Below are positions 1 to 64,000 of a DNA stretch of 64,000 nucleotides, one piece after another. Positions within the stretch are counted from its first letter, which is position 1. Each line of letters begins with the position of its first letter. The position numbers were made by a program, and so were the translations under genes. The notes beneath the pieces were generated by a model, which worked only from the letters and a program-made list of their open reading frames with translations, searched no databases and was not told where the DNA came from. Source of the stretch: an uncultured Bacilli bacterium (lineage in GTDB: Bacteria; Bacillota_I; Bacilli_A; RF39; UBA660); NCBI GenBank assembly GCA_934096275.1, contig CAKOLK010000001.1, positions 79,876-143,875 of the forward strand, given 5' to 3'.

Positions 1-957
1 ATCTAAATATATTTTTATATCCTTATTATCATTATTTATATTAATAGTAAAATTAATCCTATTTAACTCATCATCACTAAGTGGATATATAAAATCATTT
101 TTAATATATAACTTATTATCCCTATATTTAGAATTAAAATCATCTTTATCTATTAATTTTACATTTTTATAGTTATTAAATATCTCATCATATAAACCTA
201 TATGAGTATCATAATCATATTTATTATTTACTGATGCAATAACTACATTTAAATCATTATTACTAGCACTTGAAACTACTAATCTACCAGCATCTGGTGT
301 ATACCCTGTCTTACATCCTGTTTGTTTATCATACATATTTATAAACTTACATCTATTATACCAATCATAAGTTTTATTAGTACTTTTAGTAACATAATGA
401 TTAGTTTTTATTATTTCTTTAAATAAATCATTTTTATATGAGTATGCATAAATATAAGCAAGATCTTTCATTGTTGAATAGTTTTTACTCTCATCATCTA
501 ACCCAGTAGGGTTTTGATAAGTAGTATTTTTTAAACCTAGTAGTTTTGCTTTTTCATTCATTAATTTTATAAAATTAGATTGTCCTCCGAGGTGTTCTGC
601 GATTGCAGTTGCAGAATCATTTCCACTTCTTAAAAGAAGTCCATATAAAAGATCAAGCATTAAAATACTTTCATTAGGCTCAATATATGTATTAGAACCA
701 TACATTTTAAGGATTTCACTATTTACTTTAACAACATCAGTAGGATTAGAGTTTTCTATTGCTACGATTGCAGTCATTATCTTTGTAGTTGATGCAATTA
801 ATCTTTTATCATCAGGGTTTTTGCTATAAAACTCTCTATGTGATTCTATATCCATTGCATATAAAGACTCAGAGTCAATTGATACTGCATTAACACTAAA
901 AGGAATTAATAAAAAGATAAATAGTATTATTAAAAATAATCTTTTCAAAAGTATCAC
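1..957 (-). CDS. D-alanyl-D-alanine carboxypeptidase (S11/PBP5 type); the 3' end runs off the left window edge
   Basis: My own minus-strand translation, not in the ORF track because it is edge-truncated. Signal peptide, then SxxK (IASTTKIM), SxN (LRSGNDS) and KTG (CKTGYT). There is no ATG; the start is GTG or TTG at about 946-960. Confidence 0.75.
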   Translation of the reverse strand, partial: MILLKRLFLIILFIFLLIPFSVNAVSIDSESLYAMDIESHREFYSKNPDDKRLIASTTKIMTAIVAIENSNPTDVVKVNSEILKMYGSNTYIEPNESILMLDLLYGLLLRSGNDSATAIAEHLGGQSNFIKLMNEKAKLLGLKNTTYQNPTGLDDESKNYSTMKDLAYIYAYSYKNDLFKEIIKTNHYVTKSTNKTYDWYNRCKFINMYDKQTGCKTGYTPDAGRLVVSSASNNDLNVVIASVNNKYDYDTHIGLYDEIFNNYKNVKLIDKDDFNSKYRDNKLYIKNDFIYPLSDDELNRINFTININNDNKDIKIYLD

Positions 958-1027
958 CAATTAATAATATGAAAAATATAAGTAAATATACTTTATCTAT
1001 AAAGAAAAAATAACAAGTATTAACTTG

Positions 1028-2314
1028 CTATTTTAATGGTGTTACTTTTTCTTTACCACCCATATATGGTTGTAATGCTTTTGGTATATTAATTGTACCA
1101 TCTTCATTATAATTATTTTCTATGAAAGCAATTAGTCCTCTTGGTGATGCTAAAACTGTATTATTTAATGTATGAACATAATATGTTCCGTCTTCACCTT
1201 TTGTACGTATTCCAAGTCTTCTTGCTTGAGCGTCTCCAAGTGTTGAACAAGAACCTACTTCAAAATATTTTTGTTGTCTTGGGCTCCATGCTTCAACATC
1301 GCATGATTTAACTTTTAAGTCTGCTAAATCCCCTGAACAACATTCTAGGGTTCTAACAGGTATATCCAGGCTTCTGAAGAATTCTACTGTGTATGACCAC
1401 ATCTTATTATACCAATCCATTGATTCTTCTGGTTTACATAGTACTACCATTTCTTGTTTTTCAAATTGATGAACACGATATACACCACGTTCTTCAATAC
1501 CATGTGCTCCGACTTCTTTTCTAAAACATGGTGAATATGAAGTAAGAGTAATAGGAAGAGTTGCCTCTTTTACTATTTGATCCTTAAATCTACCTATCAT
1601 ACTATGTTCTGAAGTACCAATCAAATATAAATCTTCATTTTCTATTTTATACATCATAGCTTCCATTTCAGTAAAAGACATAACTCCTGTTACAACATCA
1701 CTTCTTATCATAAATGGTGGAATGCAATAAGTAAAACCTTTATCAATCATGAAGTCTCTTGCATATGAAAGCATTGCAGAATGGATTCTAGCAGCATCTC
1801 CCATTAAATAATAGAAACCATTTCCACTAGTTCTACCACTTGATTCTTTATCAAGACCATTTATGCTTTCTAATATATCAGCATGGTATGGTATTTCATA
1901 ACTTGGTACAACTGGTTCACCAAACTTTTCTATTTCAACATTGAAATTGTCATCTTTACCAATTGGTACACTATCATCGATTATATTAGGTATAATCATC
2001 ATTTTTTCTTTTATTTGTTTTTCTAGTTGTTCTTCTTGTTCTTCAAGAATATTCATTTCATCAGAATATTTAGATATTTCTTCTTTTATAGCTTCAGCTT
2101 CTTCTTTTTTACCTTCACGCATAAGATTACCTATTTCTTTAGCTTTTTTATTTTTTAAAGCACGTAAATCATCACCTTTTTTCTTACAATCACGAAAGTT
2201 TTTATCCATTTCATAAATTAGATCTACTACTTCAAGCTTTTCATCTTGAAACTTCTTTTTAATGTTTTCTTTTACTAAGTCTTTGTTATTTCTTATTAAA
2301 TTAATATCTATCAT
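1028..2314 (-). CDS. serS: seryl-tRNA synthetase
   Basis: 428 aa. N-terminal coiled-coil arm and class II core motifs (FRKEVGAHG, GTSEH). A Ser T-box leader lies upstream. Confidence 0.95.
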   Translation of the reverse strand: MIDINLIRNNKDLVKENIKKKFQDEKLEVVDLIYEMDKNFRDCKKKGDDLRALKNKKAKEIGNLMREGKKEEAEAIKEEISKYSDEMNILEEQEEQLEKQIKEKMMIIPNIIDDSVPIGKDDNFNVEIEKFGEPVVPSYEIPYHADILESINGLDKESSGRTSGNGFYYLMGDAARIHSAMLSYARDFMIDKGFTYCIPPFMIRSDVVTGVMSFTEMEAMMYKIENEDLYLIGTSEHSMIGRFKDQIVKEATLPITLTSYSPCFRKEVGAHGIEERGVYRVHQFEKQEMVVLCKPEESMDWYNKMWSYTVEFFRSLDIPVRTLECCSGDLADLKVKSCDVEAWSPRQQKYFEVGSCSTLGDAQARRLGIRTKGEDGTYYVHTLNNTVLASPRGLIAFIENNYNEDGTINIPKALQPYMGGKEKVTPLK

Positions 2315-2324
2315 ATTATCTCTC

Positions 2325-2525
2325 CTTTAAAATAAAAAAGAATGGTAAGGAGTCATAAAGACGGTACCATCCTTTGTTTAACTTAATTTAATAACGGTAT
2401 AAACCGGGAATGATTAATTCCACTTTAAGAGTAGATTCATAAAAGATTACTGAAAGTTTGCAACAACCACTTTCTCTCTGTTAAGTAATTGCTTTTATTA
2501 CTTGTCTCTTAATAAACGCTTTATG
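2325..2525 (-). promoter_or_regulatory. T-box leader (serine specifier) controlling serS
   Basis: On the minus strand: AGAGAG/AGTGG stem I elements and a candidate specifier UCU followed by A (GAAUCUAC, about 2433-2435). The T-box motif GGATGGTACCG is the reverse complement of 2361-2372. A terminator hairpin plus T-run follows, just before the serS RBS. Confidence 0.8.
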
Positions 2526-2602
2526 TATTAATTTTAGCAAATATTAATTATTTTGTAAATAGTTTTTTAATATTTGATATATCATATTGTATTTAATTTA
2601 TA

Positions 2603-3064
2603 CTATTTTAAAAGTAACATAATCAAATTACCAAGTATTAAAGTAAAACTAAAACTAGATAAATATAAGTTTTTTGTATATTTAAATATTTTTTCTTTTT
2701 CTCTTATTATATTTTTTATATTAATGATTATTGTCACTAGTAAGTATAATAATATTATGATGATTCCTAATATGTAGGATATGTCTAATATCTTAATACT
2801 TTTTATATTAGTATATACTGATAAGAACATTAATAGTACTAAAAATATTATAAATATTACTTTTACTACCCTATTCTTTGATTTTGGAATATGTACTTCT
2901 TTTATATACTTTATCATTAACTCAAAACAAGTAATAAATAAAATTATTGCTATTAGAATATTACTTATATTGTTAACTCTATTTACTTCATATGTTAAGA
3001 GTCCTAATGAAAGGATAATTAATAATATATCTAATAAAACTCTTTTATATTTTTCTAATTTCAT
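2603..3064 (-). CDS. small polytopic membrane protein, function unknown
   Basis: 153 aa with four or more hydrophobic segments. No recognisable motif. Confidence 0.5.
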   Translation of the reverse strand: MKLEKYKRVLLDILLIILSLGLLTYEVNRVNNISNILIAIILFITCFELMIKYIKEVHIPKSKNRVVKVIFIIFLVLLMFLSVYTNIKSIKILDISYILGIIIILLYLLVTIIINIKNIIREKEKIFKYTKNLYLSSFSFTLILGNLIMLLLK

Positions 3065-3726
3065 TTAAATATTTCCTCCTTTGGCATGTATTCAAATATT
3101 AATTTTTCCTTTGTTACTGGGTGATAAAACTCTAGATGATAAGCAAAAAGTGCAAGTTGTTTTCTATCTTGCCTACCATATCTTTGATCTCCATATAAAG
3201 GATGTCCAATATTACTAAATTGAACCCTTATTTGATGATGTCTTCCTGTATATAAAGTTATATCAAGTATTGATAAATTATCTTTTTCTTTTAATACTTT
3301 ATAATCTAACTTAGCATATTTTCCTTCTTCTTTTGTAGTAACAACTGAAGAATTATCATCTGTTTTTTTGATATAATCTTCAAGAGTCCCTTCTTTTTTA
3401 GTAAAAGTTCCATGAACTACTGCCAGATACTTTTTAGTAAACTTATCATCTTTTATTTGCTTTGAAAGTCTTGATGCCGCTTTTGAAGTCTTTGCAAATA
3501 CCATTATTCCCCCAGTTGGTCTATCTAGTCTATGAACTAGTCCTAAATAAACATTACCAGGTTTATTATATTTTTCTTTTATATAATTCTTTATTATAGT
3601 CAACATATCTAAATCATTAGTATTATCACTTTGAGATAGAATATTATATGGTTTTATTACCACAATTACATGATTATCTTCATATAAAATATTTAAATTA
3701 TTTTTCATATCTTGCACATACTCCAC
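3061..3726 (-). CDS. RluA-family pseudouridine synthase
   Basis: HRLDRPTGG catalytic motif and YHQIRVQ-like segment (RHHQIRVQF). The start may be the internal Met at 3708. Confidence 0.85.
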   Translation of the reverse strand: MEYVQDMKNNLNILYEDNHVIVVIKPYNILSQSDNTNDLDMLTIIKNYIKEKYNKPGNVYLGLVHRLDRPTGGIMVFAKTSKAASRLSKQIKDDKFTKKYLAVVHGTFTKKEGTLEDYIKKTDDNSSVVTTKEEGKYAKLDYKVLKEKDNLSILDITLYTGRHHQIRVQFSNIGHPLYGDQRYGRQDRKQLALFAYHLEFYHPVTKEKLIFEYMPKEEIFK

Positions 3727-4564
3727 AAGGTAGCACTAATCCATTTTTTGATTTTATTCCTAACTCTTCATAATATATTTTACCAGTATAAATACTTCCT
3801 ACAGTTAGTTTTAAAATATTTTCCATTACTATACCAGACAAATTAGCAGTATAAGAATTAATTATAAAGAATAATGGATCATCACTTAATATCTCTGTAC
3901 ATAATTCTACTAGATTGTATAAATCTTTTTCAATATCCCATACTTCATTATTTGAGCCTCTTCCATATGATGGAGGATCCATTATTATAGCATCGTATTT
4001 ATTACCCCTTCGTATTTCTCTTTTTACAAATTTCACTACATCATCCACTAAAAAACGAACTGGTCTATCTTCAAGATTAGAACTTTTTACATTTTCTTTA
4101 GCCCAATCTACCATGCCACGTGATGAATCAACATGAACAACACTTGCTCCAGCACTTAAGCATGCAACGGTTGCACAACCGGTGTATGCAAAAAGATTTA
4201 ATACTTTTATATCACGTTTTGATTCTTTAATCTTTTTAATCATAAAATCCCAATTAATACTTTGTTCAGGAAATATTCCAGTATGTTTAAAACCCATTAA
4301 TTTTACATTAAACGTTAAATTATTATAGTTAACAGTCCATCTATCAGGTAACTTTTTATAAGTTTCCCAATATCCACCACCTTTATTACTACGATGGTAA
4401 TGAGCATGTGCTAATGACTTATTAAGTTTATCTTTCCATATTATTTCAGGATCTGGTCTTAACAAATAATAATTTCCCCATTTTTCTAGTTTTTCTCCAT
4501 CACTCATTGAGATTATTTCATAATCTTTAAAATTGTTTACTACTAACACAAATATCACCACCAA
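3698..4564 (-). CDS. class I SAM-dependent (rRNA-type, RlmI/YwbD-like) methyltransferase
   Basis: SAM-binding stretch LNLFAYTGCATVACLSAGA..VVHVDSS and the IIMDPPSYGR motif. Confidence 0.75.
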   Translation of the reverse strand: MVVIFVLVVNNFKDYEIISMSDGEKLEKWGNYYLLRPDPEIIWKDKLNKSLAHAHYHRSNKGGGYWETYKKLPDRWTVNYNNLTFNVKLMGFKHTGIFPEQSINWDFMIKKIKESKRDIKVLNLFAYTGCATVACLSAGASVVHVDSSRGMVDWAKENVKSSNLEDRPVRFLVDDVVKFVKREIRRGNKYDAIIMDPPSYGRGSNNEVWDIEKDLYNLVELCTEILSDDPLFFIINSYTANLSGIVMENILKLTVGSIYTGKIYYEELGIKSKNGLVLPCGVCARYEK

Positions 4565-4618
4565 AAGTATAGCATAAATAAAGTTCTTTGTAAAATGTTA
4601 CAATAACAAAAAAAGGAA

Positions 4619-5080
4619 TTACTTTTCTCTTCTTCTACACAAATGTTTTTCATAGTCTGTTATATATAAAACATGTGTTGACATAATTGGTTGATCAAAC
4701 CAAGATACACCTTCGAACATTATTCCATCAATGACTTCTACTGGGAATGAATCTGGTATAAATGCAAACTCATATTCAGGATACATTGCTTGTTTTTCAG
4801 CAAGTACTTTTTTCATTGTTTCTTTTTGTTCTTCTTCTGAACCATCAAATATATATGCATCTAGTACTGCACCATTTTCATTAACAAAAATATCATGCAC
4901 ATTATCCACTTTAAAATAACTTGGAACAAACTCAGTAATAGGCTTTGTAATATAAACATTCTCTGGTCCAATTTCATCCTTTGATGCACAAGCATATAAA
5001 AACTCTTGTCTAGTTGATAAAACTCCTTTCAAAAGATTGCTACTGTATTTTGGTATACACTTAACATCATCATAACTCAT
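4619..5080 (-). CDS. hypothetical cytoplasmic protein
   Basis: 153 aa ORF with no recognisable motif. Confidence 0.4.
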   Translation of the reverse strand: MSYDDVKCIPKYSSNLLKGVLSTRQEFLYACASKDEIGPENVYITKPITEFVPSYFKVDNVHDIFVNENGAVLDAYIFDGSEEEQKETMKKVLAEKQAMYPEYEFAFIPDSFPVEVIDGIMFEGVSWFDQPIMSTHVLYITDYEKHLCRRREK

Positions 5081-5181
5081 ACTATTTCTCTTAAATTTAT
5101 GAGTACAAGATAATAACGCATTCTTTCATTTTTGTTAATATTTAATTATTTTACAATCATTAAAAAGATTTTATTACACAC

Positions 5182-5208
5182 AAAAAGCAATCAATACGAT
5201 TGCTTTTT
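5182..5208 (-). terminator. rho-independent terminator (bidirectional shape) downstream of the infB-rbfA operon
   Basis: Perfect 11 bp stem AAAAAGCAATC/GATTGCTTTTT with a 5 nt loop, flanked by A and T runs. Confidence 0.6.
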
Positions 5209-5461
5209 GCATAGTCTTTTTTATCTACTTGCCTAATATTAATAAAAAAGATTTTAATAATCTTGAAGATTATGAAAAGTTATTATTAATATGTTAAGCT
5301 AAGATGATAAGATAATAAAGATTTACATCAAGGACTCTAAAAAAGCAAGTGAGCAAGACGAAGTAATTGGAATGTACTTTCTTCACTTGCACATACATAA
5401 TATCATAGATATAGTATCTTGTCAAATAATTTATAGTATTTTTTTCAAAAGAAAAATGATC

Positions 5462-5815
5462 TTATTTCATATCATTTTCTTTTTCTTTTATTTCTTTAAT
5501 TTTTTCTTCAATCATGTTTCCATATTCAATAGAATTATCATAATGAAAACTTATTTGAGGCATTTTTCTAATTTGTATTCTTTTTGAAAGTTCTATCTCA
5601 ATAAAGTTAGCAGCTTTATTTAATGCTTTAAGTGTTTCTTCTTTAAACTCAGGTTTTAAAGTTGTAAAATATACTTTAGCATAAGATAGGTCATTTGTAA
5701 TATCACAACCAGTTAGAGTAACAAACTTTATATTAGGATCTTTTACTTCTTCCATAATGATATAACTAATTTCTTTAGTAAATAAACTATCTAGTCTTTT
5801 AACTCTTACACTCAT
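5462..5815 (-). CDS. rbfA: ribosome-binding factor A
   Basis: 117 aa. Sits directly after infB (4 nt overlap) and has the typical RbfA N-terminus (RVKRLDSLFTKEIS). Confidence 0.9.
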   Translation of the reverse strand: MSVRVKRLDSLFTKEISYIIMEEVKDPNIKFVTLTGCDITNDLSYAKVYFTTLKPEFKEETLKALNKAANFIEIELSKRIQIRKMPQISFHYDNSIEYGNMIEEKIKEIKEKENDMK

Positions 5816-7923
5816 CTTTTAATTTCCTCCACAACATATGCTTCGATAATATCATTTTCTTTTATATCACTAAAGTTTTCTATAGTTATACCACATTCAA
5901 TACCCTTTTTAACTTCGTTTACTCTATCTTTTCCTCTTTGAAGTGATGCTATATTTCCATCATATACAACAATACCATCTCTTACTACTCTTGCTTTTGA
6001 ATTTTGCTTAATAATACCATCTTGAACAAATGATCCAGCGATTGTACCAACTTTTGAGAACTTAAATAATTGTCTTACTTCAACAGTACCAATAACTTTT
6101 TCTTCATATTCTGGATCTAACATACCAAGCATTGCGTCTTCTAATTCCTCAATTATTTTATAAATTACATTATGTAATCTAATATCAGCATTATATTCTT
6201 TTGCAATTTCCATTATTTTATTACTTGGTCTAACATTAAACCCAATTATAATAGCATTAGAGGCATTGGCAAGTACTATATCACTTTCTGTAATAGTTCC
6301 TATTCCACTTCTTATAACATCTACTGTTACACCTTCAACATTAATTTTAGAAAGTGATTGTTTAATAGCTTCTTCAGAACCTTTTACATCTGTTTTTAAA
6401 ACAACATTAATACTTTTTGCTCCCTCTTTTACTTTACTAAATAAGTCTTCAAGAGTCATACCTGAACGATTAGTATTTGCTTCTTTACTTCTTAATTTTC
6501 TTTCATCTGCTATTTTCTTAGCTTCTTTTTCTGTTTCAAATGCCATGAAACGATCTCCTGCAACTGGAGGTTCATTAAGTCCAGTTATTTCTACTGGTGT
6601 AGATGGAAGAGCTTCAATAATATCTTGTCCTTTATCATTTTTTAAAGTTCTAATCTTACCATATACATTTCCCACTACTACAGGATCTCCCAATCTTAAA
6701 GTACCATTTTGTATTAATATTGTAGTAACAGAACCAATATTTTTATCTAATTTAGACTCAATAACTGAACCAGTAGCATATCTATTAGGATTAGCTTTCA
6801 ATTCACTCATATCTGCAATTAATAGAATGTTTTCTAATAATTCGTCAAGTCCCATTTTTGTCTTAGCACTTATTCTATTTACTAATGTATCTCCACCCCA
6901 TTCTTCAGGAGTAAGACCACATTCAGATAATTCTTGTAATACTCTATCAGGATTTGCATTAGGTAAATCCATTTTATTTATAGCTACAATTATTGGTACT
7001 TTAGCAGCTTTTGCATGATCAATTGCTTCTTTTGTTTGAGGTTTTACCCCATCTTCAGCAGAAACAATTATAATTACGATATCTGTAACACTAGCACCAC
7101 GAGCTCTCATTTGAGTAAACGCTTCATGCCCTGGAGTATCTATAAAAGTAATTAGTCTATCATTTACTTTTACTTGATAAGCACCAATATGTTGAGTAAT
7201 TCCTCCAGCTTCTTTATCCACTACATGTGCATTTCTAATGGCATCAAGTAATGAAGTTTTACCATGATCAACATGGCCCATTATTGTAACTACTGGTGGA
7301 CGTGCTATTAAATCTTCTTCTTTATCAATTATTTCATATTCTTCAAAATTTGCTATATCTCTTGTTTCTTCTTTTTTTAATTCCTTTCCATAATCTAGAA
7401 CAATTACTTCAGCAGTAGAAAAATCTAAGCTTTGATTAAGAGTTGTTAAGACTCCTAAATCAAATAGTTTTTTTACTAATTCTGATGCACTTACTTTTAA
7501 TTCATCAGCAAGATCTTTTACAGTCATATTATTCTTATAAAGAATTACTGAGTCATCATCATTTTCATTACTAGCTAATTTTTCTTTATGTTTATAAATA
7601 TTCTTTTTAGCTTTAAGATACTTAGAATTATCATCTTTTTTAATTGGTGTATCTTTCTTTTTCATTTTTACTACTGATTTGTCTTCAATAGTATTTATTC
7701 TTAGATCTTTTTCTAATTCATCATCATCTAGAATTTCTTCAATTACTTCTTCAAATTCTTCGATATCTTCATCAACAGATATTTCATTGTCTAAAAGAAT
7801 AATATCATCTTCAGATAACATGTCATCTTCGTTATTACAATTAATATCTAATTTTTTACATAATTTCAATATTTCTTCAACTGTTTTATTTACGTCTGTT
7901 GCATATTCTAAAACACTCATCAT
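5812..7923 (-). CDS. infB: translation initiation factor IF-2
   Basis: GTPase motifs GHVDHGKT, DTPGH and NKMD. Acidic/lysine-rich N-terminal extension. Confidence 0.97.
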   Translation of the reverse strand: MMSVLEYATDVNKTVEEILKLCKKLDINCNNEDDMLSEDDIILLDNEISVDEDIEEFEEVIEEILDDDELEKDLRINTIEDKSVVKMKKKDTPIKKDDNSKYLKAKKNIYKHKEKLASNENDDDSVILYKNNMTVKDLADELKVSASELVKKLFDLGVLTTLNQSLDFSTAEVIVLDYGKELKKEETRDIANFEEYEIIDKEEDLIARPPVVTIMGHVDHGKTSLLDAIRNAHVVDKEAGGITQHIGAYQVKVNDRLITFIDTPGHEAFTQMRARGASVTDIVIIIVSAEDGVKPQTKEAIDHAKAAKVPIIVAINKMDLPNANPDRVLQELSECGLTPEEWGGDTLVNRISAKTKMGLDELLENILLIADMSELKANPNRYATGSVIESKLDKNIGSVTTILIQNGTLRLGDPVVVGNVYGKIRTLKNDKGQDIIEALPSTPVEITGLNEPPVAGDRFMAFETEKEAKKIADERKLRSKEANTNRSGMTLEDLFSKVKEGAKSINVVLKTDVKGSEEAIKQSLSKINVEGVTVDVIRSGIGTITESDIVLANASNAIIIGFNVRPSNKIMEIAKEYNADIRLHNVIYKIIEELEDAMLGMLDPEYEEKVIGTVEVRQLFKFSKVGTIAGSFVQDGIIKQNSKARVVRDGIVVYDGNIASLQRGKDRVNEVKKGIECGITIENFSDIKENDIIEAYVVEEIKR

Positions 7924-7966
7924 ATTATCACCTCATTTATTTATTTTTAATGGGTTAATAGCAAAT

Positions 7967-8356
7967 TTATCTTCTTCTTTTCTTAGAGTTTTCTATTTTT
8001 GAAAATTCATACGCTAATCTAAACCTATCACTGTTTGATGGAAGAGCAAATACTTTGCAATCTTCAAGTGACTTAACTTTATCCTTAAACTCTTTTAAAG
8101 TCTTTTTATTATCAAGTTTATTTATAACTTCTAAATCATTATTAGATAGTATAGATAACACTGTCTCTTCATTATATCTATAAGAACTCATTACTCTTTC
8201 TATACTTTTAGAATCGATATTTTCAATATACCTATTATAATTATAAGTATTATCATTAACATCAGCAAACACATGTATCTTTTTAAACTTATGTGTTTTT
8301 AGTTTTTTACTTTTTAAATGATAATTGTATATTTTTAAATTTTCAATTCTTTTCAT
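7967..8356 (-). CDS. hypothetical protein at the position normally held by the L7Ae-like ylxQ
   Basis: 129 aa between ylxR and infB. I see no L7Ae-like sequence. Confidence 0.4.
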   Translation of the reverse strand: MKRIENLKIYNYHLKSKKLKTHKFKKIHVFADVNDNTYNYNRYIENIDSKSIERVMSSYRYNEETVLSILSNNDLEVINKLDNKKTLKEFKDKVKSLEDCKVFALPSNSDRFRLAYEFSKIENSKKRRR

Positions 8357-8358
8357 AA

Positions 8359-8631
8359 TTATTCCCCCACGATTTTTATAAGTTCATCATATATAGTATC
8401 AGGTATTGTAGTTTCTAGATGTCTTTCTAATTTCTTAGATTTTCTAGCTAGATTGATTACCTCGATATCTTTTTTTAGGTACGCTCCTCTTCCATTTGCT
8501 TTACCAGTTATATCAATTATAATTTCTTTATCTGGTGTTCTAACTACTCTTATTAGTTCTTTTTTAGGATATTTTTCTTGTGTAATAACACAAGTACGCA
8601 TTGGTATTTTCTTTACCTTCATCTTATTCAC
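8359..8631 (-). CDS. ylxR: YlxR/RnpM-family RNA-binding protein (DUF448)
   Basis: RTCVITQEKYPKKELIRVV motif. Sits directly after nusA. Confidence 0.85.
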   Translation of the reverse strand: MNKMKVKKIPMRTCVITQEKYPKKELIRVVRTPDKEIIIDITGKANGRGAYLKKDIEVINLARKSKKLERHLETTIPDTIYDELIKIVGE

Positions 8632-9693
8632 CTACTTTAAAACTATGCCCATTTCCTTAACTTGTTCACTATTTTTTACATCTATCTTATATTTAGTAAG
8701 ACGTGATGCAAGTTTTACATTTTGTCCTTTTTTACCAAGAGCAAGTGAGAAATCATCTCCATCTGCGATTGCTAAAGCTTCTTGTTTTTTAGGATCTAGT
8801 ATAAATACTGATAAGTTCTTCGCAGGACTTAATGCATTTTTAATAAATTCTTCCTTATCTGTTGAATATCTTATTATATCAAGTTTTTCTCCAGATAATT
8901 CTTTCATTATTCTAGCTATTCTAGAACCTTTTTCACCAACACAGCAACCAATTGGATCAATATTAGCATACTCAGAATATACTGCTACTTTACTACGTGA
9001 ACCTGCATCTCTTGCAACTGCATAAATCATAACAGATCCATCAGCAAGTTCTGGTATTTCAAGTTCAAATAATCTCTTAACAAAATTATAATGCTTTCTA
9101 GATAGTAAAATAACTGTTCCTTTAGGATTACTATTCACTTTAGTAACATAACATTTAACTGAAGAACCCATTTCTATTTTTTCGTCTCCGATTAATTCGG
9201 TTTTAGGAAGAATACCATTAGTTCTACCAAGATCAATATAGTAATTTCCTTCGTCTTCAAGCGATACTATTCCTGAGACTAATTCTCCTTGTTTGCTTTC
9301 AAACTCTTCGATTAAGCTATTTCTTTCTGCCTCTCTTATTTTTTGGACTACTACTTGTTTTGCAGTAGCAGCAGCAACACGACCAAAGTTATCTGGTGTT
9401 ACTTCTGTATCAAAAGTATCTCCGATTTCCTTAGTTTTATCCCTTTTTAGAGCATCCTCTAAAGATATTTGTGTATCAGGATCTTCTACTTCTTCTACTA
9501 CTGTGATGTAAGAATATATTTTTATATCACCAGTTTCTCTATTAATTGTTACTTTTGCATTTGTTTTAGAATCAAAGTTCTTTTTATAAGCAGAAAGTAA
9601 TGCAAGTTCCATTGCTTCGAATATGATATCACGATCAATGTGCTTTTCTTTTTCTAATAGATCTACTGCTCTTAAAAATTCTTCTCCTTTCAT
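8632..9693 (-). CDS. nusA: transcription termination/antitermination factor NusA
   Basis: S1 and KH domains. I place the start at Met 9693 (MKGEEFLRAV), preceded by an AAGGAGG RBS, rather than at the ORF-track start 9765. Confidence 0.93.
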   Translation of the reverse strand: MKGEEFLRAVDLLEKEKHIDRDIIFEAMELALLSAYKKNFDSKTNAKVTINRETGDIKIYSYITVVEEVEDPDTQISLEDALKRDKTKEIGDTFDTEVTPDNFGRVAAATAKQVVVQKIREAERNSLIEEFESKQGELVSGIVSLEDEGNYYIDLGRTNGILPKTELIGDEKIEMGSSVKCYVTKVNSNPKGTVILLSRKHYNFVKRLFELEIPELADGSVMIYAVARDAGSRSKVAVYSEYANIDPIGCCVGEKGSRIARIMKELSGEKLDIIRYSTDKEEFIKNALSPAKNLSVFILDPKKQEALAIADGDDFSLALGKKGQNVKLASRLTKYKIDVKNSEQVKEMGIVLK

Positions 9694-9694
9694 T

Positions 9695-9928
9695 TTAATT
9701 ACCTCCTTTTTCTTTTGATGATACATCAAGCAAATATTTTTCTTTAATGAAATCATTTTCATCAAGTACTTTATTAATCACTTTTGTAGCTTCGACTATT
9801 CTATCAATATTAATAATTTCATCACTATCTAAAGTAATATAAAGTGTTTTTTTAGAATACTTGATATCATCAATCCACATATTTAATTTTCTAAGTGGAG
9901 TTTCTAATGCTTTCTTAATATTTTCCAT
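9695..9928 (-). CDS. rimP: short RimP-like ribosome maturation factor (N-terminal domain only)
   Basis: Starts at MENIKK after a GGAGG RBS. Has the YLLDVSS motif. It stops 2 nt before the nusA start, giving about 77 aa against about 155 aa for a usual RimP. Confidence 0.6.
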   Translation of the reverse strand: MENIKKALETPLRKLNMWIDDIKYSKKTLYITLDSDEIINIDRIVEATKVINKVLDENDFIKEKYLLDVSSKEKGGN

Positions 9929-9950
9929 AATACCTCCAAAATGAAACAAA

Positions 9951-9969
9951 AAGTGGGAGATTCCCACTT
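9951..9969 (-). terminator. leader terminator/attenuator between the promoter and rimP-nusA
   Basis: 8 bp stem AAGTGGGA/TCCCACTT with a 3 nt loop, then TTTTTGTTT on the minus strand. It lies between an extended -10 promoter and the rimP RBS. Confidence 0.55.
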
Positions 9970-9981
9970 CGTTGTAAGTTA

Positions 9982-9990
9982 ATTATACCA
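9982..9990 (-). promoter_or_regulatory. extended -10 promoter (TGgTATAAT) for rimP-nusA-infB
   Basis: The reverse complement of 9981-9990 reads TGGTATAATT. It lies about 55 nt upstream of the rimP start. Confidence 0.5.
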
Positions 9991-10206
9991 TATATTATTA
10001 AAAAATAAAAGTTTTTTTGTAAAAATCCATAATAAAAAGAAATAGAATTACTCTACTTCCTTATCGCCCTCATTTAAATTACTTAGAAGTTCTTCATCAT
10101 TTTTATTGAAAACAAGAAGTAACTTTTCATATAACTTAAGCTTATTATACTCCTTCTTATTAATATTAGACAATTAGATACTGATAAGCATATAAAAAAC
10201 AGGGAC

Positions 10207-11199
10207 TTATCCCTGTCTATCTGCTTCTTCCAACATATTTGTAATAAATATACCATATCCTCTTCTTGGATTATCAGTAAGTACATGAGTTACTGCTCCG
10301 ATTATTTTATTATTTTGTATAATTGGAGACCCACTCATACCTTGTACTATTCCATTTGTTTTACTAATTAATTTTTTATCTGTTACTTCAAATAATATGT
10401 TTTTAGTAGGATCATTATCATTAACTTTTAAAATATTAATTTCAAACTCTTCAACTACGTTATTTTTAAGTACTGTTCTAAAATATGCTTTTCCTGTTTT
10501 TACTTCGTTTTTACTTGCTACTTCAATGGTATCTTTTCCTTCGATACTTTTTTCATATTTACCATATATACCATTGATTTTATTTTTTGTTATTGTACCA
10601 TATTTTTCTTCAACATGATAAGTAGCATTCTTTTCACCTGGATTGTTTCTTGATGACTTTTCTACTCCGGTTATTTCTGATTTAAATATTGAACCATCTT
10701 TCATCTCAAACTTTAATCCTGTACTAGATTCTACTATTTCATGCCCAAGGGATGCAAATATTTTAGATTCTGGATCGATAAATGTAAGAGTACCTATACC
10801 AATAATTTTATCTTTTATATAAAGCCCTGTTTTATATATGTCTTCTTCCTTTACTAACTTAATAGTGGTCTCATACTTTTTATTGTTACGTATATAAGTA
10901 ATCTTTAACTCATTTTTAGAGGCATCCATAACATCCGATAGATCAGTTATACTATTTATAACAGTGTCATCTACACCCGTTATGACGTCTCCTTTTTGAA
11001 GTCCTGCACTCTTACCTGGTGAACTTTTTCCTACATTGTAGAAACCTACGACTAAAACACCTTTTGATCTAATTTCTATACCAATGTTGTCTCCGCCGAG
11101 TACTACATTATTTGAATAAGCATTGATAGAAATTGGTATACTAACTATAGTGAGTAATAAAAGAAGCAGTAGTTTGTTTTTAAAATTTTTAAAAATCAT
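10207..11199 (-). CDS. spoIVB: SpoIVB peptidase (S55) with PDZ domain
   Basis: Signal anchor, PDZ (GLQKGDVITGVDD) and catalytic GMSGSPII. Confidence 0.85.
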   Translation of the reverse strand: MIFKNFKNKLLLLLLLTIVSIPISINAYSNNVVLGGDNIGIEIRSKGVLVVGFYNVGKSSPGKSAGLQKGDVITGVDDTVINSITDLSDVMDASKNELKITYIRNNKKYETTIKLVKEEDIYKTGLYIKDKIIGIGTLTFIDPESKIFASLGHEIVESSTGLKFEMKDGSIFKSEITGVEKSSRNNPGEKNATYHVEEKYGTITKNKINGIYGKYEKSIEGKDTIEVASKNEVKTGKAYFRTVLKNNVVEEFEINILKVNDNDPTKNILFEVTDKKLISKTNGIVQGMSGSPIIQNNKIIGAVTHVLTDNPRRGYGIFITNMLEEADRQG

Positions 11200-11319
11200 T
11201 TAAATCAACTCCTTAAACAAACTACATTATTATTATTTACTATATAGTATAATTTATAGTATCAAAAATATGGTAATTTTTATTTATTTATGTTATTCTT
11301 TTAAAAAGGAGGAATATAA

Positions 11320-12402
11320 ATGAAAAAATATCCATTATTACAATTAAATAAGAGTAAGTTAACTTACAATGTATCTAGTATAGTAAATAGATGCAGTAAT
11401 TTTAACATATCAGTTGCGGGAGTTATAAAAGGTGCAAATGGTATGAATGATGTAATTGATTGTTTTATAAAAGGAAATGTTAAACAAATTGCATCTTCTA
11501 GATTTGAACAATTAAAAAAAGTAAAAGAAATTAATAGTTCTATACCTACGATGATGATTAGGATTCCTATGTTATCTGAGGTAGAAGAAATAATTAAGTA
11601 TTGTGATTATTCAGTTAATTCAGAAATTAAAGTACTTGAAAAACTAAATGAGGAAGCTAAAAAACAAAATAAAAAGCATAAAGTAATTATTATGGCTGAT
11701 CTTGGTGATTTACGTGAAGGTTATATTGATTATGATGAATTAGTAAATGTTTCATTATATGTTGAAAACAATCTTAATAATTTAGTTTTATCAGGAATTG
11801 GCACTAATCTAGGATGCTATGGTTCAATTAAACCTGATATTAATAACCTAACTAAATTAGGAGAAATTGCAAGTGTTATTGAAGAAAAAATAAATAGAAA
11901 TCTTGAAATAGTATCTGGTGGTGCGACAAGTAGTATACCATTAGTATATAATAAAACTATACCTAGTAAGATAAATCATTTAAGAATTGGTGAGGCAATA
12001 TTACTTAATATGGACTTACCAGAATTATGGGATGTTGAAACTGGTCTTAATAATGATACATTTATTTTAAAAGCAGAAATAATAGAAAAAAAGGATAAAC
12101 CAAGTTATCCAATCGGAGAAATATTTATCGATGCTTTTGGCAATAGACCTACTTATACTGATATAGGTATTAGGACTAAAGTTCTTTTAGGAATTGGAAA
12201 GCAAGATATCGGAGATTTTGATAAATTGATTCCACTTGATGATAGAATCAAATTAATTGGTGCATCAAGTGATCATTTAATTGCAGATATAACAGATTGT
12301 AAAGATGACTATGATATTGGTGATATAATAGAGTTTAAATTATATTATCAAGCACTTCTTTTTAGTAGTCAATCTGAATATGTAAAAAAGGAAAGTATTT
12401 AG
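11320..12402 (+). CDS. PLP-dependent alanine/ornithine racemase-family enzyme (YhfX-like)
   Basis: 360 aa. N-terminal TIM-barrel racemase pattern with a candidate PLP lysine in VAGVIKGANG. Confidence 0.65.
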   Translation: MKKYPLLQLNKSKLTYNVSSIVNRCSNFNISVAGVIKGANGMNDVIDCFIKGNVKQIASSRFEQLKKVKEINSSIPTMMIRIPMLSEVEEIIKYCDYSVNSEIKVLEKLNEEAKKQNKKHKVIIMADLGDLREGYIDYDELVNVSLYVENNLNNLVLSGIGTNLGCYGSIKPDINNLTKLGEIASVIEEKINRNLEIVSGGATSSIPLVYNKTIPSKINHLRIGEAILLNMDLPELWDVETGLNNDTFILKAEIIEKKDKPSYPIGEIFIDAFGNRPTYTDIGIRTKVLLGIGKQDIGDFDKLIPLDDRIKLIGASSDHLIADITDCKDDYDIGDIIEFKLYYQALLFSSQSEYVKKESI

Positions 12403-13088
12403 CTTTCCTTTTCTGATACATATTTTTCTAATGCTTTTGTAACTTTAAAGTATCCTAAATCATTTAAATGAAGTCCATCTGTTGTATAGTCTTTTTTTAA
12501 TGATCCTTTATCATTTATTAACTTATCATACACATTGACATATTTTATATTGTACTTTTTACATAATTCATTAAGCTTTTTATTTGTTTCTTTTATTTCA
12601 TTATTATCTGTTTTTGGTACAATTTTTTTAATGTTTTTTATATCTTCTTCATTTGAAATTGGATATATTGATTCCACATAAATAGTAGTATCTTTATTAT
12701 TTTCTTTTATTTGTTTTATAATTATTTCTATATTATTTATAACTTCATCTTTATTTGTTCCATTTTTTAAATCATTTATTCCAATTAGTAGAAATAATTT
12801 TGTAGGATTATATTTATATACCCTATTTTTCAAATCATTTAATATATCCGTTGTTTTATTGCCAGAAATACCACTGTTGAATGTTTTATATTCTTCGAAG
12901 AATTCATTTATTTTATAATTATAAGTAAGTGAATCACCCAAAAATACTATAATACTTTGTTTGTCATTTACTTCAGTTTTATCAGTTATACTTATTATAA
13001 AGGCACAAATAAATAAAAACATCAATACTACAATATATATTTTTTCTTTTTTCATCTTATCCCTCGCTTGTATTGAATAATTATACAC
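12399..13088 (-). CDS. membrane-anchored SGNH/GDSL hydrolase
   Basis: N-terminal TM, GDS block (FLGDSLT) and a DGLHLN block near the C-terminus. Confidence 0.8.
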   Translation of the reverse strand: MYNYSIQARDKMKKEKIYIVVLMFLFICAFIISITDKTEVNDKQSIIVFLGDSLTYNYKINEFFEEYKTFNSGISGNKTTDILNDLKNRVYKYNPTKLFLLIGINDLKNGTNKDEVINNIEIIIKQIKENNKDTTIYVESIYPISNEEDIKNIKKIVPKTDNNEIKETNKKLNELCKKYNIKYVNVYDKLINDKGSLKKDYTTDGLHLNDLGYFKVTKALEKYVSEKES

Positions 13089-13113
13089 TATAAAATTAAA
13101 AAAAGAAATACTT

Positions 13114-13560
13114 TTATATTTCTTCTGCTACTGTTATGATATGACTCTTGTACTTTTTTATATAGAATTTTACATTGTTTTCATCAATATTATTCATATC
13201 TTTTAATGCAAGTCCTTTTAACTTAATTAAGGCTTCTTTTTTGGTCCAATATTTAAAAAATTCCTCATCATTTTTTGGCTTTATATTTAAAATATCATTG
13301 ATTTTAGCATTATATTTTTTTATTTTTTCAATGTCTACTCCAATTTTTTTGTTACTTATTGCTATTACCAAATATTTATCAGAATGACTTATGTTAAAGT
13401 ATATATCATTTATATTATTTAGATATGGTTTTCCATTTTCATTACGTGTAATAGTATAATCATCAATATTATATTCTTTTTTTAAAATATTTTTTAAGAG
13501 ACTATATTCATAGTCCCTTAAGTTTTTTATATTTTCAATATTTTTAATTACTATTTTCAT
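13114..13560 (-). CDS. 4'-phosphopantetheinyl transferase (short Sfp-like)
   Basis: GVDIEKI and WTKKEALIKLKG motifs. Abuts the MBOAT gene stop. Confidence 0.7.
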   Translation of the reverse strand: MKIVIKNIENIKNLRDYEYSLLKNILKKEYNIDDYTITRNENGKPYLNNINDIYFNISHSDKYLVIAISNKKIGVDIEKIKKYNAKINDILNIKPKNDEEFFKYWTKKEALIKLKGLALKDMNNIDENNVKFYIKKYKSHIITVAEEI

Positions 13561-15110
13561 TAGAATAATGCATATATGAAACTAGAGGCATCATATCCAG
13601 GACCATATATACCAAAGATTATAATACTAAATATTATAAAGAAATATATGAACCATCTAAATAATAAGTTTTCATTTTTTATTTTTTCTCTTATGTCAAT
13701 ATCTTTTTCTTTCATAAAACTTACTACAAATAAAATTATGCATGCAATTATTAAAACTAAAATATCTGGAACAGTTAACCCTAGATTCATTTGTGTTATG
13801 CTTTGATGTTTACTCATTACAAATATTGATTTTAAATAGCAAAATGCTTTAGTAAGTGTATCTGCTCTAAAAATAGTAAGTCCAATGACTACGATTACAA
13901 AAGTACGAAGCATTTGAAATAATCTATAGCTAAATACGTCTGTTTTTATTTTTAATATATCAACTATTTTCTTTAATAATGGGCTAAATAGTACACCAAG
14001 CATCATAAGTACATAATAATATAATCCATATATTATGTATTTTAAACTAGGACCATGCCATAGACCATTACAAAACCAAACAAAGAATAATGGGAAAGCT
14101 ATTATTATGAATTGTCCTAAATGTTTCCATTTTAGTGATCTAGCCCACTTACTTAGTTTTAAATTGGTTTTTGATAGAGATATTGGATAGAATATATAAT
14201 CTCTTAACCAAGTACCAAGTGTAATATGCCATCTTCTCCAGAATTCATTGATTGATTTTGCAAAAAATGGTTGTCTAAAGTTTTTATCGAGTTTTACACC
14301 GAATAATTCTCCTAGACCGCACACAATATCCATACATCCAGAAAATTCAGTATATATTTGTATTGTGTATAGTATAATTGCAAATAATACTATGAAACCT
14401 GAATAGTTTCCTCCGAAAACACTATTTACATATAGCCCTGCCCTATCTGCAATTACTAGTTTTTTGAAGAATCCCCATCCAATTAGGACTAATGCACTAA
14501 TAGTTCTATCATAGTCAAATTTATGACCTTCATACAATTGATCTGCAAGTGTATTAAATCTCCCGATTGGTCCTTCCACCATTTGAGGAAAGAATGATAA
14601 GAATAAAGCAACTTTGAATACGTTTTTTGAAGGTTTATATTTATTGTTATATACATCGATAATGTATCCTAAAGCTTGTAATGTATAATATGAAATACCT
14701 AATGGCAGTATAAAGTATTTTACTGCTATATTAGCATTAAATATTGAGTTAATAATTCCTCCGAAAAAGTTATTGTATTTTAATACTGCAAGTATTCCTA
14801 AATTAATTATAATTACTGATAGTAATACTAATTTTTTTTGTTTTTTTCTATTTAATTTTATTTTTTTCTTTTCTTCTTTATCTAGATCTTTGTTTATTTC
14901 CTTATCATTTATTTTATTAATTAATAAAGTTCCAAAATATATTGATAAGGTTGACAATAGTAAGAAAACAATAAGACTTTTACTAGATAAGAAGTAGAAG
15001 ATGTAACTTGATACAAGTAATACTATCCATCTTATCTTTTTAGGGAATAGATAATATAGTATAAAAGTTGCAAGTACAAATCCTATAAATTCTAATGAAA
15101 CGAAACTCAT
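13560..15110 (-). CDS. MBOAT-family membrane O-acyltransferase (DltB/AlgI-like)
   Basis: 516 aa polytopic protein. Conserved MBOAT His region (FWRRWHITLGTWLRDYIFYP, LWHG). Confidence 0.85.
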   Translation of the reverse strand: MSFVSLEFIGFVLATFILYYLFPKKIRWIVLLVSSYIFYFLSSKSLIVFLLLSTLSIYFGTLLINKINDKEINKDLDKEEKKKIKLNRKKQKKLVLLSVIIINLGILAVLKYNNFFGGIINSIFNANIAVKYFILPLGISYYTLQALGYIIDVYNNKYKPSKNVFKVALFLSFFPQMVEGPIGRFNTLADQLYEGHKFDYDRTISALVLIGWGFFKKLVIADRAGLYVNSVFGGNYSGFIVLFAIILYTIQIYTEFSGCMDIVCGLGELFGVKLDKNFRQPFFAKSINEFWRRWHITLGTWLRDYIFYPISLSKTNLKLSKWARSLKWKHLGQFIIIAFPLFFVWFCNGLWHGPSLKYIIYGLYYYVLMMLGVLFSPLLKKIVDILKIKTDVFSYRLFQMLRTFVIVVIGLTIFRADTLTKAFCYLKSIFVMSKHQSITQMNLGLTVPDILVLIIACIILFVVSFMKEKDIDIREKIKNENLLFRWFIYFFIIFSIIIFGIYGPGYDASSFIYALF

Positions 15111-15132
15111 ATTAATAAACCACCTGTAAATA

Positions 15133-15357
15133 TTAATCTTCTAATCTTTTAACTAAATTCATTATTGCATCAACTGATTCAAAGTTTTCTGGAACTATAT
15201 CTGTTATAGATATTTCGATATCAAACTCTTCATTAAGTGCTGCGACTAAAGATACTATATCAAATGAGGCAAGTATGCCATCTTCGATTAAATGTTTTTC
15301 GTTTTCGAAATCAACTCCTGGTTTAATTTCATTTAATATTTTTAATAATTCTTTCAT
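15133..15357 (-). CDS. dltC: D-alanyl carrier protein-like acyl carrier
   Basis: 74 aa acidic protein. Candidate Ppant serine in ILASFDIVSLV. Lies between the ligase and the MBOAT gene. Confidence 0.8.
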   Translation of the reverse strand: MKELLKILNEIKPGVDFENEKHLIEDGILASFDIVSLVAALNEEFDIEISITDIVPENFESVDAIMNLVKRLED

Positions 15358-15362
15358 AATTT

Positions 15363-16862
15363 TCAGACTCCTAACATTTCTTTTAATTTTTTTCTATCTA
15401 TTTTACCATTTGCATTGTGTGGTAATTTTTTAACATAATTTACTTTTGAAGGCATCATATAGTTTGGTAATTTATTTTTTAAATAATTTAAAATTTCTTT
15501 ATTATCAATTTCTTCTCCTTCAAAAAATAAAATAATTTTTTTATGAATATCATCATATACACATGCAACTTGTGATATTTCTTTCATTCCAAGTGCAACG
15601 TTTTCTATTTCACCAAGTTCTATTCTATAACCCATATGTTTAATTTGAAAGTCTTTTCTTGATGAATAAACTAATTCTTTATATTCATTGTAATAAGCTA
15701 AATCACCTGTTTTATAAGCATTTTCTATATATAACTTATTAAGGGGATTTTGAACAAATGCTTCTTTTGTTTTATCAATGTTGTTATAATACCCCATAGC
15801 AAGAGAACTTCCAAGTATGTATAATTCTCCAGTTACATTTGGCTCTTCAATTGGCTCTAAATTATCATCTAAAAGCATAATTCTTGTATTCTTGAATGGT
15901 TTTCCTATTGGTAATGGTTCTGAATCTTCAAATTTTCTATCTACAATATAATATGTTGATGCATCAACTGTTTCAGCAGGACCATATAAATTAGCATAAA
16001 CAACGTTACTCAAATGTTTTCTCCAAATATTTAGTTGTTTGTTAGGCATTGCTTCACCACAGAATAGAACTTTTTTTAAATATTCTGGTTTCATTTTTTC
16101 AAGGGCTGGCGCCATTAGTACTAAAGCAGATGGAACCCAAAATATAAAGTTAACTTTCTTTTGATTTAAATATTCTATTACTTTGATAGGAAACATAAAC
16201 ATGCTTTGTGGTATTAAATAATTAGTACTACCATTTTTAATATTACAATAAATATCAGCAATAGAAAGATCAAAGTAAAGTGGCGACTGATTAGCATATA
16301 TATCATTCTCACTTAACTTGAAAGCATCAGTCATTGCTTCACAAAAATCAATAACACCACGATGATTAATGATATAACCTTTGGGTATCCCTGTTGAACC
16401 ACTTGTAAATAAACTATAAATAGGATCAGTATCTATAGTGTTATTAGATATTTCTTCCAATAGATTAAAGTTAATTTCTTTGATCAATAAATCATCAAAT
16501 ATTAAAACTGAATCGCCAAAATATTGTTTTGCTTTTTCACTTAGATCATTTGTAGTTATAACGAGTACAGGTTTCAAAGTTTCTTTAATCATCTCAACTC
16601 TATCTAATGGCATTTTTGTATCAATAATTGTATAAAAATTACCACTTCTTATTACTCCCATCATACTTGTTACACATTCTACACTTTTTTCCATATAAAT
16701 TACAATTGGCTTTTTAAAGTGTTTAATCAAGTTCATTGCAACTTTATTAGAGTTTATATATAGTGTTTCGTAATCGATTGATTTTTTACTATCATCAAAT
16801 GCAATTTTTTTAGGGTAATTTTTGTATGAACTTTTTAAATATTCATAAACATTTGTTATCAT
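15363..16862 (-). CDS. dltA: D-alanine--carrier protein ligase-like adenylating enzyme
   Basis: AMP-binding motifs SGSTGIPKG, YGPAE and YKTGDLA. 499 aa. Substrate is not determinable by eye. Confidence 0.8.
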   Translation of the reverse strand: MITNVYEYLKSSYKNYPKKIAFDDSKKSIDYETLYINSNKVAMNLIKHFKKPIVIYMEKSVECVTSMMGVIRSGNFYTIIDTKMPLDRVEMIKETLKPVLVITTNDLSEKAKQYFGDSVLIFDDLLIKEINFNLLEEISNNTIDTDPIYSLFTSGSTGIPKGYIINHRGVIDFCEAMTDAFKLSENDIYANQSPLYFDLSIADIYCNIKNGSTNYLIPQSMFMFPIKVIEYLNQKKVNFIFWVPSALVLMAPALEKMKPEYLKKVLFCGEAMPNKQLNIWRKHLSNVVYANLYGPAETVDASTYYIVDRKFEDSEPLPIGKPFKNTRIMLLDDNLEPIEEPNVTGELYILGSSLAMGYYNNIDKTKEAFVQNPLNKLYIENAYKTGDLAYYNEYKELVYSSRKDFQIKHMGYRIELGEIENVALGMKEISQVACVYDDIHKKIILFFEGEEIDNKEILNYLKNKLPNYMMPSKVNYVKKLPHNANGKIDRKKLKEMLGV

Positions 16863-16883
16863 ATATTCCTCCTTAAAATTAAA

Positions 16884-17540
16884 CTAATATTTAGTTTCAT
16901 AATACTTAATTGCGTCATCTATATCTCCGTCAAATAATAACTTTCCTTTTTTTAATACTATTCCTCTTGTGCAGAATTCTCTTGCCATTTGCATTGAATG
17001 TGTTACAAAAAGAACAGTTATATTATCATTGAATATTAGTTCTTTAACTTTAGATAAGCATTTGTTTTTAAATTCTTTGTCTCCAACACTAAGAACTTCA
17101 TCTACTATTAAGATATCAGGAATTATATGAACAGAGATTGCAAAACCAAGTCTTGCTTTCATACCACTTGAATACATTTTTACTGGTTGATCTAGGTAAT
17201 CACCAATATCTGCAAAATCAATTATATCTTGTTCTATAGCTTTTATTTCTTCTGGTTGCATGTTTAGTATACTGCATTTTATATAAATATTTTCTCTTCC
17301 TGTACATTCTTGATTAAAACCTGCAGTAAGTTCCAATAAAGCATTAATTCTTCCATTTACTTCTATTGTTCCAGATGTAGGTTTACTAACTCCTGTAATC
17401 ATTTTTAGTATTGTACTCTTACCACTCCCATTTGAACCGATTAAAGCAACTGTTTGTCCTCTTTTTATAGTGAATGAAACATGATCAGTGGCAACTTTTT
17501 TCTTAAATGGTACATTACAAAATATACTAAGAAATCTCAT
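16884..17540 (-). CDS. tagH: teichoic-acid/polysaccharide export ABC transporter ATP-binding protein (TagH-like)
   Basis: Walker A GSNGSGKST, signature YSSGMKARL and Walker B ILIVDE. Homology seems to continue upstream of the first ATG (see findings). Confidence 0.85.
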   Translation of the reverse strand: MRFLSIFCNVPFKKKVATDHVSFTIKRGQTVALIGSNGSGKSTILKMITGVSKPTSGTIEVNGRINALLELTAGFNQECTGRENIYIKCSILNMQPEEIKAIEQDIIDFADIGDYLDQPVKMYSSGMKARLGFAISVHIIPDILIVDEVLSVGDKEFKNKCLSKVKELIFNDNITVLFVTHSMQMAREFCTRGIVLKKGKLLFDGDIDDAIKYYETKY

Positions 17541-17608
17541 TTTATCATTTTTGTATAGTCTGTATTCTTTTACAACGTTATTGAATACGACAGAATTATT
17601 GTTAGTTT

Positions 17609-18403
17609 CTATATGACATCACCTACCTCATCTTTAGTTTTAAAGTACACAAATTTTGAGAATAATAGTGTAAATATAAATACCAATACAAATATTAGTA
17701 ATGTTTTAGAATCAGCCCATATCCATTCTTTGTAGACAAATACTTTTCTATAGCATTGAGCAAAGAAAGTAACGGGGTTTATAAGTAATATTGTATTGAT
17801 TATTGGATTATTTATATTAGAAATTGGCCACATTATTCCACTTAGCCAAAATACCGCAGTTGTAAATGATTTCACTAAATTATAAAAGTCTCTTGAAATA
17901 GCAGATAAAAATGATGCTCCTAAAGAGAAAATATTCCAATATAAGAAGAATAACAATACTATAAGTGGAAATTGTAAGAAATAAATATCTATTCCAAATC
18001 CAAAAGCATAGATTATTGTAAATAGCCCTATTAATACGATATGAGTAATAAATTTTGATATAGTATCAAATGTTGGAATAACTGAAAGTGGAAACTTTAT
18101 CTTATTTACTAAATATGAGTTCTTTTTTAGGCAATTTATTCCGGTAGATAAAATATCACTCATGAAAAACCATGGAATAATACCTGATATTAGCCATATT
18201 ATGTATGGAAAACCATTAACACTTTTTCCACTTTTTAATCCATATGTAAAAGCAAACCAATATACAAAAATAGTAATAAGTGGTTTTATAAGCATCCATA
18301 TCCAACCAAATACTGTTCCTTTATAAGTTTTTACTACATCGAACCATGCAAGTTTTATTATTTGACTTCTGTATACAATGTGTTCTTTTAATATTTCAAT
18401 CAT
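17609..18403 (-). CDS. tagG: ABC-2 type transporter permease (TagG-like)
   Basis: 264 aa, 6 TM. Adjacent to tagH. Confidence 0.8.
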   Translation of the reverse strand: MIEILKEHIVYRSQIIKLAWFDVVKTYKGTVFGWIWMLIKPLITIFVYWFAFTYGLKSGKSVNGFPYIIWLISGIIPWFFMSDILSTGINCLKKNSYLVNKIKFPLSVIPTFDTISKFITHIVLIGLFTIIYAFGFGIDIYFLQFPLIVLLFFLYWNIFSLGASFLSAISRDFYNLVKSFTTAVFWLSGIMWPISNINNPIINTILLINPVTFFAQCYRKVFVYKEWIWADSKTLLIFVLVFIFTLLFSKFVYFKTKDEVGDVI

Positions 18404-18454
18404 ATGATCAAGTCCTCCTGAAATAATTATATCATATATTTTTTAATAAATATA

Positions 18455-19492
18455 CTATTGATTATTCTCTACTTTTAGAAATTTCCATTTTAAAGAAGAT
18501 ATATAATTAAATGGTTTGCTGAAAATTTTGTTTCCTAATAGTACCGATAATAAGAAAGCAATGATTAATAAACAAATCGGTAAAAGGATTCCTAATGTTT
18601 CTAAATTAGTTTTTATACTAGTATTTTTTATAAAGAATAAAGCAAACATCTGTAGAATATATATTTGTAGTGTTCTAGCACCATATTTTGACAAAAGCAT
18701 TTCACATTTAGGTACTATATTCATAATCATAATCATTGTAATTAAAGATGCTATATAATATACAAGACGAATAAGCGCTCCATACATATAATAATCTCCA
18801 AATACTGTTTTGTAACTATTTCTACCAGTGAATAATCCTCTTAATATATATAAATCTTTAAAGAAATAGAATAATAAGAAAATAGTTATTACTCCAAGTA
18901 GACTGACTAAAAAATATTTTGGTTTGACTACTTTTTTTACATCTTCGATTGAAGAATAATATCCAAGTAGAAAGAATGGATAAAATACTATTGTTCTTGA
19001 TGCTATAAATAAGTCTTTAACACTAACAACGTATCCTACATAAAGAGCAAATAATACTGAAAATGTTATTACGTATTGTTTTTTAAAATTTTTAATCAGA
19101 GGTAATGAAATATTATAAAGAGCTAGAGCAAATAAATACCATGAAGCTGATTGGAATGATAAGAAATTGTAATTGAATGGTTTGTTTAAAACTAATGTTT
19201 CTAGGGTTCTCATTAAAAATAATGATAAAAAGCAAAGTAAGAAGAAATTTAATATTTTTTCTGGTTTGAACTTTTTAGAAAAATATCCACTTATCCAAAT
19301 AAAAAGAGGCATATGAAAGAGATAAATAAAATTAAATCCAGCCTTCATAACATGTGACTTATCATAATAAATCTCAAACAAATGTCCTAGTATAACTAAT
19401 AGAATAAGTACGTATTTTAAATTATCAAAGAAGTATACTCTAGTAGTATTGTCTTCTTTTTCTAATTCGTATAATTTACTTATTTTTTTCAT
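18455..19492 (-). CDS. acyltransferase-3 family membrane O-acyltransferase
   Basis: 345 aa, about 10 TM. N-terminal pattern DNLKYVLILLVILGH typical of the AT3 family. Confidence 0.7.
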   Translation of the reverse strand: MKKISKLYELEKEDNTTRVYFFDNLKYVLILLVILGHLFEIYYDKSHVMKAGFNFIYLFHMPLFIWISGYFSKKFKPEKILNFFLLCFLSLFLMRTLETLVLNKPFNYNFLSFQSASWYLFALALYNISLPLIKNFKKQYVITFSVLFALYVGYVVSVKDLFIASRTIVFYPFFLLGYYSSIEDVKKVVKPKYFLVSLLGVITIFLLFYFFKDLYILRGLFTGRNSYKTVFGDYYMYGALIRLVYYIASLITMIMIMNIVPKCEMLLSKYGARTLQIYILQMFALFFIKNTSIKTNLETLGILLPICLLIIAFLLSVLLGNKIFSKPFNYISSLKWKFLKVENNQ

Positions 19493-19493
19493 T

Positions 19494-20549
19494 TTATTCC
19501 TCAGTTTTTAAAACTATTCTTCCTTCGACTTGACCTGGAGTTTTAAAAAGTTCAAATGCTTCTTTTGCTTGTGATAAAGGTAATGTTTTATATAAAATAC
19601 TTGGATCATATTTTAAACTACCATCTGCAAAACAAGAAGCAGTCATAGTCCATTCATCACCTGGAAATGGTTTTGAATAACTCATCCATGAACCAGTTAA
19701 ATTAAATTCTTTTCTATTCATTAATTCCCATTCTTTCCAAGTAAATGTGATATCTTTAGTAGGAGTTCCTATAAAACATATATCAGCTTTATTACTTGCT
19801 AAGTGAAAACTATATTTCATTGTATCAACTACCCCTGCTGTTTCAAAAACATAATCATATCCTTTATTATCAGTCAATTTCATTGCTTCTTCTAAAAAGT
19901 TTTCTTTTGTAGTATTAACAACAGAAGTTGCTCCAAGTTCTAAAGCTAATTTTAATCTTTCATCATCTATTCCAAAAACTACTATGTTTTCGGCGCCAAG
20001 TATTCTTGCCCATTGTAGAGCAAATGATCCAATCGTTCCAAATCCTAATATTGCAACATTTTTTGCTTTTTCTTTATTAAAATCAACTAGTTTATAAGCA
20101 TGTAGCGCTACTGTTGATGGTTCAAATAATGCACCTTGTTCAAAAGAAATACTTTTATCTATTTTAACTAAGTTTTCTTTTGGAACCACTATATATTCAG
20201 CATAAGCACCTGGTTCTCTTGAACCAATAAAACTATAATGTTTGCATAATGAATAATTACCATTTAAGCAATCATCACATTTAAAGCATGGTATTAAAGG
20301 TACACCAGCCACATGATCTCCTACTTCTAAATCGGTAACTCCTTCGCCTATTTCAGTAACTACTCCAGAGAATTCATGACCTAGTATTATAGGAAAATAA
20401 TGAGCAGTACCATTTAAAACACGTGGAACATCTGAACGACAAATTCCACATGCTTTAACGTTTACTTTAACTTTATCTTTTTCTACTTTTAAATCTTCTA
20501 TTTCTTCATATCTTATATCATCTTTACCGTGTAATACTGCTGCTTTCAT
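19494..20549 (-). CDS. Zn-dependent MDR dehydrogenase, GatD-like (galactitol-1-phosphate 5-dehydrogenase family)
   Basis: GICRSD, AHYFPIILGHEFSG, VPLIPCFKCDDCLNGNYSLCKHYSFIGSR and GSWMSYSKPFPGDEW. These closely parallel E. coli GatD as I remember it. Confidence 0.75.
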   Translation of the reverse strand: MKAAVLHGKDDIRYEEIEDLKVEKDKVKVNVKACGICRSDVPRVLNGTAHYFPIILGHEFSGVVTEIGEGVTDLEVGDHVAGVPLIPCFKCDDCLNGNYSLCKHYSFIGSREPGAYAEYIVVPKENLVKIDKSISFEQGALFEPSTVALHAYKLVDFNKEKAKNVAILGFGTIGSFALQWARILGAENIVVFGIDDERLKLALELGATSVVNTTKENFLEEAMKLTDNKGYDYVFETAGVVDTMKYSFHLASNKADICFIGTPTKDITFTWKEWELMNRKEFNLTGSWMSYSKPFPGDEWTMTASCFADGSLKYDPSILYKTLPLSQAKEAFELFKTPGQVEGRIVLKTEE

Positions 20550-20557
20550 AAAACCTC

Positions 20558-21889
20558 CTATTTTACAAAGATACTACTAATCATATAATTATGTTTAGTG
20601 GCATAATTATAGTCTTCTACAAGTAATACAATATTATCTTTTACTAATGCTCTAGGATTATTTTCTAATCTACCATCACGTATTTTAATATATTGTATAG
20701 GTAGATATTGATGAATCATTGATAATGGTATTTTTACTCCTTCTAAGTTTTCAAATAACTTTTCAATAGCATTTACTACATTAGGTCTACTGAAATAATA
20801 TCTACATCTATCAGAAAAACTATATTTTCTAGCTATTTTAATTTCATCTTCTGTACCTTTGTAATATTTAATCCAATCTTTAGGATTATCTACCATTTCT
20901 TTGTCTAATACTTCAATGAAATTAGCTCTTTTGCTTTCATCTTTTATTAATTCTTTTTCAATCATACTAAGTGCAAATAACGCTTCACGAAGTGCAAAAG
21001 TAAGAGCTGGTCCAACTTTTAAGATAGCTATTCCGTCTTCAGCCATTTCTTTTAACTTATCTGGTGTTTGATAATCAGTAGAATGACCTTCGAATACTAA
21101 GTTAGGATAATTTTTTAATTCTGCAACTAAGTATCTAGCTGCTAATCTATCGTAATGATCTATTTCATCATCACCAAATTCAACACCTGGTTGTACTACT
21201 ACTGCGATTACATTTTCCCATTCTTTTCCAAGACCCATTTCTTCAAATACTTTTTTATAAGTATCAACAGTGGATTTGAAATCATGAGGTGAAGTAACTT
21301 CTAAGCCTTCTGAGTCATTTTGAATTCCACCAGGAATTGGAACTTCACTACCAATAACATATACTGGATGTATCGCATTAGGTTTTTCCTTCAATAATTC
21401 TTCATATGCTTCTTCAGCAGCTTTTAACATCAATGCTCCTCTTTTAGCAATTATCTCATCACTTAAACGAACATTTTTATCATCGTCTGCCACTCTCATA
21501 CTAGTATCTAAATGAATTTTAGTGTATCCTGCTAAAACGCATTGTCTTACTAGTTCTATTGAATTTTTCATTGCTTCTTCTTCATTTAAATCTTGCCATG
21601 GTTGAGGTCCTAAATGATCTCCTCCTAAGATAATTTTATTTTTATCAAAACCAATTTTGTCGGCAATTTCATATACAAAGTCTTTGAATTCAGCAGGAAC
21701 CATTCCTAAATAACCACCGAATTGATTAACTTGGTTACTAGTAGATTCGATTAATACTGGATCTTCAAATCTTTTTCCTTGTTCAAGAATTGCTTCAATT
21801 ACAAATTTGTTTGCACTGCAATATGATGGTATTGCACTATTAATATTACATTTTCTTTTTTCAATCATTTCCAATAATGGATTTTTCAT
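20558..21889 (-). CDS. GatZ/KbaZ/AgaZ-family protein (tagatose-bisphosphate aldolase accessory / tagatose-6-P-forming epimerase family)
   Basis: IESTSNQVNQFGGYLGMVPAEF and ILGGDHLGPQPWQ are family hallmarks. Confidence 0.8.
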   Translation of the reverse strand: MKNPLLEMIEKRKCNINSAIPSYCSANKFVIEAILEQGKRFEDPVLIESTSNQVNQFGGYLGMVPAEFKDFVYEIADKIGFDKNKIILGGDHLGPQPWQDLNEEEAMKNSIELVRQCVLAGYTKIHLDTSMRVADDDKNVRLSDEIIAKRGALMLKAAEEAYEELLKEKPNAIHPVYVIGSEVPIPGGIQNDSEGLEVTSPHDFKSTVDTYKKVFEEMGLGKEWENVIAVVVQPGVEFGDDEIDHYDRLAARYLVAELKNYPNLVFEGHSTDYQTPDKLKEMAEDGIAILKVGPALTFALREALFALSMIEKELIKDESKRANFIEVLDKEMVDNPKDWIKYYKGTEDEIKIARKYSFSDRCRYYFSRPNVVNAIEKLFENLEGVKIPLSMIHQYLPIQYIKIRDGRLENNPRALVKDNIVLLVEDYNYATKHNYMISSIFVK

Positions 21890-21890
21890 T

Positions 21891-22655
21891 TTAATTACCT
21901 TCCTTCTTAATTAATTTTTTTATACTTTCTTGCTCTTCTTTAAAGAAATATGTACCAAATAATTCTAAAAACAATTTCATATCTTCAGGATATGTAATTT
22001 TAATATTTAATATACTTGTAGGTATTGCCTTTAATTGCATATCATTTTCTAAAGCAAGTACTCCCGCTGAAGACATATATTCTAAATCTTCATAAGGTGT
22101 ATTAGCATATATACTATATATCTTGCCAAATTTAAATCCTTCTGGTGAAGCACCCACTACTACTTTCTTTTTAGGTATTTCACTTTCTATAAAGTTAGTA
22201 GCTTCATCTTGTAAATATACTGTATCGTATTCACAAGAAACAAGTGATGCTGCATCATAAAGGTCAATTGCTTCAACTACTTTTTCAGTACCTTCATAAT
22301 CAAAATATGGATGCGTTGCATCATGAATTAAAACAATATCATTATCGTTTGCATATTCTTTTACACATTTTAAACCATTAAATACTGATTCGGAACGTGA
22401 AGAGCCTCCCACTACTACGTTGTAAACTTTGTTAGCATTAATTTTTTCTACCCATTCCTTTGTGTAATCAACAAAATCACCATTTGTAACAATGACAATT
22501 TTATCAATAATGTTACTATCATTAATTTTCTTTAATAGGTAAGCAAATATTGGAACATCATCAATTAATGTGAACTGTTTTGGAATATCTGCTCCAAAGC
22601 GTGTTCCACTGCCACCCATTGTTAATATTACTGTGTTCATATTACCTCCATACAC
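21891..22655 (-). CDS. IspD/TarI-family alditol-phosphate cytidylyltransferase
   Basis: GGSGTRFGADIPKQF glycine-rich loop. About 250 aa. First gene of the minus-strand operon. Confidence 0.8.
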   Translation of the reverse strand: MYGGNMNTVILTMGGSGTRFGADIPKQFTLIDDVPIFAYLLKKINDSNIIDKIVIVTNGDFVDYTKEWVEKINANKVYNVVVGGSSRSESVFNGLKCVKEYANDNDIVLIHDATHPYFDYEGTEKVVEAIDLYDAASLVSCEYDTVYLQDEATNFIESEIPKKKVVVGASPEGFKFGKIYSIYANTPYEDLEYMSSAGVLALENDMQLKAIPTSILNIKITYPEDMKLFLELFGTYFFKEEQESIKKLIKKEGN

Positions 22656-22727
22656 TTACATTCTAGCACTAAAACATTGCTATTGCAACATTTTAAGGGT
22701 GTTTTGACACCTTTTTACTTATAAATG

Positions 22728-22756
22728 TTGAACTTTTGACTTATTTACTCTATAAT
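22728..22756 (+). promoter_or_regulatory. sigma-A type promoter for the TagF-like genes
   Basis: TTGAAC, 17 nt spacer, TATAAT. The -10 element ends about 30 nt upstream of the 22785 start, in the divergent intergenic region. Confidence 0.5.
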
Positions 22757-22784
22757 TATTTATATACAATTAAAGAAAGAGGTA

Positions 22785-24458
22785 ATGAAGATGAATGAAG
22801 TAACAATAACAAATATATTCTGGAGAAGAACGTATTTATTTATAGAATTTGAAAGTAATAAAGATGTTGAATTATCAATTGTACAAACTAGAAAGAATAA
22901 AAAAACTGAAGAATTAGAAATTAAAAATCAACATGTTTTGGAAACAAAAAAGTTGGAAAATAATAAATATAGATCGAAAATAAACATAACAATTGCAGAA
23001 GGAAGACAACTTTTAGATCGAGGAAAATGGACTTTTATATATGATAACAATCTAGAGAATGTTCCTAAGATATCTGATGATATATTATTTCATATTGAAG
23101 AATTTTCTAAGGCATTCCCATATACTGGAAAGTTTTATGCTTATGTATTATTTTTTAATATATGTAAAAAAATTGATCAAGAAAATATGATTGAGTCATA
23201 TTCCTTATCTATGCATTCTTTATATTATAGAAAAAACTTTAATCCTTATAAAAGACAATGGTCTGAAGTTAGAAACGCTAGATCACTTAAAAGTTTTATT
23301 CATAAAGTATCAATAAGATTGGCAAAAAAACTACTTAATGCTTATTACCAAGTTATATCAAGAATATTACCAAAAAATGGTAAAAGAATATTGTTTATGT
23401 CTGAAAACAGAGAATATATAATGGATAACTTAAAAGCAATTGATACAAGAATGAAAGAAAGAGGATTAGATAAAGAATATAAAATAAGTTATAGTTTTAG
23501 AAATATATTTAAATCTAAAATGCAAAATCCATTATCTTGGTTTGTCACAATTACAAAGATCGCAAAACAAGATTACATATTTGTAGATGATTATGTACCA
23601 GTGTTCTCATTTTTAAACTTAAATAAAAAAACTACTCTTACTCAAGTATGGCATGCCGGGTTTGGATTTAAGCTTGTGGGCTTTGGAAGATTTGGAATAG
23701 ATGGTTCCCCTCACCCAGTTGAATCTTGTCACAGAAAATACACATATGGCTTAGTAGGAAATAACAATTTAAAAGAAATATATTCTGAAGTTTGGGGTAT
23801 TGAAAAAGAATCACTTCTTGCAACTGGAATGCCTAGACTTGAGCATTTCCTAGATAAAGATGTTCAAGATAAAGCAAAAGAAAAATTATATAGTGATCAT
23901 CCTGAATTTAAGGGTAAAAAAATTATTAATTTTGCTCCAACATATAGAGGTAGTAATCAATATAATGCATATTATGATTATTCAAAACTAGATTTTGATA
24001 GATTGTCTGATTTCTGTAAGAAAAATAATGCAATAATATTATTTTCTAGACATCATTTCTTAACTGAAGAATTACCTTTAACTGAAGAAAACAAAAAATA
24101 TATATTTGATATATCTAATTATAGTCTTAATGATACTTTTTATATAACAGATATATTAGTGACTGATTATTCGTCTTGTTTCTATGATTTCTTACTTCTT
24201 AAAAGACCTGTTATCTTCTATACATATGATTTAGCAACATACTCTGCTACAAGAGGAGTTCATAGACCTGTTAAAAAAGTTGCACCTGGACCAATTTGTG
24301 AAACTTTTGATGAATTACTAAATGAATTAGAAAAAGCAAATGATAATAACTTTGAAATTAAAGACTTCCTAATTGATAAATGTGTATCAAATGATCAATT
24401 AGCAAGCGATAAAGTAATTGATTATATTATATTACATAAGGATGTTAATGACCTATGA
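22785..24458 (+). CDS. CDP-alditol:poly(alditol phosphate) phosphotransferase (TagF/TarL family)
   Basis: VWHAGFGFK and FAPTYRG motifs. C-terminal TDYSSCFYDF block. Confidence 0.8.
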   Translation: MKMNEVTITNIFWRRTYLFIEFESNKDVELSIVQTRKNKKTEELEIKNQHVLETKKLENNKYRSKINITIAEGRQLLDRGKWTFIYDNNLENVPKISDDILFHIEEFSKAFPYTGKFYAYVLFFNICKKIDQENMIESYSLSMHSLYYRKNFNPYKRQWSEVRNARSLKSFIHKVSIRLAKKLLNAYYQVISRILPKNGKRILFMSENREYIMDNLKAIDTRMKERGLDKEYKISYSFRNIFKSKMQNPLSWFVTITKIAKQDYIFVDDYVPVFSFLNLNKKTTLTQVWHAGFGFKLVGFGRFGIDGSPHPVESCHRKYTYGLVGNNNLKEIYSEVWGIEKESLLATGMPRLEHFLDKDVQDKAKEKLYSDHPEFKGKKIINFAPTYRGSNQYNAYYDYSKLDFDRLSDFCKKNNAIILFSRHHFLTEELPLTEENKKYIFDISNYSLNDTFYITDILVTDYSSCFYDFLLLKRPVIFYTYDLATYSATRGVHRPVKKVAPGPICETFDELLNELEKANDNNFEIKDFLIDKCVSNDQLASDKVIDYIILHKDVNDL

Positions 24459-25579
24459 AAATAAAAATATTTATAATAAAGATTGGAATATTCTTTTTAA
24501 ACGTAATTTATTCTTTCTTCAAGTTATTTAAAACACAAAATAAGATAACTTTTATAAGTAGACAAAGTAATTCTATAACATTAGATTATAAAGTCTTATC
24601 TAATAAAATAAATGAAGAAATGAGTGATTATAAAACTATAATACTTTGTAAAAAGTTAGAGAATAAACTAAGTTATATATTTCATATGTTTAGGCAAATG
24701 TATCATATTGCAACATCAAAAGTAGTTATTTTAGATTCTTATTGTATTGCTATAAGTATTTTAAAACATAAAAAAAGCTTAAAAGTAATTCAAATATGGC
24801 ATGCAGTGGGTTCTATGAAAAAGTTTGGTTATGCAATGATTGATAAAAAAGAAGGTACTAAAAGAGAAATAGCACAAGTTATGAGAATGCATAAAAACTA
24901 TGACTATGTTTTGATTTCTTCGATGAATTATGTTAAGGATTTTATTGAAGGGTTTAATATTAGTAAGGATATAATTAAAGAAATACCTCTTCCTAGAGTT
25001 GATTTATTAATAGATGAAGAATATAAGAATAAAAAGCGTGAAGAGTTATATAAAAAAATACCAGAGTTAAAAGATAAGAAAAATATTTTATATTGTAGTA
25101 CTTTTAGAAAAGAAGAAAATGATAATAAACATGTCTATGACTTAATAGATTGCATTGACTTTTCTAAGTATAACCTGCTTTATCAACCACATCCATTAAG
25201 TAAAGAAAAGTTTGATGATAAAAGAATAATAAAAGATTTTAATAGTACTTTTGATGCTCTTTTTGTTGCAGATTATGTTATATCAGACTATTCTAGTATA
25301 ATATATGAAGCAGGATTACTTAATCTTCCTGTATACATTTATGCTTATGATTGGGATTTATATAAGACAAAAAGAGAGATCAACTATGATATAGAGCATG
25401 ATACTCCAACTATATTTACGAAGGATCCAAAAATTATTATAGATGCTATAGAAAATAATAACTTTGATTTTAAAAAGTTTAAAGAATTTATAAATAAAAA
25501 TGTTACTATTCCTAAGAATGGATGTTGTAATAGTACAGTAGAATTAATAAAAGAAATTGTAAATTACAAAGAAAAATAA
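24455..25579 (+). CDS. TagB/TagF-family glycerophosphotransferase-like primase/polymerase
   Basis: QIWHAVGSMKKFG, CSTFRKE and SDYSSIIYEAG. ATGA overlap with the upstream gene. Confidence 0.75.
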   Translation: MKIKIFIIKIGIFFLNVIYSFFKLFKTQNKITFISRQSNSITLDYKVLSNKINEEMSDYKTIILCKKLENKLSYIFHMFRQMYHIATSKVVILDSYCIAISILKHKKSLKVIQIWHAVGSMKKFGYAMIDKKEGTKREIAQVMRMHKNYDYVLISSMNYVKDFIEGFNISKDIIKEIPLPRVDLLIDEEYKNKKREELYKKIPELKDKKNILYCSTFRKEENDNKHVYDLIDCIDFSKYNLLYQPHPLSKEKFDDKRIIKDFNSTFDALFVADYVISDYSSIIYEAGLLNLPVYIYAYDWDLYKTKREINYDIEHDTPTIFTKDPKIIIDAIENNNFDFKKFKEFINKNVTIPKNGCCNSTVELIKEIVNYKEK

Positions 25580-25598
25580 GTAAGTTTTTAAAGCTCAC

Positions 25599-26723
25599 TT
25601 ATTTTTTTATATTTTCTTTTTTTAATGTTTTATTTTTATCTAACACATTTACTTTATCATTTTGTTTCTTTTTAGCATTTTCTAATTTTAAATATGATTT
25701 TTTGATCCTAAAGTTATAATCAATCAAATCACTATCCCATCTAGAATATTTAGGATCGTTTTTGTGATTAGGTAGTTTATAATTATTATTTAAGTATTCT
25801 CCAATATAATTTGTCATTTTATTAGCACCAAATATATTTGAATGAACTCCATCAATTGAATCAGTAGACCAATCATATCCTATATCTATAGTATTAAAGT
25901 CAATAAATGGTCTATTTACGCTTGATGCATATTCTGATACATATAAACTATTTTCATGATTCCATTTCTTTGAATCGATCATTCCAACATATACAATATC
26001 AAAATCATATTCTTTTGCTAAATCTTCAATTTTGTATAAGTATTTTAATGTTTTTTCATTTATACCTTTTTTATTTTTAGTTTTATTCATGTATCCGGAT
26101 GCAGAATCAGTAAAGTTCTTCCAACGATCTGCATATACATATCCCCTAGTCATAAATTTGTATTCTTTATTTAATTTATCGAAATCACCAAAATTTAAAT
26201 TTTTCCAGCGATCATGATATCTAAAAATTGGAAATATATATGATAGTACTTCAAATTCATCTGATACCATTTCTTTATCACTAAGAGCTTTTATCTTTGA
26301 ATAACTAAATGGCATATTATCAAGAGATTTTCTTCTGTTACCTTCATTTTCAACATCTTGATATAATAATGTAGCACAATCAATAAAAACTACTTTAGGC
26401 TTTTGATATTCCAAAGCACTACTAAGGGAATAATAAATATTCCAAGCACGAGCTGAAGCATTACCAAGAGTATATGAAGTAATTCCATACTTATCATACA
26501 AAGTCATTGGAGTAACACCTCTATACATGTTACTAGAACCCACAAATAAAACATCTAAAGTATTTTTCTTTTCACTGTAAAACCCTTTAGTTATATAAGT
26601 TTGACCTTCTTGTTTATCAATTTTCCAATTCGGTATAAAAATATTTGAAGTAAACAATAAAAGTAGAATAAATACTGTCATAAAAACCAAAAACTTAATT
26701 AAATTAAAAACTGTTTGCTTCAT
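25599..26723 (-). CDS. membrane-anchored DltD/DHHW-like SGNH-fold protein (candidate acyl-transfer partner)
   Basis: N-terminal TM, GSSNMY block, YHDRW motif and DGVHSN block. The assignment is by pattern only. Confidence 0.4.
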   Translation of the reverse strand: MKQTVFNLIKFLVFMTVFILLLLFTSNIFIPNWKIDKQEGQTYITKGFYSEKKNTLDVLFVGSSNMYRGVTPMTLYDKYGITSYTLGNASARAWNIYYSLSSALEYQKPKVVFIDCATLLYQDVENEGNRRKSLDNMPFSYSKIKALSDKEMVSDEFEVLSYIFPIFRYHDRWKNLNFGDFDKLNKEYKFMTRGYVYADRWKNFTDSASGYMNKTKNKKGINEKTLKYLYKIEDLAKEYDFDIVYVGMIDSKKWNHENSLYVSEYASSVNRPFIDFNTIDIGYDWSTDSIDGVHSNIFGANKMTNYIGEYLNNNYKLPNHKNDPKYSRWDSDLIDYNFRIKKSYLKLENAKKKQNDKVNVLDKNKTLKKENIKK

Positions 26724-26728
26724 AATAA

Positions 26729-26944
26729 TTATTCCTCAACTTTAAAATCTTCAATACTATCATTATTAACTACTTTATTTATTGTCTCATTAGCACTTTC
26801 TAATATCTTATTACAATCATTAGCAAGCAACATTGCCTCATTAAACTTAGCAATAGCATCATTAAGAGGAACTCCTCCACTTTCCAATTCCTTAACAATA
26901 CTTTCTAATTTCTCTAACTTCTCTTCAAAACTTAATTCTTTCAT
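26729..26944 (-). CDS. xseB: exodeoxyribonuclease VII small subunit
   Basis: 71 aa. FEEKLEKLESIVKELESG pattern. Overlaps the xseA stop. Confidence 0.9.
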   Translation of the reverse strand: MKELSFEEKLEKLESIVKELESGGVPLNDAIAKFNEAMLLANDCNKILESANETINKVVNNDSIEDFKVEE

Positions 26945-28143
26945 ATACTCTCCTCCACTTTCACTACTTTAGAGGTAATAACACCATCCACTAAATCAGT
27001 AGTAATTATATCATTTTCAACCACACTATTTATACTAGTAATAACTTTATCCTTACTTTTTGTAATAGAATAACCCCTTTTAATAGTATTAATAGGATTT
27101 AAAGCATCCAATTTATTTAATATATTTATAAATCTATTGTTCTTATCATTAAGATTCCTTTTTATATAAATATTTAACTTATCTACTAAATTATCTAGTT
27201 TTTGAGATTTAATTTCATACATATTCTTAGGATTTTTTAATACATAAGAGTTAATAAGACTATTAAGCCTACTCTTTTTAGTATCAATTATATTTTCCAT
27301 AGATTTACTAGCTCTAATTTCTAATTGTTTTATATAATTAATTAAATCTATTGTATTAGGAACAGATAACTCTGCTGCTGCGGTTGGTGTTGGCGCTCTT
27401 AAATCACTAACAAAGTCACTAATAGTAAAATCTATTTCATGACCAACTGCACTAATTATTGGAGTATTACTTTTAAATATTGCATCTGCTACTACTTCTT
27501 CATTAAAGGCCCATAAGTCTTCGATTGAACCTCCACCACGTCCCAAAATAATAAGGTCTAAATCATAGTTATTAGCGTGTTTTAAGTTTCTAACTATATC
27601 GTCTTTAGCATTTTCTCCTTGTACTAATGATGGAAATATATAAAGTTCTACTAATTTATATCTACGATTAATCGTAGTAATTATATCCCTTATTGCTGCA
27701 CCAGTCGGAGCAGTAATAATACCAATTCTTTTAGGAAACTTAGGTATTGGTTTTTTATACATATCATCAAAATAACCTTTGTCTCCTAGTTTTTTCTTTA
27801 ATTTTTCAAACTCTAAATAAAGATTACCTACTCCATCTTCAAGCATTTCTTCAACATATATTTGATAATTACCACTTGCTTCATAACAACTAATTCTACC
27901 TACTACTAAAACCTTAGAACCATCAACAGGTTTAAAATTAATTTTTGAAGCATTACCTCTAAACATAACAGCAAGTATTCTTGAAGACTCATCTTTAATA
28001 GTAAAATATAAGTGTCCTGATGAATGATTCTTAAAATTAGATATTTCCCCTTTTAAATAAACAACACTTAAATTAGAATCATTATCCATCTTATATTTAA
28101 TATATTTATTAATTTGAGTAACAGTTAAATACTTATCATTCAT
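26941..28143 (-). CDS. xseA: exodeoxyribonuclease VII large subunit
   Basis: 400 aa. OB-fold N-terminus and the GRGGGS, GHEIDFTISDFVSD motifs. Confidence 0.93.
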   Translation of the reverse strand: MNDKYLTVTQINKYIKYKMDNDSNLSVVYLKGEISNFKNHSSGHLYFTIKDESSRILAVMFRGNASKINFKPVDGSKVLVVGRISCYEASGNYQIYVEEMLEDGVGNLYLEFEKLKKKLGDKGYFDDMYKKPIPKFPKRIGIITAPTGAAIRDIITTINRRYKLVELYIFPSLVQGENAKDDIVRNLKHANNYDLDLIILGRGGGSIEDLWAFNEEVVADAIFKSNTPIISAVGHEIDFTISDFVSDLRAPTPTAAAELSVPNTIDLINYIKQLEIRASKSMENIIDTKKSRLNSLINSYVLKNPKNMYEIKSQKLDNLVDKLNIYIKRNLNDKNNRFINILNKLDALNPINTIKRGYSITKSKDKVITSINSVVENDIITTDLVDGVITSKVVKVEESI

Positions 28144-28543
28144 GTTCTATTTCTCCATGAAGAACACTATCTAAAACACCATTAATCATTTTTATTACCT
28201 TATCATCAGAATACTTCTTAGCAAGCTCTACTGCTTCATTGATACAAACAATATTCGGAGTATCTGTATACATAAGCTCATATATACCAAGACATATAAT
28301 GGCTTTATCCACCTTACCTAATCTATCAATAGTCCAATCTTTTAAATACTTATTAGCAAGACTTACTAATTCATCATTTTTAGATATTATTCCTTTTACA
28401 GTACCATTTACAAAATCATTTGATTCTTCAAGTTGTTCTTTAATCAAACTATCTATATCATATGAAATATTACCATTTTCATAAATATAGATTTGATATA
28501 GCACTTTAATAATAATTTCCCTTAATTCACTACGATTTTTCAT
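28136..28543 (-). CDS. nusB: transcription antitermination factor NusB
   Basis: I place the start at MKNRSELREI (28543) after a GGAGGAAG RBS. The ORF-track N-terminal extension is hydrophobic junk. Confidence 0.88.
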   Translation of the reverse strand: MKNRSELREIIIKVLYQIYIYENGNISYDIDSLIKEQLEESNDFVNGTVKGIISKNDELVSLANKYLKDWTIDRLGKVDKAIICLGIYELMYTDTPNIVCINEAVELAKKYSDDKVIKMINGVLDSVLHGEIEHE

Positions 28544-28632
28544 AAAACTTCCTCCATGTATAATTATATATAAAAAAATGAATAAAGTAAACAAAAAACA
28601 TAAAAGAAGATCTTCCAAATCTTCTTTTAACA

Positions 28633-30402
28633 CTATTTATAATAATTTTTTGTCTTCATATTAGCTTCTAGTTCTTTTGATAAAACAAGATCACCAATTT
28701 TACTATGTGATAAGTCTAAATTATCTACGTTTTCTAAACCATCAAGAATTAGAGAATTTCCAATTTCTTTAGGTAATACTAAGTCTTTGGCACTAGTTAA
28801 ACCTTCCATAGATAAATCACCACTTATTTTTTCAGGTAAAACTAAACCTTTAGCATTTTCTAATCTATCTAAATATAAACTTCCATTTATTTCTTTTGGT
28901 AATACTAATCCTTCAGTAGTAGTTAATCCATCTAAATATAAGGTATAATTTATTTTTTCAGGAAACTTTAAACCTATAGCACTTGTTACATAAGCTAAGT
29001 CTAAGTATTCTCCGATTTCCTTTGGTAAAACTAAACCTTTAGTAGTCTTCAAACGACTTAAATCCAATACTTTACCCACTTTCTTTGGTAAAACTACATC
29101 CTCAGCACTTTCTAAGAAACTTAAAACCAAATTTCCTTCAACTTCTTTTGGAAAAACTATTCCTTTAGCATTAGTAATAAAACGCAAGTTCAAATCTCCT
29201 TCCATTTTTTCTTCAAAATCAAACATTGTCTTTAAATCATCAGCAAGATTTCTATTTTCACGTATTTCTATCATTCTTGGATCTTCTTTATAACCAAATA
29301 AAGTAATTTTTCCATCTACTTCATATATAAACTTTAAATCATCTTTAGTTAATTCTTTATTTAATTCATATTTAGTATAGATATAAGTAAGCATTTTAAC
29401 ATTATTTATTCTCTTTTTATATATTTCTTTATCCCCAAACTCATCTAATTTTTTATCTAATACACCTTCTAAATGAGGCTCTATATTTTGATTTTGTCCT
29501 ACCCCGATTATTTCATCAATTCTTGTTTTGTTATCCATTCTTATTGCTAAACGCGGCACTTTATAATCTTCATTATTATCTTTAGTATAATAAATATAAA
29601 AATCCCCATTTTTTAATTGAGACTTACACATTGCTTCACTTGCAAAAGACCAACATGTATTATATCCTTGAAGAGATTCATATAAACTCTTATAATCATC
29701 TTTCTGATCATACTTAATCCATACTCCCTCGATATCTTGCTCATTATATAGTTTTTCTTTCTTTTGTTTTAATAATGCAAGATAAAGTTTTGCAAAACTA
29801 CCAGACTTAATTATATCTTCTAAGGTATTGTCATCAATTACTTCATTGTGTACTTCCTTAAGTATAAGATCTATTGATTTAGTAAATGATTCAACATTAA
29901 GTTCTATGAATGGTTCAACTGTATCATCATCTCTTTTTTCATATTCTTCTTTATCACTATCATATGCTCCAATACTTAACATACCTTTAAATGCCCAATA
30001 CTTAGTCCACCATGGATAAAACTTTGCATCCTCACTTGTTAAATAATCTATCCAAACCGAAAGCGATTTTTTTTGATCATCAATAATTATTCGTTTATAT
30101 TCTTCTAATTTTTCTATATCTAAATGATGTCCAGTTTTATCAAAAGTTTTTCTATCTAAATAATCTATATAACTTTGTGGTATATCTTTTATTACATATT
30201 TATCAAAGTACGCTTGTTTTAATAAGTCAAGTTTATTATCCTCGACTGCTTTGTTATGTATTCTTTCTTCCCTATCTAAATATTTTTTAATTTTTTCTAA
30301 GTTTTCATCATTTTCAGAAGATGAATGAATTACACTTTTTTTCATATGCAAATCACTATCTAATTTTGATAAAAACTTTTCTCCTTCATAATTATAATCC
30401 AT
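28633..30402 (-). CDS. hypothetical protein with a possible PcfJ-like central region and 8 tandem 21-residue LRR-like repeats at the C-terminus
   Basis: Start at MDYNYEGEK (30402) after a GAGGTGG RBS. The C-terminal 187 aa consist of 21 aa units LxLxxLxxAxGLVLPKEIxGx (63 bp period, about 28690-29196). Confidence 0.6.
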   Translation of the reverse strand: MDYNYEGEKFLSKLDSDLHMKKSVIHSSSENDENLEKIKKYLDREERIHNKAVEDNKLDLLKQAYFDKYVIKDIPQSYIDYLDRKTFDKTGHHLDIEKLEEYKRIIIDDQKKSLSVWIDYLTSEDAKFYPWWTKYWAFKGMLSIGAYDSDKEEYEKRDDDTVEPFIELNVESFTKSIDLILKEVHNEVIDDNTLEDIIKSGSFAKLYLALLKQKKEKLYNEQDIEGVWIKYDQKDDYKSLYESLQGYNTCWSFASEAMCKSQLKNGDFYIYYTKDNNEDYKVPRLAIRMDNKTRIDEIIGVGQNQNIEPHLEGVLDKKLDEFGDKEIYKKRINNVKMLTYIYTKYELNKELTKDDLKFIYEVDGKITLFGYKEDPRMIEIRENRNLADDLKTMFDFEEKMEGDLNLRFITNAKGIVFPKEVEGNLVLSFLESAEDVVLPKKVGKVLDLSRLKTTKGLVLPKEIGEYLDLAYVTSAIGLKFPEKINYTLYLDGLTTTEGLVLPKEINGSLYLDRLENAKGLVLPEKISGDLSMEGLTSAKDLVLPKEIGNSLILDGLENVDNLDLSHSKIGDLVLSKELEANMKTKNYYK

Positions 30403-30514
30403 TTTTTCCACCTCTTCTTTATATCCTAAGTATATAGTAATTAATAGAATAAAGCAACAAAATACCAAAAAATAATAAAAATAAAAATAATATATAAAAA
30501 CTTATATATTATTA

Positions 30515-30680
30515 TAAAAAAACCAGGGTTACACTAGACGAAAAACCTGTTTAATTACAGGTGGGTATCATAGATTATTCTTTAGGATCTTTATCAATGA
30601 TAAATATTCAACACCGAATAATATTTTGACTCCCTTATCGTTGCTTGTACGGTTTTTACAATTCTGTATCCTCTGGTAAT
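30515..30680 (-). ncRNA. candidate structured small RNA (6S-like rod) with its own promoter and terminal T-run
   Basis: G+C-enriched intergenic segment. The 5' ACCAGAGGAUACA pairs with the 3' UGUAACCCUGGU, followed by U7. Internal pairing AUUAUUC/GAAUAAU and hairpin ACCUGU-AAUUAA-ACAGGU. TGATATATT extended -10 just upstream. No ORF. Confidence 0.4.
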
Positions 30681-30720
30681 ACTAATATATCATATTAATG
30701 ATAAGAAGTAAATAACATAG

Positions 30721-30746
30721 AAAAAACTTTACACCGTTGTGTAAAG
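30721..30746 (-). terminator. rho-independent terminator of the hisS-ttcA unit
   Basis: Stem CTTTACAC/GTGTAAAG with loop CGTT, then T6 on the minus strand, immediately after the ttcA-like stop. Confidence 0.7.
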
Positions 30747-31541
30747 TTAATACTCATCCATAAATGAAACTTTTTTATCTTTAGTTTTATATCCTAGAAT
30801 AGCATCTAAATTAACATTAGAACTACTTCTTAAGATATGTATATCTACATTCTTATCAATTTTTCTTAAGTTACTTATTAATTCTTTTATTTCACGTCTT
30901 TTTCCAACATGTTTTTTAGTAACTGTACATGCACAATCTAGAAATGATAACTCACAATAATTTTTCCATGATATAATATCACTTTCTTTAACATAATAAA
31001 GTGGTCTAATTAGTTCCATATCAGAAAAATTAGTACTCTTTAGTTTAGGCATCATTGCCTTATATTCACCAGCATAAATAATATTAAGTAAAATAGTTTC
31101 AATAGCATCATCAAAATGATGTCCAAGTGCTATTTTATTACATCCTAATTCTTTAGCTTTAGCGTATAAAAAACCTCTTCTTTTTCTAGCACATAAGTAA
31201 CACATAGATGTAGAATCTTTTATCTCATTAAAAATATTGCTATCATATATAGTGGCATCAATCTTTAATTTCTTTAAGTTCTCTTTAATTAAATCAAGAT
31301 TTTTCTTTTCATAACCAGGATCCATTACAATAAACTCTAAATCAAAATTGTATTTACTATGTTTTTTTAACTCTTGCATACACTTTGCAAGAAGAAAAGA
31401 GTCCTTTCCTCCGGATATACAAACAGCAATTTTATCACCATCCGATACCATTTCAAACTCCTTTACTCCATGTAAAAACCTTCCAAATATTTTACTTTTA
31501 TATTTTTTAATTATGCTTCTTTCAATATCTTTTACATCCAT
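30747..31541 (-). CDS. TtcA-family PP-loop tRNA thiolation ATPase
   Basis: SGGKDS PP-loop plus Cys clusters CYLCARKRRG and CACTVTKK. Confidence 0.8.
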   Translation of the reverse strand: MDVKDIERSIIKKYKSKIFGRFLHGVKEFEMVSDGDKIAVCISGGKDSFLLAKCMQELKKHSKYNFDLEFIVMDPGYEKKNLDLIKENLKKLKIDATIYDSNIFNEIKDSTSMCYLCARKRRGFLYAKAKELGCNKIALGHHFDDAIETILLNIIYAGEYKAMMPKLKSTNFSDMELIRPLYYVKESDIISWKNYCELSFLDCACTVTKKHVGKRREIKELISNLRKIDKNVDIHILRSSSNVNLDAILGYKTKDKKVSFMDEY

Positions 31542-32881
31542 TATTTATCACAATCGCAATCACATTCATGATCATGAGAACATCCACAGTCACAATCCTC
31601 ATTATCCATAAAAGCATCAAATAAATAAGTAATTATCATCTCATTAGCAACTTGTTCTTCTTCTTTAGTTTGCATATTTCTAACAGTTAAATAATCTTCC
31701 TCTAATTCCTTTTCTCCAATTATAATAGCAAACTTAGCATTTAATCTTTCAGCTTGTTTAAAATTAGACTTAATACTACGATTTAAATAATCAATATCAG
31801 ATTTTATACCAAGTATTCTAAGAGCACCAAGTAATGCAAATGAAAACTCTTTTTGTTCTTCACCCATAGGCATAATATAACAATCAATAGAGTCGTCATC
31901 TGTTAAAGAGATTTCTTCGAACTCAAGCGCAGTAAGTAGACGTTCTATTCCAATAGCAAAACCTACTCCTGGTGTATCTGGTCCTCCGAGTGTTTTAACT
32001 AAATTGTCATATCTTCCTCCACCACACATAACGTTTTGACTACCAAATCCTTCGACAGAGGCTTCTATTTCAAATACAGTATGAGTATAATAATCAAGTC
32101 CTCTTACTATGCTTGTATCAATATTATATTCTATTTCTAAAGCATCAAGATACTTTAATACTTTTTCAAAATGTTCTTTACTAGATTCATTTAAATAATC
32201 AATAGTTTTAGGTACATTTTTTAATACTTCATTATCTCCATCTACTTTACAATCAAGTATTCTAAGAGGATTCTTTTCGAATCTTTTCTTGCAATCATCA
32301 CATAACCCGTCAATGTGAGGTCTTAAATAATCAAGTAAAGCATTACGATAAAGTTCACGTGATTCATTGTCTCCTAATGTATTAATATTTACTTTTATTC
32401 CTTTAAGTCCTAACATCTTAAATAATGTAGTTGCTACACTAATTACTTCAGCATCTAGCATTGGATCATTACTACCTAATGCTTCAATACCAAATTGTTG
32501 AAACTCTCTATATCTTCCTGACTGAGGTCTTTCATAACGATACATTGGTCCAAAGTACCAAAATTTCTTAGGTACGCTTGCATCATTTGACATTTTATTT
32601 TCAATATAGCTTCTTATGACTCCTGCTGTACCTTCTGGGCGAAGTGTCATATTACGATCTCCACGATCAACAAAATCATATGTTTCTTTTGTTACTATAT
32701 CAGTAGTGTCTCCGACTCCTCTATGGAAAAGTTCTGAAGATTCAAAAAGTGGTGTTTTAATATACTCATAATTAAACTTATCCATCAATTCTTCGATAAA
32801 GTTTCTTATCGCTACTGTTTCTTTTCCTTTTTTTCCATATAAATCATATGTTCCTTTTGGTTTAGTTATCATTTTTATCAC
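31541..32881 (-). CDS. hisS: histidyl-tRNA synthetase with a Cys/His/Asp-rich C-terminal tail
   Basis: Class II motifs (LRPEGTAG, YRYERPQSGRYREF, GGGRYD). The extra tail is NEDCDCGCSHDHECDCDCDK. Confidence 0.93.
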   Translation of the reverse strand: MIKMITKPKGTYDLYGKKGKETVAIRNFIEELMDKFNYEYIKTPLFESSELFHRGVGDTTDIVTKETYDFVDRGDRNMTLRPEGTAGVIRSYIENKMSNDASVPKKFWYFGPMYRYERPQSGRYREFQQFGIEALGSNDPMLDAEVISVATTLFKMLGLKGIKVNINTLGDNESRELYRNALLDYLRPHIDGLCDDCKKRFEKNPLRILDCKVDGDNEVLKNVPKTIDYLNESSKEHFEKVLKYLDALEIEYNIDTSIVRGLDYYTHTVFEIEASVEGFGSQNVMCGGGRYDNLVKTLGGPDTPGVGFAIGIERLLTALEFEEISLTDDDSIDCYIMPMGEEQKEFSFALLGALRILGIKSDIDYLNRSIKSNFKQAERLNAKFAIIIGEKELEEDYLTVRNMQTKEEEQVANEMIITYLFDAFMDNEDCDCGCSHDHECDCDCDK

Positions 32882-32930
32882 TCCTTGTATAATATATTAC
32901 AATATTTTTTATAAAATATAAAGCAAGATT

Positions 32931-33398
32931 TTAATTTTCTTGCTTAATTTCTTTTTTTATTAGTCTTTGATACTCTTCTTCGTAGTCATGAGTATTTGAA
33001 AGATACTGTTTATTATTTTCCACTGTTATTAATGTGTTGAACAATCCAAGTGCAGTAATAAAAGTACTTTTATAGCCCCATAATGATGGATTAGCATAAT
33101 TTTTTCCTTTAATCTTTTTACTAACTTCAAAGAAGCCTTTAAGAATGTAAGATAGTTTCTTATCGTTATTAATATCAAGTTCTAGGAGTCTGTCTTCTAC
33201 TGAAGAAATAAAAGTAATTAAAGGATACTTCTTATCTTCTCCATAAATACTATGGAATGTTTCTTCTGAGTATACAAATGGTTTAGTATTTTGATGATAT
33301 ACTAAGTAGTTAATATTACCTATCATATCTTTTTGCTTTTCTGCATATATAAACTCTAAATCATTTCTATTTATAATCATTTTCTTTATTGTTGACAT
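32931..33398 (-). CDS. hypothetical protein
   Basis: 155 aa ORF with no recognisable motif. Confidence 0.4.
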   Translation of the reverse strand: MSTIKKMIINRNDLEFIYAEKQKDMIGNINYLVYHQNTKPFVYSEETFHSIYGEDKKYPLITFISSVEDRLLELDINNDKKLSYILKGFFEVSKKIKGKNYANPSLWGYKSTFITALGLFNTLITVENNKQYLSNTHDYEEEYQRLIKKEIKQEN

Positions 33399-33459
33399 AC
33401 CATCATCCCCTAAGATGTAAATATTATATAATAAAAGTGCTTAAAAGTAAAGAAATATC

Positions 33460-33837
33460 TTACTTTTTAGACAAAGAATAAATTCTTTCTATGACGTCTG
33501 ATGAATTATATTTATCATAAAAAGGTGCATTATTGATTTCGGGAATATCAAACATGTCCCAATACTTTAATTTTATGTGATATGTTGCAATACCCTCTGG
33601 TGTATTCATACCTGCTATAAAGCTGTCATCACACATAGGATCATTTTCTTCATCAAAGTGTTTTTTACTTTTCCATAAAATATCTGGAAATAAGTTGCAA
33701 AGTATACAGAATAGAACAATTCTATGATGATATAGTTCTTTGAAGGTATGATGTCCATCACTTATATCTTTAACATCAAAAGTTTTATCTAACTTGCTAA
33801 TCTTTATGATATTGTTTATTTCTTCTAAAGAATACAT
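33460..33837 (-). CDS. hypothetical protein (DGHHTF..LY.HR motif, phage-associated type)
   Basis: 125 aa. The SDGHHTFKELYHHR motif recalls small proteins I have seen in phage/accessory contexts (from memory). Confidence 0.4.
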   Translation of the reverse strand: MYSLEEINNIIKISKLDKTFDVKDISDGHHTFKELYHHRIVLFCILCNLFPDILWKSKKHFDEENDPMCDDSFIAGMNTPEGIATYHIKLKYWDMFDIPEINNAPFYDKYNSSDVIERIYSLSKK

Positions 33838-33928
33838 AGTATCACTTCCTAAATTGTTAAATATTATATAATATGAAATATAAAATGCAAATAAAAAAAC
33901 TAACTACTTCTAGTTAGTAATATTCATA

Positions 33929-34013
33929 TGGTGCGGGTAAAGGGACTTGAACCCCCATGGATCACTCCGCTAGATCCTAAGTCTAGTGCGTCTGCCAATT
34001 CCGCCATACCCGC
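33929..34013 (-). tRNA. tRNA-Leu (anticodon UAG), type II with long variable arm, CCA encoded
   Basis: The reverse complement folds as a cloverleaf. Anticodon stem CTAGA/TCTAG with loop CTTAGGA. T-loop GGTTCAAGTCC. Confidence 0.9.
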
Positions 34014-34016
34014 GTA

Positions 34017-34093
34017 TGGTGGACCCTGTAGGGCTCGAACCTACGACCTCCCGGTTATGAGCCGGATGCTCTAACCAACTGAGCTAAGGGTCC
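34017..34093 (-). tRNA. tRNA with CAU anticodon, most like tRNA-Ile2 (lysidine) rather than elongator Met; CCA encoded
   Basis: GGACCCTTAGCTCAGTTGGTTAGAGC 5' half (Ile-like). Anticodon loop CTCATAA. T-loop GGTTCGAGCCC. Confidence 0.85.
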
Positions 34094-34191
34094 ATTGCTT
34101 ATTAATAATATCATATTATTTTTAATAAATCAATATGTTTTAAAATTTTTTTAATTTTTTTGCAAAAATGTTTAATACAAAAGAAATAGAA

Positions 34192-34340
34192 CTACTCTAT
34201 TCCCTTCTTTAAGTTTTCTTCTTCCTCGATAGATAAATTAGTACATCTAGAAATAATACTTATGTCAAGTCCTTCTTGAAGCATCTTTTTAACAGTTTCT
34301 TTTTTTTCACAAAGATTTTTTCCTTTGCAAACTCACTATA
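34192..34340 (-). pseudogene. remnant of the C-terminus of an Rpn/PD-(D/E)XK-type putative transposase
   Basis: Minus-strand translation ..KGKNLCEKKETVKKMLQEGLDISIISRCTNLSIEEEENLKKGIE* matches the characteristic tail of that family. No start codon and no N-terminal nuclease domain. Confidence 0.4.
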
Positions 34341-34507
34341 ACCATATAAAAATACCTGTCAAACGACCAATTTTAAGATTTCATCATATAAAAAAAACCA
34401 ATTTTTAAAATTGATTCAATTATTTTAATTATAAGTATCAAAAATATATTATAACTATATTTTTTGAAATGTCTATTTTATATAGAATTGCACTTTTTTT
34501 AAATTTT

Positions 34508-35188
34508 TTACTTTCTTATTTCAAAGTAATTACCTGAATCTAGATATAAAGTTCCTTTTTTACCTTCAACCTTGGTTATTGCTTCATTATATTTATTTAA
34601 AAGATTCATTTTAGTTAGTGTCACATATACATAATTATCATCATTCATATACAATAAGAATCTATCTTCATCATATTTGTTTGGATCATATTTTATTTCT
34701 GATATTTTATATAGTACTTCTTTGTCTATTTTATTTAGTTTATCTATTAATGTATTATATTTAGTATCAGGTACATAGTTTATCAGATATGGAACATTTA
34801 ATAATTCTTTATCATAGTCTATTTCTTTTTTGTTTTCAAATACTATTTTTTTAGTATCTAGTCTTATAAAAAGTATTTTATTTTCTGTTATATCTATTGT
34901 TATTTTATTGAATAGTCCTTTGTATACTTTACAATCTTTTATATAAGGATTCTTCATTAAGTCTTTTTTTATTTTAAAAGTATTTGTCTTATAATAATTA
35001 GGATATTCTTTTAAGTTTGCTATTTCTATTATTTGTTTATCTGTTAAAATGTTATTGTTTTTGATATAGATATTTTTTATTCTTATATCTAGTATATAGC
35101 ATGGAAAAATATATAGTATAAATACTAATACTAATATTATGAATAATGTTTTAAATATTTTATTAACCCTTCTTTTCTTTTTTGCCAT
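34508..35188 (-). CDS. divIB: cell division protein DivIB/FtsQ (POTRA)
   Basis: Basic N-terminus, single TM, then a POTRA-like region. Position after murB. Confidence 0.75.
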   Translation of the reverse strand: MAKKKRRVNKIFKTLFIILVLVFILYIFPCYILDIRIKNIYIKNNNILTDKQIIEIANLKEYPNYYKTNTFKIKKDLMKNPYIKDCKVYKGLFNKITIDITENKILFIRLDTKKIVFENKKEIDYDKELLNVPYLINYVPDTKYNTLIDKLNKIDKEVLYKISEIKYDPNKYDEDRFLLYMNDDNYVYVTLTKMNLLNKYNEAITKVEGKKGTLYLDSGNYFEIRK

Positions 35189-35191
35189 ATA

Positions 35192-36091
35192 TTACTCCCA
35201 ATTAAATAGTTCTTGTTCAATAAGCAAGTCTACTTTATATTGCTTTTTTACTTTGTTTTTTGCCAGATCCATAAGATATTTTATGTCTTTACTTTTAGCA
35301 TGGTCTTTATTTACTATGAAATTAGCATGTTTATCGCTTATTTGAGCATCTCCTCGTTTTTTGCCTTTTAGTCCACAGTTTTCTATTAAAGCACCAGCAT
35401 ACATGTTTTCTGGATTTCTAAATACAGAGCCTGCGGATGGATATTCAAGTGGTTGTGTGCTTGCACGTCTTCTCATTCTATCTGATAAAAGGTCTATTAT
35501 TTCTTCTTTGTCTCCTTTTTTTAATACTAATTTAGCGCTTAGTATCACCCAAGGTTTTTCTTTGAATATTGATGTCCTATAACCTAATTTCATATGTTCT
35601 TTTTTAATTGTTTTTATATTGTTTCTTTCATCTAAGTATGTTACTTCTTGTAGTGAATCTCCGATTGCCTCAAGATAGGCACCAGCATTCATATATATTG
35701 CTCCACCAAGTGTTCCTGGTATACCACAGGCAAAGTCTAAGCCATAATAACCCATTTTTGAGTATTTATTAGCAACTTGAATCATATTACATCCTGCTTC
35801 AACATAAAGGTTTCCATCATCAAAGTTTTGATTATTTAGTTTATTTAGTTTTATTATTACACCATCATAGTCATTATCACTTGCAAGAATATTTGAGCCA
35901 TTTCCAAATATTTTGAATGGTATGTTTTTTAGTTTTAAATAATCAAGTAATCTTTTTAAATGTTTTACATCGTTTGGAAACACTACATATTTAGCAGTAC
36001 CTCCGGTTTTATATGTAGTAAGTACTTTAAAAGATATGTCCTCTTTGAAGTCATAATTATTGTCTATTAAAAATTGTTTAACATTTTGCAT
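35192..36091 (-). CDS. murB: UDP-N-acetylenolpyruvoylglucosamine reductase
   Basis: FAD-binding GNGSNIL and the C-terminal PSAGSVFRNP, GDAQISDKHANFIVN motifs. Confidence 0.95.
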   Translation of the reverse strand: MQNVKQFLIDNNYDFKEDISFKVLTTYKTGGTAKYVVFPNDVKHLKRLLDYLKLKNIPFKIFGNGSNILASDNDYDGVIIKLNKLNNQNFDDGNLYVEAGCNMIQVANKYSKMGYYGLDFACGIPGTLGGAIYMNAGAYLEAIGDSLQEVTYLDERNNIKTIKKEHMKLGYRTSIFKEKPWVILSAKLVLKKGDKEEIIDLLSDRMRRRASTQPLEYPSAGSVFRNPENMYAGALIENCGLKGKKRGDAQISDKHANFIVNKDHAKSKDIKYLMDLAKNKVKKQYKVDLLIEQELFNWE

Positions 36092-36099
36092 GTTATCAC

Positions 36100-37173
36100 C
36101 TACTTAACTAATTTTTCTATTTGTTTATAGATTCTAGTAGCAGAATCAGTAACTCCCATTTTTTTGCAATTAGTTTTTATTTTTTCTATTTTTTTATCAT
36201 CGTTTAATAATTCATCCATCATACTAATAAATCTATCTTCGTCAAAATCTTTTTCTCTTATTACATATGCTGCATTATTTTTTTCTAAGTCTTGGGCATT
36301 TATTTCTTGATGATTATTTGCAACATAAGGAGATGGAATAAGTATAGAAGCTAATCCTAGTGATGTAATTTCAGATATTATAGTAGCTCCCGCTCTAGAG
36401 ACTATTAAGTCTGTTACTTTTAATAGTTCATTCATATTATCTATATATGGTTTTAGTATAACATTTTTAGGCATTTGTTCTTTTTGTAATTCTTCATAGT
36501 TATTTTTTCCTGTTATGAATAAAACTTCATAGTCTTTATCTTTTATTTTTGGTAATAGTTTTACTATTTTATTATTTATTATAGTTGAACCTAGTGATCC
36601 TGTTGTAATGACTACTAATTTTTTATTTTTTGTAAGACCTAGTTTTGTCTTATCTAATTTATTTCCTTTTAAGATTTCTTCTCCTCGTGGATTACCAGTA
36701 AATACAACGTTTTTATGATTAAAGTATTTTTCTGATGATTTCATTGATATACATATAGTATCTGCATATTTAGATAGTGTTAGATTGGCTTTTCCTGGTA
36801 TACTATTTTGTTCATGAATAAGTATTTTTATTTTAAGAGAATGTGCTGCCATTAATACTGGTGTTGTAACATATCCTCCGACTCCGATTACTATATCTGG
36901 TTTAAATTCTTTCATTATTTTTTTACATTTATTATAAGATATAAAAGTATTGGTTACAAACTTAGTTAGTTTTACAATGTTTTTAGATACTCCATTTGTT
37001 TTTATTCCAATATATTTTATGCCTAAACTAGGTATAATGTCACGTTCCATTCTATCTGTTGTACCAATATATAGTATTTCACTTGATTGGTCCATTTCTT
37101 TTATTTTATTTATAATTGAGATGGCAGGATATATATGACCTCCTGTGCCACCAGCACTAATAATTACTCTCAT
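36100..37173 (-). CDS. murG: undecaprenyl-PP-MurNAc-pentapeptide GlcNAc transferase
   Basis: GGTGGHIYPA N-terminal motif and SRAGATIISE. Confidence 0.95.
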   Translation of the reverse strand: MRVIISAGGTGGHIYPAISIINKIKEMDQSSEILYIGTTDRMERDIIPSLGIKYIGIKTNGVSKNIVKLTKFVTNTFISYNKCKKIMKEFKPDIVIGVGGYVTTPVLMAAHSLKIKILIHEQNSIPGKANLTLSKYADTICISMKSSEKYFNHKNVVFTGNPRGEEILKGNKLDKTKLGLTKNKKLVVITTGSLGSTIINNKIVKLLPKIKDKDYEVLFITGKNNYEELQKEQMPKNVILKPYIDNMNELLKVTDLIVSRAGATIISEITSLGLASILIPSPYVANNHQEINAQDLEKNNAAYVIREKDFDEDRFISMMDELLNDDKKIEKIKTNCKKMGVTDSATRIYKQIEKLVK

Positions 37174-37223
37174 ATTCGTTCCTCCTTAATCATTATATCA
37201 AATATCTACTGTTTATTAAAGAT

Positions 37224-37823
37224 TTATTCGTCTATTTTTCTAATTGAGTACTTACATCCACAGTAATCTTGTCTATAAAGATCATATTTTTTAGATAGTT
37301 CAATTGATTTTTTATACCCATCTTTTTTCTTAAAGTCAGAGTATAAGTATTTAACATTGTATTGTTCTTCGAGTGACTTACCTATTTCATTTAATACTTT
37401 ACTACTTTTATAAGGGCTTACTGATAGTGTTGTTGTAAAGTAGTCATAGTTATTTTCTTTAGCATAAATACAAGTTTTTTCCATTCGATAGAAATAGCAT
37501 AAATGGCATCTTGTACCTCCTTCTAAATCATTTTCATGTCCTTTTATATAGGTATAATAGTCTTCATCATCATAAGGAGTTTCTACTATGTCTATTTTAT
37601 TATTATTCATTTCATTTATTAGTTTTATTTGTTCTTTTAGTCTTTTATTATATTCTTCATTTGGATAAATATTAGGATTATAAAAGTATACTGTTATATC
37701 AAAATAATCTGTTAAAGCACTTAGTACATAACTACTACAAGGACCACAGCAACTATGTAGTAATAGTTTTGGTCTATAGCTTAAGTTTTTAATTATTTCT
37801 TCCATTTCTAATTGGTAATTCAT
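37224..37823 (-). CDS. queH: epoxyqueuosine reductase QueH (DUF208)
   Basis: HSCCGPCS and CGC Cys motifs. About 200 aa. Confidence 0.85.
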   Translation of the reverse strand: MNYQLEMEEIIKNLSYRPKLLLHSCCGPCSSYVLSALTDYFDITVYFYNPNIYPNEEYNKRLKEQIKLINEMNNNKIDIVETPYDDEDYYTYIKGHENDLEGGTRCHLCYFYRMEKTCIYAKENNYDYFTTTLSVSPYKSSKVLNEIGKSLEEQYNVKYLYSDFKKKDGYKKSIELSKKYDLYRQDYCGCKYSIRKIDE

Positions 37824-37860
37824 AGTATTTCTCCTTTCATAACAAATAGCACCAAAAGTG

Positions 37861-39234
37861 CTATTTTTCTTTATAATAGTTTGCTATTTCGAATAGTTTA
37901 ACTCCATTTGATGCTTTAATAAGTACTGTATCATTCTTTTTAATTAGAGAGTTTATTTCTTTTAATAATTCATCTTTATCATTATAGTGATATGAATTAT
38001 TTTTATCGAATCCATGTCTAGTAGCAGATTCATTTATTATATTTGATATATGACCCACGGTTATTAAGATATCTATGTTTTTATCTTTTAGATATTTTCC
38101 TACTTCTTTATGAACATGTTCTTCTTCTTTTCCTAGTTCATACATGTCTCCAAGAATGGCTACTTTTCTTGTTTCGTATGAAGATAAAACATCAATCATT
38201 GCTATCATTGAGTCATAGTTAGCATTATAAGAATCATTTATAAATGTAATATCATCTTTTTTAAATATATCCATTCTATTTTTAGATGATTCATAGTTTG
38301 CTAAACCTTTTTTAATATCAAGATAATCTATATCTAGTATGAAACCAGTCATAATAGCAGCCATGGCATTTAATATGTTATGTTTAGCAGGTGTTGGAAT
38401 AGTGAATTCGTATTCTTTATTTTGATATACAATAGTAAAGTTTGCTACATCACTTATTGAGTATTTTTTACAATACATATCATTTGAGTTATCGAATCCA
38501 TAAGTAAGTAGTTTATATTTTAAATTCTTAGTTTTTAGAGTTTTTAAGTATTCATCATCACCATTTACTATTAGGGTATTTTTATTATTAAATGTATTTG
38601 CCACTTCCATTTTAGCTTCGAATATTCCTTGTTTACCATTTTCAAAGAATTCTATATGAGCCATACCTATTTTAGTTATTATGGCAATTCTAGGGTTTGC
38701 TATATTTTTTAGGTAGTCTATTTCTCCTTTATGTTGCATTCCCATTTCAACGATTATTTTTTCATATGTTTCATCTAAGTTAAGGAGTGTTTTTGGTACT
38801 CCGATTTCATTGTTTAAGTTTTCTAGATTTTTTAGGGTTTTATATTTTGTATTAACGACACTATAAGTCATATCTTTAGTGGTAGTTTTACCAGTGCTAC
38901 CGGTAACTGCGATACAGTCTACATCAAATAAATTACGATAATATTTAGAAATGTCTCCAAATGCAATAGTTGTATCTTTTACTTGGATTAGATTGATATC
39001 TTCTTTATCAAAAGTATGGTTTTCATCTATTAGAAATGTTCTGCAACCGGATTGGTAACAGCTTTCCATGAATTTATGAGCATCATGTATCTCTCCGATT
39101 ATTGGTATAAATAGACTATTATTGTTTACTTCTCTTGAGTCTATTACTACGTTATCTATTAAAATGTTTTCATCACCACATAAAAGGTGTCCATTTGTTG
39201 CAATCACTAATTCTTTAACACTTAATTTTTTCAT
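37861..39234 (-). CDS. murF: UDP-MurNAc-tripeptide--D-alanyl-D-alanine ligase
   Basis: VTGSTGKTTTKDM P-loop. Mur ligase architecture. Confidence 0.92.
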   Translation of the reverse strand: MKKLSVKELVIATNGHLLCGDENILIDNVVIDSREVNNNSLFIPIIGEIHDAHKFMESCYQSGCRTFLIDENHTFDKEDINLIQVKDTTIAFGDISKYYRNLFDVDCIAVTGSTGKTTTKDMTYSVVNTKYKTLKNLENLNNEIGVPKTLLNLDETYEKIIVEMGMQHKGEIDYLKNIANPRIAIITKIGMAHIEFFENGKQGIFEAKMEVANTFNNKNTLIVNGDDEYLKTLKTKNLKYKLLTYGFDNSNDMYCKKYSISDVANFTIVYQNKEYEFTIPTPAKHNILNAMAAIMTGFILDIDYLDIKKGLANYESSKNRMDIFKKDDITFINDSYNANYDSMIAMIDVLSSYETRKVAILGDMYELGKEEEHVHKEVGKYLKDKNIDILITVGHISNIINESATRHGFDKNNSYHYNDKDELLKEINSLIKKNDTVLIKASNGVKLFEIANYYKEK

Positions 39235-39271
39235 TTAACATTCCTTCTTTATTATTAATATATTATTTAAA

Positions 39272-40726
39272 TTATTTTATCTTTACTCTTTTTAAATAGT
39301 TTTTTACTATATTTATATCTTGTTCATAAGGTTCATATCCTTTTTTAGTTATTTGATAATCTTCGTCTCCTTTTCCTAGAATTACTAAAACATCACCTTT
39401 TTTTCTTTCTTCAAGTGCTTTTTCAATAGCGTTTTTTCTATCTTCGATTATTTCATATGGTTTATTAAATGGTTTTATGTATTTTATTATATCACTACAT
39501 ATATCTATAACATCTTTAGTACCTGGGTCTTCGGATGTTAAGTATATATAATCAGCGTATAATCCTGCGCATGTTCCCATATCTTTTCTTCTGTTTATTC
39601 CTTTGTTGCCAGGACAACCAAATATTGATATTACTCTTTTTCCTTTATATGTATCTTTTACTGATTTATATAATGCTTCTGCGCTAAGCTTATTATGAGC
39701 ATAATCAATTATTATTGGTCCGAGTTGGTCTTCAACTTTTTCCATTCTTCCTTCAACATGCGTTTCGCTTAGTCCTTTTTGAATATTTTCTTGAGATACA
39801 CCAAGTAATTTTGCTATTATTATTGCACAAGTTGCGTTTATTACATTAAATGTACCTTCCATAGTTATATAATAGTTTTCTAAAGCATTATTATAAACTA
39901 CATCAAATGTTATTCTATCATTATGTGAAGTTATATTTTTTATATAGTAATCACAATCACTTGTTACTCCATACGTAATAAGTTCTTTGTCTTTAATTTT
40001 TTCTACTATTTCATTATAATAGTCTGTTTGTTTATAGATTATTACTTTATCACACATAGTTAGAAATTCTATTTTGCAATTTAAATAGTCTTCGAATGAA
40101 TCATGTTCTAAAGGTGAAATGTGGTCCTCACCAATATTTAGGAAACATCCAATCTCATAATGCATTCCAAATACTCTATTTAGTTTTGTTGCTTGACTAG
40201 ACACTTCCATGGTTACATATTTTAAGTTATTTTTAGACATAGCATTTAATAATTTATGTAGATCTAGGCTTTCTGGTGTTGTATTATGATTTTCTCCTTC
40301 ACTATTGCCATCATAGAAATAATGAGTTGCAAGTATACCTGGTTTGTAGCCTAAATGGTATTTTAAGATATTATGAATATAATAATTAGTTGTTGTCTTT
40401 CCTTTAGTACCTGTTATACCTATTTTAAATAGATTGTCTTTATAAAAGTAAAGTGACACTATAGCAAGAGCTTTTCTAACGTCCGTTACTATTATTTTAG
40501 GAATATCTTTATCGTAATCTATTTCACTCATATAACAGATTACTCCGCTTTTTATTGCATCATTTAAATATTCTTCTTTAAAAGTAAAACCCTTACATAC
40601 AAATAAAGTATTTTCTTTTATATCATTTGAATTATATGAGATATTTTCTATATTCAAATCTATATTTGTATATTCTTTTAATAAATTATTATCTTTTAAT
40701 ATGTTAATTATTTCTTTATATTTCAT
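39272..40726 (-). CDS. murE: UDP-MurNAc-L-Ala-D-Glu--diamino acid ligase
   Basis: GITGTKGKTTT P-loop. The third-residue specificity motif reads SEDPG, not the classical DNPR, so mDAP versus Lys is unresolved. Confidence 0.9.
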   Translation of the reverse strand: MKYKEIINILKDNNLLKEYTNIDLNIENISYNSNDIKENTLFVCKGFTFKEEYLNDAIKSGVICYMSEIDYDKDIPKIIVTDVRKALAIVSLYFYKDNLFKIGITGTKGKTTTNYYIHNILKYHLGYKPGILATHYFYDGNSEGENHNTTPESLDLHKLLNAMSKNNLKYVTMEVSSQATKLNRVFGMHYEIGCFLNIGEDHISPLEHDSFEDYLNCKIEFLTMCDKVIIYKQTDYYNEIVEKIKDKELITYGVTSDCDYYIKNITSHNDRITFDVVYNNALENYYITMEGTFNVINATCAIIIAKLLGVSQENIQKGLSETHVEGRMEKVEDQLGPIIIDYAHNKLSAEALYKSVKDTYKGKRVISIFGCPGNKGINRRKDMGTCAGLYADYIYLTSEDPGTKDVIDICSDIIKYIKPFNKPYEIIEDRKNAIEKALEERKKGDVLVILGKGDEDYQITKKGYEPYEQDINIVKNYLKRVKIK

Positions 40727-40730
40727 AATT

Positions 40731-41624
40731 TTACTCCTTTATATTTCTAGGATGACTATTTTCATATACTTGTTTTAATTTTTCATTAGTTACATGGGTA
40801 TATACTTGAGTTGCCCTTAATGACTCATGTCCTAAGAGTTCCTGAACTGTTGTAATATCACACCCTTCATTTAGTAAATTAGTAGCAAATGTATGTCTAA
40901 TGACATGGGGTGATATTTTTTCATTTATTGTACTTTTTTTCATTATATTATCTATTATTAATCTAACACCACGATCAGTAAGAGGTGTACCATTCTTATT
41001 TAATAATAAATAATTAGTATCTTCTTTATCCTTTAATAATTGATACCTTTTAGATAAATACATATTTAAGTATTCTAAAGTATAATCATCAAAATAAACT
41101 ATTCTTTCTTTGTTTCCTTTTCCTAAGACTTTAATACTCATATCATCATAATTGAAATCATTTACTTTTAAGCTTACTAGTTCACTAACACGTACTCCAG
41201 TTGAGTATAAAAGTTCTAATATTAGTCTATCTCTTATACCTAAAGCAGTGTTAAGATCGGGTATGGAAAATAACTCTTCAAGTTGATCTTCATATAGGAA
41301 TTTAGGTAAAAGTTTATCTTTTTTAGGATTAGTTGCATATTTAAAGATATTGCTCTTTACATAGCCATTTCTTGATAAATACTTATAAAAACTTCTTATA
41401 GAACTTAAAATACGACATATTGTGCTTTTATTATAGCCTTTAGAGTCCATATAACTATAGAATAGTCTAATATCTTGGTATTCTAAATCATTAAATGATA
41501 AAGATTCTTTTTCTAAATATTCATTAAACAATAATAAATCTCTTTGATAGTTAGTTATAGTATTTATTGAATAATTTTTTTGTACTTTTAAATAATTAAG
41601 AAACTCTTCGATTAAAACTTGCAT
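40731..41624 (-). CDS. xerC: XerC/XerD-type tyrosine recombinase
   Basis: RHTFAT, LGHESLRATQVYTHV with the catalytic Tyr. 297 aa. Confidence 0.85.
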   Translation of the reverse strand: MQVLIEEFLNYLKVQKNYSINTITNYQRDLLLFNEYLEKESLSFNDLEYQDIRLFYSYMDSKGYNKSTICRILSSIRSFYKYLSRNGYVKSNIFKYATNPKKDKLLPKFLYEDQLEELFSIPDLNTALGIRDRLILELLYSTGVRVSELVSLKVNDFNYDDMSIKVLGKGNKERIVYFDDYTLEYLNMYLSKRYQLLKDKEDTNYLLLNKNGTPLTDRGVRLIIDNIMKKSTINEKISPHVIRHTFATNLLNEGCDITTVQELLGHESLRATQVYTHVTNEKLKQVYENSHPRNIKE

Positions 41625-41692
41625 ATTCCCTCCGTATTAATTATATCATTAATTGAAAAATATTACTATAAATGCGTAAAGTATGATGTAAA

Positions 41693-42616
41693 CTATCTAG
41701 CTAGAAATAAATAGACTGCTGTTTCTTTATCAATTAAACCATTCTTTATTTTATAATCTAAGTCCGCTAGAAAGGAGAGAATATTTTCTAGATCTTTATT
41801 AGTATAGTTATATCCTTTACTTCTTAAAACACTTATTCTTTTAGGATTAGCTATTCCTAATATTTCTTTTATTTCATTATCAGTCTTAGTATAAGTAAGA
41901 TTCTTTATTTGATAAATTAATCTATAGTTATTAGCAAGCATAGATAGTATTTTCATATCTTCTTCATTTTGTTCTTTTAGTTCTTTGTATATATCAAAAG
42001 ATCTATTTTTAGTACCCTTTTCTACTGAATTAATTAGATCAAATATAGTTTTATCAAGATCCTTTTTCACAAGAGATTCAATATCATCTCTAGTTATTTG
42101 TTTTTCCTCAAATCTATATAGTTTTAACTTTTCTATCTCATTTTTTATTCTTAATAAGTCATTACTACAATAAGTTTTTAATAGTTCTATATCATTATTA
42201 GACATCTTATAACCATCCAATAACTCTTTAATATAAGAATTAATATCAAAATTAGTTGCCTCAATTTTAGTAGAAAAAGAATCAAAACAAGTTATTAGTT
42301 TCTTTCTATTAGGTAGTGATTTACCAGTTATAATTAAGATATTATCACTTTGATTATTTAAATATTTAATTAACTCTGATACATATAAGTCATTATTCTC
42401 ATCATCTTTTTTTATTAATGATTCTATATTATAGACAATAACTAATTTTTTATCACTAAAAATACTTAATGTATTTATATCTTCAAGAGCATTCATTATA
42501 TTATCAGTTTCTAAGTCATATGATGATATTGATTCTCTATTAATATTATTTTCTTTAATTATTTTATTTATATGTTCTTTAATTATTTCATTATTACCTA
42601 AGATTAAATATGTCAT
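41693..42616 (-). CDS. holA: DNA polymerase III delta subunit
   Basis: 307 aa. Length and helical C-terminal pattern fit HolA. No strong motif, so the call rests on pattern only. Confidence 0.65.
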   Translation of the reverse strand: MTYLILGNNEIIKEHINKIIKENNINRESISSYDLETDNIMNALEDINTLSIFSDKKLVIVYNIESLIKKDDENNDLYVSELIKYLNNQSDNILIITGKSLPNRKKLITCFDSFSTKIEATNFDINSYIKELLDGYKMSNNDIELLKTYCSNDLLRIKNEIEKLKLYRFEEKQITRDDIESLVKKDLDKTIFDLINSVEKGTKNRSFDIYKELKEQNEEDMKILSMLANNYRLIYQIKNLTYTKTDNEIKEILGIANPKRISVLRSKGYNYTNKDLENILSFLADLDYKIKNGLIDKETAVYLFLAR

Positions 42617-42653
42617 TTAAACCACCTGTAAATATTATATAACTTTTTTAGAT

Positions 42654-42677
42654 AAAAAAAAAGGACTTAGAGTCCTA
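42654..42677 (-). terminator. rho-independent terminator after CDS 42741..44210
   Basis: AGGACTCTAAGTCCT hairpin followed by T8 on the minus strand. Confidence 0.7.
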
Positions 42678-42740
42678 ATTGCTAATCTTATTTTCTACTG
42701 CTCGCCGCAAGATTTTACCTTGCAGGCTCGCTCAAATCAC

Positions 42741-44210
42741 TCAACTGATACTAAGCATATACGGTTTTTGAGAAGTCCCTTCTTCACCTGAAATCTTTAC
42801 GTTAGATGATAGATAAAGGACTGGGTACACGGCATACTCGCCGTCGCTGACGTTGCCGCGATTGTAATGGACATAGCCAGTCGAGGTCACATAGAAAGCG
42901 TAGAGGGAATTGCCAGACCACTGCGGAAGTAACCATGTATTTACACTTTTATCTAACCAATTATTTGTTGTTTTGCAACTTGCTGAACCATCATATTCAT
43001 ATAAGTTGCTTGTACATTCTTTTGATGCTGCATATCCATAATCACTTGCATACATTAGTGCTATCTTTTTAGATGCATCATTTTGCATTATAGGGTTTGT
43101 TCCATAATAGTAACCTGTTCTATTTGCTTCATTCTTTCTCTCATATTGCCATATTACATCTGATCTCATTTTTGAATCACTATATCCTCCAAGATAATAC
43201 TTTGTTGTACCTATCATATTTTGTGCATCAGTACTTAATGTATTATAATAATCATCATTTAAAAATGTATTTAATGTTCCTGTTACCCAATTATTATATG
43301 AACTAGTTGCAGTATCTTGTGTTTCATTCCATATTATATCTCCAATAGATTCATCTTTTATTATTTTAAATCTATTTTCTACGTTACCATCTGTATCTTC
43401 AGTTGGTATTACTCCAATTATTCTCCATACTTCATTATTAAATGTTACATAGTTCTTTACTACTGAATCTCCTCCACGATATCTATATTCTGTTGCAAAC
43501 TTACTGTCAACTTGTAATGTATCATCTATTGTATGAGTTATTTGTTCTAATCCATTTTGTCCTACATTTGCTTGTGCAAACTCTGTCGCAGTTAATCCTT
43601 TAACTGGTGCAGCTTCATTATTAATATTTACTCTAAACTTATAAGAATATTTCTTTTCATTAAGTTTAGTTGTATCTACACTCTCATCAATCCAAGCTCT
43701 AAGTCTATAACTTGTTACTATTTCACCTTTATTATTTGAAAATATTTCTTCTTTAGAACTTAAAACTTTATTATTTAACTTTTCTATTGTTGTAGGTTCT
43801 ACTACTACTGTCTCTACTCCATTTTCTACTTTAGTAAGATATACCTTTATTTCATTATCATTTAAAGGTGTTTCTACTGTTAATGGTTCTAAAACGATGT
43901 TGTAATTTAACTTTCTTTGTGTATCATCATTTGCTCTTGTTTTAATATAAGATAATACTTTAAAATCAAAGTAATTAGTTAATACCTTACCTTCACTATC
44001 TTTAATAGGCAATGCATTATTCATACCTATTTCATTAGACTCACTATAACTCATTTTTACTTGTCCTGATTGTATTGTGTTTGAGCCAGCTAATAAATCG
44101 TTTGCAGATGTCCATATTGCATATGTTCCTAAAGATACTAGTGCTATACTAAATAATGATAAAGATATCATCATTAGTATTTTCTTTTTATTATTTTTCA
44201 TGTTTAACAC
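42741..44210 (-). CDS. secreted modular surface protein: TasA/SipW-type signal peptide, beta-rich N-domain, DUF1566-like lectin-fold C-domain with a G+C-rich hypervariable-looking end
   Basis: Signal LGTYAIWTSAND. The N-domain is paralogous to 54711..55874 and the C-domain to 57289..58317. See findings. Confidence 0.7.
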   Translation of the reverse strand: MLNMKNNKKKILMMISLSLFSIALVSLGTYAIWTSANDLLAGSNTIQSGQVKMSYSESNEIGMNNALPIKDSEGKVLTNYFDFKVLSYIKTRANDDTQRKLNYNIVLEPLTVETPLNDNEIKVYLTKVENGVETVVVEPTTIEKLNNKVLSSKEEIFSNNKGEIVTSYRLRAWIDESVDTTKLNEKKYSYKFRVNINNEAAPVKGLTATEFAQANVGQNGLEQITHTIDDTLQVDSKFATEYRYRGGDSVVKNYVTFNNEVWRIIGVIPTEDTDGNVENRFKIIKDESIGDIIWNETQDTATSSYNNWVTGTLNTFLNDDYYNTLSTDAQNMIGTTKYYLGGYSDSKMRSDVIWQYERKNEANRTGYYYGTNPIMQNDASKKIALMYASDYGYAASKECTSNLYEYDGSASCKTTNNWLDKSVNTWLLPQWSGNSLYAFYVTSTGYVHYNRGNVSDGEYAVYPVLYLSSNVKISGEEGTSQKPYMLSIS

Positions 44211-44310
44211 TCTTCACTATAATAATAGTATAACATTTTTATGCAATTTGCAATTAGATTTTTTTTGTTTTTTTATAAAAACATTTAATCAATAAAAAAA
44301 GGACTAAGTC

Positions 44311-44853
44311 CTAGTGAGCATATAGTCCATGTATTTTTTGTCTTGTTGTGTCATCTATATCATTTAATACCCAGTTATTATCTACTTTAGTTAAAGTAAA
44401 ATCAATTGTATATTTTACTTTGTCTTTAGTATCTTTTAATTTACCTATTCTATAAGCAACATACTTAGCATTATCTAATACTCCATCAGTATAGAATTCT
44501 TTTTGATTTGCATTGTAATATTCTTCAGCATCTGTTGTGGTCTTATAGTAATCATATACTTCAATTTCAGTTGTTACAGTAGCAGTATCTCCATCAATTT
44601 TTTCATCTTTTATTTTATATTTTAGGTCTTGATATTGATGTTTCATAACATTTGTATAAGTAGTTCTTTGTTCATCATTCATTAAAGTATCTGTATCTAC
44701 CATATTTTTTAATTGTGCTAGAACATTATCATCTAATTTTTGATAATTATCTAAAAAGTTTTCTACTTTCTTAGTAGGAGTATTATCCATAGTACATCCA
44801 CATAGTATTATTAAGAATAAAATACATGAAAATGATATTAAAGCTTTCTTCAT
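44311..44853 (-). CDS. lipoprotein, unknown function
   Basis: Lipobox LILCGC. A terminator hairpin overlaps the stop. Confidence 0.6.
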   Translation of the reverse strand: MKKALISFSCILFLIILCGCTMDNTPTKKVENFLDNYQKLDDNVLAQLKNMVDTDTLMNDEQRTTYTNVMKHQYQDLKYKIKDEKIDGDTATVTTEIEVYDYYKTTTDAEEYYNANQKEFYTDGVLDNAKYVAYRIGKLKDTKDKVKYTIDFTLTKVDNNWVLNDIDDTTRQKIHGLYAH

Positions 44854-44901
44854 AATAAAATCCCTCCATTTATATAATGGAAAGATTTTATTTTTTTATA
44901 C

Positions 44902-45705
44902 TTAGATTCTATTATTATTTGATTTTTTTTGAAATAGTATTAAGAATATTCCTATTACTACTAATGTACCTAGTAATACATATACCAATATCATTGTATA
45001 ATTAGTTTCTTTTTTATTATTATCTGGTTCTTTTGGATCATCATCTTTATTATCACTAGGATCTGTATTTGGAGTATCATTTTTACTCTCTTTTACTTTT
45101 AAATTAATTCTTAAATCGTTATCTATATAGTTGTTTCTTGTTACAACCCACATGTATTCATTACCATTTACTATTTCAGCATTATGAGATGTAACTTCAT
45201 AGTAATCACTTACTTTTACTAATACTTTTACTTCTTCAAGAAGTTTATATGAAGTAAATGCATACATATTTTTAAGATTTAATTTTATTTCATTGTTACT
45301 ATTAGTACATTTAAAAGTAGTAGCATTCATATTAGGAACATAAGAGTTTTGATACTCATCTTTATTGAATCTATAAGTAAATGTTGCTCCTTTTTCATTT
45401 GTTTTATTTATATATTTAATTGTATAAGTACCAAGTCCAAAATCATTGTTATCTTTATCATCTGATGTTGATATATCTGCACCAGTTGTATTTATAAAAG
45501 CAGATTGTTCTAATTGTGGTAATGCTTGAAAATAGTCTTTCAATACGGTACCACGATATATTTGATTATTATATTCATCACTATCATCACTATAGATATA
45601 TGTTTCTTCTTTTATTGATGATTCATCTATTTCTATTGTATAGTTTGCTTTGCATCCACATAATAAGAATGGAATTAGTAATAAAATTAAAAACTTTTTA
45701 TTCAT
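44902..45705 (-). CDS. lipoprotein with C-terminal TM anchor
   Basis: Lipobox LLCGCK. D/K/P-rich linker, then a C-terminal hydrophobic helix. Confidence 0.55.
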   Translation of the reverse strand: MNKKFLILLLIPFLLCGCKANYTIEIDESSIKEETYIYSDDSDEYNNQIYRGTVLKDYFQALPQLEQSAFINTTGADISTSDDKDNNDFGLGTYTIKYINKTNEKGATFTYRFNKDEYQNSYVPNMNATTFKCTNSNNEIKLNLKNMYAFTSYKLLEEVKVLVKVSDYYEVTSHNAEIVNGNEYMWVVTRNNYIDNDLRINLKVKESKNDTPNTDPSDNKDDDPKEPDNNKKETNYTMILVYVLLGTLVVIGIFLILFQKKSNNNRI

Positions 45706-47414
45706 TAATCACACGCCCCTTTTAAGTCTACATATTTAGCAGGATCATCCACTGTATTATTTTTTAGTATTTCAAAATGGATATGTGGTCCGGTTGATCC
45801 TCCAGATGAACCTACTTCTCCAATTTTTTGTCCTTGTTCAACATGATCTCCTTCTTCAACAATCACTTTAGACATATGTGCATATTTTGATTTATATTCT
45901 CCATCCCCATGTTGTATTAAAACATATGCACCATATCCTACAGTAGCATTATAGTTTTTAGAAACTTGTATTACTTCTCCTGCAGCACTTGCTATTATAT
46001 CTGTGCCCATTGAACATCCTAAGTCTGCTCCATCATGAGTTATCCATCTTTTATAAATTGGATGGAATCTTGGGCCTTGACATCCTGTTACTGAACAGAA
46101 TGTTGGACTAGGATATATCCAAGTACTATTAAACGATGTACAAGTAGTTTTTACACTATCTTTTCTACTCATAATATCATCATAGTTATAATCATCATAT
46201 TCTGCTGATGTAAATGTTTTGGCTTTATATTCTGGCGCTATTGTATAGTCTCCAGTTACAAATAGTGTAAATTCTGCTTTTCTTCTTCTTTGAAGTCCAA
46301 GAAGTCCACTGTTGGTACATTTTTTCATAACACTCCATAGTCCTTCATAACTATCTTCTTTATATGCAGTTGCCATATCAGAAAACATTCCTGCACATCC
46401 ATTATAAAGCATACTAGTAAGTGCATCTTCTTGATAATTAGTAAGATTTACTCCAGAAAAGAATCTTTTTACTCCTGCTCTTTTTGTTTCTACTGCTTTA
46501 ATTTCAAATGGTCTTACTTCACTTACTGGTATACAATCTCCTACTTTCATATCTTTTATATAGTCAGTTGTAATACCATGTCCTACAGTTACTCTATCTC
46601 CTGAATTTTGATATACTTTATACTCAGTTTTTTCTTTATCACAGTATTTTGCTCCTTCAAAAGTATATATAAAGTTTAAAAGATCTTCTTGAGTTTGTTC
46701 AGATGAACAACTATTACCATTTGAGGCACCACCTGCAAAAATAGCAAATATTATTATAAATAAAATTATAAATATTAAAACTACTCCAAAAGCAATTATA
46801 CCAAGTTTTAAAGAAAGAGGTAATTTCATAAAGAAACTAATTATACTTTTTTGGATTTCTTCTTTAGTTTTAGTTTTAGGATCTTTACTTTTTCCTTTTA
46901 ATAATCTTCTTTTTTTAGTTTCTTTATTATCTATAGAACTTTTTATATTACTTGATTCATTTTTTTCACTCTTAGTTTCTTTATTGTCATCTTTATCCTT
47001 GCTGTCTTTAGTATTATCATCTTTTTCATCTTCATTATTCTTATTTTTTTTATTTTGCGCTTTATTATTTATGCCTCTTGCTAGATTAGTGGCATTATTA
47101 ATATTTTTGGTTGCTTTATTACCCATTTGATTTAAGGCATTTCTTGTTTCATTAGGATCAGTCATTTTATCGTTTAAGTCTTCATTATTTCCCATATTAT
47201 TAGTCATATTATTTAATCCATTTAATGAATTATTAGCAAGATTTACAGCATTAAGACTTTTATTAAAGAAGTTACTATTATTTTTATTTTGTCCTAAATC
47301 AGAATTATTTTCTTTATTTTCTACTTCTTCTTGTTTCTTATTTTTTATCTCTTCATTATTATCTTTATTACTATTTACTTTTTGTTCTTCTTCCATGACT
47401 TCACCTACTTCCAT
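45705..47414 (-). CDS. membrane-anchored bifunctional peptidoglycan hydrolase (lysozyme-like domain + M23 peptidase)
   Basis: N/K-rich disordered N-terminus and one TM. Phage-lysozyme-like segment (YTFEGAKY, VTVGHGIT, NYQEDALTSMLYN). M23 motifs HDGADLG and GPHIHFEI. Confidence 0.75.
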   Translation of the reverse strand: MEVGEVMEEEQKVNSNKDNNEEIKNKKQEEVENKENNSDLGQNKNNSNFFNKSLNAVNLANNSLNGLNNMTNNMGNNEDLNDKMTDPNETRNALNQMGNKATKNINNATNLARGINNKAQNKKNKNNEDEKDDNTKDSKDKDDNKETKSEKNESSNIKSSIDNKETKKRRLLKGKSKDPKTKTKEEIQKSIISFFMKLPLSLKLGIIAFGVVLIFIILFIIIFAIFAGGASNGNSCSSEQTQEDLLNFIYTFEGAKYCDKEKTEYKVYQNSGDRVTVGHGITTDYIKDMKVGDCIPVSEVRPFEIKAVETKRAGVKRFFSGVNLTNYQEDALTSMLYNGCAGMFSDMATAYKEDSYEGLWSVMKKCTNSGLLGLQRRRKAEFTLFVTGDYTIAPEYKAKTFTSAEYDDYNYDDIMSRKDSVKTTCTSFNSTWIYPSPTFCSVTGCQGPRFHPIYKRWITHDGADLGCSMGTDIIASAAGEVIQVSKNYNATVGYGAYVLIQHGDGEYKSKYAHMSKVIVEEGDHVEQGQKIGEVGSSGGSTGPHIHFEILKNNTVDDPAKYVDLKGACD

Positions 47415-47460
47415 TGCTACATTAATTTTATCATAAAAATATATAAAAAAAAAGACTTAT

Positions 47461-48792
47461 TTAACTCTTACGTAAATGTCTTTTTTCTTCTAATTCGTTT
47501 TTTCTTGCTTCGATAAACATTATTTCATATTTAGATAGATTGTATTGTTCTTTAATAATATTTTTATTTTCATTATAATAGTCATAGTTATTTATTAATT
47601 CTTCAAGAAGAATATTTCTATCTACTTGTTCATCTTCATTCTTAATTACTTTATCATATTCTTGTTTTATATCATTTATTATATTAATATGAAAATCATC
47701 TAATTTAAATAAACTCTCTGTATAACTTTTAGTAGCTTCATAATCATTACTTTTAATAGTATAGAAGATAACTTCTTTTATATATTTTGGTTCTTTATAA
47801 TTACTTAATTTAGTATCAATTAGTATTTTTAATAATGCATCATATAATGGCATATTAGTATTTATCATATAATTTATTACATTGTCTCTATCATATAAGT
47901 TATTAGTATTATTTAGTTCTTCATATGCATCATATACCCAATCAACAGATACTTTATTGCCATTATTATTAAACTCATTTTTTATAGATAATAATGCTTC
48001 TTCTTTAGAAAGACCAATGTTAATTAGTTTATTAAAATGAGTAGTAATTATTTTAGGATCTAGATTATATTTTTTTATAAACTTATTTAATTTAATATCT
48101 TTAATATCTGACTCTTTATCAATCATATTTTTAAGTCTATTTATATTTAAAACAGTATTTCTAATTCTTTCTAATTCCGGTTGTTTTATATTATAAATGT
48201 CTTTACAAAATACTTGGATATACTCTAATAAATCATCCCTTGTTATATTTAAATATTTAGCAAATTCTTTTAAAGTATATTCTTTATTTTGATAACAAAT
48301 AGTCTTTGGATATTTATTCTTAAGTTTATTTCTTCTGTATCTTTGTTCTAGAGAATATAACTCTTTAGCATAGATGTCTCCTTGCAATATGGCTTCTTTT
48401 ATTCTCTTTTTATTGGTGTAGTACCATACATACATGGATGAGTCATCATTAAACTTAGTATTATCCTCATAAGTTGGAAAATAATTATTATTATTTACAA
48501 AGTCTATCATTTCTTTTATTCTATGATTGAATCTATCATTAACATTTTTTTCATCAGTTTTTTTCATATATTTATCAGACAATTTTACAAGAGTAAAAGC
48601 ATCTTGATTAGTTTTAGATAAAGTTTTTAGTTTATACCTATTTGTTTTAAACCATTCTCCCATTAGACAAGAGTTATCACTAAATCTTATATCTTTTACA
48701 CCACGTGTTGGAAAAGAATCAGTAGTTGTTATATAATTAATCATTTCTTTTATTCGTTTTTGATATTGTTCTTCACTTGTTTTAGGTATCAT
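47461..48792 (-). CDS. protein with two N-terminal helicase-associated (HA) type repeats, otherwise unknown
   Basis: Repeated pattern RIKEMI.....FPT......F.D.S....W. No helicase motifs. Confidence 0.45.
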   Translation of the reverse strand: MIPKTSEEQYQKRIKEMINYITTTDSFPTRGVKDIRFSDNSCLMGEWFKTNRYKLKTLSKTNQDAFTLVKLSDKYMKKTDEKNVNDRFNHRIKEMIDFVNNNNYFPTYEDNTKFNDDSSMYVWYYTNKKRIKEAILQGDIYAKELYSLEQRYRRNKLKNKYPKTICYQNKEYTLKEFAKYLNITRDDLLEYIQVFCKDIYNIKQPELERIRNTVLNINRLKNMIDKESDIKDIKLNKFIKKYNLDPKIITTHFNKLINIGLSKEEALLSIKNEFNNNGNKVSVDWVYDAYEELNNTNNLYDRDNVINYMINTNMPLYDALLKILIDTKLSNYKEPKYIKEVIFYTIKSNDYEATKSYTESLFKLDDFHINIINDIKQEYDKVIKNEDEQVDRNILLEELINNYDYYNENKNIIKEQYNLSKYEIMFIEARKNELEEKRHLRKS

Positions 48793-48853
48793 TTAACCAC
48801 TCCCTATATTATCATTATACAGAAAGTATAAATAAAAAGCAATCAATTATTTG

Positions 48854-50737
48854 CTAATTGATTGCTTTACCATTTACATATAACTTATAACCATTAAAAT
48901 CTACATTACTATTAGTGGTATCTTTATTAGTTAAACTAGTTATATAAGTATCTTTTGTTAATTTTATCTTTGATGTCTTATCTAGAGTTAGATTTATCTT
49001 TTCTGATTTATTTTCAGTATTTATATAACCTTCATAATATGAATTATTACTTAAAGTCATATCAAGAGTAGATATTTCATCAATATAGATGTTTCCTGTT
49101 ACTTTTTGGTTAGTTAGTTTTAGGACTACATCTCCACCATTTTCATTTTTAGTTCCCCATGAATCACTTTTTGCTCTTAAAAAATAACCTGTTTTATCAT
49201 TGTTTATAATTGTATTATTTTCTAAGTTTATGGTAGAACTTGTATTAGTAACATATATAGTATCTCCTTTATTAGTAGTAATTGTACTATTTTTAGCAGT
49301 AAACTCTGAGTTACCTACACTAGCATCCCCACTCATAGATTGATATAAAAAGATATTTTTATAAGTGGTTGATTGTCCATTTAAAGTGTTATTTGTATCT
49401 GTTAAAGTACAATTTTCTAGTGATACACTATTTTTTCCTTCGATTACTACTCCTTCGGATGCTTTTGCAATAAGTGTTGCATCATTTACTTTTATATTAG
49501 CTGTTGAATAGATTGCTGGCGATCCTTTTCCTATTGTTTGATATGTTCCTTTAGTTACATTAACAAATCCTCCACCTCGGTCACTTCGTATGGCTGCACT
49601 TGATGTACCTGATGTATTAATAGTTAGATTGTTAGCATTTAAAGTTCCTCCCCCAGTAGTCATGATGCCACCAGAATTATCTTTTGTTGTAGTTATTTTA
49701 GAATCACTAATAGTTATAGTTGTTCCATCAGAACTATTATTATTTGTGGTAGCAGATCCTCCATAACTAAACACCCCGTTAGCACCAGTTGCATTTGTAG
49801 TTACTTCAATATTTTTTAATGTTAGATTAGCACCACCTTTAGCTAAAATACCAGAGTTAGTACCATAAAAACTAGTTGAATCTCCCCCATCACTATCTCC
49901 AGTTTTTGTTACTTTTATATTTGAGATAGAAGTTTCTGAACCATTTACTAATATAGCATTTTCATCACTTGATGTAGAAGTATATGAACCTTCTTCAATT
50001 GTTGTATCCTCATCAATTGTTGTCTTACCATTATAGGCTATATTTGTGTTATTTCCCATAGGCATAGAATCATTAGTTAGAAAGTATTCAGTAGTAATAT
50101 ACTTATCTGTATATGTAAATGCTGTTGTTAATATAATTACTGAAAGTATTGTAATTACTACTTTATCTTTATTTTCAAATGTTTCTTTGAATGTTTTTTT
50201 ATTGAAACTAGACATAACTAAATAGATAATTAAGCTAGATAGAATTAAAGACTCTATTGCAAAGGTAACATAGTAACAAGTAGTTAAATCTACACTATTT
50301 TGTTTATTCATATTACCTGGACCATTTTGTTTATTTGGCATACTTGGTGGAGTATTACTATTTTGCTCATTTCCTTTTTCATCACCAGAAGTACTTGATT
50401 CATTATTGTCTGAGTCATTTGAACCGCTTGGTTTTTCTGGTGGTGTTTGGTTATCACCCTCTGGTTTTTCTGATGGCTCATTAGTATTATTACTATCTTG
50501 TCCATCATTATTTTCATCTGGTTTACTTGGTGTAGTATTACTGTTTTGATTATTATCATTTGAACTGTTATTTTGATCATTTGGCATACTTGGTGGTGTG
50601 CCATTTTCGTTAGTCATTTCTTTGCTGTTTGTAGTCATATGGTTTTTGGAATAATTCATTGTAAATACCATCGAACCTATTACAAGTGCTACTAAGATTA
50701 ATATTATAATATTTTTAATATTTCTTTTCATTTTCAT
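48854..50737 (-). CDS. surface protein with Cthe_2159-like parallel beta-helix (carbohydrate-binding) domain
   Basis: N-terminal TM, an N/S/P/D-rich linker containing two PPSMPN repeats, a second hydrophobic segment, then a repetitive G/T/S/N beta-helix sequence (ILVNGSETSISNIKVTKTGDSDGGD..). Confidence 0.6.
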   Translation of the reverse strand: MKMKRNIKNIIILILVALVIGSMVFTMNYSKNHMTTNSKEMTNENGTPPSMPNDQNNSSNDNNQNSNTTPSKPDENNDGQDSNNTNEPSEKPEGDNQTPPEKPSGSNDSDNNESSTSGDEKGNEQNSNTPPSMPNKQNGPGNMNKQNSVDLTTCYYVTFAIESLILSSLIIYLVMSSFNKKTFKETFENKDKVVITILSVIILTTAFTYTDKYITTEYFLTNDSMPMGNNTNIAYNGKTTIDEDTTIEEGSYTSTSSDENAILVNGSETSISNIKVTKTGDSDGGDSTSFYGTNSGILAKGGANLTLKNIEVTTNATGANGVFSYGGSATTNNNSSDGTTITISDSKITTTKDNSGGIMTTGGGTLNANNLTINTSGTSSAAIRSDRGGGFVNVTKGTYQTIGKGSPAIYSTANIKVNDATLIAKASEGVVIEGKNSVSLENCTLTDTNNTLNGQSTTYKNIFLYQSMSGDASVGNSEFTAKNSTITTNKGDTIYVTNTSSTINLENNTIINNDKTGYFLRAKSDSWGTKNENGGDVVLKLTNQKVTGNIYIDEISTLDMTLSNNSYYEGYINTENKSEKINLTLDKTSKIKLTKDTYITSLTNKDTTNSNVDFNGYKLYVNGKAIN

Positions 50738-50965
50738 TCTCCTTTCTTTATATTATAATTTATCAATACTTTATTATTTTGTCTTTTTTTCTTGCTTTTT
50801 TCCTCCTTCATGTACTAATAATAACAAGTAACTCTTAAATAAAACTTAAAAAATAAATAATTTTTGTAATTACCTATTTAGTTTTTGTTCTCCACTTAAT
50901 ATTTTTTTATAATAAAAAGCATCACTTTCCAAGAAAATGATACCATATACTTTTATAAGCACAAA

Positions 50966-51145
50966 TTATTTCTTTGATGATAATTTATTGCAAATCAAAT
51001 CAGTTACTGTATAGAATATAGTATATACTAATGTAGTAATAACAATCATCTTAAAACTTATATTTTTTGTCAGTAAATATGTTACCATTGTATACACAAT
51101 ACAAAAAATAATTGTACTCATTAAATATTTAGTCCACTTTTTCAT
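50966..51145 (-). CDS. small two-TM membrane protein (59 aa, below the ORF-track cutoff)
   Basis: AAGGAG RBS, then MKKWTKYLMSTIIFCIVYTM... Read manually. Confidence 0.4.
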   Translation of the reverse strand: MKKWTKYLMSTIIFCIVYTMVTYLLTKNISFKMIVITTLVYTIFYTVTDLICNKLSSKK

Positions 51146-51265
51146 ACTTCTTCTCCTTATAAATTATTATTTATATTTACTTCTTAAATGCTTTTAATGC
51201 AAAGCCTAAGCCAAGACCAATCATAGCAAAAACGTATCCTAATAAATAACTATTAAAAACCATTC

Positions 51266-51382
51266 CTAATGAGTTTCCCATTTAGAAACAGTTTGTCTTG
51301 CAACATTCAATTCTTCTGCAAGTTGTTCTTGAGTCATATTTTTTTCTTTTCTTTTTTCTAGTATTATATTATTTAACTCCAT
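51266..51382 (-). CDS. truncated XRE-family HTH peptide (38 aa), possibly the frameshifted N-terminus of an HTH-TM regulator
   Basis: GGAGGTG RBS, then MELNNIILEKRKEKNMTQEQLAEELNVARQTVSKWETH*. A hydrophobic 28-codon ORF continues in another frame (51177..51263). Confidence 0.5.
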   Translation of the reverse strand: MELNNIILEKRKEKNMTQEQLAEELNVARQTVSKWETH

Positions 51383-51474
51383 TTTTCACCTCCGATAAAA
51401 TTATAAATTACAAATATATTTAATACTATCTATCAGAAGTGGAATCTTCGCACTTTATTTTAACATTTTAATAA

Positions 51475-52035
51475 TTACTTATATAATCTTAAAACTTGGT
51501 ATTGATATTTTTCATCATTTTCTGTGTATCCAATTGAAATACCCTTTCCATTATTTGAAGTCTTACCAGAGTTGTTTTTAGTTTTTGCATCTTGTAGTAA
51601 TGTATCAATTTCAGAGTCAGTTATTCGATTATTATTTGCCTTGATCAAATACTTAATATAAGATCTAGCATCTTTTTCATATTTGCTATTCTTATCCACC
51701 TGCAAAAGCATGTAGTTTACAATCTCAGTTGTTTTATCATTAGTATACTTTTCTGGTACCACTACCAAAGAGATACCTTCGATTAAACCATACCAATATT
51801 GATTATTACTTTCAGTCAAATATTCTGTTGATGCTTTATTTAGTGTACTATTGTCTGCTACTTCAGTGTTAAACTTAGCGACTAAAACGTCAACAGTTTC
51901 CTTTTCTACATAGCCATATTTTTCTTGTGAGTTTTCTAAATTCTTTTTTGCTTCTTCTAAATCTGATTTACCACACGCAGTTAAACCTAATGCAATAACT
52001 ATGCATATCAAGATTGTTAATATTGTTTTTTTCAT
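51475..52035 (-). CDS. lipoprotein, unknown function
   Basis: Lipobox LGLTACG. Confidence 0.6.
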   Translation of the reverse strand: MKKTILTILICIVIALGLTACGKSDLEEAKKNLENSQEKYGYVEKETVDVLVAKFNTEVADNSTLNKASTEYLTESNNQYWYGLIEGISLVVVPEKYTNDKTTEIVNYMLLQVDKNSKYEKDARSYIKYLIKANNNRITDSEIDTLLQDAKTKNNSGKTSNNGKGISIGYTENDEKYQYQVLRLYK

Positions 52036-52066
52036 ATTTTTCTCTCTCCTTTTTTATATCTATAAA

Positions 52067-52429
52067 TTATATTTCATTTTTTGATTTCGAATACTTTCTA
52101 TATGCAATAAATATTCCAACAACCCAAAAAGACAAAGAAAATATTACTAGCATATATTCTTTTTTTACTATAGCTAAATAATCCCAATAAATAAGAAATC
52201 CAAAATAATATATAAAAAATGATATTGTATTTATCTTACTAAATATTTTAGCAATTTTATCTTTATTAAGTATTAAAGAAACATTTTTTATAAATAAACT
52301 AATTGCAAACATTAAAAAAGGTATAATTACTATCCTTGTTAAGTTACTATTTGTTATAATTAAAACATATGTTAAATAAATTGATGCTACTAATGAAGCA
52401 ATTATTTGTTCTATAATTCCTATATTCAT
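52067..52429 (-). CDS. small membrane protein (4 TM)
   Basis: 120 aa hydrophobic ORF. Confidence 0.5.
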   Translation of the reverse strand: MNIGIIEQIIASLVASIYLTYVLIITNSNLTRIVIIPFLMFAISLFIKNVSLILNKDKIAKIFSKINTISFFIYYFGFLIYWDYLAIVKKEYMLVIFSLSFWVVGIFIAYRKYSKSKNEI

Positions 52430-52533
52430 GTTTTACCTCCATATTACTTTTCATATTTCTATATGTATTATATCATATAATTTATATTTATTTTAAATAA
52501 AAAACCTAGAACTAGTCTAAGTATTTTACATTC

Positions 52534-53673
52534 TTAATTACCCATCAGTATATCTTTTAATACTTTTAAATAAAGTTTAAATATATTTAATTTATTTATA
52601 TCCTCTTTTGCTACTAAATCTATTTTACTTACTATTTTATTATTCTCTTTTATTTGAAACTCTCCAAGTACTGTATCTTTTTTTATTGGATAAGCAATAT
52701 CATAAGTTTTTACATCATATGTATATTCTTTTTCTTTATCCTGTTTTTTATTAATTATAACTGCATCATCTTTTAAAACTAAATCTATTTTATCTTTTGT
52801 TGCTTTTTCTAGAGTTAGCTGTCCTACTACATCATTCTTTTTCTTTATTATTTTAGTTTCATATTGATTAAAACCATAGTCTAATAGATCCATTGTTTCT
52901 TGATTTCTTATTTTAGAATTAGGGAAACCTAGAGTAACCGCAATTAATCTAAGTCCATTTCTTTTAGTAGTCACTGTCATACACGATCCTGCTTTATCTG
53001 TCATACCTGTCTTTAACCCATCTGTTCCTTCATAAAACCTAACTAGTTTGTTAGTATTAGTGATCCATGTTTTATTATCAGTATTTTCTCTAATATAACT
53101 CTCATAGTTCTTAGAGTAATCAAATACTTTTTCATGTTTTATTAATTCTTTTGCTATTATTGCCATATCATAAGCACTTGAATATGCCCCATCTTCATCT
53201 AATCCTGTACTATTTTTAAAATATGTATTTTGTAATCCCAACTCCTTTGCTTTCTTATTCATTTGACTTACAAAAGCTTCTTCAGTACCTGATACTCTTT
53301 CTGCCATTAAAACCATTGCGTCATTAGCGGAAGCCATTATTATACCTTTTAATAAATCATCTACTGATATCTTCTCGCCTGTATCAAGCCATATTTGAGA
53401 ACCACCCATATTCTTTGCATTTTCTGATGTAGTTAAAATCTCATCAGTTTTTAATGCATTCTTTTCCATTGCTTCAAATATTAAAATTAAACCCATCATT
53501 TTAGTAAGGGATGCTACTTCGTGAGGTTTATTTGCATTTTTATTATATAGTACTTGTCCAGTTGATGCTTCGATTATAACTGATGAAAAAGCATCTGGTG
53601 TTAAATCAACATCCTTAGAATTTGTCTCAAGAGCATAGATATTTATTGGTAATATACTAACTATTAGTAACAA
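52534..53673 (-). CDS. D-alanyl-D-alanine carboxypeptidase (PBP5/DacA type)
   Basis: SxxK (VASLTKMM), SxN (MASANDA) and KTG (LKTGMT). The true start may be an ATT a few codons upstream, after a GAGGTGG RBS. Confidence 0.85.
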   Translation of the reverse strand: MLLIVSILPINIYALETNSKDVDLTPDAFSSVIIEASTGQVLYNKNANKPHEVASLTKMMGLILIFEAMEKNALKTDEILTTSENAKNMGGSQIWLDTGEKISVDDLLKGIIMASANDAMVLMAERVSGTEEAFVSQMNKKAKELGLQNTYFKNSTGLDEDGAYSSAYDMAIIAKELIKHEKVFDYSKNYESYIRENTDNKTWITNTNKLVRFYEGTDGLKTGMTDKAGSCMTVTTKRNGLRLIAVTLGFPNSKIRNQETMDLLDYGFNQYETKIIKKKNDVVGQLTLEKATKDKIDLVLKDDAVIINKKQDKEKEYTYDVKTYDIAYPIKKDTVLGEFQIKENNKIVSKIDLVAKEDINKLNIFKLYLKVLKDILMGN

Positions 53674-53793
53674 AATTATTATTTTTTTAATAATACCACC
53701 TCAGTTAAAAATATGACAAATAGATTTTTTTAGACTTATTTTTACTTTATTTTAATATACTTTAGTGGTAATATATATTTAAAGGAGGCAAAT

Positions 53794-54672
53794 ATGAAAT
53801 TTATTAAAAACCTTTTAATTATAATTTTTATACTTGTTTGTCTTTTTTTAGCACTCAAATTAAATGGTATTAGTTTTTTTGATAAGAATAAGAATGATAC
53901 AATTGATGAGAATATAGAAATTGAAAATACTAAGTATAAAGATTATAAAAAATGCAAAGATTATGATTTGAAAAATATAGATAGGTACCTTCTATATAAG
54001 GAAAAGAATGAAAAGATTGATTATTGTGATGTTGTAACATATGTAAATATTGGACTTGATAATGAGTATTATACTAATACACAAAAGACTGATATGTCTT
54101 ATGATAATCTTATTCTAATGAATAAATACCTATATTTAGATGAAGATTATATACCTGATGATTTAGAAGAAATATCTAGTGATTATTTTATATATGGAAA
54201 TAGTAAAGTTAGAATGATGAGAAAAGAAGCAAAAGAAGCTTTTGAAAAATTATCTAGTGATTCTATTAAAAATGGTACCCCAGTATATGGACAATCTGGA
54301 TTTAGAGAATACTCTAGACAAAAAGAGCTTTATGATTATGCTGTTTCCACTAGTGGTGTTGAGGGTGCTGATAAAGATACTGCAAGACCTGGTTATTCAG
54401 AACATCAAACTGGACTTGTTATAGATGTTTCTTCGACTAGAAATGGAAATATGCTTACTTTTGATAAGACTGAATCTTTTAAATGGATGAATGATAATGC
54501 TCATAAGTATGGTTTTATCCTTAGATATCCTAGTGATAAGGTTGATATTACTGGTTATACTTATGAATCATGGCATTATAGATATATTGGTGTTAAAGCT
54601 GCGACTGATATGCATGATAATCATAGTGATTTGTCTTATGATGAATATTATTATAGATATATTAAAAATTAA
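53794..54672 (+). CDS. VanY/M15B-family D,D-carboxypeptidase
   Basis: SEHQTGLVIDV and ESWHYRYIG zinc-peptidase motifs. N-terminal TM. Confidence 0.85.
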   Translation: MKFIKNLLIIIFILVCLFLALKLNGISFFDKNKNDTIDENIEIENTKYKDYKKCKDYDLKNIDRYLLYKEKNEKIDYCDVVTYVNIGLDNEYYTNTQKTDMSYDNLILMNKYLYLDEDYIPDDLEEISSDYFIYGNSKVRMMRKEAKEAFEKLSSDSIKNGTPVYGQSGFREYSRQKELYDYAVSTSGVEGADKDTARPGYSEHQTGLVIDVSSTRNGNMLTFDKTESFKWMNDNAHKYGFILRYPSDKVDITGYTYESWHYRYIGVKAATDMHDNHSDLSYDEYYYRYIKN

Positions 54673-54710
54673 AAAACTAGCTATTTACTTTACAAAATAG
54701 CTAGTTTTTT

Positions 54711-55874
54711 TTATTCAGTTTCAAAAGCATAATATGCATAATGATAAACTTGCCCTATTTCTTCAATACTCTTATCAGAATACATTCGCCCTCTTACCAT
54801 TAAGTGTAATGTATAAATACCACCCGCATTATCTATATCTTCTTGGGTTATTGTTGTATCTATTAATTCAAAATCTCCAGGTGTTTTTCCAAAATCCGGT
54901 TTATTCTGACTTATCCAATTTAATTCTCCTTGAGGATTACTAGTTGTTGTTATATCATAATCTATTGATAAAGCCATCGGAAGAGGTACCCCAGCTTTTT
55001 GTTCCTCATTCAAAGTATAAAAGTTATATATTATTCTGGTTGGTTTTGTAATCTTATAATGTCCTAAACATTGATCATATTCAGTCACAGAGCTATCATC
55101 ATTTGTACGAGTAAACTTACATGAACTATTATCACTCAATGTAGTTGATTGTATTTTTCTACCATAGACACTTATATCTTGTGTTGTTGAGTAACCTGTA
55201 CGAACAGTTACAACATGCTCTTCCATTGGTTCAACTGGTTCAGTTGAATTATTACTATTATTATTTATATTTACTCTAAACTTATAAGAATATTTCTTTT
55301 CATTAAACTTTGTTGGATCTACTTTGCTATCTATCCAAGATCTTAATCTATAACTTGTAATTACCTCACCTTTATTATTTGAGAATATTTCTTCTTGAGA
55401 TTTTAGAATTTTATTATTTAATTGATCAATTGTTGTTGGTTCAACTACTACTGTCTCAGTTCCATTTTCTACCTTAGTAAGATATAACTTTATTTCACTA
55501 TCACTTAAAGGATTATCTACAGTTATTGGTTCTAGTATTATGTTATAATTTAGTTTTCTTTGAGTACTGTCATTTGCTCTAGTCTTAATATAAGACAACA
55601 CTTGAAAATCAAAATAATTAGTAAGTAATTTACCCTCTTCATCTTTTATAGGTAATGCATTATCCATTCCTATTTCATTTGATTCAGTATAACTCATCTT
55701 TACTTGTCCTGTAGTTATACTATTATTACCAGTAAGTAGTTCACTACTCCATATTGCATATGTTCCTATCGATATTATTGCTACCATAAATAATGATAAA
55801 GATATCATAAGTAACACTTTCTTTCTATTAGGACTAGTTAGTTTTTGCCTCCCACAATTCGAATATTTGTTCAT
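54711..55874 (-). CDS. secreted surface protein, paralog of the N-domain of 42741..44210 with a different C-domain
   Basis: Start at MNKYSN (55874) after a GGAGGA RBS. Signal IGTYAIWSSE. About 190 aa are highly similar to 42741..44210. Confidence 0.65.
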   Translation of the reverse strand: MNKYSNCGRQKLTSPNRKKVLLMISLSLFMVAIISIGTYAIWSSELLTGNNSITTGQVKMSYTESNEIGMDNALPIKDEEGKLLTNYFDFQVLSYIKTRANDSTQRKLNYNIILEPITVDNPLSDSEIKLYLTKVENGTETVVVEPTTIDQLNNKILKSQEEIFSNNKGEVITSYRLRSWIDSKVDPTKFNEKKYSYKFRVNINNNSNNSTEPVEPMEEHVVTVRTGYSTTQDISVYGRKIQSTTLSDNSSCKFTRTNDDSSVTEYDQCLGHYKITKPTRIIYNFYTLNEEQKAGVPLPMALSIDYDITTTSNPQGELNWISQNKPDFGKTPGDFELIDTTITQEDIDNAGGIYTLHLMVRGRMYSDKSIEEIGQVYHYAYYAFETE

Positions 55875-55965
55875 ATTTTTTTCCTCCTTCTTTTTAGACA
55901 ATAAAAAAATACCTTGTCTACTTTTAATGTAAATTAATTATATAACATTTTCAGGTATTTTTCAA

Positions 55966-57285
55966 TGTGAAATTAAAAAAGATAGTGTAAAAATGTTTCG
56001 GAATTTCCACAAAAAAAGAAAAAACTCATGGTATAATACCAATATAATCCAAAAATAAAGGAGTTCTTTCTATGAATATTATATCACAAGATACAAAAAA
56101 TAAAATAATTAATTTAATAAAAAATGCATTTTTTGAAAGGATACGTAAAATACTAGATACTTTCTTAGAAAACATTTTTACTAATTTTTCAAAGAATAGA
56201 TATATTTCTAACCTTCTTTCCTTAAATAAAAACTTTTGTAAATTAATTACTGATTTATATTTAGATATAATTAACTTCACAAATCTATATTTTAGAAACT
56301 CTAAAGAAAGAAAAAATAATTACTATATTAGTAAAAAGAATGTTCAAAGAACAATTATTACTACATGGGGCAATTTAATTTTTGAAAGAGATTACTTTGT
56401 TTCTAAAGACAAAAAAGATGGGTTCTTTTTTATCGATAAATTATTTGGATTTAAAAAATATAATACATTTGATCCAATTGTAAGGAGTCTTGCTATTAAT
56501 GCTTCAATTAATAGTAATGTTAATAAAGTCTCTAAAAACTCTTTAGCTTATAGCTTTAACATTCTAGATTATTTAAACTGTAATTCTTTTTCTAACATTT
56601 CAAGACAAACTATTTATAATTGGATTCATAAATGGAATCTTCCTAATATAAATTATGATACTTTAGACAATAAAAACAAGCTTTATGTTATGACTGATGA
56701 AAAATGGATTCATGAACAGCAACACTAAAAAGACGGAAAAAAACATTATATAATGAGTAAATGTTTTGTTATCTTTACAGGTGCAAAAAGGAAAAATGGA
56801 AGAACAAAATTATTAAATAGACATATTTTTATTACTTCTTCAAAAGCTCCATATAAAGACTTAATGGATGAAATATGCAAAATATATGATTTTGAGAAAA
56901 TTAAAACCATTAATTTATTAAGCGATGCTGGGGGATGGATTTTATCTGGAAAAGATGAATTAAAACTTTATGCTGGTAATAAAATTGTTGTTAACACATG
57001 TGAGTTTCATGTAAAACAATAGAAAAATATATAAAACTTCAAGAAGTTAAACACAATGGAATTAATATATTAGATTTATATCTTAAAACTTATGGTAATA
57101 ATGAGAAAAAGGAAAATAATTACAATGAAAAAGAGATAAATTATTCAATATTTGATAATTCAATCTCTTTACTTCCAATTAAGTCTTCGAACAATCCAAT
57201 ATCACAACTTATTAATAATATTGCATTTGTATATAATTTTTAATAATTCCGAAACATTTTTACACTATCTTTTTAATTCATTATA
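55966..57285 (+). mobile_element. decayed insertion sequence (ISLre2/UPF0236-like transposase) with terminal inverted repeats
   Basis: Perfect 25 bp IRs GATAGTGTAAAAATGTTTCGGAATT at 55981..56005 and, as reverse complement, at 57245..57269. Imperfect extension outward for about 10-15 bp. Confidence 0.75.
56072..57243 (+). pseudogene. transposase gene broken by an in-frame TAA (56726..56728) and a frameshift near 57020
   Basis: ORFs 56072..56728 and 56753..57022 are in the same frame, separated by one stop. The remainder reads on in another frame to the TAA at 57241. MTDEKWIHEQ motif. Confidence 0.7.
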
Positions 57286-57288
57286 TTT

Positions 57289-58317
57289 TTAATTAACACT
57301 TAGTTGATATGGATCAGAACTTGTACCAGAGCCACTTGATATTTTTACATTGGATGATAAAGTTAAAACTGGACGTGTTGCATATTCACCAGCATAAACA
57401 TATTTTAAATTAAACACACGTCCTAAAGCAATAACAAATGTACCATTAGAACTATTTGGAATTTGAAATAAAAGCCACTCATAATTATTTTTAAATATCC
57501 AATTATCTTGTTTACATTGAGTATAGCTATAATAATCATATAATGTAGCAGTGCATTCCTTTGATGCTGCATATCCATAATCACTTGCATACAACAGTGC
57601 TATTTTTTTACGTGCATTATTTTGCATTACTGGGTTTGTATCATAATAATATCCTGTTCTATTAGACTCATTTTTTCTTTCATATTGCCATGCAATATCA
57701 GTAGTAATACTAGGACTATAATATCCTCCAAGATAATATTTTGTTGTTCCTACCATATTTCGTGCATCAGTACTTAATCTATTATTATAATAATTATTAT
57801 TAAAAAAAGTATTTAAAGTAGCAACAGTCCAATCATTAGTACCATTTTCGTTCCAGATCATATCACCAATAGATTCATCTCTCATTATTTTAAATCTATT
57901 TTCCACATTGCCAGAAGTGTCTTCAGTTGGTATTATTCCTATTATCCTCCATACCTCATTATTAAACGTTACATAGTTATTTACATTTCCTCCACGATAC
58001 CTATACTCTGTCTTAAATCTTTCATCTACTTGTAATGTATTATCTATTTCATGTGTTATCTCTTCAAGTCCATTCTTTCCTACATTATCTTTTGCAAACG
58101 CTAAAGCATCTTTTTCAGTTTTAACACTAAGTTTTAATATATTTTTTGATTCAACACTACTACTCCATTTTGCATAAGAACTATTCGTATAATTATAAGA
58201 AATAATACCGCTAAGTAATAACACAAAAATACCTATTAATGATAATAGATACTTATTATATTCTTTTATATCTTCAAATAAGGGGTTTATCTTTCTAGTA
58301 TTTTGCCCCCCCCCCAT
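57289..58317 (-). CDS. DUF1566-like lectin-fold surface protein, paralog of the C-domain of 42741..44210, with a G10 tract at the start codon
   Basis: TM/signal with SSYAKWSSS. About 85% nt identity to 42960..43600 by eye. No obvious RBS before the ATG. Confidence 0.6.
   Translation of the reverse strand: MGGGQNTRKINPLFEDIKEYNKYLLSLIGIFVLLLSGIISYNYTNSSYAKWSSSVESKNILKLSVKTEKDALAFAKDNVGKNGLEEITHEIDNTLQVDERFKTEYRYRGGNVNNYVTFNNEVWRIIGIIPTEDTSGNVENRFKIMRDESIGDMIWNENGTNDWTVATLNTFFNNNYYNNRLSTDARNMVGTTKYYLGGYYSPSITTDIAWQYERKNESNRTGYYYDTNPVMQNNARKKIALLYASDYGYAASKECTATLYDYYSYTQCKQDNWIFKNNYEWLLFQIPNSSNGTFVIALGRVFNLKYVYAGEYATRPVLTLSSNVKISSGSGTSSDPYQLSVN
58306..58315 (-). repeat. homopolymeric G10 (C10 on the plus strand) tract fused to the start codon
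   Basis: ATGGGGGGGGGGCAA on the coding strand. Confidence 0.95.
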
Positions 58318-58457
58318 ACGAATTATTGTTTGTCATAGTTTTTGTAGATTTTCGAATTATTTTACCAGACTTTGTGTTTTATAAAATACTCAAAAATCTT
58401 CCTCCTTCTTTATTTTTCTTATAACTCAATTATATCACACTTTTAATACTATTAAAA

Positions 58458-59336
58458 CTATTTATAATAATTTTTTTTTGATAGTGATTCATTATTTAGA
58501 TTTAAAGATTGATCGAGTAAAATACTATAATTAGCTTTTTCATAACTTGCAACACAACCAGATAACATAGGATAATATCTAAATAAATTATTAACAGAAC
58601 CCTCTAAATCAATTGAAATAGTACCTCCAGATATCATTTTATTATACTCTTCAGATGTTAACACTTTGAAATATCCTAAAGAATAATTTTTTTGTTCTTC
58701 ACTTTTAAAATTTATTGTATGAGACGGATCAAATAAAACTGCTGGCGTACTATCATATCCTCTCGGAAATACAATATTAAAAGCATGTTCTTCATCATTT
58801 CTCTTACCAATTACTAACTGAGAATCTATTCCTAAAATTTTAAATAAATTATGAGCTATTCCTGCATTCTCACCACATAATCCTAATTTTTCATCATGAA
58901 ACTCTTTTATTGATATTGTTGATTTTTGGTTTCTCAATGCATTAAGATATAGTTTATCTCTTTTTCTAGCAGTATCCAAAGTATTTACTCTTCTTTCAGT
59001 ACTTGATAGATAATTAAAGACTTCATACATTAAAGGCGTAAACAAATATAATTCATTATAATATTCTTTAGATTTTGATAACTGTTTTATTAGTTCAAAA
59101 TAAGGAGTAACATCATCAAATACTAAACTAGGAAAATCATCTTTAAAAAAAGAATGGCCAACAATATATTTTATTTCACTTGAAATATAATCATTATATA
59201 TGTTTTTATATCCAAAGCCAATTTTTTCGGGTACTAAATTTTGTTCTAACTCTATAATTCTAGTTTTAATAAATTCTAAAATTTCTTGATCAGATTTAAA
59301 ACTCAATATTCTTTTTTTTATTTCTTCTTTCATCAT
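58458..59336 (-). CDS. hypothetical protein with possible transglutaminase-like Cys-His-Asp core
   Basis: LCGENAG (Cys), EEHAFNIV (His), LFDPSH (Asp) in the right order and spacing. Pattern only. Confidence 0.4.
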   Translation of the reverse strand: MMKEEIKKRILSFKSDQEILEFIKTRIIELEQNLVPEKIGFGYKNIYNDYISSEIKYIVGHSFFKDDFPSLVFDDVTPYFELIKQLSKSKEYYNELYLFTPLMYEVFNYLSSTERRVNTLDTARKRDKLYLNALRNQKSTISIKEFHDEKLGLCGENAGIAHNLFKILGIDSQLVIGKRNDEEHAFNIVFPRGYDSTPAVLFDPSHTINFKSEEQKNYSLGYFKVLTSEEYNKMISGGTISIDLEGSVNNLFRYYPMLSGCVASYEKANYSILLDQSLNLNNESLSKKNYYK

Positions 59337-59407
59337 GGTATCTCCTCTTTATTTATAATCAAAAAATATATAAAAAAGTCCTTAAATAAAGGACTCTATT
59401 TTCATAA

Positions 59408-59483
59408 TGGTGATCCCTCAGGGGTTCGAACCCTGGACCCACAGATTAAGAGTCTGTTGCTCTACCAGCTGAGCTAAGGAACC
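59408..59483 (-). tRNA. tRNA-Lys (anticodon CUU), CCA encoded
   Basis: Reverse-complement cloverleaf. Anticodon stem ACAGA/TCTGT with loop CTCTTAA. T-loop GGTTCGAACCC. Confidence 0.9.
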
Positions 59484-59537
59484 AATTAATATGTTATAAT
59501 CATAACATATTTTTTTAATTTTTGAAAGTACTTTTTT

Positions 59538-60383
59538 CTATTTTTTTCTAGTTTTTACTTTTTTATTAGTACGATCTATTATTATTTCCCTTTTTTCAGT
59601 AGAAAGTTTATACTTTCTTATTACTTTATCTACATTAACTATTTTATCATTTTTTAAGTCATATAAGAATTCTTTTTTACTAATTATTTTCATTGATAAT
59701 AGTTTATATAGTGTTTCTAAATCATTATCTTTTAAGTTTAAATTAAAGTATTTTGATATATTAGAACATATTTCACTTATTTTATTATCTAATATAAGAT
59801 TTTTTCCATCTTCATCAAACATATATATATCAAAACCACTTTTCATTACAAAAGTACCATTTATAAATTGTCCATCATCATATAATGGAGATATTACTTT
59901 TTTATTCTTTTTTGAAAAACCAACTTTATTATTTTTCTTTACTTTTTCATAGTTTGAATCAGTTGTTATTAATTCATTTTCATCTTCAAAAAGACTTATT
60001 CCATTTACATTCATTAACATAGATATATAAGGCATAAAAGTACTTTTTATTGAACTTGGTATATTATAATAATCAGATGATTTTTTACCGTTTAAATCAT
60101 ATAAACAATAACCGTCTTTAGTATTAACCATAATTGCACCACCTAAATCGTAAAAACATTCATTTTCTAATGCTTTTTCTATTTTGTCATATTTTAATAC
60201 TTTCTTAATATTTTCTTCAATTATATTTGGTTCAAATACTAAATAGTTTTCTAAATCTTTTTTAGATAGTTCTTTTCCCTTTAATACATAAGTATTAGTT
60301 TTTTCAATCATTTTTAATCGCCAGTTATATATTATATATGTTTTTATATGTAAAGTAAATATATTAATTAGGAATATTTGCAC
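59538..60383 (-). CDS. hypothetical protein with degenerate WG-repeat-like segments
   Basis: Segments such as NKVGFSKKNKKVISPLYDDG resemble KWG/WG repeats. The true start is probably an internal Met (MIEKTNTYV). Confidence 0.35.
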   Translation of the reverse strand: MQIFLINIFTLHIKTYIIYNWRLKMIEKTNTYVLKGKELSKKDLENYLVFEPNIIEENIKKVLKYDKIEKALENECFYDLGGAIMVNTKDGYCLYDLNGKKSSDYYNIPSSIKSTFMPYISMLMNVNGISLFEDENELITTDSNYEKVKKNNKVGFSKKNKKVISPLYDDGQFINGTFVMKSGFDIYMFDEDGKNLILDNKISEICSNISKYFNLNLKDNDLETLYKLLSMKIISKKEFLYDLKNDKIVNVDKVIRKYKLSTEKREIIIDRTNKKVKTRKK

Positions 60384-60789
60384 AACTTGTTATATTATCA
60401 TACTTTAAATCATTAGATTGTTCTTTCACTTGACTCTCAGTACCTATTATACCATTATTCTTTGAGTCTCTTATACATACTCCGATATCCCCATTATCAT
60501 ATATTACTTTTGCTTCAACTATATCATTATCCCAAGCACTAGTTTTTAATTTTTTTTCTAATAAATTAGAATCCATTCCTAAAAAGTCATATGTTTTATT
60601 AGTAATTTCATCATTTATCTCTAAATCTCCCAGTACAACATTTATCATATTTTGAGCCGTTACTCTAGTTGCGTCTTGTTTAGATTTTTTCACGTAATTA
60701 CCTACCATTGCACTAGAAATAGAAGCAAGTATTCCTAGTATTACTATTATTGCTAATAGTTCTACTAGTGTAAAACCTTTTTTGTTCAT
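60364..60789 (-). CDS. type IV pilin/pseudopilin with prepilin cleavage-methylation motif
   Basis: Start at MNKKGFTLVELLAIIVILGILA (60789) after an AAGGAGGA RBS. Classical G/FTLxE site. Confidence 0.85.
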   Translation of the reverse strand: MNKKGFTLVELLAIIVILGILASISSAMVGNYVKKSKQDATRVTAQNMINVVLGDLEINDEITNKTYDFLGMDSNLLEKKLKTSAWDNDIVEAKVIYDNGDIGVCIRDSKNNGIIGTESQVKEQSNDLKYDNITSCANIPN

Positions 60790-60859
60790 AATATTATCCT
60801 CCTTAGTATAAGGATACAATAAAAAAAGACTGTTTTCAAGTCTTTTAATATTATTTAAA

Positions 60860-61213
60860 TCAATATAATTTCTTTTCAATTCTTTCTATTACTCTTGAAG
60901 GACTATCTAGAAAATCTTTATATAACTTATCGTGTTTTTTGATTTCTCTTAAAATTTCTATTTCTTCTTTTGCCATATACATGTTATATTTTTCATCTTG
61001 TTCTGCCACTACATAAGTATCATTACCAATTAAATAGTTTAATTCTACATCAAATATCTTAGTTAGTTCAATTAAGTTTTTAGTACTTGGTGTTTTTATA
61101 CCCTTTTCCCATTGACATATACTAACTTTTGAAACATCAATTAGTTGCCCTAATTCTTCTTGTGTCATATCCTTTGCTTTTCTACACATTTTTATTCTGT
61201 CTCCAAGAATCAT
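60860..61213 (-). CDS. XRE-family HTH transcriptional regulator
   Basis: MTQEELGQLIDVSKVSICQWEKG helix-turn-helix. Confidence 0.8.
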   Translation of the reverse strand: MILGDRIKMCRKAKDMTQEELGQLIDVSKVSICQWEKGIKTPSTKNLIELTKIFDVELNYLIGNDTYVVAEQDEKYNMYMAKEEIEILREIKKHDKLYKDFLDSPSRVIERIEKKLY

Positions 61214-61311
61214 ACTTTCACCTCATGCTTACATTATAAGAAAATATATTTAATAAAATGTCGATATTAACCAAAAGTTAATTTGTTTTTTATTACAAAA
61301 GAAGACAATTT

Positions 61312-61647
61312 TTATTCATTGTCTTCTTTTGGTTTACTAGATAAGAAACTAACTTTCTCTGCAATTACTTCTTTTTTATATATTTTAGTATCATTTTTTT
61401 CATACACTGATGTTTGGATTCTTCCTCTTACTCCAAGAATATCACCTTTTGTACAATACTCTTTAGTATTTTCTGCAACTCCTTGCCAAAGAACGCAATC
61501 AATAAAATCAGTTTCATATTCACCATGAATATTTTTAAAGTTTCTTGGCACTGCAAGTGTTATTATACTCCTTTTTGTACCATTTTCATTTTCCAAAACC
61601 TCTGGTGTTTTTACTAGTCTTCCTACTAAAATTACTTGATTTAGCAT
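61312..61647 (-). CDS. ssb: short single-stranded DNA-binding protein (SsbB-like, no acidic DDxPF tail)
   Basis: MLNQVILVGRLVKTPE OB-fold start. 111 aa. Ends ..KPKEDNE. Confidence 0.85.
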   Translation of the reverse strand: MLNQVILVGRLVKTPEVLENENGTKRSIITLAVPRNFKNIHGEYETDFIDCVLWQGVAENTKEYCTKGDILGVRGRIQTSVYEKNDTKIYKKEVIAEKVSFLSSKPKEDNE

Positions 61648-61888
61648 GAAATCACCTCCTTTCAGGTTTAATATAAAACAATAAAAAATACTTGTAAAAT
61701 AACCATTTACAAGTATTTATAAGAAAAAGTATACCAAAATTAAAAATTACCTTAAGACAATTTTTAATTTTGGTATTTATATTATTTTAAAATCTATAAC
61801 ATTCAACTAATTTGTTCGTTTTACAAATATTTACAAATATTTACACTTTATTCTACATATTTCTATCATTAGCTTTGTTATATTATAA

Positions 61889-62080
61889 ATGGTGATAAAT
61901 ATGCATGTTAAATTATTCGATTTAGAAAGCGAAAAAGATTTAGAAGAAGAAATGAATAACTTCCTAGATGATGATATTGAAGTTATAGATATTAAATATC
62001 AAGTAGCAGTACAAATATGTGGAGAAGAACAAATATATTGCTTCTCATCAATGATTATATATACAAAAAAAGAAGACTAA
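61889..62080 (+). CDS. cse60: Cse60-family small sporulation protein
   Basis: VKLFD.E.EKDLEEEMN.FL...IEVIDIKYQV pattern. About 60 aa. Confidence 0.6.
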   Translation: MVINMHVKLFDLESEKDLEEEMNNFLDDDIEVIDIKYQVAVQICGEEQIYCFSSMIIYTKKED

Positions 62081-62081
62081 A

Positions 62082-62318
62082 TTAGTCTCCAAGAACTTTA
62101 CCATCTGCATCTTTATTAATTGTACCAACAAGTATTAAGATTCCTTCGATTAAACCCCATGTACTTGATATGAAGTATAATAAACCAAATGATAAACAAG
62201 TAATTAAAAGTTGAGCAACAGCCTTACCAGTATAACCTAAATAAAAATTATGTGCACCAAATCCTCCGAGAAAGATTCCAAGTAAACCTGCACCAATTCT
62301 TGATTTTTTTTCTTCCAT
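62082..62318 (-). CDS. TM2 domain-containing membrane protein
   Basis: 78 aa. GAHNFYLGYTGKAVAQLL motif. Confidence 0.75.
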   Translation of the reverse strand: MEEKKSRIGAGLLGIFLGGFGAHNFYLGYTGKAVAQLLITCLSFGLLYFISSTWGLIEGILILVGTINKDADGKVLGD

Positions 62319-62323
62319 AATTC

Positions 62324-62923
62324 TTACTTATTACAATCTGTACAAGTAGAACCTTTAGTAACCATTTCCATTAAAGTACCAAGTTTTATTTGTAATCTTT
62401 CCTTTTGTTCTCTATTCCAATATTGATCAGGTGTAATATCTTCTTTTATTACAGATGTTTCACTATCATGATCAATTACTTTTCCATTTATTACAAATGC
62501 AACATATGGAACATATACCCTTTCTTTACCTTCATCAGTATAAGTTAATTTTCCCCTTAGTAGTTCTACTATTTCTTGATACTCTTTAGTATTTTTTTCT
62601 CTATCATTTTTAATATTTAAATAATAGATCTTTTCCATTCCTTTTTCTTTAGCAGTTTCATTTAACACCTTAACATATGCCTGGCACCATTGACATTCTG
62701 GGAATCCCATATATACAACTCCTGTACCATTTTTTAAGATATCCACCACTTCTTTAGCATTTCTGTAGACAAAAGGATTATCTTTACCTACTCCATATTC
62801 TTTGTCAAACTTTTTAGCATCATTTCCATTAAATATAAAGAAACCTGCTACCAAAGCAATTATTAATATAATTACTACTGGTATAATAATTTTTAAACTT
62901 TTTTTCATTTTTAAATCCTCCAT
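62324..62923 (-). CDS. membrane-anchored thioredoxin-fold protein
   Basis: N-terminal TM and CQWC redox motif. Confidence 0.65.
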   Translation of the reverse strand: MEDLKMKKSLKIIIPVVIILIIALVAGFFIFNGNDAKKFDKEYGVGKDNPFVYRNAKEVVDILKNGTGVVYMGFPECQWCQAYVKVLNETAKEKGMEKIYYLNIKNDREKNTKEYQEIVELLRGKLTYTDEGKERVYVPYVAFVINGKVIDHDSETSVIKEDITPDQYWNREQKERLQIKLGTLMEMVTKGSTCTDCNK

Positions 62924-62979
62924 ATAATATTTATTTTAATTTAAGAACCTGTCTCAACAGAGCAAGACTTCGAAAGACC

Positions 62980-64000
62980 CTAAGCACCAGAGTTGACAAG
63001 GACTGCGCGGGCGGAGTAGTTAGTGTGAGCGAGACCGCCGATGTTGTTGAAGTAGAAGACACCGGCGCGAGCACCATCATTGTAGCGCCCGCCGCGCAGA
63101 AACCAAGGGTTGCTAGAGTTCACGAAGTAGGCGTCATCTGAATACCAGTTACCACTTGTTCCTGTAGGTGCCATTTCTTTTGTTGCATCTCCTAGTTTCC
63201 CTCTTGTGTATTGCATGCTACTTGTTCCATAACTATATTTATCATAATATTTCTTACTTGGGAACGCATATGTTCCTGTAAATGATGTACCACCATCTAA
63301 GATTCCTGTAAATGATGAGTTATTATTATTTAAAGTTGAATATCCGCTCATTTGTTGCCCGTTACTATATACCATGTTACCCATCATATATTCCCATGAA
63401 CCACCACTCATATCATATACTCCATATACATTTCCTGTTGTTGATGCGCTTTGTCCTAATGTTGTTGTATATGAATTACATGTTGTACCACTACTTGTTG
63501 AGCCTTCACTTTGTGGTCCACATCCTGTTGTAAATGTACCTGCACTATTTATTTCAACTTCTTTATTTATCCCGTATTTACTATGTGATAGGTATGTTAC
63601 TGCTCCCCATTCCATGTTCTTCATCATATGAGTTTCATCAGTTGTACTAAATCCATATTTATTTCCAGATTCTCTCATCTTTTGGATTCCATTAAAGAAT
63701 GTTCCTACTTGTGCTCCTCTCCATGATATTACATTTGGTTTTATCTGAGGTCTTATTGTTTGTAAGTTACATCCTGATCCAACTATTACTTGATTTGATG
63801 CTGTACATGCAGTATCACTTGATACTTCAAACTTACCTACCCATATTCCTGTTAATTCTTCATTTTCTTCTCTTACATTGTTGTCATTTTTATCCCACCA
63901 GAATGCTGGATGTGTATATGTAGAAGTTCCTGCTTTTAATCCTCCATTTGTTGTATCTGTACATGTTTCTGATGTACTACTAGTACCAGTAACATTATCA
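62980..64000 (-). CDS. FGE-sulfatase/C-type-lectin-fold surface protein, 5' end beyond the right window edge, with a G+C-rich hypervariable-looking C-terminus
   Basis: My translation shows the minus-strand frame of ORF 62980..63678 stays open to position 64000 (..IWVGKFEVSS..ISWRGAQVGTFF..). Motifs EWGAVTYLS, GVYDMSGGSWEYM and LRGGRYNDGARAGVF. Confidence 0.75.
   Translation of the reverse strand, partial: DNVTGTSSTSETCTDTTNGGLKAGTSTYTHPAFWWDKNDNNVREENEELTGIWVGKFEVSSDTACTASNQVIVGSGCNLQTIRPQIKPNVISWRGAQVGTFFNGIQKMRESGNKYGFSTTDETHMMKNMEWGAVTYLSHSKYGINKEVEINSAGTFTTGCGPQSEGSTSSGTTCNSYTTTLGQSASTTGNVYGVYDMSGGSWEYMMGNMVYSNGQQMSGYSTLNNNNSSFTGILDGGTSFTGTYAFPSKKYYDKYSYGTSSMQYTRGKLGDATKEMAPTGTSGNWYSDDAYFVNSSNPWFLRGGRYNDGARAGVFYFNNIGGLAHTNYSARAVLVNSGA

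Follow-up and report, generated by a model that had tools for sequence, protein, structure and literature searches.

A G+C-rich patch in a predicted surface-protein gene of an uncultured gut Bacilli bacterium: a probable variable region of a remote DGR target

The stretch of DNA analyzed here, called the window below, comprises 64,000 nucleotides of contig CAKOLK010000001.1 from an uncultured Bacilli bacterium (assembly GCA_934096275.1). The features listed here all lie on its minus strand:

42654..42676, minus strand: terminator-like stem and T-run (AGGACTCTAAGTCCTTTTTTTTT), read from the sequence, which would end the transcript of target gene 1
42698..42733, minus strand: bulged hairpin after the stop codon (GAGCGAGCCTGCAAGGTAAAATCTTGCGGCGAGCAG), present as a single copy in the window, with the shape seen on two metagenome contigs described below (L146/L147)
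42741..44201, minus strand (ORF 42741-44210): putative target gene 1, from the ORF list, with an exact protein match on 3 public contigs
42816..42935, minus strand: probable variable region 1 (TGG TTA CTT CCG CAG ... CCA GTC CTT), with hypervariable codons at 42825-42920, delimited by comparison of homologs and of DNA copies
54711..55901, minus strand: another gene carrying the N-terminal module of genes 1 and 2 (74% identity to P0121), with an unrelated C-terminus that shows no diversification
57289..58317, minus strand: A+T-rich paralog of the DUF6273-like head, lacking both the variable-region signature and the hairpin after the stop codon
62980..64000, minus strand: 3' part of putative target gene 2 (the full gene, which runs past the window end, encodes P0121, 662 aa), with the N-terminal module of gene 1 and another head
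62998..63135, minus strand: putative variable region 2, in a second G+C-rich patch, recognized by a template match and by the hypervariability of its family

Target gene 1 encodes P0001, a predicted secreted or surface protein of 486 aa consisting of an N-terminal signal/TM segment, a beta-rich module of ~200 aa and a DUF6273-like head of ~285 aa. Modeling of the last 286 residues from a diverse alignment gave a confident structure (pLDDT 92.7, pTM 0.93), while the full-length model built from close relatives had a pLDDT of 45, the N-terminus being of low confidence. In the fold search the head model matched the Thomasclavelia ramosa IgA peptidase 9qa6 (E = 1e-5), the N-terminal domain of which is described as DUF6273, and many phage DUF6273 proteins (E = 1e-7 to 1e-3, probability 1.0); it also matched a receptor-binding protein, and classical C-type lectin domains and DUF1566 proteins gave weak matches. 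At the profile level, P0001 scored 10.6 bits (E = 0.52) against Pfam DUF6273 (PF19789), and its homologs P0012 and P0018 scored 20.7 and 19.4 bits, respectively, over profile positions 19-171 of 172, the cut-off being 23.5 bits. Judged by the fold of the model, the head of P0001 is thus DUF6273-like, though its Pfam score lies below the gathering cut-off. DUF6273 is known from the literature as a C-type-lectin-like domain and a DGR target that has the variable region at its C-terminus; on the head model, the patch discussed below falls on the strands of a beta-hairpin (model residues about 222-264). The nearest solved fold to the head is the DUF6273 domain of the gut-bacterial IgA peptidase, and no sequence relatives were present in the PDB.

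The first-pass annotation of this DNA, made from the sequence alone, had described P0001 as a surface protein with a TasA signal and a DUF1566-like C-terminus, and had asked for the C-terminal domain to be modeled. The model bears out a C-type-lectin-like fold, as matched by DUF6273, and both family labels have to be revised. DUF1566 gave no Pfam match at E <= 10, and DUF1566 phage proteins were found in the fold search only at E >= 0.13, so membership in this family was rejected. Neither Pfam nor NCBIfam yielded a match in P0001 to the TasA/camelysin or SipW-cognate signal families. The N-terminus (KKK, a hydrophobic stretch and GTYAIW) is TasA-like by eye only.

The N-terminal module of ~200 aa is common to gene 1, gene 2 and the gene at 54711-55901, with 65-74% identity (65% between gene 1 and P0121). 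As three genes share it, the heads look like interchangeable units attached to a common stalk or anchor. The paralog at 57289-58317 was aligned with gene 1 at the nucleotide level: identity is 76.5% over the 600 bases upstream of the patch, 44.7% across the patch and 58.7% over the last 75 bases. Hence the loss of similarity across the patch, noticed on first reading, stands, and the accompanying estimate of about 85% upstream identity was too high. The stretch of this paralog that corresponds to the patch has 29.5% G+C, and the gene shows neither the codon signature described below (NNY) nor a hairpin after the stop codon; the A+T-rich paralog L004 lacks both as well.

The patch of gene 1 (42817-42929, minus strand; patch 1) has a G+C content of 55.8%, compared with 26.4% for the window overall. 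Windows of 113 bases have a mean G+C content of 26.4% with a standard deviation of 5.9%, placing the patch ~5 standard deviations above the mean. Only three stretches of the window exceed 45% G+C: two tRNA genes (33897-34124), patch 1 and a patch at 62925-63219. On the coding strand, adenine makes up 17.5% of patch 1 versus 43.9% of the remainder of the gene. The third bases of its 38 codons are C in 19, T in 11, G in seven and A in one, whereas outside the patch only 18 of 451 codons of the same gene (4%) end in C. The G+C contrast, the shortage of adenine and the count of 19 NNC codons, all noted on first reading, were therefore confirmed by measurement: the G+C-rich, A-poor patch is real and far beyond chance.

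An abrupt change of composition could also arise if the patch had been acquired horizontally from a donor of higher G+C content, or if the assembly were chimeric. The sequence of patch 1 is, however, unchanged in independent assemblies, which makes a chimera unlikely. The conserved codons that frame the variable ones (the scaffold) recur in at least 11 copies from five or more chromosomal contexts and many samples, and the patch keeps the reading frame and is an integral structural part of a conserved domain. BLAST against a phage collection returned chance matches only, with no DNA similar to patch 1. Given the agreement of independent assemblies and the recurrence of the scaffold, we rejected both the assembly chimera and the simple transferred patch, to which we assign next to no probability.

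Homologs of P0001 numbered 1915; the best 120 of the 1915, which came from human-gut assemblies, are 70-87% identical over the full length. Four copies of the family were found in the genome collection, in MAGs of 'uncultured Bacilli bacterium' from Hadza samples. The family copies occupy at least five distinct chromosomal contexts, and the genes near them are involved in germination, the spore coat and peptidoglycan synthesis. Within the homologs, patch 1 follows the pattern WLLPQ x S xx S xx AF x V x S x G x V xxxxx V xxx E x AVRPVL. Among 114 homologous proteins there are 88 distinct versions of the patch, while the C-terminal domain elsewhere is nearly invariant, and pairs of proteins with 97-99% identity outside the patch may have as little as 45-64% inside it.

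Eleven copies of the family were compared at the nucleotide level. Mean pairwise identity is 84.6% upstream of the core, 65.6% in the core and 81.6% downstream. The scaffold codons (CTT CCG CAG, TCC, GCT TTC, GTG, TCG, GGC, GTC, GAG, GCC GTG CGC CCA GTC CTT) are the same in 11 of 11 copies, synonymous sites included. The 216 variable codons behave very differently at their three positions: the first base is A in 74, G in 68, T in 59 and C in 15; the second base is A in 97, G in 62, T in 45 and C in 12; and the third base is C in 124, T in 87, G in two and A in three, so that 211 of 216 (98%) are NNY. They encode Y, N, S, G, D, F and V and include no stop codons. This codon pattern is what one would expect from adenine mutagenesis of AAY template codons, and NNY codons that arise from AAY cannot become stop codons.

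Some features of the family are more complex. The copies differ in length by 3-base steps, and their third-base haplotypes differ even inside one MAG; hence one template could not write all of them, and several template alleles or slippage of (AAC)n would be required. Two codons of the window copy, a TGG at a variable position and a TAC where the family has CGC, cannot have arisen by adenine changes alone. In most clusters at 90% identity the patch is constant while the N-terminus varies.

Strains could be compared at one locus, between the RNase J gene and the CotZ spore-coat genes, which was available from two samples (L151 and L148). The flanks contain one difference in about 950 bases. Outside the patch, the gene differs at 59 of 1359 bases, 25 of these being third codon positions; inside it, 22 of 93 bases differ, and third codon positions are unaffected. 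The enrichment of differences in the patch relative to every other aligned position is significant (Fisher p = 5e-14). Between-strain variation restricted to the patch, suggested earlier as a check, was therefore observed at this sister locus, and there at codon positions 1 and 2 only; the window's own patch 1 shows no variation among the assemblies carrying it.

The same comparisons bear on cassette-type gene conversion or recombination among paralogs under diversifying selection, that is, on diversification with no retroelement. Exchange of this kind could account for identical patches and 3' flanks found behind differing upstream sequences (L130 versus L131, and P0016 versus others), for a whole gene more diverged than its flanks (L151 versus L148), and for the differing lengths of the copies. 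It would leave unexplained why 98% of the variable codons end in a pyrimidine, why strain differences at codon position 3 number zero, why the scaffold is identical at synonymous sites, and why a patch with 55% G+C resides inside a genome with 26% G+C; moreover, the A+T-rich paralogs are unable to act as donors. We therefore consider it highly improbable that gene conversion generated the patch on its own. Since the patch differs between near-identical pairs, yet is constant in most clusters and occurs with mixed upstream sequences, its rewriting, presumably by a DGR, is episodic, and the genes of the family are shuffled by recombination too.

We searched for the template of patch 1 in several data sets. 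BLAST and an adenine-tolerant scan did not find it in the window or in any of the fetched loci. In viral contigs, an IUPAC pattern allowing the base or A at each position had no match, and neither did the general 3' pattern, the patch 2, hairpin and patch 2 template patterns, or two relaxed patterns for the patch 1 template. A two-block pattern applied to metagenomes produced five matches, every one a variable region and none a template. In the genome collection, a template-specific 5' pattern gave 0 matches, and a general 3' pattern requiring CCAGTCCTT gave four, all variable regions. A match to the search patterns presupposed CCAGTCCTT or fixed AA codons; as the related template described below has CCAGACCTT, they could miss a template. 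Paralogs on short contigs were located in ordinary chromosomal contexts with no adjacent template. A reverse-transcriptase motif was absent from the window and from 30 related loci. The statement of the first-pass annotation that the window holds neither a template repeat nor a reverse transcriptase is thus borne out by these scans.

To look further afield, a profile of 52 patch 1 segments was searched against 1.84 billion representative proteins. This identified mini-ORFs resembling templates for DUF6273-type targets of other organisms, with P0343 as the best. On the corresponding contigs (L146/L147) the order is a variable region, 66 bases, a stop codon, a bulged hairpin CTTCCCTGCAGGGTGAAATCCTGCGGGAAG, about 100 bases, and the template, which is located about 130 bases downstream of its target. 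From GCN TTC onward, this template has AAY codons where the family of the window varies, and its scaffold codons (TCG, GGY, GTC, GCC GTN CGN CCA) pair one to one with those of the window family. The template and the variable region differ by 20 mismatches, 15 of which are at adenines. Between the two samples, L146 and L147 differ at 13 positions, all of them template adenines, and are otherwise the same over 563 bases. Because its scaffold codons differ, this template is not the window family's own; it nonetheless shows that targets of this architecture are served by a DGR.

The hairpin at 42698-42733 combines a one-base bulge with a 5-base loop, and its shape, the bulge position and the loop are as on L146/L147. 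In other loci, hairpins of this type occur only after variable-region genes and are missing from some copies. The predicted folding energy is -8.1 kcal/mol (z = -2.5) for the window hairpin and -11.1 (z = -5.0) for its relative on L146/L147. Like the hairpin/cruciform of BPP-1 (Guo et al. 2011), it is a G+C-rich inverted repeat downstream of the variable region that is conserved among targets. Unlike published DGR hairpins, which have a 4-base GRNA loop and lie 4-34 bases away, it is bulged, with the 5-base loop, and lies ~80 bases beyond both the variable region and the template homology. Its position and conservation point to a probable role as a target-site element in this class of DGR.

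A template was found for patch 2. The family of P0121 follows the pattern GNWY x D x A x FV x S xx PW..RGG x Y xx GA x AGAF x F xxxx G x A x T xx SARAVL and is hypervariable at the same codons as patch 2. A query with a designed asparagine-rich 'template peptide' led to mini-ORFs, among them MDANFVNSNNPWVMRGGNYNNGANAGAFNFNNNNGNANTNNSARAVLLGFGALD, on contigs of 0.5-1.5 kb from gut metagenomes; the templates retrieved were for patch 2 only, with none for patch 1. Over 132 bases aligned with the template repeat on contigs L141/L142, patch 2 has 19 mismatches, of which 16 affect template adenines (39 in total) and three affect the remaining 93 bases (Fisher p = 1.2e-7). A match of 32 bases to the template spacer near L137 was discarded, being inside a Lon protease gene.

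Contigs L144/L145 contain, in this order, the 3' end of a target, a hairpin, a structured spacer of ~320 bases, the template, ~290 bases, and a gene for a 117-aa protein with a MutS_I domain (Pfam MutS_I, E = 1.7e-8, 35.1 bits, cut-off 20.6). The hairpin, which has a 7-bp stem and a GAA loop, directly follows the variable region; patch 2 of the window is without an intact GAA-loop hairpin. Both contigs end at ATGAATGAATT, 8 bases into the ORF after the MutS-like gene. The 117-aa protein agrees with the MutS-like (MSL) class of DGR accessory proteins (Wu et al. 2018; PMC5758913). The MutS-like gene and the patch 2 template are on sister metagenome contigs, not in the assembly of this strain. 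A template lying beside a reverse transcriptase and an accessory gene had been proposed as a further check; it was obtained only by proxy, through the patch 2 template with its MutS-like gene and through L146/L147, while the patch 1 template and a reverse transcriptase were not found.

Taken together, the codon pattern, the strain differences, the fold match, the patch 2 template and the cassette on L146/L147 support, largely in an indirect way, the initial proposal of a DGR variable region in a remote (trans) target, and we consider it very likely that 42816-42935 is such a region. A template for patch 1 and a reverse transcriptase are both inferred, as is the position of the template. By this mechanism, a template repeat elsewhere in the genome would be transcribed, and a DGR reverse transcriptase would copy the template RNA, misreading template adenines. 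The mutagenized cDNA would then replace the matching stretch of the target gene (mutagenic retrohoming), turning AAY template codons into NNY target codons and changing ~20 residues of the ligand-binding face of the DUF6273 head, while the adenine-free, G+C-rich scaffold codons would stay unchanged. A scaffold that avoids A, together with the gain of G and C at randomized A positions, would make the patch G+C-rich and A-poor in a genome with 26% G+C.

A possible variant, to which we give a minor share of probability, is that the patch is a fossil variable region, written by a DGR earlier, and that this copy or strain now evolves by ordinary mutation and recombination. Patch 1 is indeed the same in every assembly carrying the gene and stable in most 90%-identity clusters, the TGG and TAC codons deviate from the family scaffold, the hairpin after the stop codon has been lost in some copies, and some variable codons differ by C or T at the third base. 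Against a fossil copy speak the hairpin retained in the window copy, scaffold codons that are still G+C-rich despite strong A+T pressure, sister loci rewritten between strains with 99.9% identical flanks, and the templates and the accessory gene present in the lineage.

A broader scenario can be offered only tentatively: one chromosomal MSL-type DGR with several templates may reprogram two structurally distinct kinds of ligand-binding head, the DUF6273-like heads and the 660-aa RGG-motif heads, on the shared module at many loci, which would amount to a modular set of surface receptors diversified by a retroelement, with length changes of (AAC)n possibly forming an indel-type second axis of diversity.

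Chromosomal DGRs with remote targets are known: Treponema denticola has seven non-adjacent targets and Thiohalocapsa PB-PSB1 has 15 (PMC5758913, PMC10907252). As in these systems, the variable region considered here is at the C-terminus of a C-type-lectin-like domain, has NNY codons of apparent AAY origin, and belongs to target genes scattered along the chromosome, distant from the cassette. The differences are the host, an uncultured, spore-forming gut member of the Bacilli with 26% G+C; the presence of two head families (DUF6273-like and 660-aa RGG-motif) on one N-terminal module, each of which would need its own template; and the varying lengths of the copies.

Variable regions at the C-terminal end of DUF6273 are also found in targets of gut phages (tentaclins; Faecalibacterium prophages Lelie, CP11, Roos and Pioen). 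In contrast to these, the genes described here are cellular, multi-copy and located amid housekeeping genes, with no phage context seen, and their Pfam DUF6273 scores (10.6 bits for P0001, 19-21 bits for homologs) are below the 23.5 cut-off. In MSL-type cassettes (Architecture D of Wu et al. 2018, one being the Legionella DGR) a small MutS_I protein likewise adjoins the template; the published MSL-containing DGRs also carry avd, whereas none was seen on the contigs of 1.2-1.3 kb analyzed here. Published examples exist of DGRs with remote targets, of multi-target genomes, of MSL accessories and of DUF6273 targets; the combination of two head families on one module, in many scattered copies with several templates, is proposed here only tentatively.

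These results indicate that a remote DGR target can be detected without its retroelement, as a G+C-rich, A-poor and NNC-rich island in a very A+T-rich genome. The templates of this lineage are on contigs shorter than 1.5 kb, which are discarded by binning, and MAG-based DGR surveys would score the lineage as DGR-less. An uncultured member of the gut Bacilli seems to maintain a large family of diversifiable surface proteins, encoded at scattered loci, which bears on how gut commensals may vary their adhesion or their exposure to phage and antibody.

A second G+C-rich patch lies near the end of the window, and its G+C content (61%) is above that of the first patch (42817-42929).
62925-63219: second G+C-rich patch, at the C-terminus of a surface-protein gene that is encoded on the minus strand and extends beyond the window end
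62998-63135: variable region within this patch
Gut-metagenome contigs carry a matching template, and 16 of the 19 mismatches between it and the patch fall at template adenines. Because of this template and the concentration of mismatches at its adenines, we identify 62998-63135 as a variable region of a diversity-generating retroelement (DGR).

Two predicted proteins overlapping the template, P0289 and P0291 (L139 and L140), come from spurious ORFs in which TAG is translated as a sense codon; for contigs this small the gene caller had evidently opted for an alternative genetic code. Stop codons in the window include TAG and TGA. An unrelated DGR-like locus (L143; ENA ERZ16268125, scaffold_14798) contains a similar asparagine-rich template ORF adjoining a bAvd gene; integrase and IS91-type transposase genes lie upstream.

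On the contigs with the template for the second patch, target and template are separated by a spacer conserved across assemblies.
L144 200-520, also in L141 and L142: non-coding spacer of ~320 bases, upstream of the template
Strong hairpins occur in it at several places, among them GTCAGTTCGGG...CCCGAACTGAC and CCAGTTC-GAA-GAACTGG, and it also has A/T-rich stems. The sequence at the start of L142 recurs at its end with a period of about 486 bases; this may come from a tandem arrangement, or from an assembly loop between the template and the variable region. A hairpin module of ~50 bases follows the stop codon in some variable-region copies and is cleanly missing from others (L128 versus L138); the flanking sequence is the same with or without it (TAAGATTAGTAATTTTAAAA). 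In this the module resembles an insertion/deletion unit.

In two strains compared at one target-gene locus (L151 versus L148), 4.3% of the bases of the target gene outside the variable region differ, against about 0.1% in the flanks. The N-terminal half of the gene is also a divergence hotspot, probably owing to recombination among paralogues.

Three window genes share an N-terminal module of ~200 aa.
42741-44201, minus strand: gene with the first G+C-rich patch
54711-55901: second module-bearing gene
62980-64000, minus strand: gene with the second patch
Two genes away from the first of these, 45705-47414 encodes a 569-aa protein with phage-lysozyme and M23 peptidase domains after a long low-complexity N/K-rich region. 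The shared module is 65-74% identical among the three genes, whose C-terminal heads all differ from one another; two of these heads are diversified. A common module joined to different heads points to module exchange inside a single surface-protein superfamily.

Follow-up and report, generated by a model that had tools for sequence, protein, structure and literature searches.

Positions 62983 to 63135 of the window (the whole 64 kb stretch of DNA that was analyzed) form the 3′ end of a protein-coding gene, and we consider it probable, with good confidence, that they were written by a diversity-generating retroelement (DGR), a known system of hypermutation, as the variable region (VR) of a remote target and that the cognate template repeat (TR) exists in the same genome. 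We also favor, less firmly, the view that the VR is under diversification at present. The gene lies on the minus strand, enters the window from beyond 64000 and ends with a TAG stop codon at 62980-62982. The 5′ limit of the VR was set at the onset of TR homology, which falls at a GAC codon 10 codons ahead of TGG. The features discussed below are as follows.

62980..64000, minus strand: the target gene, of which the 3′ 1,021 nt are present, cut by the window edge; by translation it encodes a C-type-lectin / FGE-like domain.
63385..63423, minus strand: GVYDMSGGSWEYM, the FGE-like core motif of the lectin-fold domain, in host-like A+T-rich codons and outside the VR.
62983..63135, minus strand: the VR, 51 codons, G+C-rich and adenine-poor, with NNC/NNT codons and with hypervariable positions interleaved with an invariant scaffold.
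62998..63015, minus strand: TCCGCCCGCGCAGTCCTT (S-A-R-A-V-L), the 3′ block of the VR and the candidate 3′ TR-homology (IMH-proximal) segment.
62945..62982, minus strand: the stop codon and a conserved non-coding tail, TAG GGTCTTTCGAAGTC TTGCTCTGTTGAGACAGG, from an alignment made by eye.

An adenine-poor island in a lectin-fold gene

The VR is 58% G+C and 16% A, against 35% G+C and 42% A for the gene around it, and on the coding strand the A content is 42% upstream of the VR and 16% within it. The window as a whole is 26.4% G+C, and its 100-nt windows reach 63% G+C at 63000-63099. Codon usage was counted in the same gene on either side of the break: of the terminal 52 codons, 31 are NNC, 16 NNT, 4 NNG and 1 NNA (GC3 0.67), compared with 20 NNC and 148 NNA among the 287 upstream codons (GC3 0.16). 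Fisher tests of the two sets gave p = 4e-13 for GC3 and p = 1.7e-13 for third-position A. Six AAC codons and one AAT are found in the VR, the run GCGCGGCGGGCGC is present, and its peptide reads DAYFVNSSNPWFLRGGRYNDGARAGVFYFNNIGGLAHTNYSARAVLVNSGA followed by the stop. The reading frame stays open and the scaffold residues are intact. Elsewhere in the window, comparably G+C-rich spots are limited to three tRNA genes and a patch at 42.8 kb. These results bear out the first-pass annotation of this DNA, which had described about 52 G+C-rich terminal codons, 31 of them NNC and several still AAC, preceded by a motif and returning abruptly to AT-rich codons upstream of about 63140; the composition break falls at about 63136, and the motif is GVYDMSGGSWEYM at 63385-63423. 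In alignments of homologues the YDMSGG core of this motif is invariant or nearly so, and four residues between GG and M are variable. A G+C-rich, A-poor patch can arise in a 26% G+C genome because a TR protects non-A positions only, so that constant sites cannot be A in the template.

The target protein has 5,849 homologues, all of them unannotated and found in gut metagenome assemblies and in MAGs labelled "Bacilli bacterium", the closest at 85% identity. An exact look-up of the neighboring 199-aa protein gave no record. Full-length homologues are ~525 aa long with an N-terminal hydrophobic membrane anchor, and the protein body is 80-85% identical among aligned homologues. A Pfam search of the target protein found no domain at normal thresholds. 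FGE-sulfatase (PF03781), which has the same fold, reached 15.5 bits against a gathering threshold of 23.3 (E 0.014, residues 177-240, in the YDM region), and 4 of 28 close homologues match it at all (best E 0.0032); read by eye, the motifs EWGAV..., GVYDMSGG.WE and RGG... resemble the FGE core. A profile search of PDB sequences returned nothing useful.

An AlphaFold (AF2) model built from 80 homologues has a pLDDT of 89.6 and a pTM of 0.90. With Foldseek, its top matches in the PDB were Thermus aquaticus TaqVP, Treponema denticola TvpA, formylglycine-generating enzymes (FGE) and Bordetella phage Mtd, and those in BFVD were phage FGE-like and tail-fibre proteins. The best structural match, TaqVP (5vf4; E 1.7e-8, probability 1.00), is a DGR variable protein whose C-type-lectin fold displays the VR, although its identity to the window protein is 15%, the TM-scores are 0.38-0.48, and the N-terminal architecture differs, the window family having a membrane anchor and a Cys-rich region. 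TvpA (2y3c) ranks fourth, as the next distinct PDB protein after three TaqVP chains, but has ~11% sequence identity to the window protein. The matches to the predicted structure support the FGE-type C-type-lectin fold put forward in the first-pass annotation, though by Pfam the protein is a non-member. Within this predicted fold, the VR takes up the C-terminus as the last 51 codons.

An abrupt switch in composition such as that at about 63136 could mark a chimeric assembly, or foreign DNA inserted without any relation to the gene. We find such an artifact scarcely credible, because the frame reads through without a break, dozens of independent assemblies have the same junction and scaffold, and the model folds as one confident domain running through the VR (pLDDT 85-97, residues 241-290).

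DGR cassettes and variable regions of relatives

A DNA pattern based on the scaffold located 58 loci in GTDB genomes, mostly uncultured Bacilli MAGs along with Acholeplasma sp. CAG:878. Several of the copies are A-rich and have no preceding coding sequence, which identifies them as TRs. The genes adjoining these TRs are an ORF with a MutS_I domain (MSL, 117-143 aa), bAvd (116 aa) and a reverse transcriptase (RT, 333 aa; RVT_1, YMDD, IGNYTSQ). Complete cassettes were found at L025, L034, L062, L065 and L069, and an RT of the DGR clade adjoins the TR in L025, L034, L053, L009, L004, L030, L040 and L062-L072. The order at L062 is the 3′ end of the target with its VR, an 8-bp hairpin, a spacer of ~330 nt, TR, MSL, bAvd and RT. 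Differences between paired repeats are concentrated at template adenines: the L062 VR differs from its own TR by 14 mismatches at adenines and 2 at the edge, the remote VR of L048 differs from the TR of L004, on another contig of the same MAG, by 15 mismatches at adenine sites and 0 others, and the L040 pair has 18 at adenine sites and 3 others.

Two observations concern the assemblies themselves. In L066 (positions 100-300) the VR is joined directly to the stretch usually found after the TR (…CTGGACTACACAATTAGAAG), and VR and TR have probably been merged in assembly. The RT contigs L067, L071 and L075 have the TR 3′ end as their exact starting point, showing that assemblies break at the TR repeat.

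By sequence comparison, the window VR belongs to a second class of VRs ("class B"), distinct from the TRs that were recovered ("class A"); the class-B group consists of the window VR, L001, L043, L073, L074, L077 and L078. Compared with the recovered class-A TRs, the window VR shows 16 adenine-site mismatches and 36-38 non-adenine ones, and we rejected these TRs as its template because of the latter, many of which are synonymous (TCT/TCC, GCT/GCC, CGT/CGC, GCC/GCA, GTG/GTC). The earlier expectation that a separate template would be needed is thereby borne out more strongly than it was put, since the VR is non-cognate even to the TRs of its own family. Mismatches lie mostly at adenines in the sister VR/TR pairs, and mostly at other bases when the class-A TRs are set against the window VR. 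Within class B, L043 is a mosaic with a class-A-like 5′ end and a class-B 3′ end, and L074 has non-NNY codons and a deletion of one codon.

Variation among the homologues was compared with the positions of template adenines. In the last ~50 residues, an invariant scaffold, PW.xRGG...G.F.F...G.A...S.R.V, alternates with positions that accept almost any residue. In an alignment of 80 homologues, the columns that face a class-A TR codon with A at position 1 or 2 average 3.28 bits of entropy, and the remaining columns 1.59 bits. K, E, Q, M and W, which mutation of AAY cannot yield, account for 6.6% of residues in the TR-A columns compared with 17.4% in the protein body. Of the columns homologous to class-A TR adenines, 34 of 35 vary, compared with 40 of 118 other columns (p = 3.4e-12). 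Among the five clean class-B VRs, 43 variable columns are first or second codon positions and a single one is a third position, and 12 more third-position columns vary through C/T differences alone. Variation among VR copies is thus confined, in 43 of 44 non-C/T columns, to codon positions 1 and 2, where an AAY codon has its adenines. Coding sequences that diverge in the ordinary way show the reverse, and the pattern points to an AAY-rich template. The predicted class-B template, with ~44 adenine columns, reads AAC GCC AAC TTY GTG AAC TCT AAY AAC CCT TGG ATY ATR CGY GGY GGG AAC AAY AAY AAY GAT GCT AAC GCY GGY GAY TTC AAC TTC AAC AAC AAC AAY GGT AAC GCT AAC AAT AAC AAC TCC GCC CGC GCA GTC CTT. 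In the comparison across relatives, the homologues are hypervariable exactly at the VR with the scaffold fixed. The first-pass reading of the segment as a DGR variable region gains support from this hypervariability, from the codon-position bias, from the enrichment at adenine columns and from the cassettes of the sister genes.

The same data bear on the idea that no retroelement was involved. In that view, ordinary recombination or horizontal transfer carried a G+C-rich module from paralogue to paralogue, and positive selection on the binding site diversified it. The family is highly paralogous, with at least nine fetched loci from one MAG matching the VR pattern, and mosaic VRs such as L043 exist. 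Positive selection, however, would not confine change to positions 1 and 2 of ~22 codons whose third positions are C or T, and it would not deplete K, E, Q, M and W. Sister VRs, moreover, are matched by actual TR copies that lie next to DGR RT genes and from which they differ at adenines alone. We regard this explanation as very improbable.

The class-B 3′ boundary and its predicted template

The 18-nt block TCCGCCCGCGCAGTCCTT is identical in six class-B VRs of different genomes, all six synonymous sites included, and the sole deviating class-B VR is L074, by 2 nt. None of the 18 columns of the block varies, whereas 18 do in the 30 columns that immediately precede the VR. We read this invariance amid diverged flanks as continuing or very recent homogenization by a class-B template in each lineage.

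Beyond the stop codon, the window tail appears, when aligned by eye, to be a modified form of the canonical post-VR element (CTGGACTGAC-GAA-GTCAGTC TTGCTCTGTCGGGACAG). The sequence TAGGGTCTTT(C/A)GAAGT also occurs in L074 and L078, and the window and these two loci have in common ...GGYGCT TAG GGTCTTT(C/A)GAAGT, conserved despite being non-coding. Class-A VRs end in ...GCTCTGGAC TGA and are followed directly by a hairpin of 8 bp, GACTGAC-GAA-GTCAGTC. Folding of the DNA gave a 4-bp stem after the window VR (z = 0.34), compared with 8-bp stems in L062, L049 and L002, and the canonical 8-bp hairpin cannot form in the window tail. It has been lost in other ways in L001, L043 and L077 and is missing from most class-B VRs; in L073 the canonical hairpin follows a class-B body. 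A hairpin is not known from every DGR target.

A conserved element of ~75 nt with nested inverted repeats, GTGACCAAACAACGTTGGTGTCAGTTCGGGCTC...CCCGAACTGACCCAGTTCGTAGAACTGGCACAGC, was observed at L062:250-345, L069:98-170, L077:2352-2428 and L078:3015-3060. In L062 it lies between the target gene and the TR, and it is absent from the window. It has no match in Rfam, and it may serve as a terminator or belong to the 5′ region of the DGR RNA. In L077 and L078 a class-B target is followed by this element and no cassette comes after it; at the cassette position of L078 we read, by eye, a transposase-like (HTH) coding sequence.

The first-pass annotation had named searches for a TR with adenine-restricted mismatches and for RT and avd genes as checks, and within the 64 kb window both came back empty. 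The best 60-nt match to the VR was 33/60 in sliding comparisons on both strands, plain and adenine-tolerant, and no AAY-dense, G+C-rich stretch was found in the window. Its G+C-rich spots were discarded as TR candidates, being tRNA genes apart from the 42.8 kb patch. A tblastn search of the window with the L025 cassette proteins was negative for RT, Avd and MSL, and a profile HMM of 120 RT homologues gave a best E of 0.13 against its six-frame ORFs. Downstream of the VR gene, at the position of the L062 cassette, the window has ordinary genes. With no cassette after it, the VR gene is a non-adjacent target, and any cassette would be ~63 kb or more distant toward low coordinates, or else past position 64000.

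Searches for a class-B TR covered the searchable collections in part. A strict class-B TR pattern had no match in metagenome_contigs or viral_contigs, and a looser 3′ pattern in metagenome_contigs returned two further class-B VRs (L077 and L078) and no TR. The contigs of the RT homologues P0124, P0130, P0126 and P0132 have no class-B TR, as they start downstream of the TR or bear other TRs, and no RT relatives were found in viral_contigs. The scan of GTDB genomes required TGGTT after the conserved Trp codon, where the inferred class-B TR has TGGAT, and so could not match a class-B template.

These findings could be explained if the VR were an orphan, written by a DGR in the recent past and now ordinary, slowly decaying coding sequence whose class-B template or cassette has since been lost. 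Such a fossil would account for a 64 kb window with neither TR nor RT and for a class-B TR not found in the collections scanned, and the signs of decay in L074 (its non-NNY codons and codon deletion) fit as well. The canonical hairpin is degenerate in the window, L001, L043, L074, L077 and L078, and L077 and L078 have no cassette where L062 has one; these two observations in particular keep the possibility alive. However, in a strongly A+T-biased genome the VR still has a GC3 of 0.67 compared with 0.16 upstream and 1 of 52 codons ending in A, all synonymous sites of the 18-nt block agree across six genomes that diverge at 18 of 30 columns in the adjoining coding DNA, and the non-coding tail TAGGGTCTTTCGAAGT is kept in three genomes. 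The class-B TR scans, in addition, were partial, with a genome pattern of TGGTT against an inferred TGGAT. We judge loss of the template unlikely and prefer a VR whose cognate template is still in the genome.

A wider reading of the class-B data is that this lineage keeps two or more template classes side by side (A and B) for one large paralogous family of membrane-anchored lectin-fold proteins, with class-B targets recognized through a different, hairpin-less 3′ element, TAGGGTCTTTCGAAGT. We put this forward as speculation that will probably not hold.

The 42.8 kb patch ("VR1"; 42700-42960 of the window, in the minus-strand CDS 42741-44210) has no nucleotide similarity to 62983-63135, in agreement with the first-pass annotation, which had called the two different. 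VR1 has a homologue at L022:5652-5909, 81.6% identical over 261 nt; the differences cluster in a block of ~95 nt, and the ~125 nt downstream are almost identical. Within that near-identical stretch, after the stop codon, lies a G+C-rich inverted repeat, GAGCGAGCCTGCAAGG-TAAAAT-CTTGCGGCGAGC. VR1 has the look of another DGR-type VR, unrelated to the first, for which a separate template would be required.

Several neighboring genes are related to these two. A paralogue of VR1 at 57289-58317 has an A+T-rich, non-VR version of the VR1 C-terminus, and its product fuses a VR2-family N-terminal anchor (MGGGQNTRKINPLF...) to a VR1-type C-terminal domain. The product of 54711-55901 has its N-terminal half in common with the VR1 protein, and the surface proteins encoded at 54711-55901, 57289-58317, 42741-44210 and 62980-64000 are modular. 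The segment 55976-57274, bounded by a perfect 30-nt inverted repeat (55976-56005 and 57245-57274) around a UPF0236 transposase-like ORF (56072-56728), is probably an IS element between two surface-protein paralogues. A VanY and Peptidase_S11 pair at 52534-54672 is syntenic with L080:2244-4429 at ~60% amino acid identity; in L080 a DGR RT lies ~1 kb from VanY, and the equivalent place in the window is occupied by target-family paralogues and the IS element. Elsewhere, seven tandem 63-nt repeats (60-72% identity) at 28702-29175 lie inside CDS 28633-30468, which probably encodes a repeat-domain protein.

Proposed mechanism and relation to known DGRs

We propose that a cassette of TR, MSL, bAvd and RT, of the kind found in the family, would be located elsewhere in the genome and transcribed. 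The RT-bAvd complex, with the MSL protein, would copy a TR RNA of ~150 nt into cDNA, misincorporating opposite template adenines. The cDNA would then replace the VR from its 3′ end, represented by the invariant TCCGCCCGCGCAGTCCTT block with the tail beyond. About 22 AAY codons would thereby become NNY and adenine-free scaffold codons would be copied faithfully, which would diversify the ligand-binding face of a C-type-lectin-fold protein anchored in the membrane. As its cognate template we propose a class-B TR, distinct from the class-A TRs of the relatives.

Such a system offers no new concept. DGRs with remote targets, with MSL accessory genes and with FGE-type targets have been described (PMC5758913), Avd accessories are documented too, and only the second template class and the hairpin-less 3′ element are out of the routine. 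The DGR of T. denticola serves TvpA and seven remote targets (PMC5758913). It resembles the system described here in being chromosomal and non-phage, in acting in trans on several scattered paralogues and in having a C-terminal VR in an FGE-type C-type-lectin fold (PMC5758913), whereas the window host belongs to the uncultured low-G+C gut Bacilli and the cassettes of its relatives bear MSL, in the order VR, TR, MSL, bAvd, RT. The BPP-1 DGR (Mtd, avd-TR-brt) is the prototype of adenine-specific mutagenic retrohoming, with a VR at the 3′ end of the target followed by the IMH and a hairpin, as class-A relatives have their 8-bp hairpin after the VR; its Mtd is also among the Foldseek matches. BPP-1, however, is phage-borne with a single adjacent target, its gene order and accessory set (MSL) differ, and the window VR is without a hairpin. 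MSL-containing DGRs, such as the Legionella DGR (Wu et al. 2018), are matched by the small MutS_I protein (117-143 aa) and Avd of the relatives, with no HRDC gene (PMC5758913). They differ in lineage and target family, and the window VR is tied to such cassettes through target-family homology alone.

If the two-class reading were true, it would represent a variant mode of target recognition and a multi-template, repertoire-like organization, and we know of no description of such an organization for DGRs. An adenine-poor, G+C-rich 3′ island in an A+T-rich genome is a reliable signature of DGR targeting that can be read from the DNA itself. The VR described here gives a little-known lineage of small-genome gut Bacilli a well-supported remote DGR target, and it brings to light, as a DGR substrate, a large family of anchored lectin-fold proteins that is unannotated, with 5,849 matches and without a Pfam domain.
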